55,033 nucleotides of DNA. Source: Candidatus Saccharimonadales bacterium (GTDB lineage Bacteria; Patescibacteriota; Saccharimonadia; Saccharimonadales; JACDBH01). The translations under genes were made by a program, and so were the position numbers. Where the stretch lies: NCBI GenBank assembly GCA_049292975.1, contig JBATRZ010000062.1, positions 1-55,033 on the forward strand, in the 5' to 3' direction. The notes under the pieces are model-generated. The model did no database searches and was not told the origin of the DNA. It saw only the letters and a list, made by a program, of their open reading frames with translations. Numbering within the stretch: position 1 is the stretch's first letter; the number at the start of each line of letters is the position of its first letter. This document shows, piece after piece, positions 1 to 55,033 of the stretch.

Positions 1-308
1 CCGAATCGGGCCTGAGCAGCCTGATACACGCGGCATATGACAGCCTGGGACTGCAGAGCTATCTGACCGCCGGCGAGCAAGAAGTGCGCGCCTGGACCGT
101 AAAAAGGGGTGCCACCGCCCCGCAAGCGGCCGGTGTTATCCACGGTGATTTTGAGCGCGGCTTTATTGCCGCCCAAGTGGTTGATTATCACGATCTGATG
201 GCCGCTGGCTCCGAACAGGCAGCCAAAGCCGCGGGCAAGGTGCGCACCGAGGGCAAGACCTACATAATGCGCCCGGATGACGTTGTAGAGTTTAGATTTA
301 ATGTTTGA
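1..308 (+). CDS. ychF: Ribosome-binding ATPase YchF, C-terminal fragment (5' end upstream of window)
   Basis: The frame of ORF 84..308 stays open to the window edge. The C-terminus ...GVIHGDFERGFIAAQVV...EGKTYIMRPDDVVEFRFNV is the conserved YchF/OLA1 C-terminal domain. Confidence 0.85.
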   Translation, partial: ESGLSSLIHAAYDSLGLQSYLTAGEQEVRAWTVKRGATAPQAAGVIHGDFERGFIAAQVVDYHDLMAAGSEQAAKAAGKVRTEGKTYIMRPDDVVEFRFNV

Positions 309-350
309 GCTGTGGTTTAGCAGCTAAGAGGGCCAGCGCACCGGCAGGAT

Positions 351-884
351 TTAGCGCGGGGTGCCGTTTTGCAGCCCGCCAATGCCAAGCAAGCCAAGCA
401 GCTTACCACCCCGGCGCGGCGCTGCGGCGCGGGCTTTATCGGCCGCATGCGCGGCAGCCTGGCGGGCTTCGATTGCGCGGCCTTCGTCTATGGCCTGGCG
501 TACGTTATCTATGGCCTTGCGGTGCAGCGCGGGAATCTCATCGGTGTCCTGCCAAGGCTCCTTACCTTTGCGCGCCCTCTGCGTCACGCGGCCGGGATAG
601 GCACAGACTAGCGTAGCGGTGCCTTCATCATCCGTAACTTTGAAGGCGTTGTACGGCTCGTGCCTGGTCTTGTACGAGGCAACCCTGACCAGATGGTTGT
701 CTACACGCCTGACGACATCGTAATAGCCGTTATCAAGATCGGCTGCAAACTGATGCAAATATTGTGCCTCGGCCAGCCTATGCTGCTCGGCGGTGGGCCT
801 GGCTGCATGTTCCGCCAACCACTCTTCAGGTATTCCGCCGGATACTGCTGGCTGTAATTCTGCTGGTGTGTTTGCTTGTGTCAT
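351..884 (-). CDS. Hypothetical protein (177 aa)
   Basis: ATG-started ORF fills the gap between neighbouring genes. No recognisable motif. Confidence 0.45.
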   Translation of the reverse strand: MTQANTPAELQPAVSGGIPEEWLAEHAARPTAEQHRLAEAQYLHQFAADLDNGYYDVVRRVDNHLVRVASYKTRHEPYNAFKVTDDEGTATLVCAYPGRVTQRARKGKEPWQDTDEIPALHRKAIDNVRQAIDEGRAIEARQAAAHAADKARAAAPRRGGKLLGLLGIGGLQNGTPR

Positions 885-949
885 ATTTATTGCATTACCT
901 TCCCTGCGGGCTGTAAATTAATAAGTTTTTATAGAATAAATGCCGTGCC

Positions 950-1663
950 CTAACACCTTTCGGCCGGAGTTGAGGCCTGGGCAGAAACTGCGGGCGCCTC
1001 TGGTTTGCGCCAGGTGAAGCGTATGTTGTTCATAATCTTCAGCGCCTCATGTATATCAGGAACCGTATCATCCTCGAAGTAATGACCTTCTACGGATATA
1101 AAATTCTGGGTAACGCCAAGTACGCACAACTCATCAACCTGGATATGCAGCTGGTCCAGCGCGTTGATACTGACGATGGGCACGGCAGCTACGATACGCT
1201 TGACGGCTACGGTCTTTAAATAATCGGCTGCCATGGCGACTGAGAAACCGCTCATCAGCTGGTCTGCCACCAGGATAATCGTCTTATGACGCAAAACAGA
1301 GCGGTCTATATCGCCCTGGTCACCCAGCAGGACATTGAGTTCGTGGTTTTTCTGCATGCGCTGCTCGTCCAGATAGTTGTGGTATTCAGAGACAATCTCT
1401 TCAATTTCACCCGCGCTGAGTAACTCGCTGTATTTAAAGTTGCCGGCAGAACTTAAGCCGGCGGTGGGCTCGATTTCGTTGGGCAAAAATATATGCTTGA
1501 TCTTGTACAGCAGCATGCTGGCGTGCAGCGACATGGCTATCTGCGCGCCCACTACCACCGCACCCTCGCTAAGGCACAAAACCACGGCATCAGTGTCCTG
1601 GTATTTGGCCAGGCGTTCCATTAGGATACGCCCTGCCTGTGCCCTGTTCTTGAAATACAGCAT
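950..1663 (-). CDS. Phosphoribosyltransferase-family protein with degenerate PRPP loop
   Basis: The N-terminus MLYFKNRAQAGRILMERLAKY...AVVLCLSEGAVVVG resembles type-I PRTase-like proteins. The PRPP-loop position reads IILVADQLMSGFS rather than the canonical VDD..TG.T. Start moved to the internal ATG at 1663. Confidence 0.55.
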   Translation of the reverse strand: MLYFKNRAQAGRILMERLAKYQDTDAVVLCLSEGAVVVGAQIAMSLHASMLLYKIKHIFLPNEIEPTAGLSSAGNFKYSELLSAGEIEEIVSEYHNYLDEQRMQKNHELNVLLGDQGDIDRSVLRHKTIILVADQLMSGFSVAMAADYLKTVAVKRIVAAVPIVSINALDQLHIQVDELCVLGVTQNFISVEGHYFEDDTVPDIHEALKIMNNIRFTWRKPEAPAVSAQASTPAERC

Positions 1664-1917
1664 TGTGCTTATCCTACCACCACAGGCATGCACCAGGCCA
1701 GCAAACCGTGCAAAGCACGGACTTGCCTGGCATTCGTGGCGCGTGACTTTGTTACTAGCTTATCAGTACGTCCTCGCTGTACTTCAGTACGGCTCCGGGC
1801 GCCTGCAAGCTGGAATCGTAGCTCTTTTGCAGCGCAGCGAGCTCAGCTCGCTGGCAGGCAAAAGAGAGACTATGTTGCCGCGTCGCGCATCCACGTGCAA
1901 ACCTGTGGACGCAAACC

Positions 1918-2472
1918 TCAGGTATGAAACCTCGAGACCCTGCGTCTCATCATCAATGGGACTTTGGTGTACGGGTTGGTTATGCGGTGCTCGATAGCAT
2001 TGACGGGCTGGGTGTAACCGCTGACGGGTGTTTGGATAAAAGTACCCATCATATTCTGCTCATAGAACGGCATCATATGCTGCTGGCGGAACTCCATTAC
2101 GCGGTTTTGCAGGTAGGACGTAGCCTTGCGCAGCAGCTGCGCCTTGAGTGCGGTGAAGATCAGCTTTTTATTGACGGTGCAGACGGTAATGGTAGCGTCT
2201 AACAGGCGCTGGCTAAAGTCTACCTCGGATACCATGTCGTAGCGGACATCCTCGAGCGTCAGGTAAAACGGCTTCTTATCTACCAGAACTACGCGCTGGT
2301 CGGTGATGCAAAGCATGGCAAAGCCGCCCTCGTAGCGGCCGTTTAGGCAGTACACGATGTTTTCGCCGGGTACTAAAATGTGTTCCAGCTCTTTCACCTC
2401 GGCCCTGCCCCAGAAACGGAACTCGGCACCGATAGCTTTAAGCTGGCGCTCAATCTCTTGGTGTGTCACCAT
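1918..2472 (-). CDS. Bacterial PH-domain (YokE-like) protein
   Basis: ...LVPGENIVYCLNGRYEGGFAMLCITDQRVVLVDKKPF...ATITVCT resembles bacterial PH (bPH) domains. An AAGGGGAG Shine-Dalgarno sequence favours the ATG at 2472. Confidence 0.55.
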   Translation of the reverse strand: MVTHQEIERQLKAIGAEFRFWGRAEVKELEHILVPGENIVYCLNGRYEGGFAMLCITDQRVVLVDKKPFYLTLEDVRYDMVSEVDFSQRLLDATITVCTVNKKLIFTALKAQLLRKATSYLQNRVMEFRQQHMMPFYEQNMMGTFIQTPVSGYTQPVNAIEHRITNPYTKVPLMMRRRVSRFHT

Positions 2473-2640
2473 GGCTGCCATCTCCCCTTACGTTGCAAGC
2501 CTATGGTACGCGGTATTTGCGGGCATAGCAGTACGCTTGCTCACGCGGCGGCTGTGATATTTATCAACCCTGCTACATTTACTGCGTATAATAAGAAATT
2601 TTCTTGCATGTGCGGCCCCCTACATTGCTTACACTCTATC

Positions 2641-2649
2641 TGATATAAT
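2641..2649 (+). promoter_or_regulatory. Extended -10 promoter element abutting the crp-family start codon
   Basis: TGATATAAT ends 6 nt before the ATG at 2656. No Shine-Dalgarno sequence. Confidence 0.45.
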
Positions 2650-2655
2650 CTGGGT

Positions 2656-3306
2656 ATGTTGGCTTGGAGTGAACAAGAAGCTGCACTGCTGGAGCTTTTT
2701 CATCAAGGTACCCACCTTAAATATAAAAAAGGTGAATTCATCATCCGGCCCGGCGAATCCCCGCCGGGTGTTTTTTATATAGAATCAGGTATCGTCAAGG
2801 CGTACGATATCACCAAATACGGCGAAGAGAACCTGCTTATTATCCGCAAAGAACAGGAAATATTCCCGCTTATCTGGGCTATCACCGGCCAGGAACGCCA
2901 CGTAATCTATGAAGCCCTGATCGCTACAGCCGTGTGGCGGATAGACCGCGGGCAGCTGCTGGAGCTAATGCAGGATAATCCCGCTGTGCTGGCGCCTTTG
3001 CTGGACATGACGGTAGAGATGTACCGCATACATAGCGAGCGCATCATAAATCTGGAATACCGCTCGGTACGGGAACGGCTGATATCGTTCCTGCTGACAA
3101 TGAGTACGCGCTTTGGCCAGAAAGAAAACGGCGGCATGCGCATTGACGTGCCGCTAAGACAGCAGGACATCGCCAGTTCCATAAACTCCACCCGCGAGAC
3201 AACTAGCCGCGAACTCACAGCACTAGAGAAAAAAGGCCTTATCAAGGCTGCTGATTCATTTATTACCATTACGGATGAGAAGGAGCTTAGGGATTATCTG
3301 CACTAG
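2656..3306 (+). CDS. Crp/Fnr-family transcriptional regulator
   Basis: A cNMP-binding-like N-terminal domain (FIIRPGESPPGVFYIESGIVK) is followed by a C-terminal HTH (QQDIASSINSTRETTSRELTALEKKGLI). Confidence 0.85.
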   Translation: MLAWSEQEAALLELFHQGTHLKYKKGEFIIRPGESPPGVFYIESGIVKAYDITKYGEENLLIIRKEQEIFPLIWAITGQERHVIYEALIATAVWRIDRGQLLELMQDNPAVLAPLLDMTVEMYRIHSERIINLEYRSVRERLISFLLTMSTRFGQKENGGMRIDVPLRQQDIASSINSTRETTSRELTALEKKGLIKAADSFITITDEKELRDYLH

Positions 3307-3311
3307 AATTC

Positions 3312-3386
3312 TGGAGAGGGGAGTATCCCCTCTCCACGTGCCGGGCACTGGCATAGCCAGATGCTCGGACTGCTCTCCCCTAGCCC
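3312..3386. repeat. Structured repeat, copy A (variable hairpin plus conserved hairpin plus ACTGCTCT tail)
   Basis: TGGAGAGGGGA-GTA-TCCCCTCTCCA, then CGTG-CCGGGCA-CTGGC-ATA-GCCAG-A-TGCTCGG-ACTGCTCTCCCCTAGCCC. Confidence 0.8.
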
Positions 3387-4297
3387 AGAAGCTTCAACAA
3401 GTAGAAGCGTTCGCGGTTGCCCTTGGCGCCCGCTACTTCGCTGTCGGCTTTGTCTATGATAATAAAGTACTGGTTTAGCCAGGTTTCGAAGTCTTTTAGG
3501 ATGGCACGGCGTATCTTGTCGTTCTTAATGACGCCCTTGTGCAGCGACCTACGCGCCTCACGGACTTGTCGAGCGGCAGAGCCACTCGCCCTGCCCGTGC
3601 TTTTGGCGCCGAGAGCCGTTTTTCCTCTGTGGTACTCGGGCAAAGTATCATCAATACTCCCCCCTCCGTTCCTCGAGGAAAAAACGGCTTCGGCATCCAA
3701 ACGCGAAGGTCGTTGAAGCTCAGCAATGATTTCGAACTGCGGCTTGCACATAGCGGCTATTTGCGTGTTAGGACCAGAGATTTTAGCCACATACGGCAGG
3801 ATTTCCCGCAATGATATGAAGCTTACATCCATCACAATTATGTCCGGCCGCTCACCCACCCCACCCTCTTTGTGAGAGGACAGTCCTCTCACATAATCGC
3901 GGATGTCGGTCTGCTCGTGCAATTCGATCTGCGGGTGGCCCACAAGTGTTGGGTGCAGCTGGTTGGTACCTACGTCTACTGCGATGACTTTTGCGGCACC
4001 GTTTTTTAGCGCAAAGTCGGTAAAACCGCCGGTGCTGCTGCCAACATCTAGCACTATTTTATCCTTGAATTGCAGCTTCAGCACGCGGGCGACACTGGCC
4101 AGCTTAAGCCCTGCCCGGCTGACATATTGGACTTTGGCAATAAGCCTGATGTCTGCGTCTTCAGAGACAATTGTACCTGGCTTGGTAAGGATGGTACCGT
4201 TTACGCGTACCTGACCGAGCTTGATAAAGCTTTCGGCCTGGCTACGCGTAGGCACCAACCCTGCCTCAGTCATGAGCTGGTCTAGGCGCTTCTTCAT
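3380..4297 (-). CDS. tlyA: TlyA-family rRNA 2'-O-methyltransferase carrying two in-frame insertions
   Basis: An S4 domain (RLDQLMTEAGLVPTRSQAESFIKLGQVRVNG), the SAM motif VLDVGSSTGGFTDF, DVSFISL and KPQFE are present. The protein is about 50 aa longer than typical TlyA. Confidence 0.85.
   Translation of the reverse strand: MKKRLDQLMTEAGLVPTRSQAESFIKLGQVRVNGTILTKPGTIVSEDADIRLIAKVQYVSRAGLKLASVARVLKLQFKDKIVLDVGSSTGGFTDFALKNGAAKVIAVDVGTNQLHPTLVGHPQIELHEQTDIRDYVRGLSSHKEGGVGERPDIIVMDVSFISLREILPYVAKISGPNTQIAAMCKPQFEIIAELQRPSRLDAEAVFSSRNGGGSIDDTLPEYHRGKTALGAKSTGRASGSAARQVREARRSLHKGVIKNDKIRRAILKDFETWLNQYFIIIDKADSEVAGAKGNRERFYLLKLLG
3546..3711. repeat. Roughly 166-bp nested imperfect palindrome, in frame in tlyA
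   Basis: Three arm pairs nest inside each other. 3608-3627 (GCCGAGAGCCGTTTTTCCTC) pairs with 3675-3694 (GAGGAAAAAACGGCTTCGGC). 3602-3606 pairs with 3697-3701. 3546-3555 (GACCTACGCG) pairs with 3702-3711 (CGCGAAGGTC). Confidence 0.7.
3872..3892. repeat. 21-nt perfect palindrome GTGAGAGGAC-A-GTCCTCTCAC, in frame in tlyA
   Basis: Read directly from the sequence. 10-nt arms with a single central base. Encodes VRGLSSH. Confidence 0.95.
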
Positions 4298-4300
4298 TGG

Positions 4301-4867
4301 CTAGTCCTTTTTACGTTCACGGTAGGCACCGGTGGCGGTATCTACGCTGATGACATCACCTTGCTTTATAAAAGCCGGTACCTTGACCGTAATGCCGGTC
4401 TCGAGCGTAGCATCTTTGAGCACAGAACTGGTCGTATCGCCTTTTACCACGCTCTCGGTGTAGGTTACTTCCAGATAGACATTCTTGGGCAACTCCACGT
4501 TAATGACATGGCCGTCGAATAGCTGGGCTATGACGTTATCGCCTTCTTTCAGATAGCCTGCTTGGCCGCCGATGATGTCACTGGCGATTTCGAACTGTTC
4601 GAACGTGTCATTGTTCATAAAGAAGTAGGTACTGCCGTCGTTATATAGATACTGTACGGTCTGATTACTCACGTCAGCCGGCTCGATGGACTCGTTGCCT
4701 TTAAAGGTCTTGGCTAATACCTTGCCGTCGCGCAGGCTCTTAATCTTTACGTTCACGATGGAGCCGCCGCGGCCCATTACCTTCTGGCCGTATTCCACAA
4801 CGCGGAACGGTTCACCATCCATCTGGAACAGGGTTCCCTTTTTTAAATCAGTAATACCAAATGCCAT
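4301..4867 (-). CDS. efp: Elongation factor P
   Basis: DLKKGTLFQMDGEPFRVVEYGQKVMGRGGSIVNVKIKSL... is the typical EF-P N-terminus, and the 188-aa length fits. Confidence 0.95.
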   Translation of the reverse strand: MAFGITDLKKGTLFQMDGEPFRVVEYGQKVMGRGGSIVNVKIKSLRDGKVLAKTFKGNESIEPADVSNQTVQYLYNDGSTYFFMNNDTFEQFEIASDIIGGQAGYLKEGDNVIAQLFDGHVINVELPKNVYLEVTYTESVVKGDTTSSVLKDATLETGITVKVPAFIKQGDVISVDTATGAYRERKKD

Positions 4868-4948
4868 TAGAAAATCTCCGATTTTATATTTGATAGATAA
4901 TATTTGATATTTGAGAAGGAGAAAACGTTTAACACTGTTAGTGTGTTG

Positions 4949-5269
4949 CTATTTCCCATTGTTTTCGCGCTCGATTGCCGCCCAGATATCATCGGTAAGT
5001 TTGTAATAACCGGCTATCTCGGCTTCGCTTATGAGTCCTGTCACGCCAGCCGCGTCAATGCCTGCCGCGACCTCTTCATGACGGGCCATGATTTGTTCGT
5101 AAGATTGTTGCTTGGCCAGTTCCTCGCTTAGCTGCACTATATCCTTACGTAGCTGCTGGAGCATACTCTCCTTAGACGTTGTGCCAAAGATAGCCGCTGC
5201 ATCATTCAGCTTTATGCCGGTAATCTTATCAAATAGTTCCTTGTTGAGTTCAGCAGCGGTCTTCTTCAT
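4949..5269 (-). CDS. Hypothetical protein (106 aa, predicted helical)
   Basis: ATG-started ORF packed tightly with its neighbours. No motif recognised. Confidence 0.45.
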   Translation of the reverse strand: MKKTAAELNKELFDKITGIKLNDAAAIFGTTSKESMLQQLRKDIVQLSEELAKQQSYEQIMARHEEVAAGIDAAGVTGLISEAEIAGYYKLTDDIWAAIERENNGK

Positions 5270-5273
5270 ATTA

Positions 5274-5606
5274 CTATTGTAGTCTCTCTTTTATGTGTTC
5301 GGCCAGTGCGCTCAGGTGCGCCACATCCGCCGGACCGAGTAAATCGTATTGGCTGGCTATCAGTATTTGCTCGTTTAACAGATGTGACTGCTCTACTGCC
5401 GCGTCCAGGAACATTTGTTGTTCGGCCGAATCATCGGCATGAAAATACCGTTCGGTATTGATGCGTAAATTGTAGGCACTTTCCTGCACAGCTATCATAG
5501 CCTTGCGCGGTTCGCTGGATAGCGTATTGAATTGCTTTGCCGCCGGCAGGGTCATGATGTACTTTTCGAGCTTTCTCGCCACCTGTGGCAGCGTCAGATC
5601 TTCCAT
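5274..5606 (-). CDS. Hypothetical protein (110 aa, predicted helical)
   Basis: ATG-started ORF lying 4 nt upstream of the next gene. No motif recognised. Confidence 0.45.
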   Translation of the reverse strand: MEDLTLPQVARKLEKYIMTLPAAKQFNTLSSEPRKAMIAVQESAYNLRINTERYFHADDSAEQQMFLDAAVEQSHLLNEQILIASQYDLLGPADVAHLSALAEHIKERLQ

Positions 5607-5621
5607 AAAGAGATTATTGAA

Positions 5622-5644
5622 TACAGATTACTGATTAGAGAATC
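5622..5644. repeat. Left inverted-repeat arm bracketing four-helix-bundle gene 1
   Basis: TACAGATTACTGATTAGAGAATC matches the reverse complement of 6016-6038 at 18 of 23 positions. It overlaps the stop codon. Confidence 0.6.
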
Positions 5645-6018
5645 TGCTTCACCCTCCTGTTCTGCTTATTAGCTTTTTGTAATCCTGCAAGTATTCTTTG
5701 TGCCTCATCAATTTGAAGCAATGTTTTTACACTTAGCTCTTCGCTTATGTAGCCAATGCCTTTTGCGATCAGGTACTGGCACTCGAGTTCTGTCAGAGAA
5801 CCTTTTGCTATCGCATAGAACTGATCTTTTTCCTTTGGACCAAATCTACCAAAACCTTCTGCAATATTTGAGCAAACAGACACCGCTGCTCTACGCATTT
5901 GACTTACCAAGCCGAATAACTCAGATTTTGGAAATTCTTTCGTTATCTCGTAAGTAAGTAGCGAAATTTCATAGGTCTTTTGCCATACGACCAAGTCTTT
6001 AAAGTTAGCTGCAGCCAT
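5635..6018 (-). CDS. Four helix bundle protein (23S rRNA intervening-sequence protein family)
   Basis: FKDLVVWQKTYEISLLTYEITKEFPKSELFGLVSQMRRAAVSVCSNIAEGFGR...AKGSLTELECQ is the hallmark of the PF05635/TIGR02436 family. GC content is lower than in the flanks. Confidence 0.85.
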   Translation of the reverse strand: MAAANFKDLVVWQKTYEISLLTYEITKEFPKSELFGLVSQMRRAAVSVCSNIAEGFGRFGPKEKDQFYAIAKGSLTELECQYLIAKGIGYISEELSVKTLLQIDEAQRILAGLQKANKQNRRVKQIL

Positions 6019-6038
6019 TCTGTAATCTCAAATCTGTA
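6016..6038. repeat. Right inverted-repeat arm bracketing four-helix-bundle gene 1
   Basis: CATTCTGTAATCTCAAATCTGTA is built from CTGTAAT/CTCAAAT heptamer words. It overlaps the start codon. Confidence 0.6.
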
Positions 6039-6052
6039 ATCTAGCTTCTTTA

Positions 6053-6256
6053 CTAGCTGTTAGCCACAAAAGGCATCAGGGCAAGGTGGCGGGCACGCTT
6101 GATAGCGCGGGCCAGCTGGCGCTGCTGTGACTCGGCCAGGCCCGTCTTCTTGCGGGTTTCGATCTGGCCAAACTGATTAACGTAGCGCTGCAAGGTCTTG
6201 AAGTCCTTGTAGTCAAAATATGCTACATCTGTACGGTGTTTAAATATTTTAGCCAT
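6053..6256 (-). CDS. rpsR: 30S ribosomal protein S18
   Basis: ...DYKDFKTLQRYVNQFGQIETRKKTGLAESQQRQLARAIKRARHLALMPF is the bS18 signature. Confidence 0.9.
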   Translation of the reverse strand: MAKIFKHRTDVAYFDYKDFKTLQRYVNQFGQIETRKKTGLAESQQRQLARAIKRARHLALMPFVANS

Positions 6257-6266
6257 AAATTTACGC

Positions 6267-6349
6267 GGGGCTTATGAGAAAACCTAGGTTTTCTCATCGT
6301 GCCGGGCAGCGGCAAAGCCGCATGCTCGGACTGCTCTTTCCTAAGCCCC
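6267..6349. repeat. Structured repeat, copy B
   Basis: GGGGCTTA / ATGAGAAAACC-TA-GGTTTTCTCAT / CGTG-CCGGGCA-GCGGC-AAA-GCCGC-A-TGCTCGG-ACTGCTCTTTCC-TAAGCCCC. The upper stem differs from copy A by compensatory changes. Confidence 0.8.
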
Positions 6350-6410
6350 TCTCCTTTCTAAAGTTTGCTTATTAATGTAAATGGGTTTTAGGCAATTTTG
6401 GCTAGTGCAG

Positions 6411-6489
6411 CTGGGAGTCAAGGCCGAGCACAAAGTTTGAGCCGTATTGAACATACGGTGAAAACTTTTGACGCAGGCCTTGGCCCCAG
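6411..6489. other. 79-nt extended hairpin in the ssb-rpsR spacer
   Basis: CTGGGAGTCAAGGCC..CAAAGTTT..CCGTAT-TGAAC-ATACGG..AAACTTTTG..GGCCTTGGCCCCAG, with symmetric internal loops. Confidence 0.6.
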
Positions 6490-6508
6490 ATGTGCAGCCT
6501 AAAATTGA

Positions 6509-6976
6509 CTAAAACGGGATGTCGTCGAGGTTGATGGGTTCATCGCCGATGTCTTCTATGACCACGTCGTCGGCTTGCTTCTTGCTTGGGCTTGGGCGGC
6601 TGCTGCCGCCATCGCTGGAGCCGCCGCCTTCATTACCGTCGCGGCCGCCCAGGAATGTTACGTCAGTAGCGTTTACCTCGAGCTTGCTGCGCTTTTGGCC
6701 GGTAGTCTTGTCTTCCCAGCTGCTGGATTGCAGGCGGCCGTTTACCAGACACGGGCGGCCTTTGCTCAGGTACTGGGCTACCCGTTCGCCCAGCGGGCCC
6801 CAGGCAACCACGTCTACGTAATCGGTCACCTCTTGCCAGTTACCATCGGCGCCCTTGTAGCTGCGGTTCAGCGCAAGGCTGAAACTGCAAACGGATTGGC
6901 CGCTGGGTATTGTCCTAAGTTCTGGGTCGCGGGTTAGGTTACCCATTAAAATTACTTGGTTAAAACTACGTGCCAT
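6509..6976 (-). CDS. ssb: Single-stranded DNA-binding protein
   Basis: OB-fold N-terminus MARSFNQVILMGNLTRDPELR, a Gly/Ser-rich linker and an acidic tip ending DDIPF. An AAGGAGG Shine-Dalgarno sequence lies upstream. Confidence 0.95.
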   Translation of the reverse strand: MARSFNQVILMGNLTRDPELRTIPSGQSVCSFSLALNRSYKGADGNWQEVTDYVDVVAWGPLGERVAQYLSKGRPCLVNGRLQSSSWEDKTTGQKRSKLEVNATDVTFLGGRDGNEGGGSSDGGSSRPSPSKKQADDVVIEDIGDEPINLDDIPF

Positions 6977-7059
6977 ATGGCATCCTCCTTCTTAAAGGAA
7001 CTATGTCCTCACAATTTATTTGTACTATTTAAGGTACGCTCTTGGCCAGCTTAGTGCAA

Positions 7060-7176
7060 GCCAGAAATTTCACAGTTTTCATTTGGCATTTTACAATAAT
7101 TTTTCATTTTACATCTGTTATTGGAGTCATTTGTGAAATGTGAATTGTGAAATTAATGAAAATTGTAAATTGTTAC
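7060..7176. repeat. Gene-less inverted-repeat module of the TGTGAAA word family, downstream of rpsF
   Basis: The left part carries AAATTTCACAG...CATTTTACA...TTTTCATTTTACAT. The right part carries TTTGTGAAATGTGAATTGTGAAATTAATGAAAATTGTAAATTG. It shares the 15-mer TGTGAATTGTGAAAT and the 9-mer TGTAAATTG with 25459-25500. Confidence 0.75.
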
Positions 7177-7190
7177 GGGCTAATTGTTAA

Positions 7191-7571
7191 TTACTCTTCG
7201 TCTTTAGGTTCGTCGTCGGCTTTGTCGCCGCGCTCGGCGGCTTTGGCAGCCTTCTCGGCCCTGGCGGCTTCGGCCTTGGCTTGCTTCTTTAGATCGGGGC
7301 GGACAATCAAGAAACGTACAACCTCGTCAGTGATGTTAAGGGTGTCGTTAATCTTTTGTATGCCCTGGCCGTCCATCTCAACCGTGTAGAACACGTAAAT
7401 AGCAAATTCCTGCTTATTGATCGGGTATGCCAGCTTGCGCTTGCCCCAGTTATCGGTAGCGGTGACCTTACCGCCATTCGCGGCAATGATAGCCTCTACC
7501 TTGCCGCTTGCCTTCTCAAGGTCAATCTCAAGACCCTGATCAAACAATACAGCAATTTCGTATTGTGCCAT
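7191..7571 (-). CDS. rpsF: 30S ribosomal protein S6
   Basis: MAQYEIAVLF...WGKRKLAYPINKQEFAIYVFY is the bS6 signature, followed by an acidic/Lys-rich tail. Gene order rpsF-ssb-rpsR. Confidence 0.9.
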   Translation of the reverse strand: MAQYEIAVLFDQGLEIDLEKASGKVEAIIAANGGKVTATDNWGKRKLAYPINKQEFAIYVFYTVEMDGQGIQKINDTLNITDEVVRFLIVRPDLKKQAKAEAARAEKAAKAAERGDKADDEPKDEE

Positions 7572-7600
7572 TGTATCCTTTCTTCGAAAGAGAGGGGATT

Positions 7601-7668
7601 AAAGATTAGAGCTTACAGATTTTAGAATTTTCTTCTCTAATCTGTAATCAAAATTCTGTAATCTTACC
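7601..7668. repeat. Gene-less module of the CTGTAAT/GATTAGAG word family, upstream of rpsF
   Basis: AAAGATTAGAGCTTACAGATTTTAGAATTTTCTTCTCTAATCTGTAATCAAAATTCTGTAATCTT shares GATTAGAG, ATCTGTAATC and TCTGTAATCT with the flanks of gene 5635..6018. Confidence 0.75.
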
Positions 7669-7761
7669 GTAACTTCCTATGGCTCATGGTTAGATACCTA
7701 AGAGTTCTAACCTGAAGTTAATTTGTAACAGAGGTAATTGTAGCAGATAACAGATATGCAG

Positions 7762-8583
7762 TCAAGCTGCCCCAAGCAGCTGGCGGCGCAGCGGGCTGAA
7801 GTATTCGGGCCAGCGCTCTTCCGGGAAAACCAGGGTAACTACATCCGCGGCGCAGGGCTTGGCCTTCTTGACTAAGCCTTCTTCAAGCGCCTGGCCGTAC
7901 ACCGGATCTACGGGCTCCACTGCCATCTCTATGGCTTCGCGCAGGATTTTCATACCTAAGCGGCGGCGGCGCTCGGTATTGCCCGATGACAGGAACGCCT
8001 TTATATCCCTCTGGCTTAAGCTTGTTAGGTCTTGCTTCTGAGCATAGGCAGCAAAGAATTTGCCGATATGCCGCGCAGCATAATCTTCGTTACGGTAGCC
8101 GATGGCACGGTTTTGCTTGGTCTCGTAGTGCATCTGCTTGCGGCCGCGTACAAAATCATAGGTCTTGCCCGACATAGCCACCAGCCCTGGATTGCCTGGG
8201 TCGCGTACGTCTAAGGCCTGGCGCGGCATATATCCGGCCACGGCCAGGACGGTAATGGCAAATTTGTCCTGTTCGGTCCGCGGCAAAATATCGGTGCCGC
8301 CAGGATAAGCCTCGTGAAAATTATTGTGCAGCCAGCGGGCAACCGTCAGGCAGCGGCTATAGCGTACGGCCCGGCCCGCATCACCCTGCAGTTCCCGGGC
8401 CTTTTTTTGATAAAACGAATGATGATCATCACTCCAGGTTCTCCGCTCGCCCCTAGGGGCTTCGTACGGGTGGATAGGATACGGCATGCCGTATTCATCG
8501 GTTGGGGCTAGGGCTAGTTCAGGCGGCTCGGGCAGGCGGAGAGGTGCTGGCGTGCCGGTTGGCGCGACAAGCAGCTCGGGCAT
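7762..8583 (-). CDS. Hypothetical protein (about 273 aa)
   Basis: Long ORF. The track start at 8601 is TTG, so the first ATG at 8583 is used here. No confident motif. Confidence 0.5.
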   Translation of the reverse strand: MPELLVAPTGTPAPLRLPEPPELALAPTDEYGMPYPIHPYEAPRGERRTWSDDHHSFYQKKARELQGDAGRAVRYSRCLTVARWLHNNFHEAYPGGTDILPRTEQDKFAITVLAVAGYMPRQALDVRDPGNPGLVAMSGKTYDFVRGRKQMHYETKQNRAIGYRNEDYAARHIGKFFAAYAQKQDLTSLSQRDIKAFLSSGNTERRRRLGMKILREAIEMAVEPVDPVYGQALEEGLVKKAKPCAADVVTLVFPEERWPEYFSPLRRQLLGAA

Positions 8584-8603
8584 GTTAGTCCCGTAGCCCA
8601 ATC

Positions 8604-8778
8604 ATTGTAAAATTCAGCATTGGATAGATTTCCCTAGTAAAAAGCTGCTCTTTTGCGCTGCAAACTCCTACAGCCTTCGCAACGTAGCTATGGCTACGCT
8701 TTGTCGGCTCTAGAAGTTTTCGCTGCAAAATCTTCTGCTTTTTATAGGCAGAAACTACCCAGTGCTGAATTTTATAGT
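8604..8778. repeat. Non-coding segment of about 175 bp closed by a 20-bp inverted repeat
   Basis: 8604-8623 (ATTGTAAAATTCAGCATTGG) pairs with 8759-8778 (CCAGTGCTGAATTTTATAGT). It forms 20 bp including 3 G:T pairs that work only on the plus strand. The interior contains duplicated GCTGCAAA words and two small hairpins. Confidence 0.6.
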
Positions 8779-8847
8779 TTTTGATTTTGCACCCTGCCAT
8801 AATTAACCTAAGAATATCCCGCAAAAACGGTTATGGCAAGCGAATTT

Positions 8848-10212
8848 TTACAGGCCTCGGGACGGCTGCGTGCCAGGCTTGAAGACATCCAAGTATGCAA
8901 GGTTCCAGAACGGTGCAACCGTACCTGCCTGGGTGGGGTTGTCTACCGGGTAGTATGTGTCCCTGACTTCTCCATATGCTGCAGGTATATCCGTTGAGCC
9001 AGTAATTACCAAGAACCTCTGCTTACCGCCGCCCACCGCCATAACACTGCCTGCGCTAACTTTGCCGTAGCCAGGCAAGTTTGGGCCGGAGTCAAGGTAT
9101 GAATGCTTTAGTGTCCAGCCATTTTTACTAACCTCATCCAACATCTGCTGGTGTGTCAGCGGATAAGCGGTAGTGTTGTACTTGGTGTACACCTCGTATT
9201 TAATTCCAGGCGCACCGCTAAACTCATAACTATAGGTAATAATCTGCCCGGCATCGTTTTTTATTTCCGTCACTTTAGGAGTACCTAAGTATGATTTTAA
9301 ATATCTAAAGTTATACCCTGCCTGTGTGTTATCCAGCTGGGCATAATCCTGGCCTTTCGCTGCGAGATCTGCCGCCTCACGGCTAAAACCAAGTTCACTA
9401 AATGCACCCTCAAGTGAAGCAAAATCGCCGCTGCGCATCTCGATATCCTGCGTAATCCCGAAACTCAAGTTATCGTCACTTACAGAATCCTTATAAATAG
9501 CCACTTTACTGAGCTGCGCCGTACCGGCATTGATGGTCATGTGCACCATGAGCGTATCGCAGTTTGCATCGTACTTTGGGTCATCTTTGGATTGAACAGA
9601 CTTGCCGTATAAATTATACGAACCGTCCGGACCAGGCGTCACCACAGCACCATCTTGTAGTACGTTGCCGTCTTTATCCGTCAGATCCAGACTAGCACCC
9701 ATGGAGCGTATTAGAACTGAATCCTCACCCACGTAATCCCTGATGTCAAACGCCTGCACATCAGAGTCTCCGCTATAGCTCTGGTACAGACCGCTTAATG
9801 AGCTTGTCTCGGCAAGTGCTGTTGTTGTCCTGTCCTTGAATAGCAGCGTGGTTGTAGACCAAGGGTTAGTATCAGAGCCGGTACAGATAAGTGCTTTCGG
9901 GCCAAAATATTCCTGCTGCTCAATCTTCCAGAAGGTTATCTCATCCTCAATATTACTCAGCTGCTCAGCCTTCATAGTGTCTGCGTACAGCTCGGTTGCC
10001 AGCTTGCTTACTGCTTGGGTTATTGCACTTTGCTGGAGCTTAGAGTCATGCCGCTTCAGCAAATAACCGGCCCCTAAGGCAACAACTAATCCAATGCTAA
10101 TCCCAAGCACCAGCCAGCGCTTGCGCGGCCGTCTTTTAGATACCGGCGGTTGCGGCGATTCGGGTACTGGACTGGCTGCACTGCCAAGCGGTTGGGAATC
10201 AAGCTGCTGCAT
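8848..10212 (-). CDS. Membrane-anchored extracytoplasmic hypothetical protein (454 aa)
   Basis: Pro-rich N-terminus, then a single TM helix (WLVLGISIGLVVALGAGYLL), then a large Ser/Thr/Asp-rich domain. Confidence 0.55.
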   Translation of the reverse strand: MQQLDSQPLGSAASPVPESPQPPVSKRRPRKRWLVLGISIGLVVALGAGYLLKRHDSKLQQSAITQAVSKLATELYADTMKAEQLSNIEDEITFWKIEQQEYFGPKALICTGSDTNPWSTTTLLFKDRTTTALAETSSLSGLYQSYSGDSDVQAFDIRDYVGEDSVLIRSMGASLDLTDKDGNVLQDGAVVTPGPDGSYNLYGKSVQSKDDPKYDANCDTLMVHMTINAGTAQLSKVAIYKDSVSDDNLSFGITQDIEMRSGDFASLEGAFSELGFSREAADLAAKGQDYAQLDNTQAGYNFRYLKSYLGTPKVTEIKNDAGQIITYSYEFSGAPGIKYEVYTKYNTTAYPLTHQQMLDEVSKNGWTLKHSYLDSGPNLPGYGKVSAGSVMAVGGGKQRFLVITGSTDIPAAYGEVRDTYYPVDNPTQAGTVAPFWNLAYLDVFKPGTQPSRGL

Positions 10213-10226
10213 ATCTATATAATACT

Positions 10227-12401
10227 CTATTCTTCCTCGGGCTCATGCGCCCCGGTATCGCCAGCGCCGCCAAAGACGTCATCCATGGAACTTACCAGCA
10301 CCTCCCGCGGGCGCGAACCGTCCGCCGGGCTGATAATGCCCTGCTCTTCCATCTGCTCGATCAACCTGGCGGCTTTGCCGTAGCCGATGCGCAGCTTGCG
10401 CTGCAGCAGGCTGGTGCTGGCCTTGCGGGCATCTATGACCACATGGACGGCGTCCTTAAGCTCGGCCTCGTCGCCGGACGTGCCGTCGTTAGAGTAATCG
10501 GCTACAATACCGCCCTTGCCGTTCAGCTGGACGGGTTGGCTAACCACCTCATCATCATACTGCGGGCCGCGCTGCATCCGCAGGAAGTCCATGATAGCGT
10601 GCGTCTCTTCATCGGTAATAAAAGCTCCCTGAATACGCTTAGGCTGCGGCATGTCAGGGGTCTGGAACAGCATGTCGCCCTGGCCCAGCAGCTTCTCGGC
10701 GCCGGAATTATCCAGGATAATGCGTGACTCAAGTTCCTGGGATACCGTAAAGGCAATGCGGGCCGGGATGTTGGCCTTGATTAGGCCGGTGATAACAGTA
10801 GCCCGCGGACTCTGCGTGGCCAGCACCAGGTGGATGCCGACAGCCCGCGCCTTTTGGGCGATACGCACCAGCAAAGCCTCAACATCACGGGCGGCCATCA
10901 TCATAAGGTCGGCCAGCTCGTCTATGACGATGACGATGTAGGGCATGCCTTCTTCCTTCATGACGGCGTTGTAATCAATAATATTGCGCTTTTTGTTTTC
11001 CTCAAGCGTACGGTAGCGGCGCTCCATTTCGGCCACCGCCCACTTGAGGGCGCTGATGGTCTTCTCGGGCTCGGTGATGATTGGGGTCAAAAGGTGCGGA
11101 ATATCGGCATACGGCGCCATTTCGACCCGCTTGGGATCTACCAAGATGAGTTTGAGGTCGCTCGGGCTGTTGCGATAAAGCAGGCTGGTAATTAGCGTGT
11201 TGATCATAACCGACTTACCCGCCTTGGTCTGGCCGGCGATAAGCAGGTGCGGCATGTCTTCGATAGCGGATACGATGGGGACACCTGCGATGTCTTTGCC
11301 CAGGGCAAAGCCAAGCTGCTTGTTCATGGCCGACCAGTCGCTAGAAGCCAGCACACTGCTGATACGCACCATTGCAGGCTTGACGTTAGGCACTTCCACG
11401 CCCACAGCTTTCTTGCCGGGAATCGGCGCCTCGATACGGATAGCCTTGGCGCCAAGGTCCAGCGCCATGTTGCTGTCCAGCGCTTTAATCTTGCTCAGTT
11501 TCACGCCTGCCTGAGGTTTGAGGGTGTACTGGGTAACGCGCGGCCCAACATTAGCCCCTTCCATCTCAACCGAGATATTGAAGTGCTCCAAAGTATCCTG
11601 GATGGTCTTGGCGTTGGCGTTCACGTCGCCCGGGTCTGCCTTGTCCTGCTTTTGGTTCAGCAGCTCCAGGCCCGGGAACTCCCAGTTAGGATCGGCTGCG
11701 GCGGTTAGGGCCGAATGATCCTCTTTGGCCGTCAGCTTAGCAGGCATGCTGTTCCTGACACTGGCCGTAGCTGGCGTCTTGTTATGCTCTACCGGTACGC
11801 CCTCTTTGAGCTGGAAGTTACGCAAGCTGGCAGCACCAGCCAGGGCAGCCATTTCTTCTTGCTCGCCTTCATTGTCTTTTTTCCTGAATAACCCGGCTAC
11901 CTTACCCAGTACAAGCGGTGAGATGCCAAAGCTGAAGAACAGCGCCAGCATTGCCAGAACCAAGAATAAGATACTGGCAGGTATCGGGCTCAGCGCGGTC
12001 AGCACCATGTTGCCTGCCAGGCTGCCCACCTTGCCGCCCAGGCCGCCCGTGTAGGCGCCATCGGCCGCACGGTCAGCGAAAGCCGTAAACAACCAGCCGG
12101 ACAGGAATGCCAGCAAGAATACCATGCTGAAGGAATTGCTTAAGGGCACCTTGTGATCCTCGCTTTTGAACTTGAGCACCCCAAAGTACACCAAAGCCAC
12201 CGGCGCGAGCCAGGCAGCCCAGCCAAAGGCCCAGTAAAAGCCGCTGAACAAACCCTTGGGCAAGTCGCCGCCGGCGCCAAAACCGCCGACCAGCAGGAAC
12301 AGGGCGGCCACAAACAGCAGGATAGCCGCCGACTGGCGCCAAAACAGGTTTGGCTCCTTGTATTCTTCTTTGACTGATTTCCGCTTTTTCTTTTTTGCCA
12401 T
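10227..12401 (-). CDS. ftsK: DNA translocase FtsK
   Basis: N-terminal TM helices, Walker A AGQTKAGKS, Walker B IVIVIDELADLMM, and a C-terminal gamma domain (LLQRKLRIGYGKAARLIEQMEEQGII). Confidence 0.95.
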   Translation of the reverse strand: MAKKKKRKSVKEEYKEPNLFWRQSAAILLFVAALFLLVGGFGAGGDLPKGLFSGFYWAFGWAAWLAPVALVYFGVLKFKSEDHKVPLSNSFSMVFLLAFLSGWLFTAFADRAADGAYTGGLGGKVGSLAGNMVLTALSPIPASILFLVLAMLALFFSFGISPLVLGKVAGLFRKKDNEGEQEEMAALAGAASLRNFQLKEGVPVEHNKTPATASVRNSMPAKLTAKEDHSALTAAADPNWEFPGLELLNQKQDKADPGDVNANAKTIQDTLEHFNISVEMEGANVGPRVTQYTLKPQAGVKLSKIKALDSNMALDLGAKAIRIEAPIPGKKAVGVEVPNVKPAMVRISSVLASSDWSAMNKQLGFALGKDIAGVPIVSAIEDMPHLLIAGQTKAGKSVMINTLITSLLYRNSPSDLKLILVDPKRVEMAPYADIPHLLTPIITEPEKTISALKWAVAEMERRYRTLEENKKRNIIDYNAVMKEEGMPYIVIVIDELADLMMMAARDVEALLVRIAQKARAVGIHLVLATQSPRATVITGLIKANIPARIAFTVSQELESRIILDNSGAEKLLGQGDMLFQTPDMPQPKRIQGAFITDEETHAIMDFLRMQRGPQYDDEVVSQPVQLNGKGGIVADYSNDGTSGDEAELKDAVHVVIDARKASTSLLQRKLRIGYGKAARLIEQMEEQGIISPADGSRPREVLVSSMDDVFGGAGDTGAHEPEEE

Positions 12402-12423
12402 GATTTTACCCTCAGTATATCAC

Positions 12424-12726
12424 TTAGACGCCGGGCAGGTTACCTTTATCTACCAGCATGTGTCCTAGCATGATTTTTGCCTCTTCTATGGCTGCCGCCA
12501 AGCCTTCGTCCGGACGGATGTTGTAATCGTCCACCAGGCTGTCAATCAGGGCTATCTGCCCGTCTATCTCGCTTAACAGGTCTGTCTTTGCAACCCCTAA
12601 ACGGCGCGCAGCTTGTTCGGGGTCATCACCCTGGCCGATTGCCTCAAGATACTCCTCTGCTGTCAGCAGGATCATATCGTCTTCGGTAGGCTCAGGAAAG
12701 CTATCAAGATAACTGTTCATGAACAT
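12424..12726 (-). CDS. Hypothetical acidic protein (100 aa)
   Basis: ATG-started ORF immediately downstream of ftsK. No motif recognised. Confidence 0.45.
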   Translation of the reverse strand: MFMNSYLDSFPEPTEDDMILLTAEEYLEAIGQGDDPEQAARRLGVAKTDLLSEIDGQIALIDSLVDDYNIRPDEGLAAAIEEAKIMLGHMLVDKGNLPGV

Positions 12727-12847
12727 ATCATAACAAAATGTTCGTCTTTTGTCAATTTTATCTTACCCGCACCGGCCGTAAAACCGAGCCAAACAGTCCC
12801 AAATTATTGTCCAGAGAATGCAATTACGGCTAATAGCCTATATTTTT

Positions 12848-13879
12848 TTAAGTACGAAGCTTGTAACAGACTTCCCCTGCAGGATGGTTGTAAGTTGATA
12901 CGTAAGAATTATATTCTTCGCGCGGATAGTTATCGTAATAATAGTTTGGAGCTGATCCTTGCGCTTTATATCTGTAGGTGACGCAGAGCTGGTACTTAAA
13001 ATACTTATGGGATCTGCTGGTTCCATATGAAATCATACTGCCAGAACTTGTGCCTGGGTCGTAATCACCACCCTCCGGCTTATACCGGACTAATCCTTTA
13101 TCCACCATGATCTTCGCGTCATCCTTTAGATCAAGCTCGTTTAACGAATCCGGCAACCGGTTTTTGCTATCCGTGAAGTATTCAACCGCATCGGTCACCT
13201 GTGACAGGTTATTTACAATGAGCGCATCGTCTTTACGGGCAAAATTTTTAGCGACCGGGCCGGCTATAACAGCAATCAATGCAATTACCGAGGTTACCAG
13301 CATAATCCAGCGGTATCTCCTGGCAAACCAATTAAACCTGGCTGGGTTAAGCGTACGTAAGAACGCGGCTGTATATAGCAGAGCTATTATAAACGCGCTA
13401 AGTATGGTTGCTATCTTGTCTGCATGGCCGCCGGAACTAAGCAGGATACTGACTATAAAGAATACTGCGGTTATAAGCGAGCCGACACCTAACAGGGCAA
13501 AGATGACAGCGTGGATTACCATTACTGCCATCGATGCGCCTGTCTGTTTAGCTGGCTCTTTGGCGCTATAGAAACGGTCACAAATAAAGGCAATCGGGAA
13601 CAGCACCAAAAGCGCTGTTAGCGCGTAGATTTCGAAATCACCTGTTTCCAAATCGGATATAAGCGACGCGAAGGTTACCGCAATCACGCTAGATAGGGCT
13701 AATAAAGTCCAGCCCCAGAAGGCATAGGTAAGCCACTGCAGCACCACCAAGCCGGATGAACCATGATGCGGCTTAACGGCAACTGGCGCGGGAGCTGCTA
13801 CTGGCTGCGGCTGGGTTGTTACCGGTTGCGGGTCTATTTGCTGATCTTGGTTGTCTGGCGCCGGCTGTTCGTCGTGCAT
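12848..13879 (-). CDS. Polytopic membrane protein with C-terminal extracytoplasmic domain
   Basis: Pro/Gln-rich N-terminus, about 6 predicted TM helices, and a Cys-containing C-terminal domain. Confidence 0.6.
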   Translation of the reverse strand: MHDEQPAPDNQDQQIDPQPVTTQPQPVAAPAPVAVKPHHGSSGLVVLQWLTYAFWGWTLLALSSVIAVTFASLISDLETGDFEIYALTALLVLFPIAFICDRFYSAKEPAKQTGASMAVMVIHAVIFALLGVGSLITAVFFIVSILLSSGGHADKIATILSAFIIALLYTAAFLRTLNPARFNWFARRYRWIMLVTSVIALIAVIAGPVAKNFARKDDALIVNNLSQVTDAVEYFTDSKNRLPDSLNELDLKDDAKIMVDKGLVRYKPEGGDYDPGTSSGSMISYGTSRSHKYFKYQLCVTYRYKAQGSAPNYYYDNYPREEYNSYVSTYNHPAGEVCYKLRT

Positions 13880-13936
13880 GTTTATACCTAGTTTACATAA
13901 TAACCATAAGTATAGCTAACTGCGCCGGCAATACAA

Positions 13937-14041
13937 CTAGTCTTGCTGGGCTACGTTGAGCAGCTTAGCAGAAACAACCGGCGTGTCTTCCAGGTACAGC
14001 TCCAGCGCCTCCTGGACATTGGCAACCGCCTCGTCATATGT
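13937..14041 (-). pseudogene. Possible remnant of a HicB-like antitoxin C-terminus (34 codons, no start codon)
   Basis: The minus-strand frame reads TYDEAVANVQEALELYLEDTPVVSAKLLNVAQQD-stop, resembling the HicB-family ...EA..N..EAIEL.LE segment. The upstream part is replaced by a terminator hairpin and an in-frame stop. Confidence 0.25.
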
Positions 14042-14071
14042 AAAAAACCGCCGAAAACTCGGCGGTTTTTT
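14042..14071. terminator. Bidirectional rho-independent terminator
   Basis: AAAAAA-CCGCCGA-AAAC-TCGGCGG-TTTTTT: a 7-bp GC stem flanked by an A6 tract and a T6 tract. Confidence 0.8.
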
Positions 14072-14119
14072 ATTTTATAGTTCAAATCGTCTCCCGGCGA
14101 TTTGTCCATGGTCTTCGGC

Positions 14120-14303
14120 CCGGCTTGCAAACCCCGCCTGATTCGGGCGTTGTTCAAAAATACAATAGAGAGCAAGGTGCGAGCCTAAAATTCCTACTTA
14201 AATTAGTTTGGAATTTTATGGCCGACTGCAAGGAGTCCTCCGAGCGTATTGTATTTTTTGACAACTGGCCGAGTCACGCGGGGTTTGCGCCGGTCAGTTT
14301 TTT
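14120..14303 (+). ncRNA. Candidate structured ncRNA (rod-like 174-nt hairpin with central bubble, 6S-like); strand tentative
   Basis: Nested pairings: 14120-14137/14278-14293, 14139-14146/14269-14276, 14149-14167/14247-14265 and 14186-14194/14210-14218. There is an asymmetric central bubble (18 nt versus 28 nt). A T6 tract at 14298-14303 follows directly on the plus strand. Confidence 0.3.
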
Positions 14304-14364
14304 GCATACTTTTTTGCTGACCCAAAAAAGTATGGGTTTGGTTCTTTACCTAAAGAACTGAGAA

Positions 14365-16473
14365 CTAATCCGCTTGGTCAGTGTTGAGCAACTTAGCCCG
14401 CATCTCCTGGAACCGCTTTTGCTGCTCGGCGGCGATCTGCTCGGGTGTCTTAGCGGCTACAGTCTGGGCAGGCTGGCCGCTGCTGCCCTGCTTGGCCTCA
14501 GCCTTGCCGCCACCAACGATATTGACGACAGGTATGACTATCGGGCTGCGGTTGGTGGCTTCGAACAAATAGTGCGTGATGTGATCTTTTAGCTCAGTCT
14601 TGAAGCGGTCCAGATCAACGCGCTTGAAACGCTGGGAAACTGCCCGGCGCAGTTCGGCCCTAAAACCATTCATGAGCTCTTCGTTATCACGCATGTAGAT
14701 GAAGCCGCGGCTAATTATATCCGGGCTGGTCATCAGCTGGCCGCTTTTCCTATCAATAGTCAGGACCACGGCTACCAGGCCTTCTTCGGCCAGGACCAGG
14801 CGGTCCTTGATAACGACCGAGCTGACAATGGCACCCGTCTGGTCTACCAGCACCGAGCCGTGCGGGACCTGCCCGGCAGATTCCATGGTGTCTTCGGTAA
14901 GGGCAATGACCTCGCCGTTCTCGGCGTTGATAGCGTTCCTGCGCGGAAAGCCTTCTTCGACAGCTATCTCAATATGGCGCTGCTTGGAGCGGTACGAACC
15001 CATGATAGGCACAAAGAACTTCGGCCTTGTTACGGCAATCATTTCCTTGAATTCATCGATGCTGGCGTGACCCGATACGTGCAGCGGGCCAACTCCATCA
15101 AGATCGTGCGTCTCGTGGCGGAAGACGTGTACGCCTTTGCGCATCAGGCTGTCTACCATATTACCGATAAGGGCGTCGTTGCCCGTTTCGGGAATAGGCG
15201 TGCTGGACAGGATGACAGAGTCCTGCTCTTTGAGTTTGATGTGGCGGTGTTCGCCGCTGCTCATACGCTGCAATGCGCTAGACGGCTCGCCTTGGCCGCC
15301 AGTACAGACCACGACAACTTCGTCATCCTTCATGTTTGGTACTGAGGCGATCGGCACGAAGGTGCCCTTTGGAATCTTCATGAAGCCGTTGCGCACTGCC
15401 ATTTCCAGCGTGCTAACCATGCTGCGGCCGTCGAGCGCAATCTTCTTGTTGTGGTGCACGGCAGCGTTCACGATCATCTGGATGCGGTTTACGTTGGTGC
15501 TAAAGATAGCTACAAAGATGCGGCCGGGTGCCCTATCCATAATGTCTACGAAAGACTGCTCAATGGTAGATTCGCTTGGCGTGCGGCCGGGGCGCTCGGT
15601 GGTAGTGCTCTCTGAGCACAGTACCAAAACACCGCTCTGGCCGATTTCTATCAAACGTTCCATATCGGTGCGTTCGTGGTCGAGGGGCTCTGGGTCAAAG
15701 CGGAAGTCGCCGGTGTTTATCAGGCGGCCAACCGGCGTATCCAGTACCACGATGGTAGAGCCCGGGATAGAGTGCGTCACGCGCACCAGTTCCACAAAGA
15801 ATTCGCCGATCTTAAGCTTCTCGTGGGTATTTTCGTTCATGATGACGGTTTGCAGCTCAAAGCCCTCGGGCAGCGGCAGGCCGAAATTTTCAAATATTTC
15901 CTGCACGCGGCCAATGGTAAAGCGGCTGCCGTAAACCGGCGCCGGGAACATCGGGACGATGTGCGGCAGACCGCCGATGTGATCGAGGTGGCCGTGGGTA
16001 ATGATATAGGCCCGCAGCTTGTGCTTGATGCTCTCCAGGTAGGTCGTGTCACAAATGGCGTAATTAATGCCCGGCAGGTCTACGCCCAGGTCGGTGCCGG
16101 CATCTATAACAACAGCGTCGTTCTGGTACTCGACCAGCATCATGTTCTTAGAACCGCCGCCGTCCATGCCGCCAAGGCCGATTATCTTCAGGCGCGGGCG
16201 GTCATCTATGACGTTCGCCCTGCCCTTTGCTTCTGGTGATTTAGGTGTCGCCAGAACCGCGTTGATGGCGCGGGTAGCGTCTTCATTAACGCGCTTCTGG
16301 GCACGGATAGCCGCGCCGCGGCTGGACTTTTTGAGGCCATTGCCGTTCTGTTGCTGGGGGGCGTTACTGCCTCTCTGCTGGCCTTGGCCGCGCTGACGTT
16401 GGTCCGGCGCTTGCCGGCCAGGTCTTACGTTTCTTGGTTTACCCTGTGATTTGTCGTAGGGTTTTTTATCCAT
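14365..16473 (-). CDS. rnj: Ribonuclease J with low-complexity N- and C-terminal extensions
   Basis: Metallo-beta-lactamase motif ITHGHLDHIGG, a beta-CASP region, and about 90 aa of Gln/Gly/Arg-rich N-terminal extension. Confidence 0.9.
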   Translation of the reverse strand: MDKKPYDKSQGKPRNVRPGRQAPDQRQRGQGQQRGSNAPQQQNGNGLKKSSRGAAIRAQKRVNEDATRAINAVLATPKSPEAKGRANVIDDRPRLKIIGLGGMDGGGSKNMMLVEYQNDAVVIDAGTDLGVDLPGINYAICDTTYLESIKHKLRAYIITHGHLDHIGGLPHIVPMFPAPVYGSRFTIGRVQEIFENFGLPLPEGFELQTVIMNENTHEKLKIGEFFVELVRVTHSIPGSTIVVLDTPVGRLINTGDFRFDPEPLDHERTDMERLIEIGQSGVLVLCSESTTTERPGRTPSESTIEQSFVDIMDRAPGRIFVAIFSTNVNRIQMIVNAAVHHNKKIALDGRSMVSTLEMAVRNGFMKIPKGTFVPIASVPNMKDDEVVVVCTGGQGEPSSALQRMSSGEHRHIKLKEQDSVILSSTPIPETGNDALIGNMVDSLMRKGVHVFRHETHDLDGVGPLHVSGHASIDEFKEMIAVTRPKFFVPIMGSYRSKQRHIEIAVEEGFPRRNAINAENGEVIALTEDTMESAGQVPHGSVLVDQTGAIVSSVVIKDRLVLAEEGLVAVVLTIDRKSGQLMTSPDIISRGFIYMRDNEELMNGFRAELRRAVSQRFKRVDLDRFKTELKDHITHYLFEATNRSPIVIPVVNIVGGGKAEAKQGSSGQPAQTVAAKTPEQIAAEQQKRFQEMRAKLLNTDQAD

Positions 16474-16491
16474 TATTTATCCTTAAATTTA

Positions 16492-17088
16492 TTATTTAAT
16501 TTTCTGTAATATGGCGGGGATGCGCGCGAAGTCATCTATTAGTGTCTGGCGCATGCCGCCGTTGTATAACGCTGCTGCGGGATGGAAAAGTGGTAAATAC
16601 ACTTGCCCTTTGTAGCGTTTGGGTTCGCCGTGAACCTGGTTGATTGAAGCCCCAGGCAAAAAGCAATTCATACTGTGACGTCCTAGTGTCACGACAATCT
16701 TAGGTTGAATTACCTCTAACTGTGCCTCCAAGTATGGCAGGAAAGCGGCTTTTTCGTCCGGGCTGGGGTCGCGGTTGTTAGGTGGCCGGTACTTGACGAT
16801 GTTGGTGATGTAAATGTCCTGGCGTTCCAGCCCAATGGTTGCGAGCATTTCGTTCAGGAACTTGCCTGCCGCACCCACAAACGGAATGCCCTGTTCGTCC
16901 TCGTTCTTGCCTGGTGCTTCACCGATGAACACAATGTCTGCATCAGGATTACCATCCCCAAACACGAGACGATTGGCCGTACGAGCCAAATCCGGGCAGA
17001 CATTCTGACGCAAAATCTCTTCTTTGATTTCATCAAGAAGCTTTTGCTTGGAATCTGGAATCTGGAATTTAGAATCTGGGTCAGCCAC
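16492..17088 (-). CDS. Uracil-DNA glycosylase, family 4
   Basis: VFGDGNPDADIVFIGEAPGKNEDEQGIPFVGAAGKFLNEML plus a C-terminal HPAAAL. GTG start at 17088 preceded by an AAGAGGGG Shine-Dalgarno sequence. Confidence 0.85.
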   Translation of the reverse strand: MADPDSKFQIPDSKQKLLDEIKEEILRQNVCPDLARTANRLVFGDGNPDADIVFIGEAPGKNEDEQGIPFVGAAGKFLNEMLATIGLERQDIYITNIVKYRPPNNRDPSPDEKAAFLPYLEAQLEVIQPKIVVTLGRHSMNCFLPGASINQVHGEPKRYKGQVYLPLFHPAAALYNGGMRQTLIDDFARIPAILQKIK

Positions 17089-17136
17089 CGTGCACCCCTC
17101 TTATTCCAAATTCCAGCTTCAAACTTCCAGCTTCTG
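17050..17136. repeat. Heptamer-word imperfect palindrome spanning the UDG start codon
   Basis: The left arm is GGAATCT GGAATCT GGAATTT AGAATCT GGG (17050-17080). The right arm is TTCCAAA TTCCAGC TTCAAAC TTCCAGC TTCTG (17104-17136). Confidence 0.8.
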
Positions 17137-17205
17137 CTTTCATGTCTGCCCTAATCTGGTCGAGCTTAGCTTGTTTGTCTTTTGCACTCACGTGCAGATT
17201 ACCTC

Positions 17206-19338
17206 TTATTTCTTGTCACGGGCTGCTTGTTTTATTGACAGGTTCAGCCGGCCGCGGTCATCTATGGCTACCAGCTTGACGGTGACCAGCTGGCCTTCCT
17301 TCAAGACATCGCTTGGCTTATTAACACGCTCTTCTGAAATCTCAGACACATGCACCAGGCCGTCCTTGCCCGGCAGAATCTGCACGAAGGCACCGAAATC
17401 TAATAGGCTTACAACCGGACGGTCATGATAAACACGGCCGATTTCCGGCTCTTCTACGATGGTCTGAATCCACTGGATAGCAGCGTCAATCTTGGCTTTG
17501 TCGGGGCTGGCAATCATTACCGTGCCGTCATCTTTGATGTCAATCTCGGTGCCGGTTTCGGCGGTAATCTTCTGGATGGTTTCGCCGCCCTTGCCGATGA
17601 CTTCACGGATCTTATCAGGATTGATGGTAATTGATTCGACACGCGGCGCGTACGGGCTCATCTCGTCCCTGGATGCGGGAATAGTCTCCAGCATGTGCTT
17701 AAGGATATGAGCGCGGCCGTCACGGCCCTGCTCCAGGGCTTTAGCAAGGATTTCTACCGGCAGGCCGTGAACCTTCATGTCCATCTGCAGCGCAGTAATG
17801 CCTTCGCTCGTTCCGGTAACCTTAAAGTCCATGTCGCCCGCAAAGTCCTCGGCATCGGCAATGTCACTGAGTACATATGGCTTATTGCCGTCCATCATAA
17901 GGCCCATGGCGATACCGGATACCGGGCGCTTCAGCGGCACGCCGGCGTCCATAAGGGCCAAAGTGCTCGAGCACGTAGCAGCCATGCTGGTGCTGCCGTT
18001 CTGGCTCATGATTTCAGTCACCGACCGGATAGTGTACGGGAACTCGGCTTCAGTAGGCAAAACAGCGGTCAAAGCGCGCTCGGCCAGGTAACCGTGGCCA
18101 ATCTCACGCCTGCCGGGTGAGCCCAGGCGGCGGACTTCACCAACAGTGTAGCCAGGGGCGTTGTAGTGGTGCAGGTAGCGGCGCTCGCCTTCTTTTTCCA
18201 TGGTGTCTACCAGCTGGACATAGCTAAGCGGCGCCAAGGTAACAATGTTAAGGGCCTGGGTCATGCCGCGGGTAAAGATGCTGGAGCCGTGGGTGCGCGG
18301 CAGCACGCCGACTTCGCTACTTAGCGTGCGGATTTCGGTGGTTTTGCGGCCATCGGGACGGATTGATTCACGCACAATACCGTCACGTACGTCTTTGTGC
18401 AGGGCCGCGGTGAAGGCCTCGTCATACTCGTTCTTAAGATTTGCGTAGGCCTCTTCACCGATTTCTTCTACAAAGTGGTCATGCATGGCGCTGCGGAGCT
18501 CTGACACCAGCTGGTTGCGCTCAGGATAGGCAGCGCGCAACCCCATGCCCATCTTGCCGGCTGTCCACGCGTCTACGCGGGATTGGATATCGGCATCCGG
18601 ACGAACCAGCTCGTAGTCCATCTGCATAACACCGACTTTCTTCACAAGTTCTTTCTGCAGTTTAATGGCTGGCTGGAAGGCTTTGAAGGCAAAATCCATG
18701 GCCTTTACCACTTCTTCTTCTGATAATTCTGAGGCGCCAGCTTCGACCATCATGATGCCGTCCCCGGTACCGGCCACGACCAGATCAAGCTTGCCTGTTT
18801 CTAAAGCCGCCAGGGGCATAAAGGCCTCAAAACCGCCCTTGTCGTTTATGCCGACCCGCAGGCCAGCTACAGGGCCGTCAAACGGCGCACCGGTGAGCAT
18901 AAAGGCGGCAGACATGGCAATCATGGCTATCATATCGGGGCGGAAGCCTGGGTCCATGCTAAGGACTGAGGCGACACCTTGGACTTCATTGCGGTAACCC
19001 TTGGGCCACAGCGGGCGGATGGGGCGGTCAATCAGGCGGCCGATAAGAATGGCATCGTCGCTCGGGCGGCCTTCGCGCTTAATGAAGCGGCTGCCGGATA
19101 TCTTGCCGGCGGCGTACATCTTTTCTTCGTAATCAATTGATAACGGGAAGTAATCCATTCCCTTGACGCTGCCGTCAGATACCATGGCGGTACCTAGCAC
19201 GACAGTGTCGCCATATGTCGCCAGCACCGAGGCCGAGGTTCTGAAGCCGACGCGGTTTACTTCTAACTTCAGGGTGCGGCCGCACAGCTCGGTCTCGACA
19301 CTGATAATGTCTTTGTTAAGCGGGTTGATAGTACTCAT
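17206..19338 (-). CDS. pnp: Polyribonucleotide nucleotidyltransferase (PNPase)
   Basis: Two RNase PH domains, a KH domain (IREVIGKGGETIQKI) and an S1 domain (GRVYHDRPVVSLLDFGAFVQILPGKDGLVHVSE). The first ATG at 19338 is used because the track start is TTG. Confidence 0.95.
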   Translation of the reverse strand: MSTINPLNKDIISVETELCGRTLKLEVNRVGFRTSASVLATYGDTVVLGTAMVSDGSVKGMDYFPLSIDYEEKMYAAGKISGSRFIKREGRPSDDAILIGRLIDRPIRPLWPKGYRNEVQGVASVLSMDPGFRPDMIAMIAMSAAFMLTGAPFDGPVAGLRVGINDKGGFEAFMPLAALETGKLDLVVAGTGDGIMMVEAGASELSEEEVVKAMDFAFKAFQPAIKLQKELVKKVGVMQMDYELVRPDADIQSRVDAWTAGKMGMGLRAAYPERNQLVSELRSAMHDHFVEEIGEEAYANLKNEYDEAFTAALHKDVRDGIVRESIRPDGRKTTEIRTLSSEVGVLPRTHGSSIFTRGMTQALNIVTLAPLSYVQLVDTMEKEGERRYLHHYNAPGYTVGEVRRLGSPGRREIGHGYLAERALTAVLPTEAEFPYTIRSVTEIMSQNGSTSMAATCSSTLALMDAGVPLKRPVSGIAMGLMMDGNKPYVLSDIADAEDFAGDMDFKVTGTSEGITALQMDMKVHGLPVEILAKALEQGRDGRAHILKHMLETIPASRDEMSPYAPRVESITINPDKIREVIGKGGETIQKITAETGTEIDIKDDGTVMIASPDKAKIDAAIQWIQTIVEEPEIGRVYHDRPVVSLLDFGAFVQILPGKDGLVHVSEISEERVNKPSDVLKEGQLVTVKLVAIDDRGRLNLSIKQAARDKK

Positions 19339-19501
19339 CAGCAATCCTATTCCTTCGGGCTTATGCGGCAAGGTTCAGATATACGCTCCGGAAATGCGCG
19401 GGATATACGTATAGCTGTGCTCTGCCGACAAACCCTATATAAGCGTTATGTTTGTGCATTTCAGCGGGCGCACTATGCAGTGCGACCTAGAAGTGTGCAA
19501 A

Positions 19502-19768
19502 CTACTTGCGCAGGCCAAGTTTCTTGACGGTGTCCAGATATAATTGGCTGTCTTTTTCAGAGATGTACCGCAGCAGTTTCTTGCGGGTACCAACCATCTG
19601 GAGCAAACCCCGTCTAGCTGCATGGTCTTTTTTATTGACCTTGAGATGCTCGGTCAGCTCGGTGATACGCGCAGTCAGGATACCGACCTGAACTACCGGA
19701 CTACCGGTGTCGTTCTTGGCCGTTTGCATGCTTGCAATCACCTTCTGTTTGTTCTCACTACTAATCAT
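19502..19768 (-). CDS. rpsO: 30S ribosomal protein S15
   Basis: ...TGSPVVQVGILTARITELTEHLKVNKKDHAARRGLLQMVGTRKKLLRY is the uS15 signature. Sits upstream of pnp, the classic rpsO-pnp arrangement. Confidence 0.95.
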   Translation of the reverse strand: MISSENKQKVIASMQTAKNDTGSPVVQVGILTARITELTEHLKVNKKDHAARRGLLQMVGTRKKLLRYISEKDSQLYLDTVKKLGLRK

Positions 19769-19798
19769 GTAGCCCTTATTTTATCAGATGACAACCCT

Positions 19799-20125
19799 TT
19801 ACGCAAGGGGTGGGAAGCCGTCCTTGTCATTTACCTTGCCGGGGGTGCCGGGAATTATTACTACCGCTCCAAGCTTTTCGAGCCAACTGCTGGCTGCCTT
19901 GGGCTCCATACCGCCCTCGCCCAGATGCGGCCCGTTACCGTCCCGGTGTACGGCACGATAAATACCGCCATTAGAAGGATGCCGTCTTTTGGCCCTTTCC
20001 AATTCGCCGCTTTCGGCAGCACGGTGCAGCCCGTCATGTATCTGGTCTATAGATTCCGGGTCAAAATCTTCACCGGGGTCTCTGTCTTCCCCGCCGGCTG
20101 GATAAAACGGTATGATATCGGCCAT
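19799..20125 (-). CDS. Hypothetical protein (108 aa)
   Basis: ATG-started ORF between truB and rpsO. No motif recognised. Confidence 0.4.
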   Translation of the reverse strand: MADIIPFYPAGGEDRDPGEDFDPESIDQIHDGLHRAAESGELERAKRRHPSNGGIYRAVHRDGNGPHLGEGGMEPKAASSWLEKLGAVVIIPGTPGKVNDKDGFPPLA

Positions 20126-20151
20126 GTACTTATGATTATATAAAAGCCCGT

Positions 20152-20889
20152 TTAAATCTGTCGAATATCTTGCAGACTGAAATCTGCAACATCTATAGCA
20201 TCGGCCAGCTTGTAGTTGCCAACCTCAGTACGCTTCAGGCTGCTCATGTAAGCTCCCGTACCAAGCTTTTCGCCGGTGTCACGGGCCAGGCTGCGAATAT
20301 AAGTGCCCGAGCTTACCCTGGCCGTAAAACGGACCGCCGGATAAGAATATTTGATATCTGATATCTGATAGACAGTCACGGGACGGGGCTCAATAATGAC
20401 TGCTTTGCCCTCGCGTACCAGTTTGTACGCCCGCTTGCCGTCTACTTTGATAGCGCTGAAGGCCGGCGGCTGCTGCAGAGTAACGCCCACAAATGTATTC
20501 AGCACCTCCCGCACCTCGCCCTCACTAGGCATTTTTGCGCTGGTTTTGGTCTTTTCGCCCTCGCCGTCATCTGTTACAGAGGTCGTGCCTAAAATTAGTT
20601 CAGTCTCATATACCTTATCCAGCTTGCTAAACTCCTGCGCACGTTTGCAGTACGTGCCGGTCACGATAATTAGCAGGCCCGTAGCCAGCGGGTCCAGGGT
20701 ACCCGTATGCCCCACTTTTACTTTCGGTGAAGAATTCTGAATTGAGATTTGAGGATTGAGGGGATTGTTTCCTCCCCTGTTTTCTCGTTTCTCGTTTCGT
20801 AATTCTGTCCGCAGGACATTACGGACCTTGGCTACGACATCAAAAGACGTCCAGCCCGCCGGCTTATTAATCAGAACAATTCCATCCAT
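20152..20889 (-). CDS. truB: tRNA pseudouridine(55) synthase TruB with in-frame low-complexity insertion
   Basis: MDGIVLINKPAGWTSFDVV...GHTGTLDPLATG...SSGTYIRSL. Start set at the ATG at 20889, because the upstream extension in the track has no homology. Confidence 0.9.
   Translation of the reverse strand: MDGIVLINKPAGWTSFDVVAKVRNVLRTELRNEKRENRGGNNPLNPQISIQNSSPKVKVGHTGTLDPLATGLLIIVTGTYCKRAQEFSKLDKVYETELILGTTSVTDDGEGEKTKTSAKMPSEGEVREVLNTFVGVTLQQPPAFSAIKVDGKRAYKLVREGKAVIIEPRPVTVYQISDIKYSYPAVRFTARVSSGTYIRSLARDTGEKLGTGAYMSSLKRTEVGNYKLADAIDVADFSLQDIRQI
20732..20805. repeat. Heptamer-word imperfect palindrome, in frame in truB
   Basis: GAATTCT GAATTGA GATTTGA GGATTGA GGGGA-TTGTTTCC-TCCCC TGTTTTC TCGTTTC TCGTTTC GTAATTC. 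Confidence 0.8.
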
Positions 20890-21093
20890 CTTAGATTCAA
20901 GTATAGCGTAGTCCTTGGGGACGACAGTAAAGCTCGCATTTGGATGCAGGGTGGATTTTCTTGCTGCGAAGCGCAAAGGAGCCGTATTTAAATACGGTGA
21001 CTGACATGGTCTCTTTTTCCTAGCAAGCAAGCTAAGCTTGTTGCTTGAAAAAGCCACGATCTCGCATCGTAAAGCAAAAATCTGCGCTGCGCC

Positions 21094-21139
21094 AAAAGCT
21101 TCAGCAGGTTGTCAGCTCCGCTGACGAGCAGGCTGAAGC
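21094..21139 (-). terminator. Rho-independent terminator after the DHH-like gene
   Basis: On the minus strand, GCTTCAGC...GTCAGC-GGA-GCTGAC...GCTGAAGC is followed by TTTTGG, 10 nt after the stop codon. Confidence 0.6.
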
Positions 21140-21149
21140 GATGCGTGCT

Positions 21150-23114
21150 TTACTGTTGGGGGAACATCGGCGGAGGGATAGGCGGTGGTGGCGGCAACGT
21201 ATTATCATGCTGCTGCGCAGGTGCCGGAGCCGATGGATCAACACCGTTCAAGACAGGTTGCGGCGGCATGGACGGCATGCCAAGCGGCTGGGCGCCCAAA
21301 TCTACCCGCGGCTGCGGGCGGTCCGGATTATAATCTGCCCTACTAATTGCCTCATCTACGGCGTTGCGCGCGGTGTCTACCCCTGCTGCAGGTGCAGGCT
21401 CGCCGTCCATGCCCAAGTGCGGACTGTGGACCGTCTTCTCGATATCCAGCAGGGTCGTTTCGTCAGGGATATCTGGCACTTCGGGCCCGGCTGGAGCTTC
21501 GGGAGCCGGCGGTTGTGCCGGTTGCGGTGCAGCCTCAGGATTGGAAGCCGGCTGTGCACCCGGCGGCATAGGCTGATCGTACGGCGGACCGGCATTTGGC
21601 AAGGTAGGCAGGTCCAGTTCGGGAACCTCCCCGGTTGATTCAGGGAACGGCTGGCCGGGATCGGTCGCCTTGACATCGCTGATCTCAGCGTGAATTTCTG
21701 GACGGGTGAGCAAGCTGCTCAGATTGGCCAGCTCGGCATCCAGGCTAGCGTCGTCCGGCCCCGGTGCGGCCTGCAGCGGGCTAACAACCTTGTGATGCGG
21801 CTGCAGCGGCTTTTCCCTGCGGACCATATTGCCATGCTCGTCAATATGTATAGAACTATCCTTGTCCTCGTGAACGGGCGCGTGCTCTATCGGCGCGAAT
21901 ATGTCTACCGGATTATCAGGCGCTATCAAACCATCCGGCGGCTGGGAGCCAGGCAATAACGGATCATACGATTCTTCCCCTTCAGAAGGCAGCAGCGGAG
22001 AAACAAATGCTTCTTCGTTGCCCTCAATATTATCCATGACCTCAAGCGACGGGTCTTGATGCTGAGGCTCGCTTGGCGGCAGGTACTGGCGCTCCTGCTG
22101 CGGTTTTTCATCCGGCACTTCTGGTAATTCGGCTGTCGGCTGGGCGGCGGCTTCCTGGGGCTGCTGCCGCTCTGTCTGTAACCTCACTTCTTCCTGCTGG
22201 TTGTCATCGTGGTTGATGGTCAGCGAACCATCGTCACTTACGGCGGCGGCCGGCAAAGGCTGCGGCTCGTCATGCGGTACTTCTACCGGCTGATCGGCCT
22301 GCAGCACCTCATCTTTTTGCAGCTCGTTGGCAATCAATTGCTGGTTGGCACCGGCGGCCATCAGCTGCGCGGCCATGGTCATAATCTTCGGGCTGGTCTT
22401 GGCGTTCTTGAAGCGCTCGGTCTCGGCTACGATACCGGTCAAGAAGGCGGTGGCTATCTGTTCATCAATCAGGCCGCCCTGGAATGCCTCAGAGATACTT
22501 ACCAGCATTTCGCTCAAAGAACTGGCAGCGGGCTCCTGCCAATTAAGCGCACCCAGCTCGGACTGGTTCTGCCCGGCCGTGATAGTCACTACGGTAGCAT
22601 CGTGCAGGATACGGCCATGGGCGGTAATAGCCTGGTCCAGCTCATCGCGGACGGTGACACCCAGGGCCATGACTACATCTACGTTAAAATCGCCTTGGGT
22701 AAACTCAAGATCTTGCTCTGATATAGAGGTGCGGTACGGGGTGATAAAGATCTTCACCACGTTTTCTTCCACCTTGTAGCGCAGCTTGTCGGCCTTGCTC
22801 TTATCTAAAGAGACAATGAAGTCGCGTAAAGAATCGGTATTCTGCTCGATGGTGTCCTCGGGCTTTAGGAACTCAAGCGTAGAGGGCACCTTGCCGCTGA
22901 AGACGGCGGTGGCATGCTTGCCCAACTTGTTTAGCATCAGTGTCAGGCCGATGGCGGCCGCCAGCTCGTCTACCGAAGGGTTGGAGCGGACCGTCACCAG
23001 CACATTGGTCGCCTGCTGCACACGGGCAACTACCGACTGCTTCGGTGTCGATTGCCGCTGGTCCTGATCCAGGGATTGATCTTTAAACTGATCTTGTGGC
23101 TGGCTTGGATCCAT
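21150..23114 (-). CDS. DHH/NrnA-like protein with degenerate catalytic motifs and a roughly 380-aa Pro/Gln/Glu-rich tail
   Basis: The N-terminal 270 aa align by eye to the NrnA layout (LVTVRSNPSVDELAAAIGL..., ...TGIVAETERFKN), but the DHH position reads VVMALGV. The rest is low-complexity and proline-rich. Confidence 0.5.
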   Translation of the reverse strand: MDPSQPQDQFKDQSLDQDQRQSTPKQSVVARVQQATNVLVTVRSNPSVDELAAAIGLTLMLNKLGKHATAVFSGKVPSTLEFLKPEDTIEQNTDSLRDFIVSLDKSKADKLRYKVEENVVKIFITPYRTSISEQDLEFTQGDFNVDVVMALGVTVRDELDQAITAHGRILHDATVVTITAGQNQSELGALNWQEPAASSLSEMLVSISEAFQGGLIDEQIATAFLTGIVAETERFKNAKTSPKIMTMAAQLMAAGANQQLIANELQKDEVLQADQPVEVPHDEPQPLPAAAVSDDGSLTINHDDNQQEEVRLQTERQQPQEAAAQPTAELPEVPDEKPQQERQYLPPSEPQHQDPSLEVMDNIEGNEEAFVSPLLPSEGEESYDPLLPGSQPPDGLIAPDNPVDIFAPIEHAPVHEDKDSSIHIDEHGNMVRREKPLQPHHKVVSPLQAAPGPDDASLDAELANLSSLLTRPEIHAEISDVKATDPGQPFPESTGEVPELDLPTLPNAGPPYDQPMPPGAQPASNPEAAPQPAQPPAPEAPAGPEVPDIPDETTLLDIEKTVHSPHLGMDGEPAPAAGVDTARNAVDEAISRADYNPDRPQPRVDLGAQPLGMPSMPPQPVLNGVDPSAPAPAQQHDNTLPPPPPIPPPMFPQQ

Positions 23115-23302
23115 CCCGTTTAGAAACCACTTTCCATTAAATATTGTTTTTCGCCTGAAATTAGAAGCTGGGGTTCAACCGTCTTTAGATATCTGTTACT
23201 TCTTTGGTTTCTAACGGCATTCATTTTTGTTTGTTTATTTTAGTAGTACTTAAGTAGCACATTACCATAAACAATTTGAAAAGTCCAAGGACTTTTTGTT
23301 AA

Positions 23303-23369
23303 GGGTGAAGGGAGTTGGGGTACAGGTTAAAGCAATAATACCAACCCTGCATCCCCTGCCCTGCACCCC
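23303..23369. repeat. Intergenic G-word / C-word imperfect palindrome
   Basis: GGGTGAA GGGAGTT GGGGTAC AGG ... CCCTGCA TCCCCTG CCCTGCA CCCC. Confidence 0.7.
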
Positions 23370-23375
23370 GGCTTA

Positions 23376-23404
23376 TTTACAGATTACGCTCTTCTTGCTA
23401 TAGT
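23376..23404 (+). promoter_or_regulatory. Sigma-70-type promoter of rpsT
   Basis: TTTACA, a 17-nt spacer, then TGcTATAGT (extended -10). It lies 38 nt upstream of the rpsT ATG, which has an AAGAGGA Shine-Dalgarno sequence. Confidence 0.7.
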
Positions 23405-23442
23405 AGCTCTCGAAGTCAAGGAATAACCGTAAGAGGACTAAA

Positions 23443-23790
23443 ATGCCAATTATCAAATCAGCGAAGAAGCGCGTCAAGCAAACCCGCAAAGCGACCGTCC
23501 GCAACGCCCGTACCAAGCGTTCTTTACGCAGCTCGCTCAAGGGCTTTTCAAAAAAGCCAAGCGCAACGTCAAAGTCCAAGGCCGAGAGCAACCTGGACAA
23601 GGCCGCCAAGAAGGGCCTGGTCCACAAGAACAAGGTCGCCCGCAAGAAGCGTCAGCTCGCAGCCAGCGCCAAAAAGGCCGGCGTCAAGCCCGCTGCCGCC
23701 AAGAAGGCCGTAGCCAAGAAAGCGCCTGCCAAGAAGGCAGCCCCAGCTAAGAAACCAGCCGCCAAAAAGGCTCCTGCCAAGAAAAAATAA
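23443..23790 (+). CDS. rpsT: 30S ribosomal protein S20 with Lys/Ala/Pro-rich C-terminal tail
   Basis: MPIIKSAKKRVKQTRKATVRNARTKRSLRS is the bS20 N-terminus. The C-terminal 40 aa are AKKA/PAKK repeats. Confidence 0.9.
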   Translation: MPIIKSAKKRVKQTRKATVRNARTKRSLRSSLKGFSKKPSATSKSKAESNLDKAAKKGLVHKNKVARKKRQLAASAKKAGVKPAAAKKAVAKKAPAKKAAPAKKPAAKKAPAKKK

Positions 23791-23829
23791 ACAGCCTTCG
23801 GCTAATATTTGATACTTGATATCTAATAA

Positions 23830-23853
23830 ACCGCCCCAACAGGGGCGGTTCTT
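23830..23853 (+). terminator. Rho-independent terminator of rpsT
   Basis: ACCGCCCC-AACA-GGGGCGGT followed by a T-rich tail. Confidence 0.7.
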
Positions 23854-23871
23854 AATAATCCGTAAAATCCC

Positions 23872-23925
23872 CATCTGTAAAAGGTCAGACCCTTGGGTCT
23901 CCTTCCTTGGGTCTCCTTCAAGCCA
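23872..23925. repeat. Diverged inverted-orientation copy of the ATCTGTTAAGGGTCAGACCCTT element, with its own 14-nt tandem word
   Basis: CATCTGTAAAAGGTCAGACCCTT, then GGGTCTCCTTCCTT GGGTCTCCTTCAAG. Confidence 0.6.
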
Positions 23926-24145
23926 ACTCTCAATTCCCTCCCGAATTCATTTTGGGAATTGAGGGCGAACCCTTGCGGTCGTTCTTGCTGCGCGTCAGCC
24001 CGGCCAATTATTTCAATTGTGTTTGCAGTGGGCGCGAGTTCTTTTGCAAACTTTTCTGTCTTACCCCAAGCAACGGGTTGCTTGGGGACCCCGCTGTCGA
24101 TACAGAAAAGTATGGACTTGCTTCTTCGTCTGAAGAAGTTATTGG

Positions 24146-25060
24146 CTAGATAGTAAGGAGGAAGTGCTGCACGGCGTCGTCGGCGTCTATCATCTCTGAT
24201 TTTAACCGCACGTCCAGCGCCAGTGCCCTGTCTACCAGATCCTTGACCTGTTTTTGCGACAAATTGTGTGTAAGATTGAGGGTTTTGTGCACAACGTATG
24301 GATTGAGCTTGGCGGTGCGGGCTATTTCGTCCGCGCCGTCGCTCTCGTTGAACTTGACCACCGCCAGCACATGCACCTGCCAGGCAATCATGCCCATGAT
24401 GGCCTGCGGCTCTACTGCTTGCTTGCGCTGGTCCTGGTACAGCTCCAGCACGCGCCGCTTGTTGCCCGCGAAGGCGGCATCTATCAGGTCGAACACACTG
24501 CTCCCCGGCAACGGTTCGGTAAGCAGGTCTATGCTGGCCTTCGTAACCTTGTCTTCATACAGCAGCAGCTTGTCCAGCTCGTTACTTAGGCTCATCTGAT
24601 TAGTGCCAAGCCGCGACACCATGTAGCTAGCATCCGTCATTGTCAGGCTGCCGCCGCGCGCCCTGGCCTCGCCTACCAGCCAGGCCGCCAGGCCGCGCTC
24701 GTCAAGCTCAGTGAATTCACGCAGCTCGGCACGCTTCTTGAGCGTCTTATACAGGCCCAGGCGCTTATCGAACTTGCGCTCGTTAATAATAAGATCGGTG
24801 GTATCAGCAACGGCATCCAGCAGCTTGCCGGGGTCATCGGCCAGCGCTTTGTTGGCGGCGGGACTTAAAAGCATTATCATCCGGCGCGGCGCTAAAAAAG
24901 GCAGGCTGGACACGCTCTCTAGCAGGCGGCCGAATTCCACATCACCAGCGTCAATTGTTTCCAGCCCAAAATCGCCATGCTCGGCTACGAAACCAGCCGT
25001 AAGCTTCTTCAGCTCAGCACTGCGGGCAAAATCATTACTGCCGGTTAAAACAAGTATCAT
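24146..25060 (-). CDS. holA: DNA polymerase III subunit delta
   Basis: The N-terminus MILVLTGSNDFARSAELKKL...LESVSSLPFLAPRRMIML and the overall 304-aa helical layout are typical of HolA. Confidence 0.8.
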   Translation of the reverse strand: MILVLTGSNDFARSAELKKLTAGFVAEHGDFGLETIDAGDVEFGRLLESVSSLPFLAPRRMIMLLSPAANKALADDPGKLLDAVADTTDLIINERKFDKRLGLYKTLKKRAELREFTELDERGLAAWLVGEARARGGSLTMTDASYMVSRLGTNQMSLSNELDKLLLYEDKVTKASIDLLTEPLPGSSVFDLIDAAFAGNKRRVLELYQDQRKQAVEPQAIMGMIAWQVHVLAVVKFNESDGADEIARTAKLNPYVVHKTLNLTHNLSQKQVKDLVDRALALDVRLKSEMIDADDAVQHFLLTI

Positions 25061-25064
25061 TTAT

Positions 25065-25087
25065 CAATTCACATTTCACATTTCACA
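25065..25087. repeat. Left inverted-repeat arm bracketing four-helix-bundle gene 2
   Basis: CAATTCACATTTCACATTTCACA is complementary to 25477-25499 at 22 of 23 positions, with a 17-nt perfect core. Confidence 0.9.
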
Positions 25088-25095
25088 TTAATGTA

Positions 25096-25458
25096 TCATT
25101 TGCCATTTTTCAGTGTAGAAATGATTTTCTGCAAGATGAAAAGCAGCTGGCTTACCTCATCTATTTCATTATGACAGGAAAAATTCTCATTGGCTTCCTG
25201 TAGGAGCCTTAGCCAGTAGCGCGTTTCTGCAGCTTCTTTCTTGGCTATGAATATTTTATTTCTAAAATCCAAGCGGGATGCGGCATTGTTTGCCTCTGTA
25301 TAATTGGCCCCGATACCGGTTGCAGAACGGATTAATTGGGTCTTGATGATTCTGTTCTCTGAGGTTTCTGGCAAAGGTTTCACAAGCCGTATGATCTGAA
25401 GCGAGAACTTAATTGTACGCTCCTCTAATTCTTTGGATCTGCCTTGTGAATTGTCCAT
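25096..25458 (-). CDS. Four helix bundle protein (23S rRNA intervening-sequence protein family)
   Basis: ...FSLQIIRLVKPLPETSENRIIKTQLIRSATGIGANYTEANNAASRLDFRNKIFIAKKEAAETRYWL fits the PF05635/TIGR02436 pattern. The gene is low-GC. Confidence 0.85.
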   Translation of the reverse strand: MDNSQGRSKELEERTIKFSLQIIRLVKPLPETSENRIIKTQLIRSATGIGANYTEANNAASRLDFRNKIFIAKKEAAETRYWLRLLQEANENFSCHNEIDEVSQLLFILQKIISTLKNGK

Positions 25459-25476
25459 TGTGAAATTATTGTGAAT

Positions 25477-25499
25477 TGTGAAATGTGAAATGTAAATTG
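25477..25499. repeat. Right inverted-repeat arm bracketing four-helix-bundle gene 2
   Basis: TGTGAAATGTGAAATGTAAATTG, made of heptamer words TGTGAAA. Confidence 0.9.
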
Positions 25500-25564
25500 C
25501 TCATGCTTCCTCTGCGAGAATTTTTACGGTGGGGTTGTAGCATGGGCGTATACTTGATTGCGAC

Positions 25565-27715
25565 ATGAGCTCCACCATCATCGTTTCCAACCGTCTGCCT
25601 GTAAGTGTCAAAAAAACCAAGAACGGCCTGGAATTCTTTACCAGTGCGGGCGGCCTAGCCACCGGTCTTGGGTCGTATGCCGCCCGGCGTGACAGTGTTT
25701 GGATTGGCTGGCCCGGTATCGTCTCTGACGGATTGAGTCTTAAGGAACTAAGAGAGATTACCGAGGGGTTAAAGAAGTACAAGTGCAGCCCCGTCTTCTT
25801 GACCCAAAAAGAAGTAAACGAATTCTATAGCGGCTACAGCAACGCCCTGCTTTGGCCATACTTTCATACCTTGCCTGCCGATAAAAAAGCCGGCAAGCAC
25901 TGGCGTGCCTATCAGGATATCAACGCCCGTTTTGCTGCCAGCGTGGAGGAAATCGCAGACCAGGACAGCAGCATCTGGGTGCATGATTACCAGCTGCTGC
26001 TGGTGCCCGCCCTGCTGCGCTTGCAGCGGCCGCGGGCGACGATTGGCTTTTTCTTGCACATACCGTTTCCGGCGGCGGAGCATTTTGCCGCCCTGCCCCA
26101 TGCCCGCGAGCTTATCCGCGGCATGCTGGGGGCCGATCTGGTTGGCTTTCACACCGATGCTTACACAAAAGATTTCCTAGATACCTGCAGCACGCTGCGT
26201 ATCGGCACGCCAGCCAAAGGCGGCCTGGCCACGCGCGGCCGGCCTGTGCGCGTGACCAGCTTTCCTATCGGCATAGATTATGACAAGTTCGCACTCTCCG
26301 GCCGCAGCCGCAGCGTCCAGATTGCACAGCGCAAGCTAGAACGCAAATACAAGGATGCCAGCGTCATCCTGACGGTAGACCGCCTTGATCCGACCAAGGG
26401 TTTTATTGAACGCCTGCAAGCCTACCGCACCATGCTGGAGCAAAGCCCAAAGTTGCATGGTAACGTCATCATGGTCATGCTGGCAGTGCCGTCACGCAGT
26501 GATGTAGAAGCTTACCGGAAGCTGAAGTCTCGGGTAGACAAACTGGTCCATGATATCAATGACGCGTACGGCACACGCAGCTGGCAACCGGTGGAGTACC
26601 GCTATGAATCAGTGGAGTTTGATGAGCTGGCTGCCCTGTACCGCGTAGCCGATGTCGCATTTGTGGCACCCTTGCGGGACGGCATGAACCTGGTTGCCAA
26701 AGAATTCGTAGCCAGCCAAAGCAGCCATAAAGGCATTCTGGTCTTAAGTGAAACGGCAGGTGCTGCCGAGGAACTGCGCGATGCCCTGCTGGTGAATCCC
26801 GGCAAACCCAAGGCTATGGTCCGCGCCCTTACCCGCGCCCTGGCAATGCCCAAATCCGAGGTGCGTACCCGCGTCAAAGCTATGCAGGACGTGCTGGCCG
26901 CCAACACCATCCACACCTGGGCCAATTCCTTCATGCGCACGCTCAACTACAACAATGTCCGCGGCCTGGCTAGGATAGAGGGCACCATGAAGCTGGCATT
27001 CGGAGTGGCCGGGCAGCGCCTGTTGCTGTTCGATTATGACGGCGTGCTGGTACCTTTCGCACCTACGCCAGGATTGGCCAAGCCGTCTGCCAAGCTCCGC
27101 AGCACGCTGGCCCGGCTGGCAAGCGCCGGTAATACCGATGTGGCTATCATCAGCGGCCGCGACGGCCCGACACTAGAAGCCTGGCTGGGCGATATCAACC
27201 TAACGCTCATCGCCGAACACGGTGCCAAGATTAAACTGCCGGCCGGGCCTTGGCAAGAACTCGCCGAAACCAGTGATAACTGGAAAAAGACAGTGCGGCC
27301 AGTGCTTGAACGCTACGCCCGCCAGACTCCAGGTGCTTTTGTCGAGGAAAAAACTTATTCGTTAGTTTGGCATTACCGCAATGCAGCACCCTATGCGGCT
27401 CAGAAAGCCATTGCCCGCATGCAGACCACCCTGCCTAGCCTGCTGAAGCCTTGCGGCATGCGCCTGTACCGCGGCAACATGATACTGGAGATCAAGAATC
27501 CTGCTATCAATAAGGGCAGCGCCGCTAAGCGGATGCTTACCCGGCATTATGATTTCATCATGGCCATCGGCGATGATTTTACGGACGAGGACATGTTTGC
27601 CGCCCTGCCATCGGACGCCTGGACAATAAAGGTCGGCCCGGGCCGCACGGCCGCCAAAATGCGTGCGCGTGACGTAAACCAGATCCGGGCGCTCCTCAAT
27701 AACCTGGCCGGATAG
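25565..27715 (+). CDS. otsA: Bifunctional trehalose-6-phosphate synthase / trehalose-6-phosphate phosphatase (OtsA-OtsB fusion)
   Basis: N-terminal GT20 domain (IIVSNRLPV...GGLATGL...VHDYQLLLVP...FFLHIPFP...DGMNLVAKEF) and a C-terminal HAD phosphatase (LLLFDYDGVLVP...GDDFTDEDMF). Confidence 0.9.
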   Translation: MSSTIIVSNRLPVSVKKTKNGLEFFTSAGGLATGLGSYAARRDSVWIGWPGIVSDGLSLKELREITEGLKKYKCSPVFLTQKEVNEFYSGYSNALLWPYFHTLPADKKAGKHWRAYQDINARFAASVEEIADQDSSIWVHDYQLLLVPALLRLQRPRATIGFFLHIPFPAAEHFAALPHARELIRGMLGADLVGFHTDAYTKDFLDTCSTLRIGTPAKGGLATRGRPVRVTSFPIGIDYDKFALSGRSRSVQIAQRKLERKYKDASVILTVDRLDPTKGFIERLQAYRTMLEQSPKLHGNVIMVMLAVPSRSDVEAYRKLKSRVDKLVHDINDAYGTRSWQPVEYRYESVEFDELAALYRVADVAFVAPLRDGMNLVAKEFVASQSSHKGILVLSETAGAAEELRDALLVNPGKPKAMVRALTRALAMPKSEVRTRVKAMQDVLAANTIHTWANSFMRTLNYNNVRGLARIEGTMKLAFGVAGQRLLLFDYDGVLVPFAPTPGLAKPSAKLRSTLARLASAGNTDVAIISGRDGPTLEAWLGDINLTLIAEHGAKIKLPAGPWQELAETSDNWKKTVRPVLERYARQTPGAFVEEKTYSLVWHYRNAAPYAAQKAIARMQTTLPSLLKPCGMRLYRGNMILEIKNPAINKGSAAKRMLTRHYDFIMAIGDDFTDEDMFAALPSDAWTIKVGPGRTAAKMRARDVNQIRALLNNLAG

Positions 27716-27742
27716 AATTGTTCTTTGATCTTCGGACGCCGC

Positions 27743-28705
27743 CTAGACAGACTGGCAACGGGGGCAAGTATGGGTGCCGCGGCCGGCAACTTTGGTTTTG
27801 ATAATAACCGTGCCGGGGTGGCGCGGGCAGTCCTTGCCCTCACGCCGGAACACACGGGCAAAATCTATGTAGCTCCCCTTCTTACCCTCGGCATTCACGT
27901 AATTCCTGTCCGTCGAACCGCCCTTTTCTATAGCTAATTCCAGTACTAGCCTAAGCTCAGAATATAGAATATAGATTTTGGATTTTGGAATATCGGCCAC
28001 TTTGCTTGCGGGGTGGATTTTGGCGCCCCAAAGTGATTCGTCGGCGTAGATATTGCCTACTCCGGCCAAGACAGTTTGATCGAGTAATGCTGCTTTGATG
28101 GACGTCTTTGCCCTTTTTTGCAAACGTTCGTAGAGAATTTTGGCGGTAAACTCATCACTCAGCGGCTCGGGCCCCACCTTCTTGAAGAAGTCTATATTTG
28201 GCACCTCAACAGTTGGCAACAGCCGCATCCAGCCAAACTTCCGCTGGTCATTAAAATACATGTGAGAGGACTGTCCTCTCACATCTTCGAGGTGGAGGGT
28301 TGCGCGGGTGGATTTGTCTGGCAATCTGCCGATGAGACTGTCGTTGGGATGCCCTGCCCCAAACCGCTCCTCTGGAGTAAAGTCCTTGGTCTTTAGTCTT
28401 CCGTCTTCAGTCTTGACTGGTGACCGCTGACTGGTGACCGCTGACTCCCGTTTACGCACGTAAACAAGCTGGCCCGTCATCTTCAAGTGAATTACCAGGC
28501 TGTAGCCAGAGTCTAAATCTATTATTAAAACTTTGGCACGACGGCGTACATCAATAATTTGTGCGCCAATTAAAAACTGCGCTACATCACCCGGCGCATT
28601 GGGAAAAGACTTGGGCCAATCAAAATCTACTGATTTGACCGTTTTGCCAATAATTAATTTATGCAAGCCACGCCGGACAGTCTCTACCTCTGGTAATTCA
28701 GGCAT
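27743..28705 (-). CDS. mutM: Formamidopyrimidine-DNA glycosylase (Fpg/MutM) with in-frame insertions
   Basis: MPELPEVETVRRGL, H2TH (LLDQTVLAGVGNIYADESLW), and a C-terminal zinc finger CPRH...CPRCQ. About 50 aa longer than E. coli Fpg. Confidence 0.9.
   Translation of the reverse strand: MPELPEVETVRRGLHKLIIGKTVKSVDFDWPKSFPNAPGDVAQFLIGAQIIDVRRRAKVLIIDLDSGYSLVIHLKMTGQLVYVRKRESAVTSQRSPVKTEDGRLKTKDFTPEERFGAGHPNDSLIGRLPDKSTRATLHLEDVRGQSSHMYFNDQRKFGWMRLLPTVEVPNIDFFKKVGPEPLSDEFTAKILYERLQKRAKTSIKAALLDQTVLAGVGNIYADESLWGAKIHPASKVADIPKSKIYILYSELRLVLELAIEKGGSTDRNYVNAEGKKGSYIDFARVFRREGKDCPRHPGTVIIKTKVAGRGTHTCPRCQSV
27959..27993. repeat. Heptamer tandem array in mutM coding sequence
   Basis: AGAATAT AGAATAT AGATTTT GGATTTT GGAATAT, encoding PKSKIYILYSE on the minus strand. 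Confidence 0.85.
28262..28282. repeat. 21-nt perfect palindrome GTGAGAGGAC-T-GTCCTCTCAC, in frame in mutM
   Basis: Read directly from the sequence. Encodes VRGQSSH. The flanking bases extend the palindrome to ATGTGAGAGGAC.GTCCTCTCACAT. Confidence 0.95.
28389..28445. repeat. Heptamer-periodic module, in frame in mutM
   Basis: GTCTTTA GTCTTCC GTCTTCA GTCTTGA C, then TGGTGAC CGCTGAC TGGTGAC CGCTGAC. 57 nt, equal to 19 codons. Confidence 0.85.
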
Positions 28706-28711
28706 GTACTC

Positions 28712-28720
28712 ATTGTACCA
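28712..28720 (-). promoter_or_regulatory. Extended -10 promoter element abutting the mutM start codon
   Basis: On the minus strand, TGGTACAAT is followed by GAGTAC and then the ATG at 28705. No Shine-Dalgarno sequence. Confidence 0.45.
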
Positions 28721-28841
28721 GCCGCGCGTTCCGCACTTGAGCCGGTCTTGGTGCGGTTTTTGAGAAACGTTAATAGGAGCCGTACTGGGGTAAGGTGACT
28801 GGCATGGTCTATCTGTTGCCTGCCGGCGCAGAGCGCCTAGC

Positions 28842-29765
28842 TCAGGCGGCGGACTTGGCGCTGTCGCGGCGCTGCTGTATTTGCACCAACTCGCTCGTCA
28901 TCTTCAGTGCCAGCTTGGCAACTTTGTGCGGATGCATCTGCGGGGTCAGGTGGCCGGCACCGCGGTCGGGATAAACCTGGAACAGGTCGAATATCCTGCC
29001 CCCGTCGGTGCCCTGCTCTACTAGTTTTAGGGGGAATAGCTCATCTCCGCCAAACTGCAGGGCGCCGCTTGGTATGCCTAGCTCACGAAGCCGCGCCGGG
29101 CGGCCGGTAATGTCGGCCGAGGCAATACGTACCGCTTCTTGACGGGCTTTGCCGGGATTTTGCCAGACATAGTTGGATGATGCGCGGACTATGCCCAGAC
29201 CGTAAGCGGGGTGGCTGGCCATCTCCCAGGTCAGTCGGGTAAAGACGCCGGGATTGCGCAGGGCGCGGCCAAGTATCCTGCGGGCATTGTCGTTCTTGAT
29301 AAGCCCGCCCGAACCCATCACCACTAGCGAACGGAATTCACCCGGGTGTTCCAGGCACGCCCGGCTGGCATTAGCCCCGCCCTCCGAATGGCCTTTGGCA
29401 TCTACTTTTTGCAAGTCCGGCATCAGCGCGCGTGCCGCGCCAAGCACTAGCATACCGGTGTTTACCTTATGGCCCTCGGGGTCATCCAGGAAGTCCGGAT
29501 GCATGATACGCGGGTAACCCAGCGTTATCGCCACCCTGCCGGCTACGGCATAGGCATTGGTCAGGCGGTCTGTACCTTCTATACCGTCAGTAAAGCCGGG
29601 GAACACTTCGATAGGGTGGTCGGACACTGGCTCAAACGGCCGTTTTACCGTAAACAATATCTGCTCGTGCGGTGTGGCAATCTGCCCTACGCCTACCTTA
29701 TACAGTAGCGGCCTGTCCTCGGGCAGCCATTGGAATTCATGCGTGATTTCCGGCATTGCAGCCAT
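28842..29765 (-). CDS. Alpha/beta-hydrolase-fold protein
   Basis: Nucleophile elbow GHSEGG. The length and secondary-structure pattern fit an alpha/beta hydrolase. Confidence 0.6.
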   Translation of the reverse strand: MAAMPEITHEFQWLPEDRPLLYKVGVGQIATPHEQILFTVKRPFEPVSDHPIEVFPGFTDGIEGTDRLTNAYAVAGRVAITLGYPRIMHPDFLDDPEGHKVNTGMLVLGAARALMPDLQKVDAKGHSEGGANASRACLEHPGEFRSLVVMGSGGLIKNDNARRILGRALRNPGVFTRLTWEMASHPAYGLGIVRASSNYVWQNPGKARQEAVRIASADITGRPARLRELGIPSGALQFGGDELFPLKLVEQGTDGGRIFDLFQVYPDRGAGHLTPQMHPHKVAKLALKMTSELVQIQQRRDSAKSAA

Positions 29766-29926
29766 AATTTAAGCTAATTGTATGCTAGCTTAGGCATTTT
29801 ACAAGCAGATTATGCGTACATTTGTCCGCCTGTAGATATGTATATAGCGTAACTTTACTTAAGAATACGATCTTATCTTTTTGTCAATTTATTAATACAC
29901 ACCTCTGTTACATTAATAGTATACTG

Positions 29927-30172
29927 ATGATACATATGGATTCGCTTCAAGACATCTTAGGCCGCCGGCAATTCGACGAACCGCCGGAGATTCAAGCAAT
30001 CAAGACTTTTGTGCGCAAAAATTTTAGCACCGATGTAGGGGTGCATGTCGGTCCGCACAGTATCACGGTCACTACGCCGTCCGCCAGTTTGGCAGGCAGT
30101 TTGCGCCCCCTGACGCACAAGCTAAAAAAAGATCTAGGTATTGATAAGAAAATATTTATCCGCATTGGTTAA
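29927..30172 (+). CDS. DUF721/DciA-like small protein
   Basis: ...VGVHVGPHSITVTTPSASLAGSLRPLTHKLKKDLGIDKKIFIRIG resembles the DUF721 core. The track ORF starts with TTG far upstream, so ATG 29927 or 29936 is more likely. Confidence 0.4.
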   Translation: MIHMDSLQDILGRRQFDEPPEIQAIKTFVRKNFSTDVGVHVGPHSITVTTPSASLAGSLRPLTHKLKKDLGIDKKIFIRIG

Positions 30173-30211
30173 GTGACATAAATCACTGTAGCTCCCATAT
30201 ATGCGTGTAGA

Positions 30212-31132
30212 ATGAGGCCTATGGCTGAGAGAGTTATATTTTCCGACCTAGGCGAGCATGACGAAATGTTCCTGAGCGAGCTGAGCGGCCGCATTGAGGC
30301 CCTGGCTGGCGACCATGCCGGTTCAGAAAAAGAGTACGACCCATACGAGTTCGTGGACGAGATGGACCAAGCCATTGCCGACGGCACACTGGACCTGGAT
30401 GATCCCGGCGCACAGCTGGACGAAGCCACCAAAGCCGCGCTGATAGTAAACCTGATTACAGAAGAAGGCATCCCAGAATACACCAGTACTATCCAGCGCA
30501 GACTGCCTTTCAACCATCCGCTGCGGCACTGGTCCCACCTGTGGACGGCCGACGAAGGCCGCCACGGGCCAACCATTGCCAATATTTTGCATCGTACCAA
30601 GCAGTTCAGCATGCGCGAACTTGAGCGTATGCGCATGGCCATGATGCGCTACCCTGATACGCCTCAGCCCGCCTCAGTTATCGAGAGTGTGGTGTATCCC
30701 GGCATCCAGGAACCCGCTACCGAGATAAGCCACCGCAATACCATGCGGCGTTTCCCGCGGGCGCTGGTAATCGCCAGGCGCGCTATAGGCCGCGTAACAC
30801 ACGATGAGGTCCGCCACGGCGGTTTCTACGCCGGCGTAGCCGAGGCAGCCATGGAAGTTAATCCGTCAGTGGTTGTCATCGCGGCAGGCCGCCAGGTGCG
30901 TGATTTTGCCATGCCCGGCAAAAGTATGCCCGGTTTTGAGGAGCGCGCCAGGATTATCAGGGAGGCCGATATTTTCGGCCCGCGCCAGCTGCGGCAGATT
31001 TATGATGATTTCTTGGTTAATAGGCTTGGTATCTTCCGCGCCGAGGGGCTATCGCCCGAGGCAGAAAAAGCCCGTGATTTCATAGCCAAGAGGCTTAAGC
31101 TGCTCGACAGGCTCAGCCGGACAGCCGGCTAA
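30212..31132 (+). CDS. Acyl-ACP desaturase family di-iron protein
   Basis: WTADEGRHG and HDEVRHGGFY correspond to the two (D/E)ExxH di-iron motifs of soluble acyl-ACP desaturases (WTAEENRHG type). The start could be 30212 or 30221. Confidence 0.7.
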   Translation: MRPMAERVIFSDLGEHDEMFLSELSGRIEALAGDHAGSEKEYDPYEFVDEMDQAIADGTLDLDDPGAQLDEATKAALIVNLITEEGIPEYTSTIQRRLPFNHPLRHWSHLWTADEGRHGPTIANILHRTKQFSMRELERMRMAMMRYPDTPQPASVIESVVYPGIQEPATEISHRNTMRRFPRALVIARRAIGRVTHDEVRHGGFYAGVAEAAMEVNPSVVVIAAGRQVRDFAMPGKSMPGFEERARIIREADIFGPRQLRQIYDDFLVNRLGIFRAEGLSPEAEKARDFIAKRLKLLDRLSRTAG

Positions 31133-31153
31133 CTACCGGCTTGCAATATTTTA

Positions 31154-31729
31154 CTAATTATTTTCGTAAGCTAAGAAGGTTCTTACCATTTTAATGGTGT
31201 GCTTGTTGCCCAGGTACGCGATGGCCTTTATGCCCGATTGCGCGGCGGCCAGGCAATTGATGGCTGTATCGTCAATAAAGATGCATTCCTCCGGCCGCAG
31301 TGCCAGGCGGCGGGCTGCCAGAGCAAAGATTTCCGGATCTGGTTTGACCAGGCCGACTTCGCTGGATATAACAATATCGTCAAACATGCGCTTTTGCTCA
31401 TCCGCGTCAAAAAACCGGCCGATGGCATCCTTGCTGACATTGGTTAATACCGATACCTTGTATTCGCTGCGTAGTTCGGCAACATAGTCTAGCAGCTCTT
31501 GGTTGCGGTGATAGAGCGTTGTTTCATCACTGATTCGTCCGGGCGTGGAACCAGTGAGCTTTGCCACCTTGGTATTAAACTCTTCTTCGTTTATCGCGCC
31601 CAGGTCGGCTTCTCGCTCCAGGTCGTCAATCTGCTGCTGCACGGCCCTATCATGGCCAGATTTATAAGACTCATGACCCTGCCGCTGCAATAAAACGCCA
31701 AAGCAATCAAATATTATAGCCTTAATCAT
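31154..31729 (-). CDS. HAD-superfamily hydrolase (subfamily IA-like)
   Basis: Motif I IIFDCFGVL and motif IV-like FIDDTAINCLAA. Confidence 0.8.
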   Translation of the reverse strand: MIKAIIFDCFGVLLQRQGHESYKSGHDRAVQQQIDDLEREADLGAINEEEFNTKVAKLTGSTPGRISDETTLYHRNQELLDYVAELRSEYKVSVLTNVSKDAIGRFFDADEQKRMFDDIVISSEVGLVKPDPEIFALAARRLALRPEECIFIDDTAINCLAAAQSGIKAIAYLGNKHTIKMVRTFLAYENN

Positions 31730-31870
31730 GTTGTATCTATATTACCCTATTTCCTTAGTGCTATCATGAGCTAACCTGTCCGGGCGGTAACGTCTGGTTG
31801 CAGTTTTATTACTCTGCCAGCTCCTTGGCTGATTTGTTGTACTTGTCCAATGCTACACCGTATATATGGT

Positions 31871-32263
31871 TCAGGACTTTTGCTTATCAGAAGACTGGCC
31901 GCTAACTTCTGATTCTATGAGTTCCAGCAGGCTGGCTGGCGTAATATTGGCCTTGAGCACGTTCATGCGCGCCCCAAGCTCCAGCGCTTCCTTGATCTCC
32001 CCGCCCAAGGCCAGATTGGACATGACGATGATTTTTGTTTTAGGTGATGTATGCTTGAGATCCGCGAGTTTCAGGAATTCCACACCGTTGCAAACCGGCA
32101 TCATGATATCCAGCAGTATCAAGTCGTAGGAGTGTTTCTTGCACAGCTGCAGGGCTTGCCGGCCGTTGCGGGCGGTATCTACCTGGTACGAGTGCATCTT
32201 TAGGACTATGCCTATCGGCTCGCTAATGACATCCTCGTCCTCAACCAATAAGACCCGCGGCAC
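31871..32263 (-). CDS. Response regulator, receiver domain only
   Basis: RVLLVEDED...DLILLDIMMPVCNG...KIIVMSN. GTG start overlaps the kinase stop codon (TAGTG), with a GGAAGGAGA Shine-Dalgarno sequence upstream. Confidence 0.85.
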   Translation of the reverse strand: MPRVLLVEDEDVISEPIGIVLKMHSYQVDTARNGRQALQLCKKHSYDLILLDIMMPVCNGVEFLKLADLKHTSPKTKIIVMSNLALGGEIKEALELGARMNVLKANITPASLLELIESEVSGQSSDKQKS

Positions 32264-33432
32264 TATATGTCTCCTTCCGGCAATCTTATAGTAAAGGCCG
32301 TGCCCTTGCCTTTTTGCGATTCCAGCTCTATGGCACCATCATGCAGCTTGATAATCTTATCCGCCCAGTACAAGCCCAGCCCGCTGCCCGATACCTTTTG
32401 GGTTAGTTTGTTGTTGGCGCGGCCGAACTTCTCGAATATTTTAGACTGGTCTTTCTTGGCAATGCCCACGCCGTTATCTTCGATGGATATATATACATCC
32501 CCACTCTCTTCTCGCACACTCACGGTAATATTGCCCTTGTCGGGCGTGTACTTGCTGGCGTTGTCTATGAGGTTTTCGATGACCATCCTCAGCCGCACTT
32601 TGTCTATATTGGCTCGTATTGTTTTGGCAGGCGATTTGTAGGCGACGCCCTGGTTCCTGCCTTTGAACGAATCAACCTGCTCATCAATAACATCTGCCAC
32701 CAGCTCGCCGATGTCTGTCACTGTCTTTACCAGAATCACCTTGCCGGCGTCCACTTGGGCAACACGCAGCAGGTCGTTTACGATTTCTATCTGGCGGTCA
32801 TTGCTGGCATAGGCTTTGTGCAAATAATCCATTTGCAGTTCGCTAAGCGGCCCCGCGTAACCCTCTAGCAGCAGATTAAGGTACTGCTTGACGCCGGTAG
32901 CCGGCGTGCGCAGCTGGTGGGACGCTAAAGATATAAACTCGTCTTTGGTGGCGCTCAGAGCCTGCAACTCCTTGTACGAGGCCTCCAGCCGGACATTGGC
33001 CTTGTACAGATTGTCTTCGTACTTTTTGCGCTCGGTCAGATCACGGGTTACCTTGGCAAAACCAATGTGATTACCTTCCGTATCGAATAACGCGGTAATA
33101 ATAACATTGGCCCAGAACCGCGTGCCATCCTTGCGTACGCGCCAGCTCTCGTCCTCGACGCGGCCTTCTTTCATGGCCACTTCCAGCTCCCATTCGGGTT
33201 TCTTGTTCTGCTTGTCTATAGGGGTGTAGAAGATAGAGAAGTGCTTGCCGATGATTTCATCGGGCAGGTAACCCTTGAACCGCTGCGCGCCCGTATTCCA
33301 GCTGGCGATGTGCCCAGTGGTATCAAGATGGAATATGGCGTAGTCCTTGATGGTCTCAACCAGCAGGCGGTAGCGGTCAAGCTCGCGCGTGTTGCTTATG
33401 CTGACTTGTTTTTTGGTTTGCTTAACGGGCAA
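32263..33432 (-). CDS. PAS-domain sensor histidine kinase (no TM segment)
   Basis: PAS (IASWNTGAQRFKGYLPDEIIGKHFSIFY), H-box SHQLRTPAT, and N/G boxes (NLIDNASKYT, GSGLGLY). TTG start preceded by an AGGAGGA Shine-Dalgarno sequence. Confidence 0.85.
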   Translation of the reverse strand: MPVKQTKKQVSISNTRELDRYRLLVETIKDYAIFHLDTTGHIASWNTGAQRFKGYLPDEIIGKHFSIFYTPIDKQNKKPEWELEVAMKEGRVEDESWRVRKDGTRFWANVIITALFDTEGNHIGFAKVTRDLTERKKYEDNLYKANVRLEASYKELQALSATKDEFISLASHQLRTPATGVKQYLNLLLEGYAGPLSELQMDYLHKAYASNDRQIEIVNDLLRVAQVDAGKVILVKTVTDIGELVADVIDEQVDSFKGRNQGVAYKSPAKTIRANIDKVRLRMVIENLIDNASKYTPDKGNITVSVREESGDVYISIEDNGVGIAKKDQSKIFEKFGRANNKLTQKVSGSGLGLYWADKIIKLHDGAIELESQKGKGTAFTIRLPEGDI

Positions 33433-33768
33433 CGCCAGTCCTCCTGCTTACTACCACCTTGGTTACACTTGTCATTGTACCAGCGCGGTTTTTCCATACA
33501 AAGGACAAACATACTATCCGGCGTTAGATAGCAGCAAGAATAATCATCACGATATAAAAAGAAAAGAAATAAATCATCTGCGTAATCCAGAACTTCTGCT
33601 TACCCATAAATAGGGGCGAGAAATACAGCTGCTCACTGTACAGCAAATAACCGTGCATTGTATTTGTAATCAAAAACGACAAAAACAGGCTAAGTAGTAT
33701 TGTTTAAGAATAGAGATGATAGACCTGTGTTTCTAGGAGATCAAATACGCATGTGAGATATTTAATTT

Positions 33769-34623
33769 ATGGCAAAAAAGAAAAGTCAAAAAACAAGCGC
33801 GCCAATTCCCCCAATACTTAGGCTTCTACCTAACACGCCTAAATCTCAACCCGGAAAAGCAAGCAAATATGCAAAACTAATCTGGCCATTTTGGATTCTG
33901 TTATTGATAGCTTTGGCGCTATATGCGCACATCTTCCTTAAATATGGCGGTTTGCAAGGCTACCGGCTAGAATCCGCAAGGTTTCCTGGCATAGAAAGCG
34001 CAGAGATCGCGAGCGTAAGGGATAACACCTTGGCGTATGTGAATGATTTGAATGGCAAAATCGGGCCAAATTCGGACATGGCAGCCACATATGCCTCCCC
34101 ACTACAGACTGCTGACCTTTGCGAAAAAGGCAAACACGAGAATCCCACCTTTAAGTTTAAAGGCCGTTACGACAACTGGGCGTATAGCTGCAAAATTAGT
34201 ACAATGCAATATTTTGTTTACGACAAACCTTTCTGCGAAGTAGCGGCCGGTCTTGTCGCGCAGAAACTCCCATTCATGACATACCAGAAGAAGTATGACT
34301 GCAGGCAAAGCGTACCTGAAATAGGTGAGGGCTTAAGCTTCTTTTCCTATGATGACCCAACGCCTGCCCATGAATCATATCCCAAGCTGCTACATATGAA
34401 CTTCAGGCTAAAGGATTTAGACGAGTTCAATATATCATTAGGCCCATATGGGACGGGTTTTCCCGACATATTCTTCAACTGCTCCTACAACATAGAACGA
34501 ACCGCGTATTGTTCAGACAAGCAGGTTGATAAACAATACCGCCAAGAAATACTGTTACTGCCAGCCGAAAGCAGCAGAACGATCATCGAAGCCAATTACG
34601 ATAAAACATATTATGAGAAATAA
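33769..34623 (+). CDS. Membrane-anchored Cys-rich hypothetical protein (AT-rich gene)
   Basis: Lys-rich N-terminus, one TM helix (LIWPFWILLLIALALYAHIF), and a Cys-containing extracytoplasmic domain. GC content is clearly below the backbone. Confidence 0.5.
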   Translation: MAKKKSQKTSAPIPPILRLLPNTPKSQPGKASKYAKLIWPFWILLLIALALYAHIFLKYGGLQGYRLESARFPGIESAEIASVRDNTLAYVNDLNGKIGPNSDMAATYASPLQTADLCEKGKHENPTFKFKGRYDNWAYSCKISTMQYFVYDKPFCEVAAGLVAQKLPFMTYQKKYDCRQSVPEIGEGLSFFSYDDPTPAHESYPKLLHMNFRLKDLDEFNISLGPYGTGFPDIFFNCSYNIERTAYCSDKQVDKQYRQEILLLPAESSRTIIEANYDKTYYEK

Positions 34624-34662
34624 CGGATGAACGTGCCTAAGAAGCAGTATTGTCCCTGCCCT

Positions 34663-35118
34663 TCAATCTGAGGCTGAATTATCAGCGGTACGATTTGGAA
34701 ACGTAAAATAAGTCTTGCCCGTCTTATAGGATTCGGCATAGGCCGTAAAGCATCCGAAGAGATTATCAGGCAGATTTTCTAAATCATACCAATCCCATGA
34801 CTCAAGCTTCTCGGGCTCCAAGACTTGAGGGTCACCCGCTTCCCAATCAGCCGCAAAACCGAAGTCTACATAATGCTTCGGGAAATACTTCAGCAGATCC
34901 GATACGCATAGCAGCCTCAGATTAGTGACCTTTATGCCACATTCTTCGGCTATCTCACGTAAGGCCGTCTGCTCGGCTGTTTCGCCGTATTCCAAATGTC
35001 CCCCAGGCCCGCCGTATTCGTTTGCACCATGGGCATTCTTACGTTTGCCCAAGAGGACTTTGCCGTCCTTCACTACGAATACGCCCACGCCCACCTTAAC
35101 TTTCTGCTCTTCACTCAT
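34663..35118 (-). CDS. NUDIX hydrolase
   Basis: Nudix box GGPGGHLEYGETAEQTALREIAEECGI. Confidence 0.85.
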   Translation of the reverse strand: MSEEQKVKVGVGVFVVKDGKVLLGKRKNAHGANEYGGPGGHLEYGETAEQTALREIAEECGIKVTNLRLLCVSDLLKYFPKHYVDFGFAADWEAGDPQVLEPEKLESWDWYDLENLPDNLFGCFTAYAESYKTGKTYFTFPNRTADNSASD

Positions 35119-35147
35119 AGCCGTAGTCTACCACCCCCTATAAAATC

Positions 35148-35672
35148 CTACTTTAAACTCGATAGGAAGTGCTTTACAACCCTGGAACTACGGAGTGTTA
35201 CGATCTTGTCTTTGGGATACTTACTAAGCTCGGCCCGTATGACCGGGGACTGCTCCCTGCTGAAGTTCAGGACGTATTTGAGGAAGCCTGGGTCTATTCT
35301 TTCATTCCAACTTTCGGGCATTTCTTCACGGATCTTGTTGCGATACTGCACTCGCCGTTTGAAGATGCGGTAGACATAAACGCTCGGTGGAAGGTCAAGA
35401 TAAATCGTCAGGTCTGCCATGGGTACGCGGAAATCCAGCGTAAATTTGTAGACACCTTCCATAATCCACTTCTCCGCCTTAGCCTCCTGCTTAATCTTTT
35501 TGATGAAGCCTGGCCTGTCCTCCAAAAAATAATATGTCTCGGAAAATGCAATCTTATCCATATGAATAATCGGTAATTCATACGCTTTGGCTAGTTTCCG
35601 GGCCAAAGTAGTCTTGCCCGAGCCTGGCGGCCCGATAATATTGATCCGCTTGTACTTCATTCGCTCAAGCAT
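35148..35672 (-). CDS. P-loop kinase, adenylate-kinase/topology-modulation (FlaR)-like
   Basis: INIIGPPGSGKTTLARKLA...IHMDKI. ATG at 35672 follows a GGAAGGA Shine-Dalgarno sequence. Confidence 0.6.
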   Translation of the reverse strand: MLERMKYKRINIIGPPGSGKTTLARKLAKAYELPIIHMDKIAFSETYYFLEDRPGFIKKIKQEAKAEKWIMEGVYKFTLDFRVPMADLTIYLDLPPSVYVYRIFKRRVQYRNKIREEMPESWNERIDPGFLKYVLNFSREQSPVIRAELSKYPKDKIVTLRSSRVVKHFLSSLK

Positions 35673-35715
35673 ACCATCCTTCCGAAAATAACAGATGAAA
35701 AACCAAAAAGCGGAA

Positions 35716-36270
35716 TTAAATCTTGCCCCAGTTCTTGCCAATTTCTATTTTCACCACCTCCGCGTTACCGGTTTTGAGTGACCAGTCAAAATCTTTATAT
35801 TCCAAATGACCACAAGCGATATTTCGCATAAAGAATCCCAATATTGCGTGACCGACAACCAGGATATTACCCTTTGAGCTGCGTGCCGCTTCCGCTATCC
35901 CACTTATGGCCTTTTGGGCTCGTTTGATCAGCTCCTGGTGCGTTTCGACTCCCCTGCCATTCTCAAGTTCGTAGAAGAAATTCTTGTTTTCGGGACGAGG
36001 CTCGCCTTTGTACTCGCCGAGATTACGCTCGGTAAGTTCACGCAACACGACTATGTCTATGCCGCCCAACTCTTCCGAAATAATTTGAGCCGTCTGCCCT
36101 GCCCGGACAAGAGGTGAAACGAGTATGGTTGTAATCCCCTTGTCTTTGAGCAAGCCTGCGGCGATTTTGGCCTGTTCACTGCCCGCTTCTGTCAGCTGAA
36201 CCTCATCTGACGATACGTTGTCATCTCGGTTGGCCTCGCTCTGCCCGTGCCTGATAAAATATACCGTCAT
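35716..36270 (-). CDS. Histidine phosphatase family (phosphoglycerate-mutase-like) protein
   Basis: N-terminal RHG motif VYFIRHGQSEAN. Its ATG overlaps the polA stop codon (ATGA). Confidence 0.8.
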   Translation of the reverse strand: MTVYFIRHGQSEANRDDNVSSDEVQLTEAGSEQAKIAAGLLKDKGITTILVSPLVRAGQTAQIISEELGGIDIVVLRELTERNLGEYKGEPRPENKNFFYELENGRGVETHQELIKRAQKAISGIAEAARSSKGNILVVGHAILGFFMRNIACGHLEYKDFDWSLKTGNAEVVKIEIGKNWGKI

Positions 36271-39038
36271 ATCTCGCCCCAGTTTTTACCGCTATCAACA
36301 TCAACCTTCAGCTTAACTCCAAGCTCCGGATAGACATGTTCCATCGTTTCTTTCATCAGCTCGCCAACTTTTTCGGCATCGTCGGCATGGCATTCCACCA
36401 GGATACTGTCATGAATCTGCAACAACATGCGGGGCACGCCCGCAGGAGTGAGGAGTGAGGAGTGGGGAGTGGGTTTTTCAGACCCTTTCTTCTTACTTCT
36501 TTCTGCTTTCTCCGCAAAAGTTTGATCAAACTTTTGCTGCAACCGTACCATTGCTAATTTTGTGAGATCGGCCGCGCTGCCCTGGATAGGCATATTGATG
36601 GCCTGGCGGTAGGCGCCTTCGCGCACCATGAAATTGCTGGACTTTACGTCGGGCGTGGGGCGGCGGCGACCCAGTATCGTCTCGACATAGCCCTTCTTTA
36701 GGGCCTGTTCGCGCAAAGACTCGATGTATAGCTTTAATTTGGGACGGATCATAAAGTACTTGGCGATGAAATCGCGCGCCTCGGCAAAACTCATGCCCGT
36801 ACCCTCGGCCAGCCCGTGCGGCCCCTGGCCGTACATGATGCCAAAGTTCACGGCTTTGGCGTTATAGCGCATTTGTTTGGTGACTTCCTCGGGATCTATG
36901 TTCAGCACCGCGGCAGCAGTCAGCACATGGACGTCCTGGTCTTCGTTGAAGGCACGGATCATGTCTTCATCGCCGCTCAGCGCGGCAGCCAGACGGATTT
37001 CAAACTGTGAGTAGTCAGCGCTCACGAACACGTGGCCGGGCCGGGCCACAAAGCCGGTACGGATTTTTTTGCCAAGTTCAGTCCGAACGGGGATGTTCTG
37101 CAAATTTGGCTCGTTGCTGCTCAGGCGCCCGGTGGGGGCAATGGTCATCCGGAAGTTGGTGTGCACGCGGCCGTTTTCGTCCATCTGCTTTGGCAGCGTA
37201 TCGACATAGGTGCTCTTGAGCTTGGTGTACTCGCGGTATTGTTCGATACAGTCGATGATAGGGTGCAGCGCCCGTAGTTTGTTCAACACATCCGAGGCGG
37301 TGGAAAAATGCCCGGCTTTGCCCTTCTTTACGTTCCACGGCTGGCCTTCGTAGCCGTGCGTCAATTTGGCCTGCGTGCTTGAAGTTGGCAGCTGTAATTT
37401 CTCAAATAATATTTCGGACAATTGCCCCGGGCTGGAGATATTGAACTCTTGGTCGGCATGGCCGTAGATGGTCTGCTCGATGTCGCTGATTTTATCGGCC
37501 AGCTCATCGCCCATTTTGGCCAAGTAGCCGGCGTCCAGGCCAATGCCCTCGTATTCCATGCGCGCCAGAACCGGAATCACCGGCCACTCGACTTGGTCGC
37601 TGAGAGTAATCAGCTTGGTCAGCTCGCTCATACTCTCGGCCTGGTAATTCTGCAGGGCCTTAATGACAGCGACTAGCTCGCCTGCCCGTTTATGCAGCTC
37701 TTCTGAATTCAGCGCGTCAAGGCTGGCGGTTTCGTGGCCAAGGTCAGCAAAAGCCAGTTCGGTCAAAGTAGTAACGCGGCGGATGGAATTGATAAGGAAC
37801 GCGCCCACTAGTACATCATGACTAACTTTTGGTAATTCCACGCCAAGGTCCAGCAGCACCTTCAGACTGGCCTTAAGGTCGTAGCCTATGACATTCTTCA
37901 GCTCACCAAGCTTGGCAGCCACGGCTTTTTTATCCAGGGCCTTCAGGTCGAGTACATAGGCTGTCTTATCATCTGCTAGCACGATGGTTTCGGCACCGCG
38001 GCCATGTTGCCCGGACGCGTAGCTGTGCAGCACCATCTCGTCCTGTATCTTGATAGCCTTTAACGCGCCGTTCATGATGACCAGCTCTGTCTTCAGCGGT
38101 TCGATAGCGCCTGCCGTCACTTTATGCACGGGCGCTTCACTGTTATCCAGGACCTGCATGTACTCGGGCAGTTGGCGCAGCAGGCTGCGGAATTCCAGGT
38201 TGGTCAGCAGGCTCTTAAGCGCATGCACGTCCAGGTCGCGCGTGTCCGTCGCCTGAAGATCCAGGTCTACCGGCGCGTCATCCATTAGTAGCGCGACTTG
38301 CTTGCTTAAGTAGGCCGACTCTTTGCCCGCCTCAAGCTTTTTGCGGGTAGTTTCTTTGATTAACGCCAGGTTGTCATAGATGTTATCGAGCGTCTTGTAA
38401 TCCTGCAGCAGTTGCACGGCGGTCTTCTCGCCCACACCCGGCACACCTGGGATGTTATCGGAGCTGTCACCTTTGAGCGACTTCAAATCCAGGAATTGTT
38501 CTACCTCTATACCGTGTTTTTGTTCAAAATATTCAATGTCAAACCGTTCGATGTTGCTAAAGCCCTTTTTGAGCACATAGACGTGTGAATGCTGGCCGAT
38601 GCACTGCAGAGCGTCCAGATCACTGGTGATTAGCATAGTCTCCAGGCCGGCTTTATCCGCCTTCTTAGCCAGGGTACACATGATGTCATCGGCCTCGTAA
38701 TCATCCAGCTCATACAGGGGCCAGCTGAAGGCTTTGAGCAGGTCGTGCAGGATAGGAATCTGCACGTAGAAATCCGGCGGCGCAGGCTTGCGGCCGGCCT
38801 TGTACTGCGGGTACAGCTCTAGCCGTTTGCGGATGTTGGTCTTGGGCTTGTCCCAGGCCACAGCCACATAATCGGGCTTGAGCCTCTTCAGCAGCTCCAG
38901 TGACATGGCGGCAAAGCCGTAGACGCCGCCCGTAGGCGTACCGTCCTTGGTGCTGAGGTTGGGCATGGCATAATAGCCGCGGTAAAACACGCTCTTGCCA
39001 TCTATGATTGCCAGTTTCTTCCGAGCAGTATCAGCCAT
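36267..39038 (-). CDS. polA: DNA polymerase I
   Basis: 5'-nuclease domain (LAIIDGKSVFYRGYYA), then polymerase motifs DYSQFEIRLAA, RYNAKAVNFGIMYG and QIHDSILVE. ATG at 39038. Confidence 0.95.
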   Translation of the reverse strand: MADTARKKLAIIDGKSVFYRGYYAMPNLSTKDGTPTGGVYGFAAMSLELLKRLKPDYVAVAWDKPKTNIRKRLELYPQYKAGRKPAPPDFYVQIPILHDLLKAFSWPLYELDDYEADDIMCTLAKKADKAGLETMLITSDLDALQCIGQHSHVYVLKKGFSNIERFDIEYFEQKHGIEVEQFLDLKSLKGDSSDNIPGVPGVGEKTAVQLLQDYKTLDNIYDNLALIKETTRKKLEAGKESAYLSKQVALLMDDAPVDLDLQATDTRDLDVHALKSLLTNLEFRSLLRQLPEYMQVLDNSEAPVHKVTAGAIEPLKTELVIMNGALKAIKIQDEMVLHSYASGQHGRGAETIVLADDKTAYVLDLKALDKKAVAAKLGELKNVIGYDLKASLKVLLDLGVELPKVSHDVLVGAFLINSIRRVTTLTELAFADLGHETASLDALNSEELHKRAGELVAVIKALQNYQAESMSELTKLITLSDQVEWPVIPVLARMEYEGIGLDAGYLAKMGDELADKISDIEQTIYGHADQEFNISSPGQLSEILFEKLQLPTSSTQAKLTHGYEGQPWNVKKGKAGHFSTASDVLNKLRALHPIIDCIEQYREYTKLKSTYVDTLPKQMDENGRVHTNFRMTIAPTGRLSSNEPNLQNIPVRTELGKKIRTGFVARPGHVFVSADYSQFEIRLAAALSGDEDMIRAFNEDQDVHVLTAAAVLNIDPEEVTKQMRYNAKAVNFGIMYGQGPHGLAEGTGMSFAEARDFIAKYFMIRPKLKLYIESLREQALKKGYVETILGRRRPTPDVKSSNFMVREGAYRQAINMPIQGSAADLTKLAMVRLQQKFDQTFAEKAERSKKKGSEKPTPHSSLLTPAGVPRMLLQIHDSILVECHADDAEKVGELMKETMEHVYPELGVKLKVDVDSGKNWGEI
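36445..36513. repeat. Heptamer-word imperfect palindrome, in frame in polA
   Basis: GGAGTGA GGAGTGA GGAGTGG GGAGTGG GT-TTTTCAG-ACCCTTTC TTCTTAC TTCTTTC TGCTTTC TCC. 69 nt, equal to 23 codons. Confidence 0.85.
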
Positions 39039-39240
39039 CACGACCTGCTTTCAGGCAGAGCCTGAAACCCTGCCATGATTTTTTGCCCATGACTGCGTTG
39101 GTATCTGCGGTACTCGCGCACAGTATTTTGATACAGCTTGCTCCGTTCCTCGCTACCGCCTTGTCCTGGCCAAATCTGATACTGCTCAAGTCACTCATAC
39201 ATACAGTGTAACAAGAGACGGATGCTGTTGATACTTGTGC

Positions 39241-39783
39241 TTAGGCGGCGTCGGCCAGGTCCAGGAGTTTTTCTAACGGCGTAGCTTTTGCAAGCGTATT
39301 CTGGGCCAGCAAGTAGTAACCATCGTCAAAGGCGCCCTTTATCGGATCGGCTATGCCTGTCTCGTCCAGATCGGTTACGATCGCATGGTCTCTTGTGTAT
39401 CTGAAGGCTACTTTATGCGACCTCTGAAGTCCGTACGCGGGATGGATATATTCCAAGCCACACAGCGAAGCCACGGCAACCTGAGCCAGAACCGGCACGC
39501 GCTCTACCGTCCATTCCTCGTCATCCATCTCCGTATAATGAAGCGGGCTATGCTCGCCAAAGGGCGGCGGGAACATAAATGCAATATGGGCAGCCCTGCG
39601 CAAATCAAATACATCCAGCTGCGTGACGTTTGTATCGCTCTCTTCCCAGGTTGTCAGCGCCACCGTCAATTCGCCCGCAACGGCTGGCGTACTGGCAATT
39701 TTTTCACTGAGTCCATGCAGAAGCGCTGCATCCTGAATAATAAGCAGTGCATCCAAGGTTGGATTTAACTCTATACCTGGCAT
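39241..39783 (-). CDS. Hypothetical protein (180 aa)
   Basis: ATG-started ORF. No motif recognised. Confidence 0.45.
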   Translation of the reverse strand: MPGIELNPTLDALLIIQDAALLHGLSEKIASTPAVAGELTVALTTWEESDTNVTQLDVFDLRRAAHIAFMFPPPFGEHSPLHYTEMDDEEWTVERVPVLAQVAVASLCGLEYIHPAYGLQRSHKVAFRYTRDHAIVTDLDETGIADPIKGAFDDGYYLLAQNTLAKATPLEKLLDLADAA

Positions 39784-40014
39784 TTGCTACATTTTATATC
39801 CCTGTTAGGGGCGAATTGCAAGCCCCGCTAGAAATAAGCCGCTCTAAGCGGCTGCCCAGAAGGCTTTTTAGCCGGAGCGGATTTCTAACGGGGCAAACAT
39901 ATGCATAATGTTCATGCAGCGCATGCTTGTACGGCTCAAACGGCGGCGCCTCTCAGTAGCCGCGTGTTCCATGGGCGCTTAGCTTAACGTATCTGTTTCC
40001 GCTAATCTAAAGCG

Positions 40015-40932
40015 TTATGGCGCCGCGGGTGCGGCCGGCACGCAGGAACCGTTATTGACGCTGATGCCTATGCTGGTTGAATTGATATTGCTGGCATTGC
40101 CGCTGGCGGCCGAGCCGCCATTCACATTGTTGTTCACGCTGGCACTGCCCGATGTTGCCGTTTGGCTGGCTGAGCTATTGATTTGCACATTGGTGTTGTT
40201 GGTACAGGTTATATTTGTCCCGCCGCCAGCCGGTGGATCTTGCGGTTCCTCTGCGAGTGTGCTGATAGTATTACCCGTTAAGGTGGCGGTGCTTGATATC
40301 TGGGCATATGCCCTGGCAGCCAAGAAGACCGGAAATATAAACACTAACGGCAATGCCCAAAATAATGCGAAGCTCCCGGCCTTGCTCTTGCTAAGCAACC
40401 GGCTGGGTTGCCCGGTGTTAGTATACGGCAGCTGGCTTTTATAATATTTTGTTAGTCTGCGCAGTTCTCCAATTATGATGCATAACGCTGGAAGATAAAT
40501 AATTATAATCAACCCTAAGGGCTCTCTAGTAAAGTCAACCAAATATCCCAACAGCGGGGCTGAGTAGCTTAGCTTGCCCAAGATATCCTTGCCTGTAATC
40601 TGAGGATCAGGACTCTCATTAGCATCACCCTTGGTAACAAACTGCTGGCCGTTACTCCAAGAGGGTAATTCGACGATCCGATGGGTGATACTCTGTTTTG
40701 CATTCAATGGACTTGTGTATGTAACAACGTCTCCCGCTTTTAGTTTGTTGGCAGCGACGTTTTTTACGCTGATGAGATCACCCTTATTAAGATACGGGGA
40801 CATGCTCCCGCTCTGCACGCTTAATAAGTTACCCCCTTGGATCCTCGTTACCACGGCCAGGCCGCTCGCACCCACCAAGATGGTAAGTGCGAGCAATGCT
40901 ATAGATCGTTTTATGAGACGAAACATAGACAT
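40015..40932 (-). CDS. SipW-type (S26B) signal peptidase I fused to a C-terminal TM segment and an Asn/Ser-rich region
   Basis: SGSMSPYLNKGDLISV (catalytic Ser box), THRIV (His box) and GDANESPD. The C-terminal 130 aa begin with a second signal-peptide-like segment ...FLAARAYAQISSTATLTGNTIST. Confidence 0.7.
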   Translation of the reverse strand: MSMFRLIKRSIALLALTILVGASGLAVVTRIQGGNLLSVQSGSMSPYLNKGDLISVKNVAANKLKAGDVVTYTSPLNAKQSITHRIVELPSWSNGQQFVTKGDANESPDPQITGKDILGKLSYSAPLLGYLVDFTREPLGLIIIIYLPALCIIIGELRRLTKYYKSQLPYTNTGQPSRLLSKSKAGSFALFWALPLVFIFPVFLAARAYAQISSTATLTGNTISTLAEEPQDPPAGGGTNITCTNNTNVQINSSASQTATSGSASVNNNVNGGSAASGNASNINSTSIGISVNNGSCVPAAPAAP

Positions 40933-40942
40933 TTAAACCTGT

Positions 40943-41536
40943 TTAGATGGCTGGTGCCGGCGTAGCAGTAAAGGTAAGGTCAAACGAGTCAACACTAGCA
41001 GAACTGCCGGTAACAGCTGCCGGAACAATGTCAAACTCGACGCTATAATTGCCTTCTGTTGTCTCTTGTCCGGGTTGATTGTTCCCAGTTGCGCCTGCAT
41101 CCAAGGTGCCCGGCAGGTTAAAGTTGTTGTTCAGCAGGTCTTCGAAAGTACCGCTGTTAGTTGCGCCGCTGTTCAATTCGGTAAAGGTTACCTTCAAGTT
41201 ATTCCAACCAGAAAAGCCGGTTACGCCTGGGGCGATGATTACCCTTGCCGTAACCTTCTCGTTCAGTTCACTGGTATTTTGGAAGTAGAACAGCTGCGGA
41301 TCGGTGCCCTGCCCCGGCACTAAGTCGTCAATAGTAAATCCTGGCGCAGTCGTTTCAAATGAGTCGCCGTCCCACAGCAACAATGATGTATCTGCCGTAT
41401 CGATGGTATTGTTTGTGAGCGTTGCCGTACTGTTAAGCGCAGCAAAAGTGGCTCCAGTGGCTAGCGCCATTACCGCGCCAATTACGGCGATTGCCCGCGC
41501 CAGCGGATTAATTTTACGTATAACTTGCATGTTCAT
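40943..41536 (-). CDS. TasA/camelysin-like secreted protein with SipW-cognate signal peptide
   Basis: The signal peptide ...IAVIGAVMALATGATFAALNSTATLTNNTIDT is of the SipW-dependent class. ATG at 41536 is preceded by an AAGGAG Shine-Dalgarno sequence. Confidence 0.6.
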   Translation of the reverse strand: MNMQVIRKINPLARAIAVIGAVMALATGATFAALNSTATLTNNTIDTADTSLLLWDGDSFETTAPGFTIDDLVPGQGTDPQLFYFQNTSELNEKVTARVIIAPGVTGFSGWNNLKVTFTELNSGATNSGTFEDLLNNNFNLPGTLDAGATGNNQPGQETTEGNYSVEFDIVPAAVTGSSASVDSFDLTFTATPAPAI

Positions 41537-42002
41537 TGTCTCCTTAAATAACCGGTCCCTGGCGCCAATCGGCCTGTATCTGGGCCGCCCAAGATGCATT
41601 TGCGCTCAACGCACTCGGACTTGCTGCAGGGTCTTGTGTGGTTTAGCAATGGAAGCTGCTCCACAATGATTTCTTCTGCGAAAGTTATGTGCGGAGATGA
41701 TAGCCGGTTGTTTTGTCGACAAGACGTATCAAAATACGTCTTGGAGCAAAACGGTCGGCTAGCGCTCCGCACATAGCTTGCAGCTGAAAAGCATTGTGGG
41801 GTTAGCTTCCTTAGTTGCTCGCGCTCAAAAGCGCGCCTCCCTCCCCATACAATTCCTATCGCCCGCTAGTCTGGCGCCAAAGACCTGGAATATTAAATAA
41901 CGCACTTACCATTTAGACATAGGCCGGCGATTGATAAAGTAAGATTTCTCATAGAGTGCTTATGGTAGGGTCATAGTGTAACGGGTAAGAAATTGTCTAT
42001 GT

Positions 42003-42031
42003 TTGACAATTTTTGCTACTTATGTTATTAT
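42003..42031 (+). promoter_or_regulatory. Orphan near-consensus sigma-70 promoter with no downstream plus-strand CDS
   Basis: TTGACA, a 17-nt spacer, then TGtTATTAT (extended -10). The only downstream plus-strand ORF is low-complexity and implausible. Confidence 0.55.
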
Positions 42032-42193
42032 GTATTTGTTATGTCAAAAATACAAAAAGATTAGCCCTAGAAGTACCTGGACGGAATTAACACTAGTCTT
42101 GCCGGGCACGACTGCCAATACCGCGCACGGTACTATCCCGCATATTTGCGGCATAGTAAACTCTCTGTACGATAACCGCCGCGGCCAGCCCGC

Positions 42194-42754
42194 TTAAAAC
42201 CCGATTTTTTGTTCGGCGACAGACAGATATGCCTGTACGTCGTCTTGGTTGAATACAATAACGTCCGCTAGCTCTCTAACTCCTGTTAGATCCTGGACGT
42301 ACGGGTTGTCGTGCACGCTCAATTCTTCGGATTCTTCCGAGGTTTTGAATTCTTCAAAGGTCAGCTTATCTTCGTTAGAACGATGACGGGCTTTGATACG
42401 CTCGTACCGGAGCTCGGCCGGTGCATCAATAAAGACAATTTTGCCTCCGGCTTTTTTGATTGCTTCTACTTCACCCAGTGAGCGGACGCCGCTGATTACT
42501 ACGCCGTCATACTTATCCTTTTCTTCGTTGTATTTTTCTAATGAAAGTTCTGCCAAAACGCCTGGGCCGCGTTTGTCACGCAGCTCATTGGCGGTCTGTT
42601 TTAGGACTGGCCGCTCGATGCTGCCGTACTGGGCTTCGGCAACGGCGCGTACCATGTCGCTCGTACTCAAATGCATATAGTTCCGCGTTTGCACCAAATG
42701 GTGTGCCAGCGTATCCTTGCCGCTGGCAAATGTACCAGATAAGCCGATAATCAT
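42194..42754 (-). CDS. P-loop nucleotide kinase (dephospho-CoA-kinase-like)
   Basis: MIIGLSGTFASGKDT P-loop at the extreme N-terminus, in a 186-aa protein. Confidence 0.55.
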   Translation of the reverse strand: MIIGLSGTFASGKDTLAHHLVQTRNYMHLSTSDMVRAVAEAQYGSIERPVLKQTANELRDKRGPGVLAELSLEKYNEEKDKYDGVVISGVRSLGEVEAIKKAGGKIVFIDAPAELRYERIKARHRSNEDKLTFEEFKTSEESEELSVHDNPYVQDLTGVRELADVIVFNQDDVQAYLSVAEQKIGF

Positions 42755-42756
42755 GA

Positions 42757-43875
42757 TTATTTTATATAATCCAGGAGTTTCTTAGAATCTTTGTGCTTGC
42801 GGAGTTTGGCAAGTGCTTTGGCCTCGATCTGGCGGATGCGCTCGCGGGTGACGGAGAATTCCTGGCCGACCTCTTCTAGGGTGTGGCTCTTGCCGTCTTC
42901 CAGGCCGAAGCGGAGTTTTAGAATCTTCTGTTCGCGCTCAGTGAGGCTGCCCAGCAAATCTTTGACCTGTTCTTTAAGCAGCTGGCCGGCGGCGGATTCT
43001 TCTGGGCTAACAGTGTCTTCGTCTTCGATGAAATCACCCAGAACAGAATCTTCCTCGTCGTCGCGCACGGATGCATCAAGACTGGAAATATCCTGTTTGA
43101 TCTTCATGATGTGCTCAACCTTCTCAACATCTATCTCCATCTCGCGGGCGATTTCTTCATTGGTTGGCTCGCGGTTGAGATCCTGGGTCAGGCGGCGCTG
43201 GGTGCGCAGCAGCTTGTTGATGGTCTCGACCATGTGCACGGGGATACGGATGGTGCGGGCTTGGTCGGCTATGGCACGGGTAATAGCCTGGCGGATCCAC
43301 CAGGTGGCGTAGGTGGAGAACTTAAAACCCTTGTCTGGGTCGAACTTCTCGACGGCGCGCAGCAGGCCGGTGTTGCCCTCTTGGATAAGGTCCAGCAGGT
43401 CCAGGCCGCGGCCTACGTAACGCTTGGCGATACTGACAACCAGGCGCATGTTGGCCTCGGCCATCTCGTCTTTGGCGCGCTTTTCGCCAGCTACAACACG
43501 CTTGGCCAAAGCCAGCTCTTGCTCGGCGGTGAGCAGCGGAATCTTGCCGATTTCACGCAGATATAAGCGCACCGAGTCATCGGCGATGTCGTCCAGGTAG
43601 ACCTTGTCATCCAGGACGATTTCTTCACCGTCCTCACCCGTCCATTCATCGGTAAAATCTTCGGCCGAGGGCTCGGTAGCGGCAACTAGCTCGATGTTTT
43701 CCTCGCCCAGTTCGGTATACAGCTGGTCTAGTAAATCTACGTTCTCGGGCGTGTCGGCAATGGCAGCGAAGATATCGCGCTGATCCAGCTTGCCCTCTTT
43801 CTTACCCTTCTCAAGCAGCTTAACTTTGGCTTCTAATAGCGCGGCTGCGTCCTTGGCTGCTTTATCTTCTGGCAT
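42757..43875 (-). CDS. rpoD: RNA polymerase sigma factor RpoD (primary sigma-70)
   Basis: Region 2 ([54 protein letters not shown]) and region 4 ([24 protein letters not shown]). Confidence 0.95.
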
Positions 43876-43884
43876 GTATTTCCT

Positions 43885-45666
43885 TTACTTACGTTTGACT
43901 TGTTTTAACAGGTCGTTCAAATCTTTGTCGGCGGTAAGCAGGCGGCGGGTTTCGTCGTCGCCGGCATCGGCAAGCCGCTCGTTTATAAGCTGTTTTTGAT
44001 GTTTTACGTAGTGCGCAACTAAGCGTTCTTGCAATCGAGTGACTTCCCAGTGGAGTTCTGTAATCTCGAGCGATCGATATAATTCATCGAATTGTAATGC
44101 AGTAATTTTTACATAATCGGCCATGGATTGCAACTGTTTAAAATTACTCCTTTGGGCAGATCCAGCGGGGGTGCCTTTAGTTGCGGCTCCAAAATCGGGG
44201 TTTGCCTTTAAAAACTCGAATAATTTTCGTGCCTGGACTTCTATAAACATGTCTGGGGTCAGTTGCGGCACTTCGTCTCTAAGACCCGGGTGCATAAGCA
44301 GCAATGACAGCAGGTGCTGCTCGGTCTTGCGCTGCTCAATCGTTTCCTTGCTCTCGTTTCCAGGGATTATCCTTGGAATTCTGAGGCGTTTGGATGATGG
44401 GGATGGTTGATACAGCTTGGCGCGCATCGCGTCTTTGCTGACGCCGATAGTTTTGGCCAGTTCCGATATGTAGTGGTCCTGTTCGACTTGGTCGGTGAGG
44501 CCGCGGATGATATTGAGCACGATATCGGTGAATTCGCGTTTGCCTTTGCCCGACTCAATGTCCAGCAGGTTCTTGTAGCGGTCAATCAGCCAGTCCACGG
44601 CGTATTGATGTTTGTCTATGGCCTGCTGCCAAAACATGGGGTCCTGACGGATGAGCTCATCGGGGTCTTTGCCGTCAGGGATAGTGATAATGCTTACATT
44701 GACGCCGATTTTCTGCGCCAGCGGGATGGCCCGCTCGGTGGCATTGATACCGGCACGGTCGGCATCAAACGCAAAGCGGATATCGCCCGCGTACCGGCTG
44801 AGGTCTTTAAGATGGAACTCTGTCAGGGCGGTACCGGCCGAGGCCACAACGTTCTTCACACCCGCCTGGTGGCTGGCCACAACATCCAGGTTGCCCTCTA
44901 CCACTACGCTGTAGCCGGCCTTGCGGATGGCATCTTTGGCCAGGTGCAGGCCGTAAACCTGGCGGCCTTTGTCATACAGCAAAGTGGCCGGCGTGTTGAT
45001 GTATTTGGGCGATTCTTTATCGTCGGTAAGGCTTCGGGCCGTAAAGCCTACCACCCTGCCCTGCGCATCTGATAGCGGCACCATTATCCGCCCGCGGAAC
45101 ATATCGCCCAGGCCGCGGTAACGCTTTGTTACAAGCCCTGCCCGGGTCATTTCTTCTTCTGTAAAGCCCTTCTTACCTAGGAATGTGTACAGGGCATCGC
45201 CCGTGTTGGGCGAGTAACCAAACCTGAATAAAAGCACGGTTTCTTTGCTAAATAACCGCTTGCCCAGCAGGTATTCCAACGCCGGTTTGGAGCTCTTTAG
45301 CTGGGTCTGATAAAACCGTGCCGCCAACTCAATAACTTCATACAAACGCTCCTTCACCTTGTGAGAGGACTGTCCTCTCACATTGAATTGCTCTAGGTCT
45401 ACACCGGCCTTGCGCGCCAGCAGCACCAGTGTTTCCTTAAAATCAAGGCCTTCGATCTCCTGGATAAAAGTGAACATGTCACCGCCCTTGCCCGAGCTGA
45501 AGTCGTGCCAAATCTGCTTCTCGGGACTAACCATGAAGCTTGGTGTCTTCTCGTTGCCGAAGGGGCTTAGGCCCTTCAGGTTGCGGCCGGAACGTTTTAA
45601 CTGGACATACTCGGAAATAACATCCTCTATAAGCAGCTTGGCTTTGACCTCTGACACCGCATCCAT
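43885..45666 (-). CDS. dnaG: DNA primase DnaG (zinc-ribbon ligands substituted)
   Basis: ...GLSPFGNEKTPSFMVSPEKQIWHDFSSGKGGDMFTF (zinc-binding-domain homology) and a TOPRIM domain (VVVEGNLDVVASHQAG...FDADRAG). Confidence 0.9.
   Translation of the reverse strand: MDAVSEVKAKLLIEDVISEYVQLKRSGRNLKGLSPFGNEKTPSFMVSPEKQIWHDFSSGKGGDMFTFIQEIEGLDFKETLVLLARKAGVDLEQFNVRGQSSHKVKERLYEVIELAARFYQTQLKSSKPALEYLLGKRLFSKETVLLFRFGYSPNTGDALYTFLGKKGFTEEEMTRAGLVTKRYRGLGDMFRGRIMVPLSDAQGRVVGFTARSLTDDKESPKYINTPATLLYDKGRQVYGLHLAKDAIRKAGYSVVVEGNLDVVASHQAGVKNVVASAGTALTEFHLKDLSRYAGDIRFAFDADRAGINATERAIPLAQKIGVNVSIITIPDGKDPDELIRQDPMFWQQAIDKHQYAVDWLIDRYKNLLDIESGKGKREFTDIVLNIIRGLTDQVEQDHYISELAKTIGVSKDAMRAKLYQPSPSSKRLRIPRIIPGNESKETIEQRKTEQHLLSLLLMHPGLRDEVPQLTPDMFIEVQARKLFEFLKANPDFGAATKGTPAGSAQRSNFKQLQSMADYVKITALQFDELYRSLEITELHWEVTRLQERLVAHYVKHQKQLINERLADAGDDETRRLLTADKDLNDLLKQVKRK
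45361..45381. repeat. 21-nt perfect palindrome GTGAGAGGAC-T-GTCCTCTCAC, in frame in dnaG
   Basis: Read directly from the sequence. Encodes VRGQSSH. Confidence 0.95.
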
Positions 45667-45672
45667 TCTATT

Positions 45673-45747
45673 AGGGTACAGGGTTTAGGGTTTGGGGTAC
45701 AGCGTAAGGGCTTTTACTAAGTCCCGCACCCTCGACCACTCACCCTG
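45673..45747. repeat. Intergenic G-word / C-word imperfect palindrome in the dnaG divergent promoter region
   Basis: AGGGTAC AGGGTTT AGGGTTT GGGGTAC AG ... CCCGCACCCTCGACCACTCACCCTG. It shares GGGGTACAG with 23317-23326. Confidence 0.7.
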
Positions 45748-45755
45748 TTTTTGGT

Positions 45756-46367
45756 ATGCTTATGGTAATGGAACCGATGAACCAAGTGCCGCAGCAAAAC
45801 CCGTACGATTTTATTACCAACCCAGGCCAGCCGGGCAAAAAGCCAGGGCTTGGGGGCAGTCCGGCAAAGACCCGCCTGATTATAGTGATTGCAGGCGCAG
45901 TCTTGTTAATCGTCATCATTTCTATCGTTGCTATGATACTATCCAACGCCGGCAAGCGTGACATACCTGGCCTGAAAAGCATCGCCGCCGAGCAGCAGGA
46001 GCTGATACGTATCGCCGAGCTCGGCAAGGACAGAACCACCGACGCAACTACTAGAACGCTTGCCTACAACACCAGCCTAAGCACCACTACGCAGCAGCAA
46101 AAGCTTATCGCCTACTTAGATACCCGCGGTACGAAGATGGACAAAATACAGCTGGGCATAAAAAAAGACGCCTCGCTGGAGGCCGAGTTGGAATCCGCTG
46201 CCGCCAACAACCGCTTTGATGAAGAGTTCGGTAAAGTCCTTAACGCTTCGCTGCTGGAATACAATGATAGTTTATCCAAGGCCTACAAATCCGCCGCCGG
46301 CCCCAAGAGCAAAGCCATATTAGAGGAAAGCTTTAATAACAGCGTTACCATCCTCGGTCTGAAATAG
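45756..46367 (+). CDS. Membrane-anchored hypothetical protein
   Basis: Pro/Gly-rich N-terminus, one TM helix (LIIVIAGAVLLIVIISIVAMIL), and a helical ectodomain. There are several alternative ATG starts between 45756 and 45777. Confidence 0.5.
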   Translation: MLMVMEPMNQVPQQNPYDFITNPGQPGKKPGLGGSPAKTRLIIVIAGAVLLIVIISIVAMILSNAGKRDIPGLKSIAAEQQELIRIAELGKDRTTDATTRTLAYNTSLSTTTQQQKLIAYLDTRGTKMDKIQLGIKKDASLEAELESAAANNRFDEEFGKVLNASLLEYNDSLSKAYKSAAGPKSKAILEESFNNSVTILGLK

Positions 46368-46405
46368 GGCAGGCGTCTCAAACCTGTAGGTTATAATTTA
46401 TTGGT

Positions 46406-47290
46406 ATGGCTTATTCATATTCGCCCGCCCCTAAGCCCAGGCGCCTGCGCCTTGTGCTCATCGTCTTGTTCGTACTGCTGGCCAGCGGCTTGGCCTACTG
46501 GTTTATCAATAGGAACCACAAGGCCGAAGCGCCCGATGACAGCCAGGCGCAGTCCCAGCAGGAGACCAACCAGCAGCCAAACTACACGGTTATTGACCTG
46601 CAGCCGGCCGTACAAGCCTGGGCCGATGCCCAAGCGGCAAGCTACCATATTGTCGTCTACGACCTGCAAGCCGGCCAGAACATCGCCGAGGTTAATCCCG
46701 ATGAAGTGCTGTTTGCTGCCAGCCTGTACAAGATTTATGTGGCCTACCTTGCCCTGCTGGATTTTCAGACCGGAGCCCAGAACCCGGACGATATCCTGGT
46801 CGCCGGCCAGACTATGCGCGAGTGCGTAGACAAGATGATACGAAGCTCGGATAGCCCCTGCGGCGAGGCTATGATGGCCGGTATGGGCCAGGCCTCTTTG
46901 AACCTGCGGGTGAAAAATTTAGGCATGAACGGCACGTTCTTCAATGGTATCCGTACCTCAGCAGCAGATTCTGCCCGTATTATCCGTCTCATTGCCGAAA
47001 AGAAAGATTTGAACGATGAAAACACCGCCTTCCTGCTGGATGCCATGCTCACCCAGGATGCCAAGTTCAAGCGCGGGCTAGCTACCGGCGCGCCGCAGGC
47101 CACTTGGCACACCAAAGTCGGCTGGAATGAAGACATAAACTACCACGACATCGGCCTTATGACTATGCCGGACGGCCGCAAGTTTGCCGTGGCTATCCTG
47201 GGCCAAGGCTCAGGCTCGTCAAAACCAATAGCCGACTTCGCATCAACAATTTACACTGCACTATTTAAGGACGACGTTATATATAACTAA
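46406..47290 (+). CDS. Class A beta-lactamase-like serine hydrolase
   Basis: N-terminal TM/signal segment, SxxK (SLYK), an SDS motif at the SDN position, and K-V-G at the KTG position. Confidence 0.65.
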   Translation: MAYSYSPAPKPRRLRLVLIVLFVLLASGLAYWFINRNHKAEAPDDSQAQSQQETNQQPNYTVIDLQPAVQAWADAQAASYHIVVYDLQAGQNIAEVNPDEVLFAASLYKIYVAYLALLDFQTGAQNPDDILVAGQTMRECVDKMIRSSDSPCGEAMMAGMGQASLNLRVKNLGMNGTFFNGIRTSAADSARIIRLIAEKKDLNDENTAFLLDAMLTQDAKFKRGLATGAPQATWHTKVGWNEDINYHDIGLMTMPDGRKFAVAILGQGSGSSKPIADFASTIYTALFKDDVIYN

Positions 47291-47330
47291 CAACCATTAA
47301 TTGTTCCTTATCTAAAGAACAGGAGCACGC

Positions 47331-47687
47331 TTAAGCAGTAGGTTGGTGGGCATCTGTACCCTCGGTGACGAGGATGTAGCTATGCAGAATCAGCGCTTGC
47401 ACCTCTTCCCAGGGCAGTTGGCCGGTTAAGAGCAGTGTGTTCCAGTGTTTTTTGTTCAGATGATAGCCTTCCATGACCGTCTCGTATTTTTCACGCAGCA
47501 GCTTAGCCAGCAGCGGATCGCACTTGAGGCTAAGGCGCACCGGCTGGCTGCCTTCGGCTACGAGTGCGAACATCTTGCCGCTGTCCGGCGGACCCACTTT
47601 ATAAACCGATACGTCCTGGCCAAAGGGATAATCCAGCCGCGCGTTGGGCATAGACAAGATATATTCCTCGACTGTCTTGTGATCCAT
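47331..47687 (-). CDS. MmcQ/YjbR-family protein
   Basis: ...YPFGQDVSVYKVG..KMFALV...LSLKCDP...YHLNKKHWNTLLL is the family signature. Confidence 0.8.
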   Translation of the reverse strand: MDHKTVEEYILSMPNARLDYPFGQDVSVYKVGPPDSGKMFALVAEGSQPVRLSLKCDPLLAKLLREKYETVMEGYHLNKKHWNTLLLTGQLPWEEVQALILHSYILVTEGTDAHQPTA

Positions 47688-47795
47688 TAATGCATATCAT
47701 ACAACAAAATACGTATTTACTCTTTGACAACCCTATAAAAAGCGTATACTTAAAGTATCAGGTAGAGAGCCGGAAAACTTTAGGAGGATAGAGAG

Positions 47796-50700
47796 ATGAA
47801 GTACCGCTATTATCAAAAGCGCCGCGGCAGCTTACGCCGCGCATTAACTAGTGTCAGCGCCAGCTTGGTGCTGCTGGTAAACAGCTTCAGCGTGGCCGTA
47901 CCATTTTTATTAGTGAAAGGCGCCGCGGCAGCACCTGCGGTAGTGGTTCATCCATCTAGCCTCAATGGCTGGTCGGCTACGACCACGACTGGTGGTACGG
48001 TAGACTTTGTTGCCGATGCTACCGCTCCGTCTGGTGATGGTGCACTTAAGCTTGTCACTATTAACGACAATGATTCACGCGCCCGCCTATCCACTACTGC
48101 CCCAGCTGGCACGCAAGTCTCTGCAATCACAGAGGCAAGCTACTGGTCCAAGGTAGACTCTGCCTCTAACGATGCTGGCTCGGTGTCTATGTACATTGGT
48201 ATAGATCTGGATGGAGATCTTGGCACCACCACGGACCGCACCGAATTGGTCCACGAGCCATACTGGCAGAATAGTGAAAGTCCCGACCCAGCACCTGTTG
48301 TTCACGGCACTTGGCAGCAATGGGATGTTGATCAGGGGATTTTCTGGTCAAGTGCGACTGTAGGCAGCTTTGTAGCTGGTGCCGGCGGTCCGCCTTTCTA
48401 TGACTTAACTGACGCGCCTTCAACGGCTGTTGTCCATGCAATCGGCGTTTATATTGGTTCCTACAATCCTGCCTACACCACTTACGCTGATGCCGTAACA
48501 TTCAACGGTACGGCCTATGACTTCGAGCCTAACCCTATCCCTGTCTGCGACACTACCATTTCCAGTTTTGATACGTTCAATAACGGTACCGTGAATGGCC
48601 AGCAGGGCTGGTCTTCTACCGGACCGTTCGACCAAGCAATTGTGAGTAATACTTACGGCCATGATAGCTTTGGCTGTAAATCACTGCGTATCTCAAATGC
48701 TGTAACCAGCGGCAGCTTTGGCGACCAGACTTTTTCTTACTCGGTAGCCAATGAAGCCGGCGATACCGATGCCCAAAACGGCGGCATGTCTGGTGGTACG
48801 CGCCAGAATCACTACGAGGCCCAGTTTGATATCACCCCAACTCAAGGTTCCCAGCAAACTGGCCTTAGTATGTCTGTATCACCTGATCGCGGCGATGGTG
48901 CCCGCATGAGCTACCTCCGCTTTGAAGACCAAGCCGATGGCATACACGTCTTCTTTGATGATGTAACAGGTACCACGCCTGAAACAATAAGTTTTGATGA
49001 GTATGAAATAGCTACACTTACCCGTGCTAATCCGCACAATGTGAAGTTTGTCATGGATTTCTATAATGGCGGCTCCAACGATGTTGTAAAGATCTACATA
49101 GATGGTGTACTTGAGCACACCGGCACAAGCTGGGAGAACTATTTCCGCTACGACACCGAGTCTAATCCAACCCTCGTAGACGAAAGCCGCACCGTAGATT
49201 CACTGCTTTTCCGTGTAGGCGGTACAGCTGCACCCGCAAATGCAGGCAAGGGCTTCTTGGTAGATAACGTGACCATCGCCACCAGCACCGTACTCCCCGC
49301 CATTCCAACCAATCTAAGCTGGACCCCAGATGGCGGCACGGCAATGGCCAGCGGCGGCACGACAAACGTACAGAAGGGCACCTTAAGCTGGCAAGATACT
49401 GATCCGGGCGTAGACCATTACAAGTACTACTTCTGGACAAATATTCCCGGCTATTTTGAAGGCCAGGCGAATGCTTGGTCTACTGAAGGTTCTGCCTACA
49501 TAACGCAGTCTCCGGGCGGCGGCTCTATCTGGACTGATTTTTACGACAAGGAAGGCACTTACTACTTCTGTGTCAAAGCTATTGACGCGGGCGGCAACAC
49601 ATCTGCCTGCAGTGATACCTTCTCGGTAACCTACGACAAGACCGCACCAGCCATGCCGGTGCACCAGTCGCCCGGCGACAACGCCGTCATCAATTACAAC
49701 GACTTCTGGTTTGAGTGGACAGACGCCGCTGGCGCAACCCGCTACGAAGTCCAGTACTCGCAGAATCCTGCCGTGAACGGTGCCGGCGCCTTCCAGAACG
49801 TGCAGTGGACGGGCGATTACCAAATGATTCAGCCAACTGATTCCCGGGCCCGTTCTGTTGGCGCTAACGGCACCTGGTATTGGCAGGTACGGGCAGTTGA
49901 TGCGGCCGGCAACACCAGCGCCTGGACCACCCCATGGAAAGTAACGATTGATGCGGATGTCCCAACCGTACCAACCGCCGTATTTACAGAAGACAACAGC
50001 GGCGATAACGTGCCTGACGGCGGCCTGACCAACTCGCAGTTCTTTACCTTCACTCTTGGTTCATCAAGCGATGTAACCCGCTACCAGCTAAAATACTGGA
50101 ATGATATTCCTGGCTCACCATACAAAGCAGGTAGTGAGTGGAATCCTAACGATCTCAGCGGCTACTCCCCCGTGCTTGGCACCTACAAGGACAACTTTAC
50201 CCAGGGCGACGGCGTGCACTACTTTGCCTTTAGTGCCTGCGATGCAGCCGGCAACTGCTCGGCCTACGGGGCGCCGTTTACCGTAACTTACGATGGTACT
50301 GCCCCCGCCGTACCTGCTCATGAGGCGCCTGCAGACGGCGCGGTCCGTACTACCGCCAACCAAACATCGGTAGAGTGGTCAGACGTTACCGATCCAAGCG
50401 GCGTGACCTACCGGTACGAATCTTCCCTGTCATCCGCTACCAACCCAGGCGGTTCATTTACCTCACCCGCCTATGTATCCGGCCCGCTTGCCAGCTCGGC
50501 AATCCCAACGCCAGGTACGCCCGAGGGTACATATTACTGGCATGTTAAGGCCGTAGACGGTGCCGGCAATGACAGCGCCTGGAGCACGTCTTGGAGAATC
50601 GTAGTAGACAACACGGCACCGGTCCTGACCATAAACCCGCTGGGTGATTCCGAGGACGCAACGCCAACCATCACCGGCACCACAAACGAGCCTACCCTGC

Positions 50701-51242
50701 CGGTCATCGCAACCGTGAACGGTGTAGATTACATCGCTACTGTTAATCCTGACGGCACCTGGAGCGCCGATGTTACCACCCCGCTGGCTGTAGGCCCATA
50801 CACCGCTACTGCCCGCAGCACCGATGCTGCAGGCAATACCCAGACTCCTGCCCCAACCCGGGCTTTCGCGGTCTTAGCCGCCCCGCAGGTACTCGGTGCA
50901 AGTACCACTAACAACCCTGGTAGCAGTAGCGGCTCAAGTAATCCGGGCAATTCAAACGCAGGCGGCTCAACTGCCCGCACCTCTTCAACCGGTTCCGCTG
51001 ACAGCACCGGTGAAGGCAGTGTCCTGGCAGCAGAGACGCTCGCTCAGGCCGAAGATACATCTGCCGGTGATTCAAGCAGTGAATCAAGCTCTGCAGGCCA
51101 ATCTGACGATGAGGAAGCCCCCGCAGAGGACACATCCTGCCGTAAGCTCCTGGGCATCTGCTGGTACTGGTGGATCCCTGTCGTCCTAGTCGTACTGATC
51201 ATTATCTACCTGATCGGCCGCGGCCGCTCTGACGAAAATTAA
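47796..51242 (+). CDS. Large repeat-containing cell-surface protein with C-terminal membrane anchor
   Basis: N-terminal signal/TM segment. At least four Ig/FN3-like modules end in D(A/G)(A/G)GN(T/D/C)SA...TAPA(M/V)P, followed by a Ser-rich acidic stalk and the C-terminal TM helix WWIPVVLVVLIIIYLIG. An AGGAGG Shine-Dalgarno sequence lies 8 nt upstream. Confidence 0.75.
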   Translation: MKYRYYQKRRGSLRRALTSVSASLVLLVNSFSVAVPFLLVKGAAAAPAVVVHPSSLNGWSATTTTGGTVDFVADATAPSGDGALKLVTINDNDSRARLSTTAPAGTQVSAITEASYWSKVDSASNDAGSVSMYIGIDLDGDLGTTTDRTELVHEPYWQNSESPDPAPVVHGTWQQWDVDQGIFWSSATVGSFVAGAGGPPFYDLTDAPSTAVVHAIGVYIGSYNPAYTTYADAVTFNGTAYDFEPNPIPVCDTTISSFDTFNNGTVNGQQGWSSTGPFDQAIVSNTYGHDSFGCKSLRISNAVTSGSFGDQTFSYSVANEAGDTDAQNGGMSGGTRQNHYEAQFDITPTQGSQQTGLSMSVSPDRGDGARMSYLRFEDQADGIHVFFDDVTGTTPETISFDEYEIATLTRANPHNVKFVMDFYNGGSNDVVKIYIDGVLEHTGTSWENYFRYDTESNPTLVDESRTVDSLLFRVGGTAAPANAGKGFLVDNVTIATSTVLPAIPTNLSWTPDGGTAMASGGTTNVQKGTLSWQDTDPGVDHYKYYFWTNIPGYFEGQANAWSTEGSAYITQSPGGGSIWTDFYDKEGTYYFCVKAIDAGGNTSACSDTFSVTYDKTAPAMPVHQSPGDNAVINYNDFWFEWTDAAGATRYEVQYSQNPAVNGAGAFQNVQWTGDYQMIQPTDSRARSVGANGTWYWQVRAVDAAGNTSAWTTPWKVTIDADVPTVPTAVFTEDNSGDNVPDGGLTNSQFFTFTLGSSSDVTRYQLKYWNDIPGSPYKAGSEWNPNDLSGYSPVLGTYKDNFTQGDGVHYFAFSACDAAGNCSAYGAPFTVTYDGTAPAVPAHEAPADGAVRTTANQTSVEWSDVTDPSGVTYRYESSLSSATNPGGSFTSPAYVSGPLASSAIPTPGTPEGTYYWHVKAVDGAGNDSAWSTSWRIVVDNTAPVLTINPLGDSEDATPTITGTTNEPTLPVIATVNGVDYIATVNPDGTWSADVTTPLAVGPYTATARSTDAAGNTQTPAPTRAFAVLAAPQVLGASTTNNPGSSSGSSNPGNSNAGGSTARTSSTGSADSTGEGSVLAAETLAQAEDTSAGDSSSESSSAGQSDDEEAPAEDTSCRKLLGICWYWWIPVVLVVLIIIYLIGRGRSDEN

Positions 51243-51257
51243 ACAAAACAAACGTGT

Positions 51258-51287
51258 AAAATACCCCTCAGCCCGAGGGGTATTTTT
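51258..51287. terminator. Bidirectional terminator shared by the surface-protein gene and orn
   Basis: AAAATACCCCTC-AGCCC-GAGGGGTATTTT hairpin with flanking A and T tracts. Confidence 0.8.
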
Positions 51288-51843
51288 ATTTCTTTAAATA
51301 ATCTAAATAATACTGGAGTTCGGCAATGGACTCCTGGATATCGTCGTATGCCCGGTGACTGTTGGCTTTTTCGTACTCTACGCCGTACTTGCCTTGCATT
51401 AATATCTTTAGCGTGGTGACATCCAGCATGCGGTAGTGCAGGCGCAAATCCAGGGCCGGCCAGCAGGCGCGTATCATGGCCCGGTCTGAGTGTATCGAGT
51501 TACCGGCCAGGATAGCGGGCTCCGAGCCAAAGTGCTGCTCGGCAAAAGCAATCAGCTCCCTCTCTACCTCGCCCGCCGGCTTGCCTTGGTCGTTATTGTG
51601 CAAGAAATTATCGCGGTTCTCGGGGTGATCCTGCCAGAACGTGTTCAGCCGCATGCGCTCTACCACCAGCTCGGGCCTGTTCTTGACCCGGGCCTCATAC
51701 GATCCCAGCGTCCTAAAATCAAAATCCGTTACTTCTACCGAAACCTCTAATATAACGTCCTTACCATACTCGAAGCCGGTAAACTCCAGATCCATCCAAA
51801 GCAGCTTGGTAGGTAGTATTTTCTCTATTCCCATTGCATACAT
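51286..51843 (-). CDS. orn: Oligoribonuclease (DEDDh 3'-5' exonuclease)
   Basis: LLWMDLEFTG (ExoI), AGNSIHSDRAMI (ExoII), and a later H..YDDIQESI (ExoIII). Start is ATG 51843 or 51834. Confidence 0.8.
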   Translation of the reverse strand: MYAMGIEKILPTKLLWMDLEFTGFEYGKDVILEVSVEVTDFDFRTLGSYEARVKNRPELVVERMRLNTFWQDHPENRDNFLHNNDQGKPAGEVERELIAFAEQHFGSEPAILAGNSIHSDRAMIRACWPALDLRLHYRMLDVTTLKILMQGKYGVEYEKANSHRAYDDIQESIAELQYYLDYLKK

Positions 51844-51966
51844 TGTACAATATAGATATGAATACCGTAGGAAACCAAGCAAGTACCGTGATTAGATTCA
51901 CGGCTGAATCCTGCAGAGCATTTCAACCGTACCCTGTACGGGGAAGGTGTGGTGGTTTCTAACGGG

Positions 51967-52758
51967 ATGAAGAAACTCCTATTTGTGCTTGGCATCCTCT
52001 TTCTATTGGCCGCCCTGGTTTTTGGCGGCCTGAAGTTCTACGACGTGTTCTTTACCGAAGAACCAGAGGACATGAGCGCTGCTAACCAGAATGCCAAAGA
52101 AAAGCAGGAAGAGCAGCAGCCCGTCCAAGAGAACCAGCCGGTTTTCGGCAAGTCCAAGCATTCGCTCGATGACCCGGCCAGCATTTGGGTGGTGGTCAAC
52201 AAAACCCGGCCGCTCAACCCCAAGAATTACGTGCCGGCCGACCGCGTTTTTCCTAGCGTAACCCTGCGCGTACCGGGCAACGAATCGATGCAGATCCGCG
52301 CCGATATCTCACACGCCGTCAAAGCATTATTCGACGGTGCCAAGGCTGCCGGACATAGCCTGAAGTTCTCAAGCGGCTACCGGTCTTATAGCTACCAGGT
52401 TAATTTGTATAGCGGCTACGTTAAGTCAATCGGTCAGGCCGAAGCCGACAAGCAATCTGCCCGCCCCGGCCATTCCGAGCACCAAACCGGCCTGTCACTA
52501 GACGTCTGCGATAACGCCGGCTGCGACCTCGTACAATCATTCGGACAGACTGCTATGGGCCAGTGGGTCGCCGCTCATGCCCATGAATACGGCTTTATCA
52601 TCCGTTATCCCGAAGGCAAGACAGCTATCACCGGGTACGAATACGAGCCGTGGCATTTGCGCTATGTCGGCACCGAGCTGGCCGGCGAAATGCGCGGAGC
52701 AAACATTCAGACACTAGAGGAATTCTTCGGCCTCCCCGCCGCCCCTGATTATCTATAA
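51967..52758 (+). CDS. D-alanyl-D-alanine carboxypeptidase, VanY/M15B family
   Basis: Signal anchor, then SGYRSY..Q, ARPGHSEHQTGLSLDV and EPWHLRYVG zinc-peptidase motifs. Confidence 0.85.
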   Translation: MKKLLFVLGILFLLAALVFGGLKFYDVFFTEEPEDMSAANQNAKEKQEEQQPVQENQPVFGKSKHSLDDPASIWVVVNKTRPLNPKNYVPADRVFPSVTLRVPGNESMQIRADISHAVKALFDGAKAAGHSLKFSSGYRSYSYQVNLYSGYVKSIGQAEADKQSARPGHSEHQTGLSLDVCDNAGCDLVQSFGQTAMGQWVAAHAHEYGFIIRYPEGKTAITGYEYEPWHLRYVGTELAGEMRGANIQTLEEFFGLPAAPDYL

Positions 52759-53180
52759 CTTTTGTTAGTTCTACGCTTTTTAAAGCGTGGATGTATATAA
52801 ACGATGTAGATGCAAAACAGAAAAGTTCCTGCGGCAAGCATGATTATAGTTATAAGCACCACAAACAAACTATTTCCCAGGGCATCAGATTCTATAGCAT
52901 CAAAACGAGGCCAGATTGAACTCACGAGTGGATAGAATAACAGAGCTGAAGAAAACGCTAAAAACTTTGCATACGAGTTCAAGCCATCTTTTTGATAGAG
53001 CCGTTTCCCTACCTTCCCTCCCGGAAAGCATACCCGTGCCAACCGGCCTAAGGTCTGTGCAGCTAAGAAGCTAGCGACAGAGATGAGCGTAAGGTATATA
53101 GCTAAGTAAATCAGCAACATCGTTACGTCGAACCACCACGGAAAATCCCATACAATCGCTTCTGCGAATATTTGCAGCAT
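52749..53180 (-). CDS. Small polytopic membrane protein (AT-rich)
   Basis: About four predicted TM helices. Start set at ATG 53180 because the upstream part of the track ORF runs through a repeat element and a terminator hairpin. Confidence 0.45.
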   Translation of the reverse strand: MLQIFAEAIVWDFPWWFDVTMLLIYLAIYLTLISVASFLAAQTLGRLARVCFPGGKVGKRLYQKDGLNSYAKFLAFSSALLFYPLVSSIWPRFDAIESDALGNSLFVVLITIIMLAAGTFLFCIYIVYIHPRFKKRRTNKSYR

Positions 53181-53202
53181 AATACCGATAATTATCGCAC
53201 AG

Positions 53203-53250
53203 AATTGAAGGAATTGAAGGGTCTGACCCTTAACAGATAGGGTTTTTGCG
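53203..53250. repeat. Direct repeat, copy 1 (GAATTGAAG words plus GGGTCTGACCC palindrome plus TAACAGATAG)
   Basis: 53208-53240 is identical over 33 nt to 54481-54513. The flanks are also similar, about 45 of 48 positions overall. Confidence 0.9.
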
Positions 53251-53260
53251 TTTTTTTGGG

Positions 53261-53282
53261 AAAAAAGGGTCCGACCCTTTTT
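53261..53282. terminator. Bidirectional terminator-like hairpin
   Basis: AAAAAAGGG-TCCGA-CCCTTTTT. Confidence 0.6.
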
Positions 53283-53658
53283 GTGCACAATACATAAGCT
53301 TTTCTTCCGATTTACCACATACCCCAGATATGCGCATAAAAAAGCAGTCGAGATCTTACGCTAATTGTTTTTAGGATAAACCCGAGCACAATTGCTGCTA
53401 ATGTTATAGAGCTAAGATGATTGCACTAGGTAACATACCTGAACCGAGCCAGCTCATATTAAGAACCGGTCTGGCTAAATTGTCTCACCTGTTTAGTATT
53501 TATCCCTCTTGATTAACGCCAAAGTTGCAAATAATGCGATAAATATTGCTGCCAAAGCCTGCATTAAACCCGTGAATATAAAAAGTTTCAGCGGTAATAC
53601 TAATATCACTATGCACAAACAAAGCACAAGCTTTGTTGAAATCCCAATCTGTTACATC

Positions 53659-54414
53659 TCATTTTATAAAGGTTATGCTCTTGAGTAATTGGATGGCCTG
53701 CAATACATCTGCCTGCTCAAAATACGACTCATCGTTGCCCGTCGGCATAACGCTAATATGTATTGGGTACTTATTCGGTGAATCATATATCTTCTCAAGT
53801 TCCTCGTCATGCTGATAATGATCAAAGCTGACTGTTTTCCCAGATACTTTATCGAATTTGCTTTCGATTACTTTGTCATTCATGAGTGTAATAATAAATT
53901 CTGGTTCAGCGCTACCTTCCGGTCTTGGGGAATACTTTGCCCATACTACGTACACACTTGAAACTGACCCGTCCTTAAGCGTTATATTTGAACTAATGAT
54001 TTCCTTTTTTAGTATTTCGTAAGTAGCACAAGTGTTCTGAGAAGAGTGAGGCTGTTGTCTCTCGTAGTCTTCCGTGCACCCGCTCCCCCTACCTCCGGCA
54101 TTAGTCCAGTATGCGACTATTTCTAACCCGCTGGGCGCTTTAAATATTTTGCCAAAATCAATAAAACCGCCCTTGGGTTCGTCATAATCTTTTTCTACCC
54201 AACCCGTTGGGAGATCTGCCCTGATACTCAACTTATTTGCAAGTGGCTTATTCTGATCCAGAGATTCGGATGTCAATTCTTGCGTATCAGTATCTGATTT
54301 AGTGCCTGTATTACTTCGGCTAAATATATACCACCCTGTTAGAGAGAGAATCCCGATAACCACCACTGCTATCATGACCTCCGGCACACTAAAACCATAC
54401 TTATCGCTCCGCAT
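53659..54414 (-). CDS. Type IV pilin-like protein (prepilin-type N-terminal cleavage/methylation signal)
   Basis: MRSDKYG/FSVPEVMIAVVVIGILSLTGWYIF has G-F at the cleavage site, Glu at +5 and a hydrophobic helix. The gene is AT-rich. Confidence 0.7.
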   Translation of the reverse strand: MRSDKYGFSVPEVMIAVVVIGILSLTGWYIFSRSNTGTKSDTDTQELTSESLDQNKPLANKLSIRADLPTGWVEKDYDEPKGGFIDFGKIFKAPSGLEIVAYWTNAGGRGSGCTEDYERQQPHSSQNTCATYEILKKEIISSNITLKDGSVSSVYVVWAKYSPRPEGSAEPEFIITLMNDKVIESKFDKVSGKTVSFDHYQHDEELEKIYDSPNKYPIHISVMPTGNDESYFEQADVLQAIQLLKSITFIK

Positions 54415-54420
54415 GGAATC

Positions 54421-54449
54421 ATTATAAGCATTAGGAATTTATACTGCAA
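54421..54449 (-). promoter_or_regulatory. Promoter of the pilin-like gene, implying a leaderless mRNA
   Basis: On the minus strand: TTGCAG, a 17-nt spacer, TATAAT, then only 6 nt (GATTCC) before the ATG at 54414. No Shine-Dalgarno sequence. Confidence 0.55.
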
Positions 54450-54475
54450 TGTAATTTAGATATAGAATTAAAGGG

Positions 54476-54523
54476 AATTAAAGGAATTGAAGGGTCTGAC
54501 CCTTAACAGATAGAGATTTTGCG
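54476..54523. repeat. Direct repeat, copy 2
   Basis: AAGGAATTGAAGGGTCTGACCCTTAACAGATAG is identical to copy 1, 1273 bp away in the same orientation. Confidence 0.9.
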
Positions 54524-54532
54524 AGTTTTACT

Positions 54533-55033
54533 TTATAGAGTGTTCCGGCCGTCGTCTACCGGAATCTTCGTGTAGGTGTTCACGATATTCTGGATACGTT
54601 CCGTTTGGGCTTCTACGGTCGTGCCCAGCTGTGACTTGGCCATGTAGTCCTGGGCTTCGTACAGCGGCATGATGCGGAAGTTCTTGCGGGCCAGTAGTTT
54701 TCCGGCGGCCTTCTCTTCGGCCGTCCACTCGTAGTGCTGGTAAAACGGCAGGCACGTAGAATCTACGAATTTTTTGGTTGGTATGTCATATGTAAAGGCC
54801 GCCACGCAACCGGTCAGGCCGGTAGTCTCCAGTTGGGCGTTCAGGAAGTTGCCAAGGCCGTACCAGACGATGGTCTCATTGCCGCCCTGCCCTGCCAAGC
54901 GCTTGACGGGCTGCAGCGTGTGCGTGCCATGCCCCAATATGATATCGGCGCCCAGGTCTGACAACTTTTGTGACTGGGCATCCTGCGCGGCGTTCAAAAC
55001 TTCGGAATATTCGGTACCCCAGCGCATACTGAC
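54533..55033 (-). CDS. CapA-family (metallophosphatase-like) protein, C-terminal part; N-terminus beyond window
   Basis: ...GADIILGHGTHTLQPV...WYGLGNFL is typical of CapA/PGA_cap family proteins. The ORF is open at the window end. Confidence 0.7.
   Translation of the reverse strand, partial: VSMRWGTEYSEVLNAAQDAQSQKLSDLGADIILGHGTHTLQPVKRLAGQGGNETIVWYGLGNFLNAQLETTGLTGCVAAFTYDIPTKKFVDSTCLPFYQHYEWTAEEKAAGKLLARKNFRIMPLYEAQDYMAKSQLGTTVEAQTERIQNIVNTYTKIPVDDGRNTL

Follow-up and report, generated by a model that had tools for sequence, protein, structure and literature searches.

A pilin-like gene bracketed by a short palindromic intergenic repeat in a Saccharimonadales genome

REP/BIME of proteobacteria are short extragenic palindromes with an asymmetric conserved head, which lie behind the 3' ends of genes and are oriented to the neighbouring unit. 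The pilE/pilS pilin loci of Neisseria have conserved flanking repeats (Sma/Cla repeat). Genomes of Saccharibacteria, which belong to the CPR, are of the ~1-Mb class. These bacteria live attached to host bacteria, pilins mediate the binding to the host, and many of their pilin genes escape sequence searches (PMC11623550). The entry and wiring of new pilin-like genes in such tiny genomes bears on host range, because pilins mediate host binding. The locus described here, from an uncultured Saccharimonadales (TM7/CPR) bacterium from sludge, illustrates such a case: its pilin-like gene was acquired horizontally, is expressed, lies at a hot-spot junction, and is headed by what seems to be a reusable palindromic boundary element.

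In the window, i.e., the whole 55,033-nt stretch of DNA that was analysed, the repeat search found a 55-nt direct repeat with 91% identity between its copies and a spacing of 1273 nt. Copy R1 (53202..53256, minus strand) is located just past the pilin unit's terminator-like palindrome, and copy R2 (54475..54529, minus strand) begins 3 nt past the PGA_cap stop codon. A previous sequence-only reading of this DNA had described direct repeats with an identical 33-nt core 1273 apart, and this core is confirmed (53208-53240 = 54481-54513). A 31-nt pattern of the core has 2 exact matches in the window vs 0 in 100 shuffles. The motif conserved across copies is 34 nt long, CGYAAAAWCYCYATCTGTWAARGGTCAGACCCTT (53217-53250 in R1, 54490-54523 in R2), and ends in a perfect 15-nt palindrome. 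This 7+1+7 palindrome, AAGGGTC(A)GACCCTT, was found at 54490..54504 in R2 by palindrome search and, identical, at 53217..53231 in R1 by palindrome search and folding. The hairpin is energetically ordinary; the R2 palindrome as RNA has -5.9 kcal/mol (z = -0.19), and on the minus strand it is listed by the terminator scan as terminator-like, with a 6-bp stem and the tail CAATTCCTTT. One contig of X28, a library that may contain DNA, reads through the R2 palindrome. The repeat search of the window found no inverted repeats bounding the 1273-nt segment; a transposon or MITE was rejected, as the segment is without terminal inverted repeats and a 55-nt repeat far exceeds the length of a target-site duplication.

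The 33-nt core forms its own separate unitig in every deep run. Its depth in X1 is 78.3 vs 43.2, 37.8, and 39.2 for the flanks, and it is about twice the flank depth in six runs (X1, X2, X3, X5, X9, and X13), with lower ratios in X15 (~1.4x), X14 (~1.3x), and X18 (~1x). According to depth in the six runs, the core is present in exactly two copies per genome. A census of three deep runs at >=80% likeness yielded no additional copy; it did not recover the known diverged third copy and so excludes close copies only.

The 34-nt motif occurs a third time, in diverged form (CGTAAAATCCCCATCTGTAAAAGGTCAGACCCTT), at 23861..23894 (plus strand), 30 kb from the AT-rich islet that holds the other two copies; it lies in the convergent rpsT/holA spacer, with the rpsT terminator hairpin 10 nt before it. 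This copy has no cargo and is kept in strains L025, L026, and L029. The 22-nt pattern ATCTGTWAARGGTCAGACCCTT has 3 matches vs 0.00 expected and the left flank CGYAAAAWCYCYATCTGT has 3 vs 0.39 expected, while GGTCAGACC is restricted to R1, R2, and the rpsT/holA site. When the three copies are aligned, likeness stops exactly at the right edge of the palindrome; the conserved block is asymmetric, with 19 nt left of the palindrome and 0 nt right of it, and these 19 nt are not accounted for by a simple terminator role. RNA contigs do not cover the third-copy site (23816-24035). Because this spacer lies between two convergent terminators and has no RNA coverage, the third copy is not an RNA gene or an operator, and its reading as sRNA or promoter was dropped. 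A candidate fourth, inverted copy near 23940-23985 is weak, with a local score of 20 and 23 of 1440 control tiles as good. The element "family" is R1/R2 plus one diverged copy, i.e., three (perhaps four) copies within 64 kb. An nhmmer model of the motif gave no matches on loci of related species, and the palindrome plus flanks had 0 matches in the genome contig collection and 0 in the viral contig collection.

R1 and R2 are best explained, with about even confidence, as duplicates of a small REP-like palindromic element that is intergenic and species-specific, and not as ends of a mobile cassette. As in REP/BIME, a short extragenic palindrome with a conserved asymmetric head stands behind 3' ends with its orientation tied to the neighbouring unit: all three solid copies are ~3-10 nt past a stop codon or terminator and oriented as the upstream unit. 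Possibly there is an inverted pair at one site, and the sites are local hot spots of slippage and rearrangement, also as in REP/BIME. Unlike for REP/BIME, very few copies were counted (per genome two that are exact, and within 64 kb three that are solid), there is no GTAG-type head, the tandem words start inside the palindrome arm, no RAYT (HUH tyrosine transposase) is encoded in the window, and the element occurs in a CPR genome of the ~1-Mb class. The sequence-only reading had weighed its cassette idea against the possibility that the repeats are a common intergenic motif upstream of many unrelated genes, with no cassette-level variation; a diverged copy does exist in the unrelated rpsT spacer and cassette-level variation was not seen, but the motif is rare and does not stand upstream of many genes.

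Short tandem words follow the palindrome. A 31-nt run of 9-10-nt words (CCTTCAATT / CCTTTAATT / CCCTTTAATT and onward) lies at 54454..54484 between the R2 palindrome and the -35 box of the pilin-like gene, and it is deleted in a common allele, as seen from a joint that skips 31 nt in X18, X37, X38, and X39. Two perfect 14-nt words CCTTGGGTCTCCTT are at the third site (23891..23918, plus strand), with the same start base in the right arm of the palindrome as the words of R1 and R2. The words thus begin at an identical base (GAC|CCTT) in all copies, yet they differ in sequence. Length alleles of +22 and +30 nt were found at R1 in L002 and L004, and the palindrome centre lies ~44, 66, or 74 nt before the ATG in the case of R1 and 83 or 52 nt before it in that of R2. 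The palindrome may promote replication slippage, which would produce both the words and the length alleles of 22-31 nt seen between the element and the promoter. Gene conversion between R1 and R2 is suggested because R1 of L002 bears the R2-type flank CGCAAAATCTCT, and it may be what holds R1 and R2 identical over 33 nt.

The bracketed gene (53659..54414, minus strand) codes for a 251-aa prepilin-type protein with a G|FSVPE N-terminus, an N-terminal helix, an S/T-rich linker, and a PsbP_2-like beta-rich domain that contains two conserved Cys. Its earlier recognition as a type IV pilin-like gene is borne out by NCBIfam model TIGR02532 (IV_pilin_GFxxxE; 21.5 bits vs cut-off 16.3), while Pfam N_methyl is below cut-off (18.1 vs 21.2). 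The N-terminus KYG|FSVPE agrees with the G|FxxxE prepilin cleavage/methylation site, and G7 and F8 show little or no variation when the family is aligned. In the AF2 model, the mean pLDDT of which is only 68, a helix (residues 10-35, pLDDT ~88-90), a disordered linker (38-60), and a beta-rich domain are predicted, and this modelled architecture is that of prepilin-type proteins. A fold search with the model against PDB gave no significant match, with PsbP ninth at E = 2. The protein belongs to a family of ~250 aa in Saccharibacteria, defined here as specific to them and mostly "hypothetical" in annotation pipelines, with G|F(S/G/T)xxE and a PsbP_2-like domain, the latter in 18 of 25 members. 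The 55-kb window encodes a single member, as does L001, which extends 9.4 kb past the window end. In other genomes, the family genes are not flanked by repeats. PADLOC and PHROGs gave nothing significant for three islet ORFs, and domain searches of ~45 window proteins revealed no pilus-machinery genes.

The prepilin N-terminus, the hydrophobic helix, and a rapidly diverging globular part are shared with the divergent type IV pilins of Nanosynbacter lyticus TM7x (PMC11623550). Unlike in TM7x, the protein has a PsbP_2-like domain and no pilus-machinery locus surrounds its gene in the window, and it is pilin-like by sequence. With Neisseria pilE/pilS the locus has in common a pilin-type gene between short conserved repeats able to support recombination; unlike there, no silent pilin copies exist in the 55-kb window or in L001, and the repeat is not pilin-specific, as it is also found ahead of a membrane-protein gene and in an empty spacer.

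That second gene encodes a 143-aa multi-pass membrane protein (52749..53180, minus strand) and is located outside the repeat-bracketed segment; no homologues were found outside this species. As the sequence-only reading had noted, a promoter-like sequence adjoins each repeat when the sequence is read directly, R2 preceding the pilin-like gene and R1 the 143-aa gene. The site of the pilin-like gene (54421..54449, minus strand) consists of TTGCAG (54449-54444), 17 nt, TATAAT (54426-54421), 6 nt, and ATG, and it was omitted by the promoter scan as its -35 box matches in 3/6 positions only. The leaderless layout that had been pointed out is present, but it is not special, since at least 9 of 49 genes in this genome share it. 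An extended -10 box TGCGATAAT (53191..53199, minus strand) stands 10 nt before the ATG of the 143-aa gene; all the strains share it despite a variable spacer to R1. The TTCAAT words of R1, proposed before as a -35 box of this gene, are doubtful in that role, as L002 and L004 have 22-30 nt inserted between the words and the conserved TGCGATAAT.

The pilin-like gene is transcribed in metatranscriptome X27, where RNA contigs cover both islet genes and leave the flanking genes uncovered. RNA contigs of the 143-aa gene span 52934-53145 and 52718-53185, and a contig of X26 stops at 53185, 5 nt upstream of its ATG. A putative hydrophobic small ORF of 44 codons with GTG start, taken from the ORF list (53493..53627, minus strand), has no homologues or family matches; RNA contigs at 53475-53933 cover it only jointly with the 3' end of the pilin-like gene. 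Behind it, at 53261..53282, is a terminator-like palindrome A6-GGGTCCGACCC-T5, possible on both strands, with a AAGGGTCNGACCCTT core common with the repeats. The sequence of this "bidirectional terminator" exists as had been described, but folding gives nothing out of the ordinary (-9.1 kcal/mol, z = -0.8) and it is absent from the terminator scan list.

Both genes lie in a 1.8-kb AT-rich accessory islet (52759..54532) between the stop codons of VanY (plus strand) and PGA_cap (minus strand). The deviation in composition and codon usage that the sequence-only reading had expected at 52.7-54.5 kb was found: the islet has 40.6% GC vs 52.2% for the window, and GC3 is 0.42 in the pilin-like gene (z = -2.5) and 0.44 in the 143-aa gene (z = -2.3) when referred to 47 other genes (0.61 +/- 0.076). 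Elsewhere in the pilin-like protein family, the AT shift is smaller than here. The PGA_cap-> <-VanY junction is empty, with ~10-25 nt, in two related Saccharimonadales (L010 and L013), and it contains unrelated inserts of 0.45-2.4 kb in L011, L012, L014, and L015. L015 independently carries a partial duplicate of the PGA_cap 3' end, again with palindromes at that position. The islet, an insertion specific to the lineage and foreign in composition, sits in a convergent junction that is an order-wide hot spot, and it is fixed in all sampled populations. Blastn of the islet against phage and plasmid collections gave no match; no tRNA or tmRNA was found as integration target, and Rfam gave no hit at the gathering threshold in the window and chance-level ones only in the islet.

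The bracketed segment is present in the five assembled strains that span it (L001, L003, L004, L030, and the window) and in all 20 DNA or unlabelled metagenome runs examined. Neither an empty site nor alternative cargo or reordering was found in these strains and runs, in which k = 31 contigs cannot phase the 33-nt repeat; the expected strain differences in cassette gain, loss, or order thus did not appear. At copy 2, L002 seemed to differ, but this is a scaffold gap of 100 N. The cassette is covered as deeply as its flanks. Logan contig L006 carries the 1273-nt unit in circularly permuted form (end-R-start order), indistinguishable from an assembly walk, as the 33-nt core is longer than k = 31 and there is no junction-specific word; where coverage is low, contigs can read across the repeat (X33). 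No integrase, transposase, or recombinase domain was found in the ~45 window proteins, as already stated in the sequence-only reading for integrases, or in the gene table of L001 (64 kb), and neither integrase nor excisionase is encoded inside the bracketed 1273 nt, so the search for a cognate recombinase was negative within 64 kb. The repeat-flanked pilin segment is real and, as a piece of genome architecture, fairly ordinary; nothing points to active shuffling, and its importance would rise only if recombination or regulation were shown to act at the palindrome. The proposed modular acquisition and shuffling of genes holds as far as a lineage-specific accessory insertion of deviant composition is concerned, but shuffling was not seen.

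For the favoured REP-like explanation, the element would be composed of ~34 conserved bases ending in the palindrome and then short tandem words, placed immediately after a transcription unit ends: after the PGA_cap stop codon (copy 2), after the terminator of the pilin unit (copy 1), and after the rpsT terminator (third copy). The islet would consist of two consecutive, separately promoted leaderless genes with the element heading both units, and the pilin-like gene would be bracketed because it is the inner of the two. As a unit-boundary element, it may act as a weak hairpin or terminator for the upstream unit, and the palindrome probably binds a protein in front of the next promoter.

A perfect 33-nt core around a compositionally foreign segment is also expected from recombination-mediated insertion, and a historical insertion scar is a possible, though rather doubtful, alternative. 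The pilin unit (R, pilin-like gene, small ORF, and terminator) would have entered as circular or transformed DNA by a single crossover at a pre-existing element before the 143-aa gene, leaving attL/attR-like repeats that are now old and fixed; the crossover would be either RecA-dependent (Campbell type, inside the 33-nt core) or the work of a site-specific recombinase whose gene lies elsewhere. As in attL/attR or Campbell-type insertions, a direct repeat of tens of bp (55 nt) with an identical core and diverged edges surrounds an AT-rich foreign-looking segment, with GC 0.11 below its surroundings, which lies next to a conserved gene's 3' end, and the locus varies between species. Different cargo in the hot-spot junction of related species, the independent PGA_cap duplication of L015, and the end-R-start order of L006, as for a circle or tandem copy, are consistent with such an event. 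Natural competence, reported for cultivated Saccharibacteria (PMC10187176), also agrees with it. Unlike at attL/attR, there is no integrase or other recombinase within 64 kb, and no pre-insertion allele, alternative cargo, or presence/absence polymorphism was found in any strain or run examined; the 143-aa gene outside the repeats is equally AT-rich, so the whole islet looks foreign, the third motif copy has no insert, and L006 could equally be an assembly walk.

That the palindrome is an operator shared by both islet genes seems unlikely. It would be the site of a dimeric transcription factor co-regulating both genes, duplicated since both promoters need it. An identical perfect 15-nt palindrome does stand upstream of two promoters, the X27 RNA contigs cover both genes and leave their neighbours uncovered, and the window codes for a CRP/FNR-type regulator; the length alleles of 22, 30, and 31 nt are near whole helical turns and would keep the helix face, a weak argument from three cases. 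However, no regulator adjoins, the distance between palindrome and promoter varies, the conserved block is asymmetric, and the third copy between two convergent terminators has no gene or RNA downstream.

Quite improbable is the more speculative idea that the 34-nt motif is the recognition site of an unseen trans-acting Saccharimonadales recombination system, which loads foreign surface-protein genes into convergent junctions. If true, R2 and R1 would be product sites of one loading event, the rpsT/holA copy would be an unoccupied or scarred site, and the tandem duplications from GAC|CCTT would be footprints of staggered cleavage at the palindrome.

With integron attC cassettes the locus shares small co-oriented genes parted by palindromic sites; unlike them, it has a simple 15-nt palindrome in place of the 57-141-nt R''-L''/L'-R' structure, GTTAAGG is one base off the GTTRRRY core (last base), each gene has its own promoter, IntI is absent, and there are only two sites. 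An active integron-like platform shuffling surface-protein genes, with more cassettes past the window, is very improbable and largely refuted: co-oriented short genes parted by co-oriented palindromic sites at a variable locus and the circularly permuted L006 speak for it, but the tandem array once proposed shrinks to exactly two sites per genome with the second AT-rich gene outside them, the 9.4 kb beyond the window end contains housekeeping genes and no further site or cassette, and the missing integrase, the short palindrome, the equal cassette and flank depth, and the uniformity of strains are all against it.

Several other candidates were dismissed: a CRISPR repeat does not fit the 1273-nt spacing and two copies, the motif is far too rare for a DNA uptake sequence and unlike dif or parS in sequence, and the spacing is wrong for a sigma-54 promoter. 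Four metagenome contigs matching the palindrome with flanks were treated as unrelated, as their flanks differ. One of them, L018, has its own family of 32-nt palindromic repeats, with only the core in common.

A repeat search in the last 5 kb of the window recognized one strong direct repeat, with copies at 53202-53256 (R1, before a gene for a 143-aa protein) and 54475-54529 (R2, before a pilin-like gene) that are 55 nt long, 91% identical, and spaced 1273 nt apart. Each has a perfect 7+1+7 palindrome as its core. The exactly repeated core is 33 nt (53208-53240 and 54481-54513). A 31-nt core pattern had exactly two matches in the 55-kb window, versus none in 100 dinucleotide-preserving shuffles, and the 33-nt core is a separate unitig in every deep metagenome run. 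The direct repeats reported in the sequence-only reading are therefore real. In run X1 this unitig has a depth of 78.3, about twice that of the three adjoining contigs (43.2, 37.8, and 39.2); the ratio is similar in X2, X3, X5, X9, and X13, and about 1.4 in X15. The roughly doubled depth indicates that the core occurs exactly twice per genome, and the contig depths place the bracketed segment at the depth of its flanks. No close further copies were found when three deep runs were searched with the repeat at 80% likeness, as only the four expected contigs were returned.

Both copies lie in an islet (52759-54532) between the stop codons of the VanY and PGA_cap genes. Its AT-richness was borne out, as the G+C content is 40.6% versus 52.2% for the window, and GC3 of the two islet genes is 0.42 and 0.44 versus 0.61 +/- 0.076 in 47 other window genes. 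Two 23S_rRNA_IVP (four-helix-bundle) genes at 5635-6018 and 25096-25458 are the other strong low-GC3 outliers (0.375 and 0.463) and were probably also acquired. In the minus direction, the PGA_cap stop codon (54533-54535) is followed by R2, which begins 3 nt past it and reads AAAACTCGCAAAATCTCTATCTGTT-AAGGGTCAGACCCTT-CAATTCCTTTAATTC, by further 9-10-nt words (CCCTTTAATT...), and by a promoter-like site (TTGCAG, 17 nt, TATAAT, 6 nt, ATG) of the 251-aa pilin-like gene (54414..53659). Then come a possible 44-codon hydrophobic ORF (53627..53493), an ORF-free stretch of about 210 nt, a terminator-like palindrome A6-GGGTCCGACCC-T5 (53261-53282), which has the AAGGGTCNGACCCTT core in common with the repeat palindromes, and R1 (53256..53202). 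Directly after R1 there is an extended -10 TGCGATAAT, 10 nt before the ATG of the 143-aa membrane-protein gene (53180..52749), whose end overlaps the VanY stop by 10 nt. This gene is equally AT-rich and sits outside the repeats without a third site. The leaderless-type promoter noted for the pilin gene is readable in the sequence, but it is not special to the segment: in at least 9 of 49 window genes, the ATG is preceded at 6-9 nt by a -10-like hexamer, and a Shine-Dalgarno motif is lacking (for example at 2656, 8848, 27743, 39241, 46406, and 47331). Leaderless mRNAs appear to be common in this genome, and the layout is its native style.

PGA_cap and VanY are convergent neighbours in six related Saccharimonadales genomes. 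They lie about 10-25 nt apart in L010 and L013, and 0.45-2.4 kb apart in L011, L012, L014, and L015, where the gap holds unrelated genes (RDD and transglutaminase-like protein, FHA/DnaJ-like protein, and unknowns). The islet is an insertion, and the differing content marks this junction as a hot spot in the order. Pilin-family genes in other genomes differ by 0.02-0.06 from local GC, while the islet gene is 0.11 below it, which fits acquisition from a lower-GC relative. L015 likewise has palindromes (GTACAAGGTTCGACCTTGTAC) at this boundary, together with a tandem word of 14 nt and a partly duplicated PGA_cap 3' end: in L015:11032-11228, the last 49 nt of the gene are partly duplicated around two palindromes GTACAAGGTYSRACCTTGTAC and the tandem word, with 17 nt at 11032-48 recurring exactly at 11139-55 and 39 nt at 79% identity. 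A pilin-like family member at L010:13027-13698, about 1.8 kb from the empty junction, suggests that the family tends to sit in this neighbourhood. Relatives of the PGA_cap protein at 60-67% identity come only from MAGs labelled Candidatus Saccharimonadales or Saccharibacteria, and the window sequence occurs in metagenome runs from sludge, wastewater, bioreactors, and sediment; the source is therefore a TM7/CPR bacterium from activated sludge that has not been cultured.

The 251-aa protein exceeds the NCBIfam TIGR02532 cut-off for a prepilin-type N-terminal domain (21.5 versus 16.3 bits), falls slightly under that of Pfam N_methyl, and is by its N-terminus a predicted member of the prepilin-type class. 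A word-indexed protein search returned no match besides itself, and a full HMMER search gave 74 distant relatives of about 250 aa each. The alignment shows a common G|F(S/G/T)xxE motif and hydrophobic helix, a polar linker, and a domain marked by YPxxW and GGKGGxC...C that also has a C-terminal ILKSF helix; Pfam PsbP_2 matched 18 of 25 members. All named members are from Saccharibacteria, and the family is mostly unannotated, Saccharibacteria-specific, and with a PsbP-like domain. The AF2 model (mean pLDDT 68) has a helix, a linker, and a beta-rich domain, and no significant match was found in a PDB fold search. According to PMC11623550, cultivated Saccharibacteria carry numerous fast-diverging pilins, which mediate host binding. 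No relatives of the 143-aa protein were found outside its own species. Metatranscriptome contigs of X27 cover both islet genes (52934-53145 and 53475-54355) and leave the flanking genes uncovered; one RNA contig ends 5 nt ahead of the 143-aa ATG. An allelic bubble of four linked SNPs lies in the pilin-like gene (54022-54157), with both forms in X37, X38, and X39, so at least two pilin alleles co-exist in populations; the variant form is also in X28.

A relaxed palindrome search of the window gave a further match at 23880-23894, within a diverged motif copy (23861-23894, plus strand) 30 kb away. The longer pattern ATCTGTWAARGGTCAGACCCTT has three sites versus 0.00 expected, the left flank CGYAAAAWCYCYATCTGT the same three versus 0.39, and GGTCAGACC was found at R1, R2, and this third site only. 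The three-way alignment has a 34-nt conserved block whose boundary coincides exactly with the palindrome's right edge. Judged from these matches, the repeat is one of a small putative motif family. The third site is 10 nt past the rpsT terminator hairpin, within the 355-nt convergent rpsT/holA spacer, and is kept in three strain contigs. All three solid copies are directly behind a transcription-unit end and oriented as that unit; a possible fourth, inverted, degenerate, and facing the third (about 23940-23985), is statistically weak. Beside it, the spacer carries a perfect 10-bp inverted repeat CTCAATTCCC...GGGAATTGAG (23929-23963) that includes a CAATTCC word, as in the tandem words of the repeat. 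Ribosomal protein S20 has a C-terminal Lys/Ala-rich tail from imperfect 15-18-nt repeats (23701-23783), and several Logan contigs end exactly at this gene end.

On the simplest account, to which we give an even chance, the repeat would be a palindromic boundary element, REP-like and specific to this species. One copy would head each of the two units of the acquired islet, with the bracketing of the pilin unit a by-product; the element may act as a weak terminator or insulator, or as a protein-binding site. Tandem words and length alleles would arise by slippage beside the hairpin-forming palindrome. Such words follow the palindrome in all copies, starting at the same base (GAC|CCTT): CCTTCAATT twice at R1, three 9-10-nt variants at R2, and CCTTGGGTCTCCTT twice at the third site. 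The palindrome-to-promoter stretch differs in length among co-existing strains. At R2, a 31-nt deletion allele (54454-54484) takes out the tandem words before the pilin -35 in four runs (X18, X37, X38, and X39), alongside the full-length form. The interval from the R1 palindrome to the 143-aa -10 exists as three alleles, namely the window type (53197-53216), +22 nt (L002:11089-11160), and +30 nt (L004:4028-4100); the -10 elements are intact in the length-variant strains. R1 of L002 has the R2-type left flank CGCAAAATCTCT, best explained by gene conversion between copies, which would also maintain the 33-nt identity. Less probable, and compatible with the boundary element, is an insertion scar, left when the pilin unit once entered at a pre-existing copy by single crossover or site-specific recombination. 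A pure operator seems improbable: an identical palindrome ahead of both islet promoters speaks for it, but the third site has no plausible gene downstream, two libraries with coverage of both neighbouring genes showed no RNA over its spacer, and conservation of the motif is asymmetric.

As far as the contigs show, the bracketed segment neither moves nor is shuffled as a cassette. The window and four other assemblies (L001, L003, L004, and L030) do not differ in architecture and are at least 98% identical, and four additional runs, picked solely for flank presence, also have the segment. No gain, loss, or reordering of the cassette was seen among them, and a tandem cassette array, which the layout had been said to resemble, is not supported, given this invariance, two core copies per genome, and the 143-aa gene outside the repeats. 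L002 appeared to differ, but a scaffold gap of 100 N at copy 2 accounts for this. In agreement with the earlier remark on integrases, no integrase, transposase, or resolvase was detected when about 45 proteins of the window were scanned with Pfam; the search for a cognate recombinase likewise found none in the gene table for 9.4 kb beyond the window. No repeat flanks were seen at pilin-family genes in four other genomes. An active cassette platform is very improbable, since copy number, invariance, site structure, and the recombinase searches all contradict it. A new recombination site at the palindrome retains a small residual probability. The Logan contig L006 (SRR35975717, 1-1284, 1284 nt) is a circularly permuted 1273-nt unit with an 11-nt end overlap, in the order cassette end, hybrid repeat, cassette start. 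Since the 33-nt core exceeds the assembler's 31-nt word, the permuted unit has no junction-specific word, and in X33 contigs run at low coverage straight through the repeat; L006 is thus compatible with an assembly walk, and may be that, or else a genuine circle or a tandem copy.

Among known systems, REP-type extragenic palindromes are closest in working, but this repeat has very few copies and belongs to a CPR genome. It lacks the defining features of integron attC, as the segment lacks those of transposons; of the features of integrated elements, the segment has the direct repeats only. The repeat-bracketed pilin unit is real and tidy, and not surprising. Elsewhere, the unrelated JGI metagenome contig L018 has five 32-nt palindromic repeats ATACCATTAAGGGTCTGACCTTTAATGGTGTA (31-62, 5741-5772, 5827-5858, 6358-6389, and 6573-6604) with the AAGGGTCTGACC core in common, and the metagenome contig L019 has one similar extended palindrome. 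Loose ends at 53217/54490 in X1, X9, and X38 come from low-depth, GC-rich-flanked contigs of other sludge organisms that match AAGGGTCTGACCCTTAACA, with two inverted copies 33 nt apart in X1 and X9 and loose ends only in X38.
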